A stretch of DNA of 32,483 nucleotides. It comes from Candidatus Pacearchaeota archaeon (GTDB lineage: Archaea > Nanobdellota > Nanobdellia > Pacearchaeales > GW2011-AR1). The notes beneath the pieces were generated by a model that saw nothing but the letters and a program-made list of their open reading frames with translations, was not told the DNA's origin and did not search any database. Both the position numbers and the translations under genes were made by a program. The stretch lies in contig PBZO01000001.1 of NCBI GenBank assembly GCA_002731115.1, positions 1,069-33,551 of the forward strand. Reading direction: 5' to 3'. Positions 1-32,483 of this stretch are shown in pieces. The stretch's first letter is position 1; the number at the start of each line of letters is the position of its first letter.

Positions 1-30
1 TTTTTTATACTCAATTTAATAGATTAATCT

Positions 31-600
31 ATGAGAAAAATAATTTCCAAATATGAAGAAAACAAAAACAAGAAAATAAAACAATATGTTGTTGGAGGAA
101 TCCTTATATTTATTATGTTATTTAGCACCCTGGGATATTCATTTCTAGGAGGGACAGATAGTCATACTAACAAAATAATTTATAATGATCTTGAATTTGT
201 AAACCAGAATAATTTTTGGTTCTTAAATAATGGAGGGGCTGAATATGTTTTCAAGTATAATCCAAGACAAATAGATTTTAGAGATATATCCGAATTAAAG
301 GATATAAATAATTATTATGGAAAACCCTTGTACATTTCTTCCAAGAATAAAGAAGCAGAATTAGAAATTGCACGAAATCTATATTCAATTGTCCAAAGAA
401 TACAACATGCTTGTCTAAAAAATAGAGAATGCACGGAAAATCTTCCAGAAAAAACTTGTGAAGATAACTTTATAATAATTGAAGAATCTAATAATCCTTC
501 AATAACTCAGGAAGATAATTGTGTAATCATTCAAGGTCCAAAAAAAGACTTATTAAAAACTATTGATGAATTCCTATTTAATATATTAGAAATAAAATAA
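31..600 (+). CDS. Membrane-anchored hypothetical protein
   Basis: 189 aa; basic N-terminus, one hydrophobic helix (YVVGGILIFIMLFSTLGYSFL), then a soluble domain with 4 Cys; TATA-like TTTTTATA 29 nt before the ATG. Confidence 0.85.
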   Translation: MRKIISKYEENKNKKIKQYVVGGILIFIMLFSTLGYSFLGGTDSHTNKIIYNDLEFVNQNNFWFLNNGGAEYVFKYNPRQIDFRDISELKDINNYYGKPLYISSKNKEAELEIARNLYSIVQRIQHACLKNRECTENLPEKTCEDNFIIIEESNNPSITQEDNCVIIQGPKKDLLKTIDEFLFNILEIK

Positions 601-628
601 TAAATCTTATAAACTCCTAAATAGAGAT

Positions 629-1351
629 ATGAATATGGAAAAGAGAAAAGACAAGGAATATGAAATCTTTAAGATAAAAAAGAAAGGAAAAGAAAAAACA
701 ATAAAGATTCCTAGTTCTTCTGAGAAAAAACCAGTAACTAAAAAACAAATTAAAGAAGAGAATAAGATATTAAGAAATATATTAATAACTGTGGGGATAT
801 TAGGGATTATCTCTCTATTAATTTATTTATCTATAGTCTCTGCAAAATCTTTTGAATATGAGGGAATATCATTTGAAATAGAAAAATATTGTGATTCCGG
901 ACCCTGCATAACCCTCTATAAAACTTCAATACCTGTGAAATATAAAGATGGTGTAACCGGGAGAATAGTTGATGCAGACTATAATATTCGCTTAAGAAAT
1001 GATCCAAGGGATTTAAAAAATGTTCCAGTAGAAGGAAAAATAGATTTTAGAAAAAACATTGTTCTTGAAATTACAACAGAAGATCTTTTTTGCGATGGGG
1101 ATTGGAATCTGGCAATTGGAAACCTTCAAAAATTAAATATTTTTGGAATGACTTTACTTGTAAAAAACAATAATGAAACTTATGAGCCCGAAAATGAATT
1201 TATGTTTATAAAAATACAACCAAATGATATTACAAATATAATTGAAGTTAATAAAAATAATTATAATTTAAATGTTAATAATTGTGAAATATTAGAAGTT
1301 ACAGAAAGATTAATAGTTGAAGCTTTTATTAAATTTAATGAATTAAATTAG
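629..1351 (+). CDS. Membrane-anchored hypothetical protein, probable distant paralog of 31..600 (start may be ATG 635)
   Basis: 240 aa; Lys-rich N-terminus, one TM (ILITVGILGIISLLIYLSIV), 4 Cys; CTTATAAA at 606-613 starts 29 nt before ATG 635. Confidence 0.85.
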   Translation: MNMEKRKDKEYEIFKIKKKGKEKTIKIPSSSEKKPVTKKQIKEENKILRNILITVGILGIISLLIYLSIVSAKSFEYEGISFEIEKYCDSGPCITLYKTSIPVKYKDGVTGRIVDADYNIRLRNDPRDLKNVPVEGKIDFRKNIVLEITTEDLFCDGDWNLAIGNLQKLNIFGMTLLVKNNNETYEPENEFMFIKIQPNDITNIIEVNKNNYNLNVNNCEILEVTERLIVEAFIKFNELN

Positions 1352-1967
1352 CTTTTTTCTTTTTTAATAAAACGTAAATTACTAAAACTATTAAAGAGCA
1401 TAATAAAATAATCAAGGTAATTAAACTCATATTTGTACTTATCCATGCAGAATTACTTCCAAAAAAATACCCTACATAAATTAAGATTAATGTCCAAATT
1501 CCTGCTCCAAGAGATGTAAATAAAATAAACTTATACAAATTCATCTTTGAAAAACCTGCAGGAAAAGAAATTAATTGTCTAATTACTGGAATTAATCTTC
1601 CTATAAAAGTTGTTATTTCTCCGTGTTTTTTAAAATAATTATCTGATTTTTCTAGTTTTCCCTTATTTATAAAAAGTATTTTACCATATTTTGATATTAA
1701 TAAATCAATAACTGCTCTCCCAAGATATAATGCTAAAAAGAAATTAATTAGTGCACCTACTAAACTTCCAAGTAAACCAGCTAAAAAAACCATAATAAAA
1801 CTCATCTCTCCACTAGCAATTAATGCTCCTGCCGGAATTAAAATAATCTCACTTGGAAAAGGGAAAAAAGAACTTTCAATTGCCATCCCAACAAATATCC
1901 CAAAATATCCCAATCCCTTTATGATTGATAATATTATTTCTATAAGTTGATAAAATAATTCTAACAT
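1335..1967 (-). CDS. dedA: DedA family membrane protein
   Basis: Family motifs ESSFFPFPSEIILIPAG and GRLIPVIRQLISFPAG; multiple TM helices. Confidence 0.93.
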   Translation of the reverse strand: MLELFYQLIEIILSIIKGLGYFGIFVGMAIESSFFPFPSEIILIPAGALIASGEMSFIMVFLAGLLGSLVGALINFFLALYLGRAVIDLLISKYGKILFINKGKLEKSDNYFKKHGEITTFIGRLIPVIRQLISFPAGFSKMNLYKFILFTSLGAGIWTLILIYVGYFFGSNSAWISTNMSLITLIILLCSLIVLVIYVLLKKKKANLIH

Positions 1968-1968
1968 T

Positions 1969-2484
1969 TTACTTTTTTAGATTAGAATATAAATTTTTTA
2001 TATCTGAATAAACAGGAATCTCTTTTATTTTAAATAATTTCACCTCTGTAAACCAAATTCCTATAACAAAAATAATACTTCCAAAATACCACAATAATTT
2101 ATGAGTTACATCAAACCAAAGATACCCTGAAACAAAAGCAGACCCCAATAAAAATATTCTTAAGATATTTATTATTAAAAGGGCTGTAAATGATAATAAG
2201 AGAATCTTCATCCTTTTTTTCATTTTTGGAGTTGATAAATTAAGAATTAATAGAAGATAATAAGCAGAACCAGCAATACATGCATCTACTAATTCTATAG
2301 AAAATCCGCCAATAGCAATTATATTCCCTGATAGAGTTGCATCAAAAAACAAATTAAATAATAAATAAACAGGATAAATAGTAATTGGGGTGAAAATAAA
2401 ATAAAAGATCCATAGATTAGGAACGGATACTAAAATTAAAATGAGATATCTGATGAATAAACTAGAAACATCCTTATTTTCCAT
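1969..2484 (-). CDS. Archaeosortase/exosortase family protein (pacearchaeosortase-like)
   Basis: Multi-TM 171 aa with Cys (ELVDACIAG), Arg (INILRI) and His (DVTH) in the order of the exosortase catalytic triad. Confidence 0.85.
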   Translation of the reverse strand: MENKDVSSLFIRYLILILVSVPNLWIFYFIFTPITIYPVYLLFNLFFDATLSGNIIAIGGFSIELVDACIAGSAYYLLLILNLSTPKMKKRMKILLLSFTALLIINILRIFLLGSAFVSGYLWFDVTHKLLWYFGSIIFVIGIWFTEVKLFKIKEIPVYSDIKNLYSNLKK

Positions 2485-2503
2485 GGAAATTAAAGAGGAA
2501 ATC

Positions 2504-2513
2504 TATTTAAATA
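2504..2513. promoter_or_regulatory. Palindromic TATA box, probably shared by divergent sortase and PAP2 genes
   Basis: TATTTAAATA is a perfect palindrome centred on the midpoint (2508.5) of ATG 2484(-) and ATG 2533(+). Confidence 0.6.
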
Positions 2514-2532
2514 ATTTAATATTTATAAATTT

Positions 2533-3150
2533 ATGAAAAAAAAACAAGTAGTTTTTATTGGGATAATAATTTTCTTCTTAACACTTTTTAGTCTTTATTT
2601 TGATTCTGAAATTGTTAAAGGAGTTTCCTCTATTAGAACTGCTTTCTTAGATGATTTTTTCATAGGAATTACATATTTGAGTTCTAAACTAGTAATTTTC
2701 CTCTTTTTAACAATGCTATTTGTATTAAGATACAATAAAAGGAAGTGGATTCTCCCAATCTGGTTTACTCTTTTTCTATCGGCAGTTATTAGTTTTTTAT
2801 TGAAGTTTTCTATACAAAGACCAAGACCTTTTCAATTAGGAATTATATCTCTATTACCTTCACTAGAAAAAGCAAGTCACTTAATATGGAATTTTTCTTT
2901 TCCATCATCTCATGCAATGATTATTTTCTGCACAATCCCATTTATTTCAAGAAAATTTCCAAGATTTAAATATATCTGGATTATTTCTGCATTGTTAGTT
3001 GCATTTTCAAGAGTCTATTTTGGATTACATTTTTTAAGTGATGTAATCGTTGGAGGATTAATTGGTTATCTAATAGGAATAATTGTAATAAAACAAGAAA
3101 AAGAAAATAAGTTTTGGGAAAAGATTTATAATAAAATCTCTAGAAGATAA
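2533..3150 (+). CDS. PAP2 family membrane phosphatase (lipid/polyprenyl pyrophosphate phosphatase-like)
   Basis: Motifs C1 KFSIQRPRP, C2 SFPSSH, C3 SRVYFGLHFLSDV; multiple TMs. Confidence 0.93.
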   Translation: MKKKQVVFIGIIIFFLTLFSLYFDSEIVKGVSSIRTAFLDDFFIGITYLSSKLVIFLFLTMLFVLRYNKRKWILPIWFTLFLSAVISFLLKFSIQRPRPFQLGIISLLPSLEKASHLIWNFSFPSSHAMIIFCTIPFISRKFPRFKYIWIISALLVAFSRVYFGLHFLSDVIVGGLIGYLIGIIVIKQEKENKFWEKIYNKISRR

Positions 3151-3240
3151 TTATAAGTTAATCAATTGTGGAATAAATCGTCCAAAGAAAAAATTCATTG
3201 ATTCTCTAATTACAAAATAAGTTATCATCTTAATCTAATC

Positions 3241-4860
3241 TTATTTATCTCGCATTTTTATAACCATAGAAATAATAGCTACTATTAAAATTACATTAAT
3301 TATTCCAATTCCCCATAAATACCTATTATCCCCCATAGATTCTGAAAAATTAAATCCCGATTTTTCAATTAAAACTGAAACAGGTTGTTTTGATACTATT
3401 TCATTTCCTGAAAGGACTTCAACATTAAATAATTGATTTCCTAAAGCATCTTTATTCACATTGAATGTGAATGAAACATCTTTTGATTCTCCTGCACCTA
3501 AAACAATTATATTTAGATCTTGTGTAACAGAAGATGCCCAATTAGTATATCCTGTTGCTTTTACTGTATAAGTTGTTAATTCATCTCCAGTATTTCTGAT
3601 AACTGATTTTACTATTAATTCTTCTCCTGCTTTTGCATCTGATTCAAGACTTGCAGAAACTAAAACTTCTGGTGAACTTGTTGGAGTTGGAGTCTCTCCA
3701 CAACTTCCTTCTACTTTAAATGGAACATTAAATTCCGAATCATCATCATTACTATTTTCATAAACTTCATCATCTTCGTTATAAACCCAAAACTTAATAG
3801 TATGGAATTTTTCTTGAGCATCTGTTGGAATCTCTACACTTGTAGAAAGTTTCTCATTTTCTAAAGAATCAATATCTCCAAGCATGACATCTTGATCTAT
3901 TCCTAACTCCTTATTATAAATAGTAACATAAACATCTTCTTGATCATCTTCTCCGATATTCCAAACATCTGCTGTAATCTGCATTTCACTTCCGCATGAA
4001 GCTACATCGGGTATACTAATATCATCAAGAATAACAAAATCATTTTCAAGTGTTATTGTAATATCCTCTGAATTACTAATACATTCCATACTCTCTCCAA
4101 GATCATCGCTATAAGCCTTAACATATAAAACATAATCATCCCCCATATCTGTATTTAGATCATCAGGATCTACTTGAAAATCAACTTTTATTGTTTCTTT
4201 TTTTCCATCCTTAAGATTAAAGTTACTTTCTTCATTATCAATTACCCATTTATCTTCTTTTGTACTATAAACTCCCCATTCAACAACAACATCATCTATA
4301 TCTTCATCACCATCATTATCAACTCTAATATCAACTTCAATTTTATCGAGAGGATACCACTCATCATCACTATCTCCGAATCCCTTTGTATTATCAGGAT
4401 TTACTTTACCAAAAGTCAAATTTCCTCCTTGATTCCCTGATGAACAATAATTCTGATTATCAAATGTAAGTGTAATACTTGTTGTATTAGTATCAGTAGA
4501 GTTTGAAGCATTAGCTGCAGTGATTGTAATTGCTTTAGTATTCTTCTCAAGATTAAAATCACTCGAGATAGCAGTTGTATTTACCTTAAATGTTGCTGTC
4601 TTAGTACCAGTAATTGAAGTTGTATTTAATAATGAGAGAGTTATTGTATTCCCATCCTCATCAGTAATTGTTGCAGTTGAAGGATAACTAAAATTAGAAC
4701 TTATAGTTGAATTTACTATAAAAGTAGTAGAATTTGAAGATTTAGTAAGAGTTGATGGGGAAGTTGGAGTAGAAATTGTGAGTGCTGCAAAAGCAAAACC
4801 AATGCATAATATTAGTATTAAGATACTTGCATTAAATAAATTAGATATTTTACCTTTCAT
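3241..4860 (-). CDS. Putative S-layer / cell-surface glycoprotein with CARDB/Ig-like repeats
   Basis: Signal peptide (..CIGFAFA), Ser/Thr-rich region with many N-x-S/T sequons, three acidic beta-rich repeats with N-x-G motif, C-terminal TM followed by KMRDK. Confidence 0.8.
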   Translation of the reverse strand: MKGKISNLFNASILILILCIGFAFAALTISTPTSPSTLTKSSNSTTFIVNSTISSNFSYPSTATITDEDGNTITLSLLNTTSITGTKTATFKVNTTAISSDFNLEKNTKAITITAANASNSTDTNTTSITLTFDNQNYCSSGNQGGNLTFGKVNPDNTKGFGDSDDEWYPLDKIEVDIRVDNDGDEDIDDVVVEWGVYSTKEDKWVIDNEESNFNLKDGKKETIKVDFQVDPDDLNTDMGDDYVLYVKAYSDDLGESMECISNSEDITITLENDFVILDDISIPDVASCGSEMQITADVWNIGEDDQEDVYVTIYNKELGIDQDVMLGDIDSLENEKLSTSVEIPTDAQEKFHTIKFWVYNEDDEVYENSNDDDSEFNVPFKVEGSCGETPTPTSSPEVLVSASLESDAKAGEELIVKSVIRNTGDELTTYTVKATGYTNWASSVTQDLNIIVLGAGESKDVSFTFNVNKDALGNQLFNVEVLSGNEIVSKQPVSVLIEKSGFNFSESMGDNRYLWGIGIINVILIVAIISMVIKMRDK

Positions 4861-4978
4861 CTGTAGTCATTTAGGAATTACTCTTGTTTATAAGGTTTTC
4901 TATTTTAAAAGCTATAGTTTAATTTTGAGATTGTCAAAAGATTTATATAATATTTTAGTCTAATTATAAATATAAAAG

Positions 4979-5362
4979 ATGGTTATAAAATCACAAGAAA
5001 ATTCCCTAAGTGCATGGGCTTTTTTAATAGGAGTTATACTTGCAGTAATAGGAGGTGTTTTAACAGGAGATTATACTAATCCTATTATCTTAACTGTTAT
5101 TATTGTTTTAGGATTAATTGTAGGATATTTTGTTGCAGAAAAAGATGTTCAAACTTTCCTTTTCGCATCAGTATCTTCAGTAATTGCAAGTTTTGCAGGA
5201 ATTCAAGGACTTGCAACTAATGTTGCACTTACAGGAATTACAGTAAGTGGAGTAGAATTAGGAAAGATGATTATATCTATTTTAATTGCCTTATTATTTT
5301 TATTTGTACCTGCAACAATCTTTGTAGCTATAAAAACAGTATTTTCTATTGCTAAAGTTTAA
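4979..5362 (+). CDS. Small integral membrane protein of unknown function
   Basis: 127 aa, about 4 hydrophobic helices, starts AWAFLIGVILAVIGG; divergent from the S-layer gene. Confidence 0.85.
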   Translation: MVIKSQENSLSAWAFLIGVILAVIGGVLTGDYTNPIILTVIIVLGLIVGYFVAEKDVQTFLFASVSSVIASFAGIQGLATNVALTGITVSGVELGKMIISILIALLFLFVPATIFVAIKTVFSIAKV

Positions 5363-5966
5363 GTTTATTTAAATTAATCATAGAACTATTCATATCTAAT
5401 CTAGGGCATGCAGTATTTACCCATGAATCTATTTGAAAGTTCTCAAATTCTCTTGTATCAATATTATTACTAATAAATAAATAAGATTCCTTATCTTTCA
5501 ACTTCTTTTTAAAATCTAATGCTTTCTTTATATTTTCTTGACCTTGTTTTGTTGAGATTATTATCCCTATTTTTTCTGCATTAAGAAACTTAATATAAGA
5601 TGCTTTTTGTCTTTTTTTCAAGATTTCTATCTCCTTAGACAATACTCTCTCTAATTTATTATCTTCCAGTATATAAATAGGGAGTTTTGTCTCATAAGCT
5701 AAAGAAATTCCATGAAATCTTCCATCAGTTATTAATAGTATTGCTCTTGTATCTCTAGAAAATTTTGGAATAGTGCACCCTAAGATCTGACTAAATTTTT
5801 TTATTTTATGTCCTCTTGAAAGAATATCTTTTATTTTATAAGCAATATCCTTATATTGAATAGAATAAGTAATAGCTATATTCTTGGGAAGTTTTTTTGA
5901 AATTTCTTCTATCTTTGATTTATCTACCTTTATTTTTACTTTTGTATCAATAAATAATGTTTTCAT
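5352..5966 (-). CDS. dph2: Diphthamide synthesis Dph2-family protein, N-terminally shortened (204 aa)
   Basis: SIQY, QILGC, DGRFH, STKQGQ and NTACPR motifs; start MKTLFID chosen because TTTATAAA lies 30 nt upstream and the longer frame overlaps sepF. Confidence 0.85.
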   Translation of the reverse strand: MKTLFIDTKVKIKVDKSKIEEISKKLPKNIAITYSIQYKDIAYKIKDILSRGHKIKKFSQILGCTIPKFSRDTRAILLITDGRFHGISLAYETKLPIYILEDNKLERVLSKEIEILKKRQKASYIKFLNAEKIGIIISTKQGQENIKKALDFKKKLKDKESYLFISNNIDTREFENFQIDSWVNTACPRLDMNSSMINLNKLKL

Positions 5967-6051
5967 GATATATAAAACAAAGGAGAGGTTTATAAATATT
6001 CGATAATGGCTATTTTTATAGAATACAAAGAAACTAATAATAATTAATTTT

Positions 6052-6444
6052 TTACACAAACCTATCTTTATCTTCTTTCTTTGGTTTTTCAGCTTGCTTA
6101 TGAATCTTTGCAAAAGAAGGTGTTACAACAACTATATCTTCTAAAAATCCTGCAATACTTCCCTCAATTGCATCGGTTGTCTTTTTAATTTTAGAGATTG
6201 CCCTTTTTAATTCAATAGAATCTCTTTTTCTTAATATCTTAATATCAATAACTGCGATAGTATATCCCTCTCTTAGAGCATTAAGAATATCATTTACATC
6301 TTCATATTGCTTTAATACAAAAAGCTTTACAATAACCTTCTTATCTTTTTTCTCTTGACCCAGATCAATTTCCAGATAATCATTATCGTCAGACTCTCCA
6401 TCTATTGAATCTGAGAAAATCTTCCTTATTTTTCTTAATACCAT
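6052..6444 (-). CDS. sepF: Cell division protein SepF
   Basis: DYLEIDL N-terminal motif, LREGYTIAVIDI, GSIAGF..IVVVTP; typical archaeal SepF size. Confidence 0.9.
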   Translation of the reverse strand: MVLRKIRKIFSDSIDGESDDNDYLEIDLGQEKKDKKVIVKLFVLKQYEDVNDILNALREGYTIAVIDIKILRKRDSIELKRAISKIKKTTDAIEGSIAGFLEDIVVVTPSFAKIHKQAEKPKKEDKDRFV

Positions 6445-6496
6445 ATTAAATTTACAATCAAGATATTTATAAATATTTCTGTGATTTGTTAGGTGT

Positions 6497-6820
6497 TTAT
6501 TTCTTAGTCTGATTCATAAACTCTTCTCTTAAAGTTTCTAACTGTTTTGTTAAATTGCCTTCTTGTTTTTCAATTGTTTTTAATCTTAAATCTAATATCT
6601 TCTCTTTTTCTGCAAGTTCTTTTTTTACATTAGATTTATCTGTTTTAATCATTAATTGTCCAACAATTTTGAAAATTTCTTCTCCTGATTTCCCTATCTC
6701 TTTTAATGCTGCAGAATTCTCAGATGATTCCATTTGAAAAGCCTGTTTTTGTAAAAGCAAATTCTGAAGATTCTGCTCTAACATCTGCATTTCTTGTATT
6801 TTTTTATCTTGATTTTCCAT
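6497..6820 (-). CDS. pfdB: Prefoldin beta subunit
   Basis: Coiled coils flanking IFKIVGQLMIK hairpin; follows rpoP. Confidence 0.92.
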   Translation of the reverse strand: MENQDKKIQEMQMLEQNLQNLLLQKQAFQMESSENSAALKEIGKSGEEIFKIVGQLMIKTDKSNVKKELAEKEKILDLRLKTIEKQEGNLTKQLETLREEFMNQTKK

Positions 6821-6821
6821 T

Positions 6822-6959
6822 TTATTTAGCTTTTACTTTTTTTATCTTAGTTCTAGCTTTAAAAAATATCTTTCCTCCGCAATGAGGACAGACAAATCTC
6901 TTATCAAGAGCACTAACATTAATCTTCTTCTCGCACTTAAAACATTTGTATGATTGCAT
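6822..6959 (-). CDS. rpoP: RNA polymerase subunit Rpo12/P (not in ORF track)
   Basis: Hand translation MQSYKCFKCEKKINVSALDKRFVCPHCGGKIFFKARTKIKKVKAK; Cys4 zinc ribbon; between rpl37ae and pfdB. Confidence 0.93.
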   Translation of the reverse strand: MQSYKCFKCEKKINVSALDKRFVCPHCGGKIFFKARTKIKKVKAK

Positions 6960-6963
6960 TTTA

Positions 6964-7179
6964 TTATAAATGATATGTATTTGACGCAAATTTTTTATTG
7001 CATCTTGAGCATTTCCAAATCCCTTTGGAGAGTCTTTTTACTCCTAATTTTTCGCAAAAAGGACATTTTTGCTTTACTCTCTGTTTTGTTTCAACATTCA
7101 CTAATCTTGCCCTTACTGTTTTCCCATATCTTGGTCCAAATCTTCCTGCCGATTTAGATTTCTTTGATTTTGATGTCAT
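6964..7179 (-). CDS. rpl37ae: 50S ribosomal protein L37Ae (eL43)
   Basis: AGRFGPRYG, CPFC..GIWKCSRC zinc finger. Confidence 0.96.
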   Translation of the reverse strand: MTSKSKKSKSAGRFGPRYGKTVRARLVNVETKQRVKQKCPFCEKLGVKRLSKGIWKCSRCNKKFASNTYHL

Positions 7180-7245
7180 TTTTGTAAGCCAATATAGATT
7201 ATAAATTTATTGTAAAAGTCATTTTTAAACGTTCTGTTTATAAAA

Positions 7246-7318
7246 TGGGGCTACCAGGATTTGAACCTGGGTCGCGAAGTCCCAAACCTCGAAGCTTACC
7301 ATACTGGCCCATAGCCCC
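7246..7318 (-). tRNA. tRNA-Pro(UGG)
   Basis: Minus strand GGGGCTA..TAGCCCCA acceptor, anticodon arm CGAGG-TTTGGGA-CTTCG, T arm CCAGG-TTCAAAT-CCTGG; no intron, CCA not encoded. Confidence 0.93.
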
Positions 7319-7351
7319 TTATTTAAAAAGAATTATATTTAATTTATAAAA

Positions 7352-8038
7352 CTATTTCTTCTTTATTTCTTTCTTTGAATCTTCTTTTTTTGCCTCTTCT
7401 TCCTTTTCTTCCCCTGGTTTTTCTCCTTCAGTTGTTTCTTCTTTCTTCTCAGCTTCAGCTTCTTTTTCAGCTTGTTCTTGTTTTGCTATTTTTTCTTGTT
7501 CAGCTTTTAATTCTTCGAAATATTTATCCAATTCTGCTTTTTTCTCACTTGGTGTTTCTATTTTCTCTTCCTTTATCTCTTTATCATATTTTCCTTCATC
7601 TATATCTTTTTCAATTTCATATGCTCGTTTATTCTCAATTAAAACTCCTAAACTAACACAAGTTCCTACAATTGTTTTAACAGCTGATTTTAAGTCTTTA
7701 CAAAGCATATTTGGAAGTTTTGTTTTTGCAATAGAAATTATTTGCTCTATCGAGGCATTTGCTACTTTTGTTTTGTCTTGTAACCCAGAACCTTTCTCAA
7801 TTCCTAATTCTCTTTTTATTAATTCTGAGACTGGTGGAGAAAATACCATGACTTCAAATTCTTTTGTTCCTGCATCTACATCTAATTCGACAGGGACTTT
7901 TAATCCACTAAAATTTTTTGTTGATTCATTTACTTTTTGTATAATTTGATTAACATTTATTCCTAGTGGCCCAATTTTCTGGCTTAAAGCTGGTCCTGGT
8001 TTCATGCTCCCGCCTTCTACTAATAATTTAATCTTCAT
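7352..8038 (-). CDS. rpl11: 50S ribosomal protein L11 (uL11) with long Glu/Lys C-terminal tail
   Basis: LLVEGG..PGPALSQKIGPLGIN, VGTCVSLG; start MKIKLL overlaps the spt5 end. Confidence 0.96.
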   Translation of the reverse strand: MKIKLLVEGGSMKPGPALSQKIGPLGINVNQIIQKVNESTKNFSGLKVPVELDVDAGTKEFEVMVFSPPVSELIKRELGIEKGSGLQDKTKVANASIEQIISIAKTKLPNMLCKDLKSAVKTIVGTCVSLGVLIENKRAYEIEKDIDEGKYDKEIKEEKIETPSEKKAELDKYFEELKAEQEKIAKQEQAEKEAEAEKKEETTEGEKPGEEKEEEAKKEDSKKEIKKK

Positions 8039-8492
8039 CTTCCTCGTCTCTTCTGATAACTTTAACATTATCTAATTTAATTGTAACGGGTAATGGAACA
8101 ACTGCTCCAAGTAAACTTATTACTAATTCTTCTTTTTGTTTATCTACTCTTAAAACTCTTGCTTTTTCTTTTTTAAATGGTTCTGAGATCATCTCAACAA
8201 TATCTCCTTCCTTTATTGAAATAGTAGAAACCGATGGTTCAACCATATTCTTTATTTCATCATAACTAATTGTTTTACCAATAATTCCTTTTACATAAGG
8301 AAGATTAAATACTGCTTCTTCTGCTGATTCCCTATCTTCTGCTTCTAATAAGATATATCCCCTCATCCCATGAGGTCTCGATACTGAGAATACATTAAGT
8401 TCCTTTTTTTCTGCTCTTTCAGAGATCATATCTACTGCTTTTTCTTCTTTATTTGTTATAACTTTTATTATAAAAATCATATTTTGTTCCAA
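8028..8492 (-). CDS. spt5: Transcription elongation factor Spt5/NusG (TTG start; ATG 8480 alternative)
   Basis: NGN domain (RGYILLEA) and KOW domain (EGDIVEMISEPFKKEKARV). Confidence 0.95.
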   Translation of the reverse strand: MEQNMIFIIKVITNKEEKAVDMISERAEKKELNVFSVSRPHGMRGYILLEAEDRESAEEAVFNLPYVKGIIGKTISYDEIKNMVEPSVSTISIKEGDIVEMISEPFKKEKARVLRVDKQKEELVISLLGAVVPLPVTIKLDNVKVIRRDEEDED

Positions 8493-8588
8493 CTATCCCT
8501 TAAAATTTAAATTATTAAAGAATAATATTATTAATTAATTTTTTGGGTTTATAAGACTTTTTGTTTTAATTTTGATATATTATTAATC

Positions 8589-9038
8589 TCAGTCATGAAA
8601 AACTCTACGCTCATTATACCTTAAAAATTTCTTGGAAAGCATTCTATTAAACTTTAATGCTTCATCTAAGTTATAAATTTTGTTTAATGATTTACCTGCT
8701 TGAACTTGTGCTAATGTGCCTAAAGTGTTAGTTATTCCTAATAGAATTTCCTCATAAGAAATTTTCTTATGACTTAAATTATAAGGAAATTCATTATCAT
8801 CTTCTAAAACATCCATTAATACAACAAAATCGTCAAGATTCTTCTCTTTAAGATTTTTAGTTCTTTTGGAATCATAACAACACAATATTGCATTTGTCGC
8901 AGAACTAAAATAATCAATTCCATCAAGAATTGTTTCTTTTTTCTTTGAGTTTGTTAAACTTCTTGAATTAGTAAGAACAAGACATATATCAATACACAAG
9001 AATCCTGTTGCAAAATATTTTCCTCCCTCCATTTCCAT
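8589..9038 (-). CDS. Orphan hypothetical protein
   Basis: 149 aa ORF filling the secE-spt5 gap; own TTTATAAA (9060-9067) 29 nt upstream; no recognisable motif. Confidence 0.7.
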   Translation of the reverse strand: MEMEGGKYFATGFLCIDICLVLTNSRSLTNSKKKETILDGIDYFSSATNAILCCYDSKRTKNLKEKNLDDFVVLMDVLEDDNEFPYNLSHKKISYEEILLGITNTLGTLAQVQAGKSLNKIYNLDEALKFNRMLSKKFLRYNERRVFHD

Positions 9039-9072
9039 AGAATAATAAATATATTAAAATTTATAAATTTTC

Positions 9073-9249
9073 CTAAATAAAAGATTTCATAAAAGTTGAA
9101 ATTAAAAACCCTAAAAGACCCAGTATTGCAATTCCTATTGCAGAGACTTTTGTAATTGTCTCAAATTCTTTTCTTGTTGGTTTTTTCAAAATAAGCCATA
9201 CTCTCCTACATTTAAGAAAGAACGATTTTGTTTGATTTAAAAATTCCAT
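9073..9249 (-). CDS. secE: Protein translocase SecE/Sec61-gamma (not in ORF track)
   Basis: Hand translation MEFLNQTKSFFLKCRRVWLILKKPTRKEFETITKVSAIGIAILGLLGFLISTFMKSFI; KP...EF motif plus TM. Confidence 0.95.
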   Translation of the reverse strand: MEFLNQTKSFFLKCRRVWLILKKPTRKEFETITKVSAIGIAILGLLGFLISTFMKSFI

Positions 9250-9391
9250 ATTTTTATTAGAAAGAGAGAGTTTTTAAAATTGTTGGAAAAATCACTTAAC
9301 TTAACCAAGTAAAGAAATATCTTCTTTTATTAAATCTCCTTATTTAATTAATTGTCTTCATACTTCCTTTATTATATGTTTCTCTCTCATT

Positions 9392-10522
9392 TTATTCAAA
9401 AAATTCAATCCCTAATTCATCCTCAATTTCTTTATGTTTTATACTCTCAATTGATTCACCATGCCCCAGAATCTGAGAACTTTTTACTCCTGTTACAATT
9501 AATAGAACTCTAATAGATTTCTCCATATCTGGTGAAATTTGAGCTCCCCAAATTAATTTTGCATCAGGACTTAATCTACTGCCCAATGTCTCTATTATTA
9601 ATTTACATTCATCTAAACTCATATCATTACCGCCAACAATATTAACAAGAGCTCCTGTTGCATTTGAAATATCAACATCTAAAAGAGGGTTTTGGATTGC
9701 TTTTTCCACAGCTTCTATTGCTCTTTGTTCTGTATCTGATTCGCCCATTCCTATTAATGAAACTCCTCCATCAACCATAACTGTTCTTATATCTGCAAAA
9801 TCAAGATTTACCAAACCCGATGTAGTTACAAGTTCTGTTGTTCCTTTAACAGCATTTGTTAATATCTCATCAGCTATCTTGAATGCTGTATGTAATGGTA
9901 ATTCTGGTGCAAGTTCAAGAAGTTTATCATTTGGGATAACAATTAATGTATCAACGCTTGCTTCCATTCTTTCTAGACCATCCATTGCATTTTCTATTCT
10001 CTTTCTTCCCTCAATTGTAAATGGAAGTGTTACAACTCCAATTGTTAAAGCATTCTGTTTTTTTGCTAAACTTGCAACAACTGGCGCAGCTCCTGTTCCT
10101 GTTCCTCCACCTAAACCACAAGTAATAAAAATCATGTCACTTCCTGAAAGTTTCTTTTTAATTTCTGATTCAGATTCCTTTGCTGCTTCTTGACCAACTT
10201 TAGGATTACTTCCTGCCCCTAATCCTTGAGTTAATTCCTTACCAATTAGAATTTTCTGATCTGCATTAGTATATAATAAGTCTTGAGCATCAGTATTTAT
10301 TGCAATAAGTTCTCCTCCTTTAATCCCTATCTCCTTCATTCTTGATAAAGAATTATTTCCACCACCACCAATACCAATAACCTTAATCTTAGCTGATTGC
10401 TTCTTTAAAAGTTCTTCTAATTCCTTATCAATCTCTTTAATTTCAGGAGATAATCCTGAAGTTATGTGGTCTATTGATTTTGGGTCATGAGAATCTTTTG
10501 TTACTTCATAAAACTCATCCAT
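9392..10522 (-). CDS. ftsZ: Cell division protein FtsZ
   Basis: GIGGGGNN, GAGSNP, GGGTGTG, NLDFADI; C-terminal ELGIEF; start MDEFY 29 nt after CTTATAAA. Confidence 0.98.
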   Translation of the reverse strand: MDEFYEVTKDSHDPKSIDHITSGLSPEIKEIDKELEELLKKQSAKIKVIGIGGGGNNSLSRMKEIGIKGGELIAINTDAQDLLYTNADQKILIGKELTQGLGAGSNPKVGQEAAKESESEIKKKLSGSDMIFITCGLGGGTGTGAAPVVASLAKKQNALTIGVVTLPFTIEGRKRIENAMDGLERMEASVDTLIVIPNDKLLELAPELPLHTAFKIADEILTNAVKGTTELVTTSGLVNLDFADIRTVMVDGGVSLIGMGESDTEQRAIEAVEKAIQNPLLDVDISNATGALVNIVGGNDMSLDECKLIIETLGSRLSPDAKLIWGAQISPDMEKSIRVLLIVTGVKSSQILGHGESIESIKHKEIEDELGIEFFE

Positions 10523-10570
10523 ATTCAAAAGAATCAACTAGTGTTTATAAGAATTATTGTGATAATATTA

Positions 10571-11227
10571 TTAATTCTCTCTTTTATTCTCTTCTTTCTT
10601 AGTAATCTCCTTAACATCTAACTCTAACCCTAGTGTACTCTTGAATTTGTCTTTAAATAATTCAATAAATTTAGTCATTCCCTTTTCTGCTTCAATTATT
10701 AATTTTTTTTCTTTTATCTCAAATTTTAATTCTCTTTTAAATAAGAAATCAATTAAAGATTTTACTTTTTCCTTTATATCTTCTATCTTCCTTAAAACTT
10801 TTACCTTATATATTACTACCTTTCCAGCAATAGGATTATTAAAATCAACTATTATTCTCCCTCCGGAGACAGTTAATATTTTTGCAATTCTCCCATCAAA
10901 ATTAAACATTGCTCCTGCAACAGGATTTATCTTTTGTTCTCTAAATACCTTCATTGGCATTAATTTAACCAATTTAGAATCACGATTTCCAAAAGCATCA
11001 ACTGGAGATAATTCGATTTCATATTTTTTACCTACTTCTTTTCCAATCAAAAAATTATCTACTCCCTTAATAAACATTTCTTCACCTAAACCAAAGATAA
11101 ATGATTTTGGACTAATTTCCTTATTTACCTTTTCCAAATCTTCTTTTATATTTGAATCGAAAATTTCTCCGCCTTTAACTCTTCCCGTAAATTCTATTTC
11201 AATGAAATCTTTTTTTTGTAGTTTCAT
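10571..11227 (-). CDS. FKBP-type peptidyl-prolyl isomerase (long archaeal SlyD-like)
   Basis: GEIFDSN, DAFGNRD, VDFNNPIAGK motifs; C-terminal extra domain. Confidence 0.92.
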   Translation of the reverse strand: MKLQKKDFIEIEFTGRVKGGEIFDSNIKEDLEKVNKEISPKSFIFGLGEEMFIKGVDNFLIGKEVGKKYEIELSPVDAFGNRDSKLVKLMPMKVFREQKINPVAGAMFNFDGRIAKILTVSGGRIIVDFNNPIAGKVVIYKVKVLRKIEDIKEKVKSLIDFLFKRELKFEIKEKKLIIEAEKGMTKFIELFKDKFKSTLGLELDVKEITKKEENKREN

Positions 11228-11253
11228 CTTCTTAAACTTTTCAATCAAAAACG

Positions 11254-11261
11254 TTTATAAA
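11254..11261. promoter_or_regulatory. TATA box between divergent FKBP and aIF5A genes
   Basis: Palindromic TTTATAAA preceded by A-rich BRE-like run; 29 nt before the aIF5A ATG and 34 nt before the FKBP ATG. Confidence 0.55.
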
Positions 11262-11282
11262 TCTATTTTTTTTCTTCTTATA

Positions 11283-11669
11283 ATGGTTTTAAAGATAATT
11301 AATGCTACAGAGGTAAAAGTTGGGACAAATATTATTGTTGATGGAGTTCCTTGTGCTGTTAAGAATATTGATATTAGTAAAACAGGGAAACATGGACATT
11401 CGAAATGTAGAATAGAAGCTGTTGGAATTATTAATGGACAAAAAAAAGTTTTTGTTGTCCCGGGACATGAAAGAATAGAAGTTCCAATGGTTGAAAAAAG
11501 AAAAGGACAAGTTTTATCAATTGGAGATAAGATTAGTATTATGGATTCAGAAAGTTTTGAAACTTTAGAGGTTCCTTGTTCAGATGAAATAAAATCAGAA
11601 TTAGAAGAAAATTCTAATGTAGAATATTGGAATGTCGAAGGAGAAAATATGACTAAGAGGAAATTATAA
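11283..11669 (+). CDS. eif5a: Translation factor aIF5A
   Basis: Hypusine loop SKTGKHGHSK; real start MVLKII at 11283. Confidence 0.96.
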   Translation: MVLKIINATEVKVGTNIIVDGVPCAVKNIDISKTGKHGHSKCRIEAVGIINGQKKVFVVPGHERIEVPMVEKRKGQVLSIGDKISIMDSESFETLEVPCSDEIKSELEENSNVEYWNVEGENMTKRKL

Positions 11670-11670
11670 T

Positions 11671-11832
11671 ATGGCAAAAATACCCGAAGCACAAAATAGA
11701 CTTTTTAAGAATGTATTTGTTTGTAAGAAGTGTCAAAGCAAGATGAAAGCAAAACCTATTCAAATCCTTGAAGGCAAGGTTAAATGTAGAAATTGTGGAA
11801 AAAAAGCATTTAGACCTGTAAAGAAAAAATGA
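11671..11832 (+). CDS. rpl40e: 50S ribosomal protein L40e (not in ORF track)
   Basis: Hand translation MAKIPEAQNRLFKNVFVCKKCQSKMKAKPIQILEGKVKCRNCGKKAFRPVKKK; Cys4 and RP.K motif. Confidence 0.92.
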   Translation: MAKIPEAQNRLFKNVFVCKKCQSKMKAKPIQILEGKVKCRNCGKKAFRPVKKK

Positions 11833-13238
11833 GTTTTATAATCTATGACATTACTTTCTTAATCTTATTTATAATTTTTGTTAGTATTTTCCTTTACAAT
11901 AATAAAAAAAATATAAAAAAGGAAGGGCCTTTTTTTTTATATAAAACAAGTTGGGGAATAAAATTAATTAATTATATTGGAGGAAAATATAAAAAAACAC
12001 TTAAATTTCTGAGTTATGTTTCTATTAGTCTTGGATATTTTTTAATGGCTACAATGATGTTCTTAATAATCCAAACTATTTATCTTTATTTAACAACTAA
12101 TATTGCAACAGTAGTAAAAGCTCCACCATTAATGCCTCTGATTCCTTATTTTCCTAGATTATTTGGTGTTGAAAGTTTATTTCCTCCTTTCTTTTTTGCA
12201 TATTTTATAATATCTATTTTAATTATTGCAACAGTTCATGAATTTGCTCATGGAATTTTTGCTAGGAGTTACAATATTAAAATAAAGAGTACTGGATTTG
12301 CATTTCTAAAATATTTTCCTGCACTCTTTGGGGCATTTGTTGAACAAGATGAAAAACAAATGAACAAGGCAAATAGATTTGAACAGAAAAGTATTCTTTC
12401 TGCAGGAGTTTTTGCAAATACTATAACAGCTATTTTATTTTATATAATTTTCTTTTGGTTTTTTACTCTTGCATTTACTCCTTCAGGGATAATTTTCAAT
12501 GATTATCAATATTCGATTGTAGAAATTTCAAGTATTTCTATGATAAATGGAATTCAATTAAATAATTTTTCTCAAGAAAATATTGCAAATTTAATAAATA
12601 AAACAGGATTTAATGAAATTAAAGTAGATGAAAAAAACTATGTTGGAATAAAGGGTTTTCCAGTAAATAACAATGAACATATTGCATTATATGATGATTC
12701 TCCTGCAATAAATGCCAAATTAAATGGAGCAATAATTGCAATAAATAATGAAAAAATTAATAGTTTAGATGATTTTAAAGATGAATTATTGAGATATTCT
12801 CCTGGAGAAAAGATAACAATAAAAACAAAAACCGATATAGAAGAAAATTATGAAATTGTTCTTGGAGAAAATCCCCAAGAAAAAGATTTATCCTTTCTTG
12901 GAATTGCATTTATTGATAGAAAAAGAACTGGAATAACTGGAAAATTATTTAATGCATTTTCTTCTTTTAAAAAACCCAATATTTATTATGAACCCAAATC
13001 AGATTCAAGCATATTTATTAAAGATTTATTGTGGTGGATAATAGTTATTAATATTCTTGTAGCATTATTTAATATGCTTCCATTAGGGTTTCTGGATGGG
13101 GGGAGATTTTTCTATTTAACTATTTTGGGAATAACTAAAAGCGAAAAGATAGCAAAAAAATCTTTTGCAGTTTTAACGTATTTTATTTTGTTTTTGTTTA
13201 TTTTATTGATGATTAAGTGGGCTTTTAGTTTTTGGTAA
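11829..13238 (+). CDS. Site-2 protease (M50 intramembrane metalloprotease) with PDZ-like insert
   Basis: HEFAH, GAFVE, AGVFAN, NMLPLGFLDGG; PDZ-like DSPA..IIAINNEKI. Confidence 0.94.
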   Translation: MSFIIYDITFLILFIIFVSIFLYNNKKNIKKEGPFFLYKTSWGIKLINYIGGKYKKTLKFLSYVSISLGYFLMATMMFLIIQTIYLYLTTNIATVVKAPPLMPLIPYFPRLFGVESLFPPFFFAYFIISILIIATVHEFAHGIFARSYNIKIKSTGFAFLKYFPALFGAFVEQDEKQMNKANRFEQKSILSAGVFANTITAILFYIIFFWFFTLAFTPSGIIFNDYQYSIVEISSISMINGIQLNNFSQENIANLINKTGFNEIKVDEKNYVGIKGFPVNNNEHIALYDDSPAINAKLNGAIIAINNEKINSLDDFKDELLRYSPGEKITIKTKTDIEENYEIVLGENPQEKDLSFLGIAFIDRKRTGITGKLFNAFSSFKKPNIYYEPKSDSSIFIKDLLWWIIVINILVALFNMLPLGFLDGGRFFYLTILGITKSEKIAKKSFAVLTYFILFLFILLMIKWAFSFW

Positions 13239-13269
13239 AGTTTAAATTCCTTATATTAATTCTATTTCT

Positions 13270-14262
13270 ATGAAACTCAATAATAGAATAGTTAAACAAT
13301 TACGAAAAGAAGGATATAGAATAGTTGGAAATCATAGTGCTGTAAAAATATGTAGATGGACAAAAAAATCATTGAGAAATGAAGGAGAATGTTATAAATC
13401 AAAATTTTATGGAATCAATACAAATAGTTGTTGTCAGATTAGTTGTAGTCTACTAAATTGTCAAAATAAATGTATTCATTGTTGGAGAGATCTAAAATAT
13501 TCCTGTCCTGATGAGATTAAAAATCCTGATTCTGCAAATTCAATAATTGAAGGATGTATTAAAGAACAAAGAAAATTACTAGAAGGTTTTAAAATACTCC
13601 CAGAAACAAAATATAAAACAGTAAGTAAGGTTAATATGAAAAAATGGGAAGAAGCACAATTACCAACCCAATTTGCAATAAGCTTAACAGGAGAAGGAAC
13701 ATTATATCCAAAAATTGGAGAATTAATCCTAGAATTAAGGAAAAGAGGTAAAACAAGTTTTCTTGTAACTAATGGACTTTACCCTGAAAAAATTAAAGAG
13801 TTAAAAAATAAAAAACAATTACCCACTCAACTTTATGTCTCGGTTAATAGTCCTAATGAAGAAATTTATAATAAATTTCATAGAAGTTCAAAAAAAAATG
13901 CCTGGAAAAAATTAAATGAAACCTTGGAGCTAATAGCTAAACTTAAGAGTAAAACAAGAACTGTCGTAAGGCTAAATCTTGTTAGAAATCTTAATATGGA
14001 TAACAAATATATTAAAGAATATGCTAAACTAATAAAAAAAGCTTCTCCTCTATTTTTAGAAATTAAGGGATACATGGCAGTAGGTCATGCAAGAGAAAGA
14101 CTAGGGTATGAAAGAATGCCAACAGATAAAGAGATGGAAGATTTTGCAGAAGAAATATCAAAAAAAACAGGTCTTAAAATTCTAGATAAACATGAATTTT
14201 CAAGAGTATTGGTCTTGGGAAAGAACAAAAAAGACTTGAAAATTAAGAAAAATGGAATATAA
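13270..14262 (+). CDS. taw1: 4-demethylwyosine synthase Taw1/TYW1 (radical SAM)
   Basis: HSAVKICRWT, CYKSKFYGI (Schiff-base Lys), CQNKCIHCWR, AISLTGE, FLVTNG. Confidence 0.95.
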   Translation: MKLNNRIVKQLRKEGYRIVGNHSAVKICRWTKKSLRNEGECYKSKFYGINTNSCCQISCSLLNCQNKCIHCWRDLKYSCPDEIKNPDSANSIIEGCIKEQRKLLEGFKILPETKYKTVSKVNMKKWEEAQLPTQFAISLTGEGTLYPKIGELILELRKRGKTSFLVTNGLYPEKIKELKNKKQLPTQLYVSVNSPNEEIYNKFHRSSKKNAWKKLNETLELIAKLKSKTRTVVRLNLVRNLNMDNKYIKEYAKLIKKASPLFLEIKGYMAVGHARERLGYERMPTDKEMEDFAEEISKKTGLKILDKHEFSRVLVLGKNKKDLKIKKNGI

Positions 14263-14274
14263 TTAAGATATTCT

Positions 14275-14625
14275 CTACAAATCAATAATCCCTTCTTTTG
14301 TTAATGCTGCAAATCTTACCCCAACTGGCAAATTAATCAATGCAGAAATCAATGCCATATGTTCCTTACCATCACCCGAAGCTAAACTTAATGCAACTTC
14401 TGTCCCTTTAATTTTTCCCTTTAGCTTTTTTACAAATTCATCTCTTAAATCTTTTAGTTTCTTATCTAGATTAACTTTAATAAATTCTGTTTTTCTATCA
14501 GCTCTAAACTCTTTTGCAAAATCATCTCCTAAAAGAATTATATTATCCCATTCCCCATATTTTACTAATCCTGCAACTTGTGCCCATGTTCCTTTTCCAG
14601 TTGACAATAATGCAATTAATTCCAT
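14275..14625 (-). CDS. Hypothetical protein, CARF-like Rossmann topology
   Basis: 116 aa alternating beta/alpha; EVALSLASGDGKEHMAL resembles the CARF strand-4/helix motif; TATA 30 nt upstream. Confidence 0.75.
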   Translation of the reverse strand: MELIALLSTGKGTWAQVAGLVKYGEWDNIILLGDDFAKEFRADRKTEFIKVNLDKKLKDLRDEFVKKLKGKIKGTEVALSLASGDGKEHMALISALINLPVGVRFAALTKEGIIDL

Positions 14626-14674
14626 TTCTTAAAAAAAGAAGATTAGTTTTTAAAAATTGTTGTAGTAAGAAACT

Positions 14675-14682
14675 TTTATAAA
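14675..14682 (+). promoter_or_regulatory. TATA box of rpl1-rplP0-rpl12 operon
   Basis: AGAAAC-T-TTTATAAA (BRE-TATA); predicts a TSS near 14704-14705. Confidence 0.65.
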
Positions 14683-14703
14683 CCTTAAGTCTCTAAAATT
14701 TTC

Positions 14704-14763
14704 ACCGTAGAACTACATCATTAAGAAATATTTTCTATATTCTTGATGCATAATGTAGGAGGT
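14704..14763 (+). promoter_or_regulatory. Structured rpl1 5' leader, candidate uL1-binding autoregulatory element containing the SD
   Basis: ACC/GGT stem, GTAGAA-vs-GA asymmetric loop, CTACAT/ATGTAG stem, CATTAAGAA/TTCTTGATG stem; the 3' strand carries AGGAGGT 4 nt before the ATG. Confidence 0.7.
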
Positions 14764-14767
14764 AAAA

Positions 14768-15397
14768 ATGAATTTAAAAGAAGACCTAAAAAAAGCTTTA
14801 ATTGAATTAAGAAAAGAAAAAGAAAGAAAATTTAATCAAACTCTAGATTTAATTGTAAATCTTCAGAAATTTGATTTAAAAAAAAATAATATAAATTTGT
14901 TTATAACTGTCCCTCACAAAATTAAAGATAAGAAAATTTGTGCATTTTTAGAAACAAAGAATAATAATATTGAGACAATAACAGGTAATGAATTTAAGAA
15001 ATATAGTGAAAAAAAAGCGTTAAAAAATTTAGTTAAAAAATTTGATTTCTTTATTGCCCAAGCAAGTTTGATGCCAAAAGTAGCAACATCCTTTGGGAGA
15101 GTGCTCGGGCCTGCAGGAAAAATGCCTTCTCCTCAATTAGGGATTATTATGAATGTTAGTGATAAAACAATAAATGATCTAAAAGAAAAAATAAATAATA
15201 CTCTTAAAATAAGGGTAAAAGAGGCTAGTATAAAATTACCAATTGGAAAACAAAATATGAAAGATGAAGAGTTAATTGAAAATATTCTTATTGTCTACAA
15301 TACTATCTTAAAAGCACTATTAAAAGAAAAAGAAAACGTAAAAAATATAGAATTAAAATTCACTATGACTAAACCTCAAAAGATAAAGATAAGATGA
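14768..15397 (+). CDS. rpl1: 50S ribosomal protein L1 (uL1)
   Basis: RKFNQTLDLIVNL, DFFIAQASLMP, GRVLGPAGKMP. Confidence 0.97.
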   Translation: MNLKEDLKKALIELRKEKERKFNQTLDLIVNLQKFDLKKNNINLFITVPHKIKDKKICAFLETKNNNIETITGNEFKKYSEKKALKNLVKKFDFFIAQASLMPKVATSFGRVLGPAGKMPSPQLGIIMNVSDKTINDLKEKINNTLKIRVKEASIKLPIGKQNMKDEELIENILIVYNTILKALLKEKENVKNIELKFTMTKPQKIKIR

Positions 15398-16257
15398 AAA
15401 CAAAAACAGTAGAACATATTCCTGAAAAAAAAACAAAATTAGTTAAAGAATTAATTGATTTAATTAAGAATAAAAAAACAATATTGATTGCATCTATAAA
15501 AAATCTTCCTGCTTCTCAATTCCAAGAAATTGGAAAGAAATTAAGGGATAAGGCAATAATTAAATTTCCTAAAAAGAACTTAATATTTAGGTCAATTGAT
15601 AATTCGGGTAATGAAGCAGTAAAAGAACTTAAAGAACAAATTAAAGATAGTATGGCAATTTTATTTTCAGACTTAGATAGTTTTGATTTAGCTTTAGAAC
15701 TCGTAAAGAACAAGAATCCTGCAAAAGCAAAAGTGGGGCAAGTTGCACCATTAGATATTGAAGTAGAAGCAGGAATGACTGATTTAATCCCTGGACCGGC
15801 AATAAGTGAATTAGGGGCAGTTGGAGTTAAAACAAAAGTAACAAATAGTAAATTAGAAATTATCAGTAATAAGATAATTGTGAAGGAAGGAGAAAAAATA
15901 TCACAAGGTGTTGCAGATGTTATGGCTAAACTAGATATTAAACCATTTTCTATAGGGTTTATCCCTTTATCTGCATTTGATACTAAAGAAGGAAAATTAT
16001 ACCTAGATATTCAAATAAATAGGGAAGGAACACTAGAAGAATTGAAATCTGCTTATGGAAAATCCTTGCCTTTTGCTGTGGGAATTGGATATATTTGTGA
16101 AGATACTATTAAATTATTAATTGGAAAAGCAGGAATGCATGAAAAAGCTTTGGAAAAAATTTTAGATAAAAAAGAAGAAAAAACTGAAGAGAAAAAAGAG
16201 GATATAAAATCAGAAGAGAATACTCAGGAAAATAAAACTGGGGAGGAAACTAAATAA
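15394..16257 (+). CDS. rplP0: 50S ribosomal protein L10/P0 (uL10)
   Basis: PAKAKVGQVAPLDI, PGPAISEL; follows rpl1. Confidence 0.96.
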   Translation: MKTKTVEHIPEKKTKLVKELIDLIKNKKTILIASIKNLPASQFQEIGKKLRDKAIIKFPKKNLIFRSIDNSGNEAVKELKEQIKDSMAILFSDLDSFDLALELVKNKNPAKAKVGQVAPLDIEVEAGMTDLIPGPAISELGAVGVKTKVTNSKLEIISNKIIVKEGEKISQGVADVMAKLDIKPFSIGFIPLSAFDTKEGKLYLDIQINREGTLEELKSAYGKSLPFAVGIGYICEDTIKLLIGKAGMHEKALEKILDKKEEKTEEKKEDIKSEENTQENKTGEETK

Positions 16258-16258
16258 A

Positions 16259-16555
16259 ATGGAACTAATATACAGTGCTTTATTACTTCATAAACTTGGA
16301 AAAGAAGTTAATGAAGAAAATGTGAAAAGTATTGTTGTAGCTGCAGGTAGCAAAGTTGATGAATCGAAAATCAAATCTCTTGTTGCCAGTTTAAAAGGTG
16401 TTGATATAGCAAAAGAATTAGAAAATGCTAGTTTAGTTGCTGCTATGCCTACAAGCGGAAATGATTCTGGAAAGGCTCCAGAAAAGAAAGAAGAAAAACC
16501 TAAAGAAGAGAAAAAAGAAGCTACAGCAGAAGGGCTTAGTGCACTTTTTGGATAA
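16259..16555 (+). CDS. rpl12: 50S ribosomal stalk protein P1/L12
   Basis: MELIYSALLLH..; C-terminal EGLSALFG. Confidence 0.97.
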   Translation: MELIYSALLLHKLGKEVNEENVKSIVVAAGSKVDESKIKSLVASLKGVDIAKELENASLVAAMPTSGNDSGKAPEKKEEKPKEEKKEATAEGLSALFG

Positions 16556-16646
16556 TTATTTTTGTAAAGTGTGCTAGTCCTAAATCTTTTCTAGATGGAA
16601 CTTTCGATAATTTTATAACCCCCCTATTTCTTCAAACTTAACAAAG

Positions 16647-18569
16647 ATGTGGAACTTATATCAAAATGGTAAATTTCTAGAACCTTTAACTTTTTCTAAT
16701 GGAAAAACTCAAGAAGATATTGTAAAAGAAGTTTTAGATGCAATAAAAGGGGGGAATAAAGTTATTTTTATTCATGGAGTATGTGGGACTGGAAAATCAA
16801 CAATTGCACTAAATATAGCAAGGAAATTGGGAAAAGCATCAATTATTGTCCCTGGAAAAAATCTCCAAGCACAATACAAAAAAGATTATGAAGAAGATAA
16901 ATATCTATTAAAGGATAATAAGGAAAAATTAAAGATAAGTGTTATTACTGGGCGAAATAATCATAAATGTAACTTTTTAGAAGATAATAAAAATGCTATT
17001 CCGAAAATAAAAAAAGAAGTAAACTCAAAATTAAACGACATTTTTGAAAATAAAAGAGAAGAAATTAAGAAACTAATTAGGGATGATTTATCTGCAGATA
17101 ATTATAATATCCCATGTAAAATAGAGATAAAAGAGAAAAATATAAGGAAAATTAAGGAATATCTAAGGCAAAATAAGAATATTAAGATAAATAATTTTAA
17201 TACAATAAATGACGTTAAAAGAATGTCTATTGCTCCAGTATGTCCTTATTGGTGTCCAGTCATTCCTGAAGAATATGAGATAAAAAGTTTTGAAAACTCA
17301 AAAAAGAGAAAATATACTGGACTAGATAATACCAAATTTATTTTTTATGAAAGAAGATTAGGATGTAAATTCTATGAACAATTTAATTCATTTATTGATT
17401 CAGATGTAATCGTTTTTAATGCTTTAAAATATAAATTAGAATCTGCAATGAACAGAAAACCCCTAACAGAAGTGGAGATAATAGACGAATGTGATGAATT
17501 TTTAGATAGTTTTTCTAATCAAAAAAAGATAAATATTGACAGACTCCAAAATTCCTTAATTCAATTAACTGGATTAAATGAAAAAATAACTAGTAGATTA
17601 CATGAGATTATTAAGGAAATAAAAAGAGATAAAGAAATACAGGAAGCAATTTACTCTAATAACATCATTCTTTTAAAAGAAACAAAAATTTATGATTTAA
17701 TGAAAGTATTTCTAGATTCTTTAGAATTTTTTAAGGAGATAGATGAAGAAAGTTATCTATATGAAATAAAAGAGAGTACGAGAATGTTTGAAGATTTTTT
17801 AGATGAAACTTATTTAACTTTTAATAAAAGAGATTCTCAAATTATAGTCAGTCTTGTTACAACAAATCTTGCAAAGAAGTTTAAAGAGATTATTGATAAA
17901 AATAAGATAATTGTTTTAATGTCAGGAACCCTTCATTCTCCAACTGTCTTAAAAGATATTTTTGGATTAGATGAATTTAAGATAATAAATGCTGAAACAC
18001 AACAACAAGGAGAGATAGAGATTAAGAAAACCGGAATGGAAATGGATTGCAAATACGAGAATATCTCAAACGGGAAAATTACTAGGAAAAATTATCTAAG
18101 AACTTTAAGTAAATGTGTTGAAATAGCAGAAAAACCAGTATTAGTTCATGTAAATAGTTTTAATGATTTACCAACTTGTGAGGAGCTTAAAGAATTTGAT
18201 ATTGATGACTTAATTAGTAGGGAAAAGATAATTGAACTTCAGGAAAATGATAAAACAGGAGAATTAATTGAAAAATTCAAAAAAGGGAAAACAAGTGTAC
18301 TTTTCTCAACCAGGTGTGCAAGAGGTATTGATTTTCCTGGAGAAGAATGCAATAGTATTATCTTTACAAAATATCCAAATCCTAATGTACAGGATTCTTT
18401 TTGGAAAATATTAAAAAAAACAAAACCAGAGAATTACTGGAGTTTTTATAAGGATAAAGCAAGAAGAGAATTATTACAAAAAATTTATAGGGGATTGAGA
18501 TTTAAAGAAGACCATATTTATCTTTTAAGTCCGGATATTAGAGTTTTAGATGCTTTTGGAAAAAGATAA
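16647..18569 (+). CDS. SF2 helicase, XPD/DinG (Rad3)-like
   Basis: Walker A GVCGTGKS, motif II IIDECDE, MSGT, RGIDFP, QKIYRGLR; Cys residues between motifs Ia and II. Confidence 0.85.
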   Translation: MWNLYQNGKFLEPLTFSNGKTQEDIVKEVLDAIKGGNKVIFIHGVCGTGKSTIALNIARKLGKASIIVPGKNLQAQYKKDYEEDKYLLKDNKEKLKISVITGRNNHKCNFLEDNKNAIPKIKKEVNSKLNDIFENKREEIKKLIRDDLSADNYNIPCKIEIKEKNIRKIKEYLRQNKNIKINNFNTINDVKRMSIAPVCPYWCPVIPEEYEIKSFENSKKRKYTGLDNTKFIFYERRLGCKFYEQFNSFIDSDVIVFNALKYKLESAMNRKPLTEVEIIDECDEFLDSFSNQKKINIDRLQNSLIQLTGLNEKITSRLHEIIKEIKRDKEIQEAIYSNNIILLKETKIYDLMKVFLDSLEFFKEIDEESYLYEIKESTRMFEDFLDETYLTFNKRDSQIIVSLVTTNLAKKFKEIIDKNKIIVLMSGTLHSPTVLKDIFGLDEFKIINAETQQQGEIEIKKTGMEMDCKYENISNGKITRKNYLRTLSKCVEIAEKPVLVHVNSFNDLPTCEELKEFDIDDLISREKIIELQENDKTGELIEKFKKGKTSVLFSTRCARGIDFPGEECNSIIFTKYPNPNVQDSFWKILKKTKPENYWSFYKDKARRELLQKIYRGLRFKEDHIYLLSPDIRVLDAFGKR

Positions 18570-18571
18570 TA

Positions 18572-18652
18572 CGCCCCCACCCCGAATCGAACGGGGATGC
18601 CCCGAAGGACCCGGATCTCAAGTCCGGTGCAATACCATTATGCGATGGAGGC
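18572..18652 (-). tRNA. tRNA-Ser(UGA)
   Basis: GCCTCCA/TGGGGGC acceptor plus G discriminator, anticodon arm CCGGA-CTTGAGA-TCCGG, long variable arm GTCC-TTCG-GGGC, T loop TTCGATT. Confidence 0.95.
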
Positions 18653-18688
18653 TTAGTTTCTAAAATAATTAATAGATTTTAAAACTTA

Positions 18689-18961
18689 CTATAATCCAAG
18701 AATTCTTTTCCAAAGAGGCTTTTTTATTGATATGGGATTATCATTCTCATCAATAATTTGATATTTTATTACTGGTTTTTCCTTAAGTACAGGGACTTTT
18801 TCTGCAAGTTCCTTATTTGCCTGCTCTAATGATCTTAAAACATCTGTTCTTGAATATCCTTGATCAATTAATGCCCATTTAAGAGATTCTTCAGTATAAT
18901 TTTTTTTTAGATTTTTCTTCAAATATTCTACAAGTTTTTTTCTATAATTGCTTTCCCTCAT
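18689..18961 (-). CDS. Small basic helical hypothetical protein
   Basis: 90 aa; LVEYLKKNLKKNY..LKWALIDQGYS helical unit, amphipathic C-terminus PLWKRILGL; TATA 29 nt upstream. Confidence 0.8.
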   Translation of the reverse strand: MRESNYRKKLVEYLKKNLKKNYTEESLKWALIDQGYSRTDVLRSLEQANKELAEKVPVLKEKPVIKYQIIDENDNPISIKKPLWKRILGL

Positions 18962-19000
18962 AAAATAATTATATAATGGGGGTTTAAAAAATTAGTTGTG

Positions 19001-20254
19001 TTATTTTATCTTTATTGGTTTTTCTTTATTATAAAACTTAATAGCTTCCTTTAATCTAAATTTTGATTCTGAATAGATTGTTAATATTTTTTCTCTCTTT
19101 TTAATCTTATCCCCCACATGAAAATAAAGATAAATTCCCGAAGATTTATCTAATGGAGAACCGGCCATTCTTACTAAAGAATTTATTTTTTTATTATCTA
19201 TTTCAATGATTTTCCCTGATTTTTTAGATAAAATATCATATTTCAATCTTGCAAGTTTAATTTTCTTAAAAGATCCGTTTTGTGCTTTAATTATTTGCCT
19301 AAATTTGTCATATGCTTTTCCAGAATAAAGAATTTTCTCTGCCAAATCCAATCCATTTTCTGCTTTTTTGGTTAATTCAAAAAGTTTTCCTGCTATAAAT
19401 AAAGATTTCTTTTCTAAATCTCTTGGTCCTTGTTTTTCAGGATCTAAAATATTAATTACATCGGTTAATTCTAATGAAGGTCCAATTCCATTACCTATTG
19501 GTTCTTTTCCATCAGTTAAAATAACTCTTAATTTTCTCTTAAAATACCTCCCAAGATATTCAAATTTTTTCTTTAATTTTAATGCTTTTAATTTGGTTAC
19601 TTTTGCACTTTTTCCATAAGGAATATCAATTAATATATATTTACTTCCAACAGCAAGTTTTTTTGACATTATTGAAGCTAATAATTGGGCTTCAGGGTCT
19701 ATTTTCAAAATTTTCTCAACTTTAATTATTTTTGAATCCGCGGGAACTAAGCCTAAAGCTCCTCCCCAAACCATGCATGCATTTGTTTTTTTTATTATCT
19801 TTCTTAATTCACTTGCTGGGAAATTTACTTTTGCAATTGTTTCGATAACATCTGCTGTTCCTGCTGCACTTGTTATTGCACGTGATGAAGTTTTTGGCAT
19901 TATTAATCCTGCTGCAGCACAAATTGAAACAACAATTGGAGTTGTTCTGTTTCCTGCAATTCCTCCTATTGAATGTTTGTCAACTATGAGTTTATTCTCT
20001 AATTTAAGTTTATCTCCAGAGTTTAATATTGCTTTTGTTAAATAAATCGTCTCCTTCATATTCATCCCATATTTATACATTGCTAGAACAAAAAGAGAAA
20101 TCTCTGCTTCAGGTAAGGAATTATTTACAATATCCTTGATTATCTCATTTATCTCTTTTTCAGATAATCGTTTTTTATCTAACTTTCTTTCAATAAAAAT
20201 AAAACTCTTTGATTTTGATTCGGAACTTGCCTCTCTTTTAATTTTTAGATTCAT
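19001..20254 (-). CDS. deoA: AMP phosphorylase (thymidine phosphorylase family), N-terminal domain missing
   Basis: DKHSIGGIAGN, PKTSSRAITSAAGTAD, SIMSKK, DIPYG, GIGPSLE; only 417 aa. Confidence 0.9.
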   Translation of the reverse strand: MNLKIKREASSESKSKSFIFIERKLDKKRLSEKEINEIIKDIVNNSLPEAEISLFVLAMYKYGMNMKETIYLTKAILNSGDKLKLENKLIVDKHSIGGIAGNRTTPIVVSICAAAGLIMPKTSSRAITSAAGTADVIETIAKVNFPASELRKIIKKTNACMVWGGALGLVPADSKIIKVEKILKIDPEAQLLASIMSKKLAVGSKYILIDIPYGKSAKVTKLKALKLKKKFEYLGRYFKRKLRVILTDGKEPIGNGIGPSLELTDVINILDPEKQGPRDLEKKSLFIAGKLFELTKKAENGLDLAEKILYSGKAYDKFRQIIKAQNGSFKKIKLARLKYDILSKKSGKIIEIDNKKINSLVRMAGSPLDKSSGIYLYFHVGDKIKKREKILTIYSESKFRLKEAIKFYNKEKPIKIK

Positions 20255-20313
20255 TCTTTAATTACCTTTCTTTAAATCTGAAAAGAAAAATGATTATTCA
20301 TATTTAAATAGTT

Positions 20314-21348
20314 CTATTCATGTAAAACAGTAAGAATTCCTGAAGTTTTCTTTAGTCTATAAATCTCAAGAATTATAAGAACATAAGCAATTATTAAAGG
20401 CCCTATAATAAATCCCAAAATACCAAATAAAAATAATCCTCCGATCATTCCTATAAGAACTAACAATGGATGCATACGGGTCTTCTTAGATACAAATGCT
20501 GGCCTAATTACATTATCAATAACATTGGAGGTTATTCCAAACATAGTAATTCCTATAGCAGAAAATGTACTCCCCTTAATAAAAAGATAAATTACAATTG
20601 GAAGCCAAACAATTGTTGTCCCTATAATTGGAAAAATTCCAGCTAAAGAAGCTAAAAGTGTAAGAAATAAAGCATTAGGAATATTAAAAATAAATAATCC
20701 CGATCCAACAATAAGTCCTTGAATCATCCCAATAATTACCTGTCCATAAATAACTGAAGAAGTAATTCCTTTTGAAGATTCAAATAATTTCTTCTCAATA
20801 TCTTTTGAAAAGGGTAATATACTTTGTAGATAGGATACAATTATGTCCTTATCTCTTAAGACAAAGAAAAAAGTAAAAAATGTAACAATTAATTGTAAAA
20901 ATATAGTTGGAAAATTAAGTATTAATTGTGAGAGAAGATTTACTAAAGAATTAGTCATCTTGGTTACAAATGAATAAAGAACAGAACCAATCTCTGCTGA
21001 AAACTCCTCTGATGCAAATAAAGAAGGAAAAATATTTTTAAGAGGTGTCACAAAATCCATTTGTTGTGAAGCTAAATAAACTTCAAAAGATTGTTCTATG
21101 AAAATAGGTGTAAAAAACCACAAAGGCAAAAATATTAATAAAATCAATAATACACAAATTAATCCTGCTGATAAATTTTGTAATTTAGTAATTTTAAATA
21201 TCCAATTATATACTTGATTAAATATAAATGCTAAAATAATCCCAACTATTATTGATAGTAATATTGGTTTTAATAAAAAGAAAGACAAAACTATAAGAAC
21301 ACCTAAAATAATTGTAGTCACAATTTTATTGAAATAATCTTTGTCCAT
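20314..21348 (-). CDS. AI-2E family transporter
   Basis: Multi-TM; IFPIIGTTIVWLP, DNVIRP, MHPLLVLIGMIGG..FGILGFIIGP. Confidence 0.93.
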   Translation of the reverse strand: MDKDYFNKIVTTIILGVLIVLSFFLLKPILLSIIVGIILAFIFNQVYNWIFKITKLQNLSAGLICVLLILLIFLPLWFFTPIFIEQSFEVYLASQQMDFVTPLKNIFPSLFASEEFSAEIGSVLYSFVTKMTNSLVNLLSQLILNFPTIFLQLIVTFFTFFFVLRDKDIIVSYLQSILPFSKDIEKKLFESSKGITSSVIYGQVIIGMIQGLIVGSGLFIFNIPNALFLTLLASLAGIFPIIGTTIVWLPIVIYLFIKGSTFSAIGITMFGITSNVIDNVIRPAFVSKKTRMHPLLVLIGMIGGLFLFGILGFIIGPLIIAYVLIILEIYRLKKTSGILTVLHE

Positions 21349-21428
21349 CTTGATTTAAATAACCCAACCAAATTTATAAAGTTTTGTGAATAGGAAAAGT
21401 TTAAAAGTAAATTTCAATAAAGAGTTTT

Positions 21429-22127
21429 ATGAATTTTATGAAAAGACTTTTTAATGGAGAGAGTGGTGTGGATATTCATCAACAATTTATTAGATTCGGT
21501 AAGGGGGATTACAAAGGAAGATTTCTTCTGAACTTATGGAAAACAAAGAAAATTAAAGTTAAAACAAGTTTTGAATTTGCTAATGATTTAATCCGGTTGT
21601 GTTCCGGATTTGGAGATTGTAAAGCTTCAGGAATAATTTTAAGTAAAAGAAATATTTCTGATACGATGTCAAGAAATAATATAGAAGGTAACTCCGAAAC
21701 AAAAAAAGGAGGTTTATACTATCGAAATAATATTCCTAGTCAGAAATTGAAAAAAGAGCAATTAGTTGAATTAGAAAAAGAATCTTATTTTGTTTTGTTA
21801 GATCTAGAGGGAGATAGTTTTAAATTAAAAATAAAGAAAAAACTTCCAAAACCAGGTAAAAGTGAAAAAAAGATAGATGATAAATTTTGTGTGCTAGAAA
21901 TAGAGAATAAATTTTATTCAGAAATTAAGGAAGATCTTTTTTGGGATATGCCTGAATCTAAAAAGATTAACATAAAGCATGAAGTCATTATTAATGAAAT
22001 TTTAATGCCCGAAGGAGAAAAAGATTTTGCCAAAATTAGAGAAATGGCTAAACGAAAAGGTAAAATAATAAGAGAGGCTGAAATTGATGGAAAAAAGATT
22101 ATAAAAGAGATAGAGTTTGAAGTCTGA
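21429..22127 (+). CDS. Hypothetical basic protein upstream of rpl3
   Basis: 232 aa, HQQFIRFGKG and KKKLPKPGK motifs; TATA 29 nt upstream. Confidence 0.85.
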   Translation: MNFMKRLFNGESGVDIHQQFIRFGKGDYKGRFLLNLWKTKKIKVKTSFEFANDLIRLCSGFGDCKASGIILSKRNISDTMSRNNIEGNSETKKGGLYYRNNIPSQKLKKEQLVELEKESYFVLLDLEGDSFKLKIKKKLPKPGKSEKKIDDKFCVLEIENKFYSEIKEDLFWDMPESKKINIKHEVIINEILMPEGEKDFAKIREMAKRKGKIIREAEIDGKKIIKEIEFEV

Positions 22128-22214
22128 AAAACCCTCTCAAAACCTTTAAAAAGCCTTATTTTCTTTCTATTTTATTCCAGGGATTTAAAATGTTATCCGC
22201 AAAATTACTAATAA

Positions 22215-23153
22215 ATGCCTACAAGAAAATCACCCAGAAAGGGAAGTTTGCAGTTTTGGCCAAGAAAAAGGGTCAATAAACTTTTACCTAGAGTGAACTG
22301 GGATTCTATTAAATCTTCTAAGAACCTCAAAGGATTTATCTGCTATAAGGCAGGAATGATGTCTGCTTATGTAAAAGATAATACTCCTGATTCTATGACA
22401 AAAGGTAAAAAAATAATTGTGCCAATAACGATTCTTGAATGCCCAACTCTTAAAATATTCTCTATAAGACTCTATAAAAATGGCAGAGTTTTAAAAGAAG
22501 TACTAGCAGAAAATCTTGATAAAGAATTAAAAAGAAAAGTTAAAATTCCAAAGAAAGATATTAAGAAAATAGATGACATAAAAGAAGAATATGATAATGT
22601 GAGAGTAATTGTTTATTCTCAAGTTAAAAAAACAGGGATAAAAAAGACTCCTGATTTAAGTGAAATAGGACTTGTTGGAAATCTTGAAGAAAAAATTAAA
22701 TTTATTAAAGAAAATTTAAATAAAGAAATTTCTGTTTTAGATATTTTTGAAAAAGGAGAATTAATTGACTTGAGAGGATTAACAAAAGGAAAAGGATTAC
22801 AAGGTCCTGTAAAAAGATTTGGAATTACACTTAAATCTCATAAATCAGAAAAAGGTAGAAGAAGACCTGGAAGTTTAGGTCCATGGCATCCTGCAAGAGT
22901 TACTTTTCGTGTTCCGCAAGCAGGTCAATTAGGGACATTTACAAGAATTATTTATAATAATAAAATAATAGATATGGGAAAATCAGAAGATAAATTAAAA
23001 AACATAAAAAATTTTGGAAATATTAAAACAGATTATATTCTCATTAGAGGTTCAGTCCAAGGACCTTCAAAAAGACAATTATTAATTACTGCTCCTCTAA
23101 GAAAATCAAGAAAACAATTAAAAAAAGATTTTGAATTAATTGAATTAAGATGA
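22215..23153 (+). CDS. rpl3: 50S ribosomal protein L3 (uL3)
   Basis: PRKGSLQFWPRKR, YKAGM, TKGKGLQGPVKRFG, GSLGPWHP. Confidence 0.98.
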   Translation: MPTRKSPRKGSLQFWPRKRVNKLLPRVNWDSIKSSKNLKGFICYKAGMMSAYVKDNTPDSMTKGKKIIVPITILECPTLKIFSIRLYKNGRVLKEVLAENLDKELKRKVKIPKKDIKKIDDIKEEYDNVRVIVYSQVKKTGIKKTPDLSEIGLVGNLEEKIKFIKENLNKEISVLDIFEKGELIDLRGLTKGKGLQGPVKRFGITLKSHKSEKGRRRPGSLGPWHPARVTFRVPQAGQLGTFTRIIYNNKIIDMGKSEDKLKNIKNFGNIKTDYILIRGSVQGPSKRQLLITAPLRKSRKQLKKDFELIELR

Positions 23154-23962
23154 AACAACAAATTATAATGAAAGCAAAAATACTTGATATAAATGGAAAA
23201 GAAAAAGAAGAAATTGACTTGCCTAGATGTTTTTCTCAGAAAATTAGAGAAGATATAATCTCTAAAGTTTTAGAAGCTAAGAAAACAAAACAACCATATT
23301 CTCCATCTCCTGTTGCTGGAAAACAACATTCTGCTAAAGGAAAAGTCATTCATAGAAGACATGTCTGGAGAAGTGGTTATGGAAGGGGATCTTCAAGAGT
23401 TCCAAGAAAGATAATGTCAAGCAAGGGCTCTCAATTTAATTGGGAAGCTGCAGAAGTTCCTTTTGCGAAAGGAGGAATGAGAGCACATCCACCAAAAGTT
23501 CTTTCAATGATTAATACTAAAAAAACAAATAAAAAAGAATTAAGAATTGCATTAGTTTCTGCAATAAGTGCAACAGCGAATGAGGAGAAATTAATAAAAA
23601 AATATGAAAGACTTAATGAAAGACTAGAAAATCTTCCATTAATTGTTGAATCAAAAATAACTTCCTTAAAAACAAAAGAATTAATCTCTAGTTTAAGAAA
23701 AATTCTTGGGAAACAATTATTTGAATTAGCATTACCGAAGAAGAAAGTTAGAGCAGGAATTGGAAAAATGAGGGGGAGAAAATACAAAAAAAATGCGGGA
23801 TTATTACTCATTATAGGAAATAAAGAAAAATTAAAAGCGAACGTATTTGATATTGCAAATACTGGTAAATTAAGTGTCAATGATTTAGCCAAAGGAGGCT
23901 CAGGGAGACTTACCCTGTATACCGAACAATCAATTAAAGAATTAGGAAAAAGATTCAAATGA
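23150..23962 (+). CDS. rpl4: 50S ribosomal protein L4 (uL4) (alternative start 23168)
   Basis: GRGSSRVPR, GGMRAHPPK, RAGIGKMRGRKY. Confidence 0.97.
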   Translation: MKQQIIMKAKILDINGKEKEEIDLPRCFSQKIREDIISKVLEAKKTKQPYSPSPVAGKQHSAKGKVIHRRHVWRSGYGRGSSRVPRKIMSSKGSQFNWEAAEVPFAKGGMRAHPPKVLSMINTKKTNKKELRIALVSAISATANEEKLIKKYERLNERLENLPLIVESKITSLKTKELISSLRKILGKQLFELALPKKKVRAGIGKMRGRKYKKNAGLLLIIGNKEKLKANVFDIANTGKLSVNDLAKGGSGRLTLYTEQSIKELGKRFK

Positions 23963-24195
23963 AACTACTTGCAACTGAAAAAGCAGTAATGATGATTGAA
24001 TCACAGAATGTTCTAACATTTAGAACAAATATGAATAAGACAAAAAAGGAAATAAGAGAAGAAATTGAGAGTTTATTTGATATTAAAATTGAAAAAATTA
24101 GAACTTTAATTAGAGGAAATAAAAAATATGCTTATGTTAAATTAAAAAAAGAATTTCTTGCAATTGATGTGGCAACGAAATTAGGATTAATGTAA
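23959..24195 (+). CDS. rpl23: 50S ribosomal protein L23 (uL23)
   Basis: TEKAVMMIE, KKYAYVKL, AIDVATKLG. Confidence 0.96.
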   Translation: MKLLATEKAVMMIESQNVLTFRTNMNKTKKEIREEIESLFDIKIEKIRTLIRGNKKYAYVKLKKEFLAIDVATKLGLM

Positions 24196-24196
24196 A

Positions 24197-24895
24197 ATGG
24201 GAAAGAGAATAATTACCCAAGCTAGAGGAAAAGGAAGCCATACTTATAGAGTTAGAAAAAAAGCATTTAGATATAAACTTCAATACCCGTCTAAACTTGA
24301 TGGAAAAGGTACTGTTATTAGATTATTTGATTCAGCTGCCCATAGTTCGCCTCTAGCAAAAATAAAATATGAAAAAGGAATCTTTTACATCCCTGCATTT
24401 AAGGAAATGATTGAAGGACAAGAAATAAATTTTGGAGGGAAAAAAATTAAACAAGGAAATATAATTGAATTAAAGAATATCCCGGTAAAGACAAAGATCT
24501 ATAATATTGAATCAAGACCTAGAGATGGGGGGATTTTCATAAAAAGTGCAGGAAATTCTGCAGTAATTAGTAGAATAATTGAAAAAGATATTTTCATCCT
24601 AATGCCTTCAAAAAAAGAAAGAAAATTTAATTCAAATTGTAGGGCAATAATTGGGGTAATTGCAGGAACAGGGAGACTTGATAAGCCTATTGTTAAAGCT
24701 GGGAAAAAATATCATATTAAAAAATCAAAAAGTAAATTATGGCCTAGAACTTCAGCCGTAAAGATGAATGCAATAGATCATCCATTTGGTTCAGGAAGAG
24801 CAAAGAACCCGAAAAGTAAGATTGCTAAGAGAAATGCTCCTCCAGGAAGAAAAGTTGGACTACTAAGGCCAAAAAGAACTGGTAAAAGAAAATAA
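24197..24895 (+). CDS. rpl2: 50S ribosomal protein L2 (uL2)
   Basis: MGKRIITQARGKG, MNAIDHPFGSG, APPGRKVG. Confidence 0.98.
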   Translation: MGKRIITQARGKGSHTYRVRKKAFRYKLQYPSKLDGKGTVIRLFDSAAHSSPLAKIKYEKGIFYIPAFKEMIEGQEINFGGKKIKQGNIIELKNIPVKTKIYNIESRPRDGGIFIKSAGNSAVISRIIEKDIFILMPSKKERKFNSNCRAIIGVIAGTGRLDKPIVKAGKKYHIKKSKSKLWPRTSAVKMNAIDHPFGSGRAKNPKSKIAKRNAPPGRKVGLLRPKRTGKRK

Positions 24896-24896
24896 A

Positions 24897-25292
24897 ATGG
24901 AAATGCAAAAAAAACAATTTACATTTAAAGGGAAAACACTAGAAGAATTAAAAACTCTAGATGTAAGAGAGTTTGCAAGATTATTGAAATCAAGACAAAG
25001 AAGAACTGTTCTCAGAAATTTCCAAGAAATTGAAGAATTTATCAATAGATCTAAAAAGAAGATAGGAAATAATAAACCAATAAAAACTCATAAAAGGGAT
25101 TTAGTTATTGTCCCTGAAATGATTGGAATGAAAATTCAAATCTATAATGGAAGAAATTTTGTTTCAGTTGAAATAATAAAAGAAATGTTGGGACATAAGT
25201 TTGGGGAATTTGCACTAACGAGAGGAAGAGTAAAACATGGAAGTGTAGGAGTAGGAGCAACTAAAGGATCAAAAGCAAAAGCTAAAAAATAA
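24897..25292 (+). CDS. rps19: 30S ribosomal protein S19 (uS19)
   Basis: IKTHKRD, EMLGHKFGEFALTR, GATKGS. Confidence 0.97.
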   Translation: MEMQKKQFTFKGKTLEELKTLDVREFARLLKSRQRRTVLRNFQEIEEFINRSKKKIGNNKPIKTHKRDLVIVPEMIGMKIQIYNGRNFVSVEIIKEMLGHKFGEFALTRGRVKHGSVGVGATKGSKAKAKK

Positions 25293-25294
25293 AA

Positions 25295-25870
25295 ATGACA
25301 GAAAAAGATTACAATCCAGAACAAAAACAAAGAAAATCAATGAAAAAACAAGAAATAGCAAGTGCTCCAAAAAAAATAGTTGATACTCCTCAAATTAAAT
25401 CGGAAAAAGTTAAAGAGAAAGATAAAAAAGTTACTGAAAAAGAGAAAATTGGAACTCCTAAAGAAGAAAAACCAAAAAAAACAATAGCAATTGTTAATGG
25501 AAGAAGTTTGCCAATTTCGACAAAATACTCAGTTGCAATTTGTAATTTTATTAAAAATAAAAGAATAGAGGATGCAATATCCGATTTAGAACAAGTGCTT
25601 AATTATAAAAAAGCAGTTCCAATGAAAGGAGAAATCCCTCATAGAAAAGGAAAGATAATGTCGGGAAGATACCCAAAAAAGGCAGTAGAACATTTTATAA
25701 AATTATTAAAAAGTCTTTTAGCAAATGCAAATGAATTAAATAATCCCCTAATTAATGAAGCTATTGCAAATCTTGCTTCAAGACCTTATAGTAAATTTGG
25801 CACAGTAAGAAGAAAAAGAAGTCATATTAAAATTATTGCTAAGGAGAAAAAATGGAAGAAAAAAAAATAA
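25295..25870 (+). CDS. rpl22: 50S ribosomal protein L22 (uL22) with Lys/Glu-rich N-terminal extension
   Basis: ISTKYSVAIC, KAVPM, HRKG..GRYPKKA; operon position. Confidence 0.95.
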   Translation: MTEKDYNPEQKQRKSMKKQEIASAPKKIVDTPQIKSEKVKEKDKKVTEKEKIGTPKEEKPKKTIAIVNGRSLPISTKYSVAICNFIKNKRIEDAISDLEQVLNYKKAVPMKGEIPHRKGKIMSGRYPKKAVEHFIKLLKSLLANANELNNPLINEAIANLASRPYSKFGTVRRKRSHIKIIAKEKKWKKKK

Positions 25871-26529
25871 TCAAACTTAAAAAAGAAGAATATACAATTA
25901 GAGAATATATAAAAAAATCACTTGGAAAAGGAAAAGTAAGTAAGGCTAGAATAGTATATACTCCTATAGGGGAAAAGATAATCATCTCTACAAACAAACC
26001 GGGATTAGTTATTGGACGTGGTGGAGAAAAGATAGGAGAATTAACAAATGCCTTAAGAACTAAATTTAAACTTGAAAATCCACATATTGAAATAGATGAA
26101 ATAATAGAATTTGAGTTTGATGCCCAAATAATGGCTGATGAAATTTCCCTCGGACTTGAGAGATTTGGACCTTTAAAATTCAAGGTTATTGCATATAGAA
26201 CTTTAGAAAAAATAATGAAATCAGGGGCACTTGGAGCTGAAATAAGATTAAGTGGAAAACTTCCTGGAGCAAGAGCAAAAACATGGAGATTTGCACAAGG
26301 ATACTTAAAGAAAACAGGAGATACTTCAAAAGTAGTTGATAGAGCACAATCAAGGGCGCAAACAAAACCAGGAGTAGTTGGAGTAAAAGTAAGTATTCTC
26401 TCACCACATGCAAAACTTTTAGATAAGGTAAATATTGATGACAAGCTTATTGAAAGATTAAAAATGAATTCAATAGAACCCAAAATAGAAGATAAAATTA
26501 AAAAGAAAACAAAGAAAAAAGGAAAATGA
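25852..26529 (+). CDS. rps3: 30S ribosomal protein S3 (uS3)
   Basis: KPGLVIGRGG, GAEIRLSGKL, GYLKKTG. Confidence 0.97.
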   Translation: MEEKKIIKLKKEEYTIREYIKKSLGKGKVSKARIVYTPIGEKIIISTNKPGLVIGRGGEKIGELTNALRTKFKLENPHIEIDEIIEFEFDAQIMADEISLGLERFGPLKFKVIAYRTLEKIMKSGALGAEIRLSGKLPGARAKTWRFAQGYLKKTGDTSKVVDRAQSRAQTKPGVVGVKVSILSPHAKLLDKVNIDDKLIERLKMNSIEPKIEDKIKKKTKKKGK

Positions 26530-26702
26530 GTACTTTAAAATTCAAAGATATTCAGAAAATGGAGAAAAATGAAAGAGAGAGAAAAATGAAAGAATTAAGA
26601 ATGGAATTAGTTAAATCAAAAGTAAATACTTCCAAATCAGGAAGTTCAAAGATAAAAGAAATTAAAAAGATTATCGCTAGGATACTCACACTTAATAAAT
26701 AA
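26526..26702 (+). CDS. rpl29: 50S ribosomal protein L29 (uL29; not in ORF track)
   Basis: Hand translation MSTLKFKDIQKM..ELRMELVK..IKEIKKIIARILTLNK. Confidence 0.94.
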   Translation: MSTLKFKDIQKMEKNERERKMKELRMELVKSKVNTSKSGSSKIKEIKKIIARILTLNK

Positions 26703-26703
26703 C

Positions 26704-27000
26704 ATGGAAATATGTCCAAAATGTGGCTTGCCTGAGCAAGCATGTGTATGTGAACAAATCGTAAAGAGTTCGCAGAAGATAAAAGTAACAACAGACAAGA
26801 AGCGATATGGAAAAATCGTAACTATTGTTACAGGATTCGGGCATGGAATTGATGTAAAGAAAATCGCAAAGGCTCTGAAAAATGAGCTTGCTTGCGGTGG
26901 GACTTACAAAGATAACATGATAGAACTCCAAGGAAACCATAAAAAGAAGATAAAAGAAATCCTAGTCAAACTTGGATTTGAAGAAGAATCCATTGATTAA
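26704..27000 (+). CDS. sui1: Translation initiation factor aIF1/SUI1
   Basis: CPKCGLPEQAC, KRYGKIVT, LACGGT, IELQGNH. Confidence 0.96.
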   Translation: MEICPKCGLPEQACVCEQIVKSSQKIKVTTDKKRYGKIVTIVTGFGHGIDVKKIAKALKNELACGGTYKDNMIELQGNHKKKIKEILVKLGFEEESID

Positions 27001-27024
27001 AAACATACACTAAACAAAATAAAA

Positions 27025-27366
27025 ATGAAGAAAAAAACAGAAATAAAAGAAGAAAAAGCTGAGAATAGATGTAATGATAAAAACTGTCATATTCATGGAA
27101 ATCTAAAAGTTAGAGGGAGAACTTTTGAAGGAGAAGTAATTAAAAAGTTCCATAAAAGAATTACAATTGAATTTACTAGAATGATTTATATAAGAAAATA
27201 TGAAAGATATGCTAAATCACGAACAAAAATTCATGCGAGACTTCCTGTTTGCATGGAAAATGAAATTAATATAGGAGATTTGATAAAAATACAAGAGTGT
27301 AGGCCTTTAAGTAAAATAATTCATTTTGCAGTCATTGGAAAAGTAAATGAGGAGGAGAAGAAATGA
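27025..27366 (+). CDS. rps17: 30S ribosomal protein S17 (uS17)
   Basis: CNDKNCHIHG, KYERY, ECRPLSK. Confidence 0.97.
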   Translation: MKKKTEIKEEKAENRCNDKNCHIHGNLKVRGRTFEGEVIKKFHKRITIEFTRMIYIRKYERYAKSRTKIHARLPVCMENEINIGDLIKIQECRPLSKIIHFAVIGKVNEEEKK

Positions 27367-27764
27367 AAGCAATATCAGCCAAAGTTACACCTGGATTGAA
27401 TTTAGGAGCATATATGATCTCTTCTGATAATAGCGGAGCAAAAATAGTAAAATTAGTCTCTGTAAAAAGAGCAAAAGCAAAGAAAGGTAAACAAGTTTGT
27501 GCAAAAATTGCTGATTGGGTAAAAGTTAGCATAAGAAAAGGAATTCCCGATATGAAAGGGAAAGTCTTTGATGCAGTGGTTATAAGACAAAAAAAATCAT
27601 ATAGGAGACTTAATGGAGAGAGAATAGCTTTTGAAGATAATGCTGTTGCAATCTTAAAAGATGAAAAGGGAAATCCAAAAGGAACTCAAATTAAAGGGCC
27701 AATTGCAAGGGAGGTAATGGAGCGATTTCCAAGTGTGGGAAAAATTGCTTCAATTGTATACTAA
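27363..27764 (+). CDS. rpl14: 50S ribosomal protein L14 (uL14)
   Basis: DNSGAK, AVVIRQKK, FEDNAVAI, GPIAREV. Confidence 0.97.
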   Translation: MKAISAKVTPGLNLGAYMISSDNSGAKIVKLVSVKRAKAKKGKQVCAKIADWVKVSIRKGIPDMKGKVFDAVVIRQKKSYRRLNGERIAFEDNAVAILKDEKGNPKGTQIKGPIAREVMERFPSVGKIASIVY

Positions 27765-27765
27765 A

Positions 27766-28197
27766 ATGAAAAAAGAATTTAGCAAACACTGGAAATCAAG
27801 TAAACAACCAAGAAAACAAAGAAAATACTTAGCTAATGCTCCATTACATATCAAAAAAAAGTTTATAAGTGTTAATTTATCAAGAGAATTAAGAAAAAAA
27901 TACCCGAAAAGAAATATTCCTGTTAAAAAAGGGGATGTTGTAAAAGTTATGAGGGGAAAATTTAAGAAAAAACAAGGAAAGGTAATAGAAGTTAAATTAA
28001 AACTATCTAAAATAATAATAGAAGGAATCCAAGTAAAAAAACAGGATGGTTCAAAAGTAAATGTAAGATTGCAACCTTCAAATCTACAACTTATTGAATT
28101 AAATTTAGAAGATAGAAAACGAGGAAGAGTTTTAGGAAAAAAGATTGAAGAAGAATCAAAACAAATAAAAGAAGAAATCAAGGGAGAAAAGAAGTAA
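27766..28197 (+). CDS. rpl24: 50S ribosomal protein L24 (uL24)
   Basis: SKQPRKQRK..NAPLH, KKGDVVKVMRG KOW motif. Confidence 0.97.
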   Translation: MKKEFSKHWKSSKQPRKQRKYLANAPLHIKKKFISVNLSRELRKKYPKRNIPVKKGDVVKVMRGKFKKKQGKVIEVKLKLSKIIIEGIQVKKQDGSKVNVRLQPSNLQLIELNLEDRKRGRVLGKKIEEESKQIKEEIKGEKK

Positions 28198-28198
28198 A

Positions 28199-28837
28199 AT
28201 GCACTTAAAAAGACAGAAAACACCAAAAAACTGGCCAATACCTAGAAAGGGGACTCCTTATGTAGTTAGACCTAATTTTAATGTAAGAAATAGTATTCCT
28301 ATATTAGTTGTTTTAAGAGATATATTAGAGCTTGCTCAAAATAGAAAAGAAGTAAAGAAAGCAATACACTCAAAACATATTTTACTTAATAATAAGATAG
28401 TAAGAGATGAAAAAAATCCAATGCTACTCTTTGATATCTTATCTATTATCCCTTCAAAAAAGAATTATAGAATGGAATTATCAGAGAAAGGAAAATTTCA
28501 AATAAAAGAAACAGATATAAATAAGAAAATATCAAAAATCATAAATAAGAGTATATTAAAAGGAAAGAAAACACAGTTAAACTTAAGTGATGGAAAAAAC
28601 TTTTTATCAGATATTAAATGTAATGTAAATGATTCTGTTTTAATTAATCTTAAAGATAAAAAAATAGAAAAATGTATTCCCTTAAAAGAAAAAGCAAAGA
28701 TAATTATTATTGGTGGAAAACATGCTGGAGAAACAGGAATAATAAACAATATAGACTCAAAAGGGAAAAACACAGAATCAACTATTGACAAAAAAAAGGT
28801 TAATGTTTTAATTAAACAATTAATGGTAATTGAATAA
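28199..28837 (+). CDS. rps4e: 30S ribosomal protein S4e (eS4)
   Basis: MHLKR..P..WPIPRK, LRDIL, IIGGKHAG. Confidence 0.96.
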   Translation: MHLKRQKTPKNWPIPRKGTPYVVRPNFNVRNSIPILVVLRDILELAQNRKEVKKAIHSKHILLNNKIVRDEKNPMLLFDILSIIPSKKNYRMELSEKGKFQIKETDINKKISKIINKSILKGKKTQLNLSDGKNFLSDIKCNVNDSVLINLKDKKIEKCIPLKEKAKIIIIGGKHAGETGIINNIDSKGKNTESTIDKKKVNVLIKQLMVIE

Positions 28838-29337
28838 TGAAAGATAATATTATGAGAAATATAAAAATAGAGAAGGTTGTTTTAAGTGTAGGTGGAACTA
28901 AAGAAGAATTAGAAAAAGGAGTAAAACTCTTAAATATGCTTACAAATAAAAAGCCTGCAAAAACGAAATCAAAAAAAAGAATACCCTCACTAAATGTAAG
29001 GCCTGGATTAGAAGTGGGGGCGGTTGTAACTTTAAGGAAAAATGCTAAAGAATTTTTAAAAAAAATGTTAACTACAATAGATAATAAATTAAAGAAAAAA
29101 CAAATAAGTGAAAATAACTTTTCTTTTGGAATAAAAGAATATATTGAAATCCCTGGAGTAGAATATCAAAGAGAAATTGGAATTATGGGATTTGATATAA
29201 CTGTTGTATTCAAAAGATCTGGGAGAAGAATAAGAATAAGAAAAATAAAAAAAGGAAAAATACCCAAAAGACAGATAATCTCCCCAGATGAAATAATTAA
29301 ATTTATGGAAGAAAATTTCCAGACGGAATTTATTTAA
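28837..29337 (+). CDS. rpl5: 50S ribosomal protein L5 (uL5)
   Basis: MRNIKIEKVVL, VTLR, NFSFGIKEYIEIPG. Confidence 0.97.
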   Translation: MKDNIMRNIKIEKVVLSVGGTKEELEKGVKLLNMLTNKKPAKTKSKKRIPSLNVRPGLEVGAVVTLRKNAKEFLKKMLTTIDNKLKKKQISENNFSFGIKEYIEIPGVEYQREIGIMGFDITVVFKRSGRRIRIRKIKKGKIPKRQIISPDEIIKFMEENFQTEFI

Positions 29338-29338
29338 A

Positions 29339-29569
29339 ATGACAGCAAGCGACTGGAGAAAAATATTGAAACAATTAAGAAGTAAGCCAGTTGTAATGGC
29401 AAAATTCATAAAACATAATAAGCCAAGAGAGAAGAAAATAGGAATAACAGTAAAAAAATGCGAGAGATGTGGAAGATTCGGAGCTCATATTAAATCATAT
29501 GGATTAAATTTATGCCGGCACTGTTTTAGAGAAATAGCAGAAGAAATCGGTTTTAAGAAATATAGTTAA
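29339..29569 (+). CDS. rps14: 30S ribosomal protein S14 (uS14, zinc type) with N-terminal extension
   Basis: CERCG..YGLNLCRHCFREIA..GFKKY. Confidence 0.97.
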   Translation: MTASDWRKILKQLRSKPVVMAKFIKHNKPREKKIGITVKKCERCGRFGAHIKSYGLNLCRHCFREIAEEIGFKKYS

Positions 29570-29570
29570 A

Positions 29571-29951
29571 ATGTCACAAGATATTGTTGCAGATGCTTTG
29601 AATATGATAAGAAATGCTAAAAGAGCAAGAAAAGAAACTATAAAGATAAATAGAATTTCAAATTTACTAATTGGAATATTAAAAATAATGAAACAAAAAA
29701 ATACTATAAGAAAATATAAAATTGATAGTAGAGGAAAAACTATTGAAGTTACAATAGGAGAATTAAATGAATGTAAAGCAATAAAACCAAGATTTAGTGT
29801 TGATAAAACCCAGATTGAAAAATATAGAAGAAGATATTTGCCCTCAAGAAATTTTGGAACAATGATAGTATCGACAAATAAGGGATTAATAACTCATGAA
29901 GAAGCTCAAGAAAAGAAAATAGGAGGGAGCTTAATTGCATATTTTTACTAA
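29571..29951 (+). CDS. rps8: 30S ribosomal protein S8 (uS8)
   Basis: DIVADALNMIRNA, IKPRF, IVSTNKGLITH, GGSLIAY. Confidence 0.97.
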   Translation: MSQDIVADALNMIRNAKRARKETIKINRISNLLIGILKIMKQKNTIRKYKIDSRGKTIEVTIGELNECKAIKPRFSVDKTQIEKYRRRYLPSRNFGTMIVSTNKGLITHEEAQEKKIGGSLIAYFY

Positions 29952-30487
29952 TGAAAAAAGAAATATTTCAGACAATTGAAATCCCTAAGGGAGTAGAAGC
30001 AGAAATAAATGGAAATACCTTAATTATAAAGGGTCCTGAAGGAGAAAATAAAAAAACATTTAATACAAATAAATTAGTCTTTGAAAAAAAAGAGAATTCA
30101 ATAATTATTGGAAGTAAAAAAGCAACAAAAACAGAAAAAAGAATGATAAATACTATCACTGCACATATTAATAATATGGTTAAAGGAGTCCAGGAAAAAT
30201 TTGAATATAAATTAAAGATATGTTTTAGTCATTTTCCATTTAGTATTGAGATTAAAGGAGATGAAGCAATAATAAAGAACTTTTTAGGAGAAAAAATCCC
30301 TAGAAAACTAAAAATCTCTGGAGAAGTTGATATAAACAAGGATATTATCACAATAAAATCTGTAGATAAGGAATTAGCAGGACAAATAGCGGCAAATTTT
30401 GAACAAGCAACTAGAATTAAGTCTAAGGATAAACGAGTATTTCAAGATGGTTGTTATATTATCAGCAAAGATGGGAGGGGAGTATGA
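29951..30487 (+). CDS. rpl6: 50S ribosomal protein L6 (uL6)
   Basis: IPKGV, KGPEG, FSHFP, NFLGEK, DKRVFQDG. Confidence 0.97.
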   Translation: MKKEIFQTIEIPKGVEAEINGNTLIIKGPEGENKKTFNTNKLVFEKKENSIIIGSKKATKTEKRMINTITAHINNMVKGVQEKFEYKLKICFSHFPFSIEIKGDEAIIKNFLGEKIPRKLKISGEVDINKDIITIKSVDKELAGQIAANFEQATRIKSKDKRVFQDGCYIISKDGRGV

Positions 30488-30849
30488 GAATAAAATTTTT
30501 AAGAAGAAATTGGAATCGGCATAGTAAATTAGGAAAAAGAAGAAAGAAAAAACAGACTTGGAGAAGACCCAAGGGAAGGGACAATAAAATGAGAGAGAAA
30601 AGAAAAGGATATCCTTTAGTTATTAGTATTGGTTATAAAAAGGGAAAAACTGAAAATAAACAACTTCCAATTATTAAAAACATTAAAGATTTTGAGAAAA
30701 ATAAAAAGATTAAGGAAATAACAATTGGGAAAATTGGTAAAAAAAAGAAGATAGAAATAGCAAAAATGGCAGAAAAACTGAAGATTAAAATCAGCAACTT
30801 GAATATTAAAAAATTTCTAAAGCAAAAAAAGGAGAGTAAAACACAATGA
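30484..30849 (+). CDS. rpl32e: 50S ribosomal protein L32e (eL32)
   Basis: KFLRR..WRRPKGRDNKMR..SIGY; start MRIKF overlaps the rpl6 stop (ATGA). Confidence 0.95.
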   Translation: MRIKFLRRNWNRHSKLGKRRKKKQTWRRPKGRDNKMREKRKGYPLVISIGYKKGKTENKQLPIIKNIKDFEKNKKIKEITIGKIGKKKKIEIAKMAEKLKIKISNLNIKKFLKQKKESKTQ

Positions 30850-30935
30850 CAAAAGTTAAAGATACCCTCTACCCCAATCTAGTAGATCTTCACTTAATTA
30901 AATTTAAAAGATATCTAGAAAAAAAACTAAAATGA
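30846..30935 (+). CDS. Candidate 29-aa small ORF bridging rpl32e and rpl19e
   Basis: MTKVKDTLYPNLVDLHLIKFKRYLEKKLK; ATGA overlap with the rpl32e stop and ATGA overlap with the rpl19e start. Confidence 0.45.
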   Translation: MTKVKDTLYPNLVDLHLIKFKRYLEKKLK

Positions 30936-31336
30936 ATTTAAAAAAGAAAAAAGAACTTTCAAGAAAAACTCTAAAAGTTGGAAAAGAAAGAATTATCTTT
31001 TTAAAATCAAGATTGAATGAAATTAAAGAAGCTATAACAAAACAAGATATTAGAGATTTAAAAAAAGAAGGAGCAATAATTATAAAAGTAAAAAAGGGAA
31101 GAAGAAAGAATAAAAATAAAAGAAAAAAAAGAAGTATTGGAAACATAAGAAAAAAAGTAAATAAAAGAAAACAAGAATATGTAATAATGACTAGAAAATT
31201 GAGGAAATATATTGACGAATTAAAGAAACAGGGAAAATTATCTAATGAGAAATTTAGTGATATTAGAAAGAGAATAAGAAACAAAGCTTTCAGAAGTAAA
31301 ACACATTTAAAGGAGTATCTTAAGGGATTAAAATGA
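30932..31336 (+). CDS. rpl19e: 50S ribosomal protein L19e (eL19)
   Basis: LKVGKERI, IKEAITKQDIRDL. Confidence 0.95.
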   Translation: MNLKKKKELSRKTLKVGKERIIFLKSRLNEIKEAITKQDIRDLKKEGAIIIKVKKGRRKNKNKRKKRSIGNIRKKVNKRKQEYVIMTRKLRKYIDELKKQGKLSNEKFSDIRKRIRNKAFRSKTHLKEYLKGLK

Positions 31337-31827
31337 AAACATTAAAAAGAAGAAGAAAAGAAAATAAAACAAATTATTTGAAGAGAATCAAGTTACTTAA
31401 AAGTAAATCTCCAAGAATAGTTTTTAGAAAAACAAATAGATATATTGTCTCACAATATGTTACAAGTAAACAAGCACAGGATAAAGTTGAAATCTCTATA
31501 AATTCAAGACACTTAGTAAAATATGGCTGGCCTAAAGAATTTAATGGAAGTTTAAAATCACATCCTGCATCATATCTAACAGGCTTTTTAATAGGTAAGA
31601 AAATACTCTTAAAAAAATTAGAGACACCGATTATTGATTTTGGGATGATTAGGCCATTACGTAAAACAAAAATCTATTCTTTCTTGAAAGGATTAATTGA
31701 TTCTGGAATTAAAATAAAATCTAAGGAAGATATTTTTCCCGATGAGGGCAGAATAAAGGGAAAATATATGAAAAAAGATTTCTCGCAAATCTTTGAACAA
31801 ATTAAATCAGAAATAGAAAAAGAATAA
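31333..31827 (+). CDS. rpl18: 50S ribosomal protein L18 (uL18)
   Basis: RRRKENKTNYLKR, RIVFRKTN, KYGW, ASYLTG. Confidence 0.96.
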   Translation: MKTLKRRRKENKTNYLKRIKLLKSKSPRIVFRKTNRYIVSQYVTSKQAQDKVEISINSRHLVKYGWPKEFNGSLKSHPASYLTGFLIGKKILLKKLETPIIDFGMIRPLRKTKIYSFLKGLIDSGIKIKSKEDIFPDEGRIKGKYMKKDFSQIFEQIKSEIEKE

Positions 31828-32483
31828 TGTACAAAAGAAAGCCTAGAGAGAAAAAAGATATTGAAGCTGAAAAAAGAGAAGCAATAGCTGCTTGGATTCC
31901 TAGAACAAAACTTGGAAAAGAAGTAAAAGATGGAAAAATCAAGGAAATTGATGAAATTCTAGAAAATAATAAGAAAATCCTTGAAACGGAAATTGTGGAT
32001 TCATTAATTAATGCTCAATCTGATTTAATTGCAATTGGCCAATCAAAAGGGAAATTTGGCGGAGGAAAAAGAAGAGCATGGCGTCAAACTCAAAGAAAAA
32101 CAAAAGAAGGAAATGTCCCAACATTTTCAACACTTGCTGTTATTGGAGATTATAATGGACATGTCGGAGTTGGTTCTGGGAAATCTAAAGAAACCCTACC
32201 TGCAAGAGACAAGGCAATAAAAAAAGCTAAATTAAATATCTTTAAAATAAAAAGAACTTGTGCAGGATTTGATTGTGCCTGTTCTGAATTACATACTGTT
32301 CCATTTAAGGTTATGGGTAAATCTGGAAGTGTGAAAGTAACTTTAATCCCAGCATCACAAGGAACAGGATTAGTTGTAGCAAATGAATTAAAAAAAGTAT
32401 TAAAACTTGCAGGAATAAAAGATGTTTATAGTAAAACAATTGGAAGAAAAAGAACAACATTTAATTTAATTAAAGCCTGTATT
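31827..32483 (+). CDS. rps5: 30S ribosomal protein S5 (uS5), runs off the window end
   Basis: WIPRTKLG, IGDYNGHVGVG, CAGFDCAC..HTVP, GTGLV, LAGIKDV; no stop before 32483. Confidence 0.96.
   Translation, partial: MYKRKPREKKDIEAEKREAIAAWIPRTKLGKEVKDGKIKEIDEILENNKKILETEIVDSLINAQSDLIAIGQSKGKFGGGKRRAWRQTQRKTKEGNVPTFSTLAVIGDYNGHVGVGSGKSKETLPARDKAIKKAKLNIFKIKRTCAGFDCACSELHTVPFKVMGKSGSVKVTLIPASQGTGLVVANELKKVLKLAGIKDVYSKTIGRKRTTFNLIKACI

Follow-up and report, generated by a model that had tools for sequence, protein, structure and literature searches.

A conserved hairpin in the rpl1 leader of a Pacearchaeota archaeon resembles the uL1-binding core of 23S rRNA in reversed strand order and probably serves as a uL1 operator

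The window, that is, the whole stretch of 32,483 nucleotides that was analysed, belongs to an assembly of 0.48 Mb and carries a ribosomal protein operon on its forward strand. The first gene was rpl1 (14768..15397, + strand), an ORF of 209 amino acids with its ATG at 14768-14770, which was assigned to uL1 by Pfam PF00687 (E 5.6e-33). The start of rpl10 (P0/uL10; 15394..16257, + strand) overlapped the rpl1 stop codon in the sequence ATGA. The third gene, rpl12, encoding protein P1 (16259..16555, + strand), was internal to the operon and had its own GGGGAGG upstream. A 5' spacer of 142 nt preceded rpl1, and the divergent gene on its other side ended at 14625.

The TATA box of the operon promoter, TTTATAAA, was read at 14675..14682 (+ strand), and the distance from its end to the first paired strand of the leader, helix P1, was 21 nt. 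This spacing was calibrated against the source genome. Relative to the ATG, strict TTTATAAA began at -29 in 14 long ORFs. In 361 long ORFs, TATA-like boxes had a sharp peak between -30 and -26 with 64 matches, whereas every other 5-nt bin held at most 14. The peak implies that most mRNAs of the source genome would be leaderless and would begin 21 nt past the TATA box. The TATA-to-P1 gap of the rpl1 leader was the same as the TATA-to-ATG gap of these leaderless genes; hence, the transcription start was predicted at A14704 (14704..14704, + strand), the first base of P1, and the 5' end of the rpl1 mRNA is most likely P1 itself. Furthermore, 74 of the 77 relatives with a recognisable box had a gap of 21-23 nt between the TATA-like 8-mer and P1 (21 nt in 50, 22 nt in 21 and 23 nt in 3), and the first base of P1 was a purine in 73 of the 77. 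The initial annotation had placed the transcription start at the beginning of the structure, and the calibrated spacing agreed with it, pointing to A14704 and not to a position downstream of 14712.

The whole element was located at 14704-14763 (+ strand), which would make it the first 60 nt of the predicted rpl1-rpl10-rpl12 mRNA, with its end 4 nt before the uL1 ATG. P1 was formed by ACC (14704..14706), which paired and covaried with GGU (14761..14763), and was only 3 bp long. P1 was followed by an asymmetric loop, in which GUAGAA (14707..14712) on the long side faced GA (14759..14760) on the short side. P2 paired CUACAU (14713..14718) with AUGUAG (14753..14758). Beyond P2, a 4-nt bulge, CAUA (14749..14752), separated the 3' strand from P3, a 9-bp stem with its apical loop (14719..14748), the strands of which were CATTAAGAA (14719-14727) and TTCTTGATG (14740-14748) with one G-U pair. 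The sequence GGAGG (14758..14762), the likely Shine-Dalgarno (SD) sequence, ran from the end of P2 through the loop into P1. All of these features were on the + strand, and the helices, loop and bulge were each found where they had originally been described.

The minimum-energy fold of 14699-14775 contained all three helices and had an energy of -15.1 kcal/mol. The shuffled sequences gave a mean of -8.93 with a standard deviation of 2.62 (z -2.35), and 3 of the 200 shuffles folded as well, so the folding energy by itself was only moderately unusual. The pair probabilities were at least 0.94 throughout P2 and in seven of the nine P3 pairs, and those of the two apical P3 pairs were 0.71 and 0.41. 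P1 added little stability (-1.4 kcal/mol), and the probability of its pairs ranged from 0.45 to 0.91 with the flanks that were included.

The comparative evidence was decisive, and the rpl1 leader hairpin is a conserved element. uL1 was detected in 60 of 61 relatives, and the same design stood behind a TTTATAAA-type box in all 30 uL1 upstream regions that were retrieved. In a structure-blind MAFFT alignment of the 30 leaders, 90.6% of the positions expected to pair did so, compared with 74.4% in shuffles, none of the 500 of which reached the observed value; when the partner strand was slid along the same alignment as a control, the paired fraction was 33-60%. Changes on both sides were found in 13 of the 18 pairs, with 94 such cells against 29.9 expected. 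The conservation and covariation in relatives that the initial annotation had called for were thus borne out by an alignment made without knowledge of the structure; moreover, all of the computational checks that it had proposed as possible refutations were run, and none of them refuted the idea.

A covariance model, termed R1, was built from the 30 relatives and used to search whole genomes blind to their genes. Exactly one match per genome was obtained in 81 of the 151 genomes searched from the order. Within the same family, 76 of 105 genomes had a match; the counts were 2 of 24 and 2 of 5 in two other families and 0 of 16 in the rest. The best 30 whole-genome matches all lay directly upstream of uL1. 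R1 also matched 79 of 80 uL1 loci in MAGs with the names Pacearchaeota, Woesearchaeota or Nanoarchaeota, and the remaining locus had no upstream DNA. The names of these relatives place the source genome among the DPANN archaea.

The positions of the element were then compared across 64 leaders, in an alignment that was fitted to the covariance model and hence leans towards it. With this reading, 93.8% of the cells were paired, and 14 of the 18 pairs were compensatory. The outer pair of P1 was AU in 27 leaders, GC in 19 and UA in 6, and the middle pair was CG in 50 and UA in 13. The inner pair, which closes the loop, was CG in 62 of 63. The P2 pair that closes the loop from the other side was C-G in all 64, and the second P2 pair was UA in 39 and CG in 24. 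All nine P3 pairs had changed on both sides. The long side of the loop had a modal length of 7 nt (34 leaders) and a range of 3-11 nt; its first base was G in 53 of 64 and its last base was A in 64 of 64. The short side was GA in 51 leaders, AA in 6 and UA in 5, and its second base was A in 62 of 64. The bulge read CAUA in 30 of the 64 leaders and CAUU, CGUA, CGUU or AAUA in the remainder. The sequence GGAGG was kept as the 3' strand in only 41 of the 64.

These patterns bear on a simpler explanation, in which no protein is involved and a 5' hairpin keeps the SD partly sequestered or shields the 5' end of the mRNA, setting a fixed low rate of translation or stabilising the message, and the likeness to L1 sites comes from the shared GGAG. 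Hairpins that sequester the SD are common in general. P2 and P3 were stable alone, and G14758 of the candidate SD was paired even without P1. Moreover, GGAG-like strands are expected by start codons, where a motif that contains GGAG could be kept simply for its role as an SD. A hairpin of this kind would leave unexplained the last A of the long side, which was invariant, the prevalent first G and the nearly constant A of the short side. It would likewise fail to account for a loop length of about 7 nt, as in the known operators, or for an element that is found in a single copy per genome and exclusively ahead of uL1 amid mostly leaderless mRNAs. We consider this explanation improbable, and binding of uL1 is the preferred reading of the conserved loop.

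A second alternative concerns the ligand, because the loop of the window can be read as a kink-turn, in which GUA forms a 3-nt bulge and the next two bases, GA, face the GA of the short side; such a structure would bind L7Ae or a different K-turn protein instead of uL1. The H77/H78 junction of rRNA itself is classed as a composite K-turn (Kt-77/78). This register, however, leaves one invariant A unaccounted for ahead of P2 and clashes with the covarying, invariant C-G closing pair. The loop lengths of 3-11 nt do not suit it either, and in five leaders the 3-nt loops were too short to hold a bulge and GA. In 13 of the 64 leaders, the short-side GA had A, U or C in place of its G, and a conserved 3-nt bulge with tandem sheared G-A/A-G pairs was not found across the 64. 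Furthermore, the neighbouring gene encodes uL1 and not L7Ae. L7Ae had been named as an alternative ligand from the start; the loop lengths, the loss of the G and the clash at the closing pair disfavour it, and a K-turn protein is very unlikely to be the ligand. The reading retained is that of a uL1 site.

Outside the family, P3 shrank (to a loop of 5-22 nt in other families of the order) and R1 lost power. Therefore, a core pattern was used for the uL1 upstream regions at the level of the class, which were taken from 60 of 98 genomes representing about 50 other families. The pattern required a 3-bp P1, a loop of 3-11 nt ending in A, a P2 with a C-G closing pair and no fewer than 4 bp, the dinucleotide N-A and the second strand of P1; in its summary form, the core has a loop of 5-8 nt. 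In 52 of the 60 loci, the end of the core stood 0-12 nt upstream of a uL1 start in the correct frame, compared with 3.8% of shuffles, and GGAGG was read in 41 of these 52 matches; four of the 52 looked doubtful (L208, L211, L212 and L245). A loose form of the pattern was found anywhere in 55 of 60 sense sequences and in 9 of 60 antisense sequences. The typical form at this level was CCC-G....A-CUA(C/U)..hairpin..(G/A)UAG-GA-GGG, and in other orders the hairpin on P2 was simple. A pattern search for the rRNA-like strand order in the same 60 loci gave scattered matches in 18 of 60, against 7 of 60 in antisense, and no clustering at the start codon.

The pairing of P1 was examined at the class level by a test of register because the loop lengths differ, which makes pair counting in a MAFFT alignment impossible for this helix. 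A second location step without P1 was used since the core pattern itself demands pairing, and 47 of the 60 loci were placed in this way. In 40 of the 47, the 3' triplet had its Watson-Crick complement in register. In 12 loci the 3' triplet was not GGG; ten of these carried the complement of their own triplet, and none carried CCC. Permutation gave a mean of 3.15, and none of the 2000 permutations reached 10.

The source genome's own 23S rRNA was located, and its L1 stalk was aligned to the archaeal LSU model (contig 4; L031 about 3339-3440). The stalk consisted of H76, the 9-nt segment CAUAGCAUA, the H77 strand AGUAG, GA and H78 (G-C...hairpin...G-C), followed by the 12-nt segment AAACAUGUAAUA, which ends in A, the H77 strand CUACU and, once more, H76. 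Both this rRNA and the archaeal LSU consensus had GA between H77 and H78. The order in the leader was ACC-GUAGAA-CUAC...GUAG-GA-GGU, and each part had a counterpart in the stalk. The 3' strand of P2 corresponded to the 5' strand of H77 (AGUAG), and the 5' strand of P2 to the 3' strand of H77 (CUACU). The GA of the loop was identical to the GA between H77 and H78. The P1 strands GGU and ACC corresponded to the 5' and 3' strands at the base of H78, and GUAGAA corresponded to the linker from H78 to H77. The bulge lay on the same strand and on the same side as the 9-nt H76/H77 junction of the rRNA. P3, which was specific to the family, capped the H77-like helix where the rRNA has H76.

The strands GUAG-GA-G and A-CUAC were identical in the leader and in the 23S rRNA of the same genome, and the leader sequence GCAUA..GUAGGAG resembled GCAUAGCAUAAGUAGGAG of the rRNA, with the bulge on the same strand at the H76/H77 side. 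The differences were those of size and closure. The linker of the leader was 6 nt long compared with 12 in the rRNA, and the bulge at the junction was 4 nt compared with 9. The counterpart of H78 was cut to 3 bp and opened, and the capped 9-bp stem replaced H76. The core thus matches both the genome's own 23S rRNA and the consensus of bacterial L1 operators in reversed strand order; hence, from the sequence comparison, the leader element is the core of the uL1 site with its strands permuted, and the circular permutation is real. The reversed strand order had been proposed at the outset by comparison with the Methanococcus mRNA site, and it held against the genome's own 23S rRNA, the alignment of bacterial L1 operators and the E. 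coli rplK leader. Among the relatives, P2 did not track H77 of their own 23S rRNA in any of the six discordant cases: in genomes G017, G022, G025, G016 and G036 the P2 of the leader was of the CCAU-/CCAC-type and the 23S rRNA had GUAG/CUAC, and in G034 the situation was the reverse. This missing correspondence is neutral rather than supportive.

The likeness to the L1 stalk also bears on the stalk complex P0(P1)n (uL10/P1) as the ligand, a role that would parallel the L10 leader of bacteria. According to a review, rplJ leaders of bacteria bind L10(L12)4 (PMC10931766), and rpl10 and rpl12 follow rpl1 here in one operon. The core, however, matched H77, GA and H78 of the L1 stalk in the genome's own 23S rRNA and not the GTPase-associated centre. 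The lack of a match to any leader family in Rfam at E values up to 10 also stands against this complex, although it carries little weight. The P0-P1 complex can be given very little credence, and uL1 is the preferred ligand.

The section on known L1 sites in a 2024 review (PMC10931766, section 3.1) describes them all as irregular stem-loops with an internal bulge. Supplementary file 3 of Fu et al. 2013 (PMC3616713) gives the consensus of bacterial L1-binding RNAs as GUGG-GA-Gggu..loop..gaccC-G.U.UA..aA-CCA.C, with the SS_cons line <<<<--<<<<...>>>>------>>>>. The E. coli rplK leader, read directly, was GGG-GA-GCCUC-uca-GAGGC-GUUAUUA-CCC. Section 11 of Fu et al. (PMC3616713) names the loop and its flanking pairs as the critical contacts of L1, and the positions called critical in that section were the best-conserved ones in the 64 rpl1 leaders.

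The rpl1 leader shared with the E. coli rplK-rplA operator and the bacterial L1 RNAs its position within the transcript of the uL1 operon and its mimicry of H77/H78 of 23S rRNA. It also shared two helices on either side of an asymmetric loop, in which GA faces a linker with G first and A last, and the G-C pairs that close both sides of this loop. The linker was 6-7 nt long in the bacterial RNAs; against the range of 5-7 nt opposite a 2-nt GA that characterises uL1 operators, the loop of the window was 6x2. The strand order differed. As in the rRNA, the GA strand of the bacterial operators precedes the linker strand, and it is the H78-like helix that carries the hairpin. In the rpl1 leader the linker strand precedes the GA strand, the hairpin closes the H77-like helix and the counterpart of H78 is open. 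Unlike in the bacterial operators, the open end would here be formed by the predicted mRNA 5' end and the candidate SD. Moreover, the SD of E. coli lies downstream of the L1 operator, whereas here the candidate SD is one strand of the operator. By its sequence and predicted structure, the rpl1 leader would work like an L1 operator and has all of the structural features of one except the strand order.

Among archaea, the closest comparison is the rpl1 site of Methanococcus vannielii and M. jannaschii, in which an rpl1-rpl10-rpl12 operon is regulated by uL1 through a mimic of rRNA. Work by Hanner et al. in 1994, Kraft et al. in 1999 and Nevskaya et al. in 2005 is said to have placed this mRNA site just inside the coding region, with the rRNA-like strand order. 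A region resembling rRNA was also reportedly noted by Shimmin and Dennis in 1989 in the L1e leader of Halobacterium, on which the literature search found nothing relevant. In section 11 of Fu et al. (PMC3616713), the layout of the Methanococcus rpl1 operon is given and the site is described as one that 'directly precedes rplA'.

The 16S rRNA ended in ...GGAUCACCUCCU (...CCUCCU), so that the anti-SD was intact. The sequence GGAGG at -16 to -3 was found in 4 of 365 long ORFs of the source genome, compared with 5 of 365 in a control window, although the calls of ORF starts were crude and SD use may be understated by these counts. SD use appears to be rare in the source genome, and the SD role of the rpl1 GGAGG is for this reason an assumption; an rpl1 mRNA with a leader plausibly needs its GGAGG. 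The initial annotation had taken the strand AG-GA-GGT as the SD as well. Its complementarity to the 16S 3' end and its position 5 nt before the ATG agreed with this reading, and the function itself was assumed.

Locking of the SD as the general design of the leader was likewise supported in part. The end of the core fell 0-12 nt before the start in most class-level loci, as given above, but in 6 of the 30 family members the element was 20-52 nt from the ATG; thus, direct masking of the SD is not universal. Three of these six long-spacer leaders (L004, L015 and L024) had a mini-frame with a near-cognate start that ended at or overlapped the main ATG and that might span the longer distance, and the other three (L019, L022 and L029) had none; all of these sequences were AT-rich. 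The distant operators would suit a variant in which uL1 binds and the output is another one, namely control of mRNA decay at the 5' end or a block after binding of the 30S subunit. A block of the latter kind has been proposed for Methanococcus uL1. The SD of E. coli is not part of its operator, and P1 of the leader uses what is predicted to be the very 5' end of the RNA. The spacing typical of an SD in 52 of the 60 class-level loci and the GGAGG in 41 of the 52 argue against such an output, which is unlikely, and repression through the SD is the output retained.

Taken with the likeness to the L1 stalk, these features suggest that 14704-14763 is probably an autoregulatory operator that copies the docking site of uL1 on 23S rRNA and represses through the SD. 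The counterparts proposed are P2 for H77, the GA of the loop for the GA between H77 and H78, P1 for the first pairs of H78 and the 6-nt strand for the H78-H77 linker. P1 would pair the three 5'-terminal bases of the predicted transcript with the last bases of the SD GGAGGU. When 23S rRNA is limiting, free uL1 would bind the core of P1, loop and P2 as it does on H77/H78 and clamp the marginal P1. The small energy of this helix, -1.4 kcal/mol, suits a switch that is clamped by a protein. GGAGG would then be locked in the uL1 complex, the 30S subunit would be shut out and translation of rpl1 would decrease. Translation of rpl10 would fall with it because the two genes are coupled through the ATGA overlap. 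Fresh 23S rRNA would compete uL1 off the leader. The comparisons establish the structure, its tie to the uL1 gene, the mimicry and the permutation; the start site, the binding of uL1 and the repression are inferred. Against this reading stand the shortness of P1, the replaced G of GA in 13 of the 64 leaders and the retention of GGAGG in only 41 of them.

The occurrence of the core across the class Nanoarchaeia raises a broader proposal, which we put forward tentatively and with less confidence than the operator itself: the permuted operator might be an old and general archaeal solution, in which the rRNA mimic is assembled from the SD and the mRNA 5' end, each supplying one strand. In the family of the source genome, the element may have expanded until it resembles the entire L1 stalk in small, with an H76-like stem and a junction bulge. 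If the proposal is true, no cis-regulatory RNA known from DPANN archaea would be more widely conserved, and the element would be a natural protein-binding RNA motif that has retained its function through circular permutation.

A search with Rfam 15 gave no relevant family at E values up to 10 in 14300-15400, and at the gathering scores the whole window contained two tRNAs only. The E. coli L1 operator, used as a control, likewise had no Rfam match at E values up to 1. Rfam silence therefore says little, since even this operator is missed and the database has no model that would recognise such an element, and the Rfam search originally proposed, although carried out, was uninformative. In the literature searched, neither a permuted uL1 operator nor one from DPANN archaea was found, and the searches brought up no cis-regulatory RNA described for DPANN archaea. 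Table 1 of Eckert and Weinberg 2020 (PMC7247131) contains 20 ribosomal leaders, and no L1 leader is among them; in the same paper, archaeal cis-regulatory RNAs are said to number 'only a handful'.

The element offers a concrete RNA of 60 nt with a likely ligand in organisms that have so far had no pure culture. The recognition core of uL1 would tolerate circular permutation, which bears on how operators of ribosomal proteins evolve from mimics of rRNA, and the operator would be tied directly to a candidate SD in genomes with mostly leaderless mRNAs. The covariance model flags the start and the promoter of the rpl1 operon in hundreds of MAGs and may be suitable for an Rfam entry. One feature of the protein counts against the operator reading: the L1 triad TMG, present in three solved archaeal L1 proteins, contacts RNA, and at this place the uL1 of the source family had TMT in 20 of 30 sequences and TMS in 8 of 30.

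The promoter architecture of the whole Pacearchaeota genome was evaluated from the positions of TATA-like boxes and SD motifs. The TATA-like boxes had a clear maximum at -30 to -26 relative to the ATG (64 hits), and every other bin contained 14 hits or fewer. SD motifs were hardly enriched in this genome. This promoter architecture, as read from the sequence, implies that the mRNAs of the organism are mostly leaderless. Because most mRNAs are thus presumed to lack a leader, the predicted 63-nt leader of rpl1 would be an exception in this genome. A 116-aa ORF on the minus strand (14275-14625) was divergent from the rpl1 promoter region. The gene start "...ttccat", which immediately preceded the TATA box of rpl1, was the same in many relatives, indicating that the synteny of the divergent ORF with rpl1 was conserved. 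The rpl11 gene was not adjacent.

The distance between the proposed operator hairpin and the uL1 ATG varied within the family. In 6 of the 30 members (L004, L015, L019, L022, L024, and L029), the operator was separated from the ATG by 20-52 extra nucleotides. In three of these six long-spacer loci, a short reading frame that began at a near-cognate start codon ended at or overlapped the main ATG. In two relatives (L034 and L057), the sequence upstream of uL1 contained runs of N, and both leaders were unreadable. The apical region of the P3 stem (window 14728-14739) was a conserved family-specific module with an AUA..UUCUAUG-like sequence. Two positions of this module were at least 90% conserved among the 30 leaders, and the module was confined to the family and absent elsewhere.

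The only Rfam matches at the gathering score in the whole window were two tRNA genes, located at 7246-7318 and 18572-18652 (minus strand). Rfam release 15 gave no match at E-values up to 1 for the experimentally established L1 operator of E. coli, i.e., the rplK leader (L263, 2403-2432). Rfam apparently has no entry for L1 operators as a class.

The Thr-Met-Gly triad of L1 is in contact with the RNA. The uL1 of the window had Thr-Met-Thr at the site of Thr-Met-Gly in three solved archaeal L1 proteins (residues 198-203, window 15360-15394). Among the 30 family loci (L001-L030), the triad was TMT in 20, TMS in 8, and TMG in 2.
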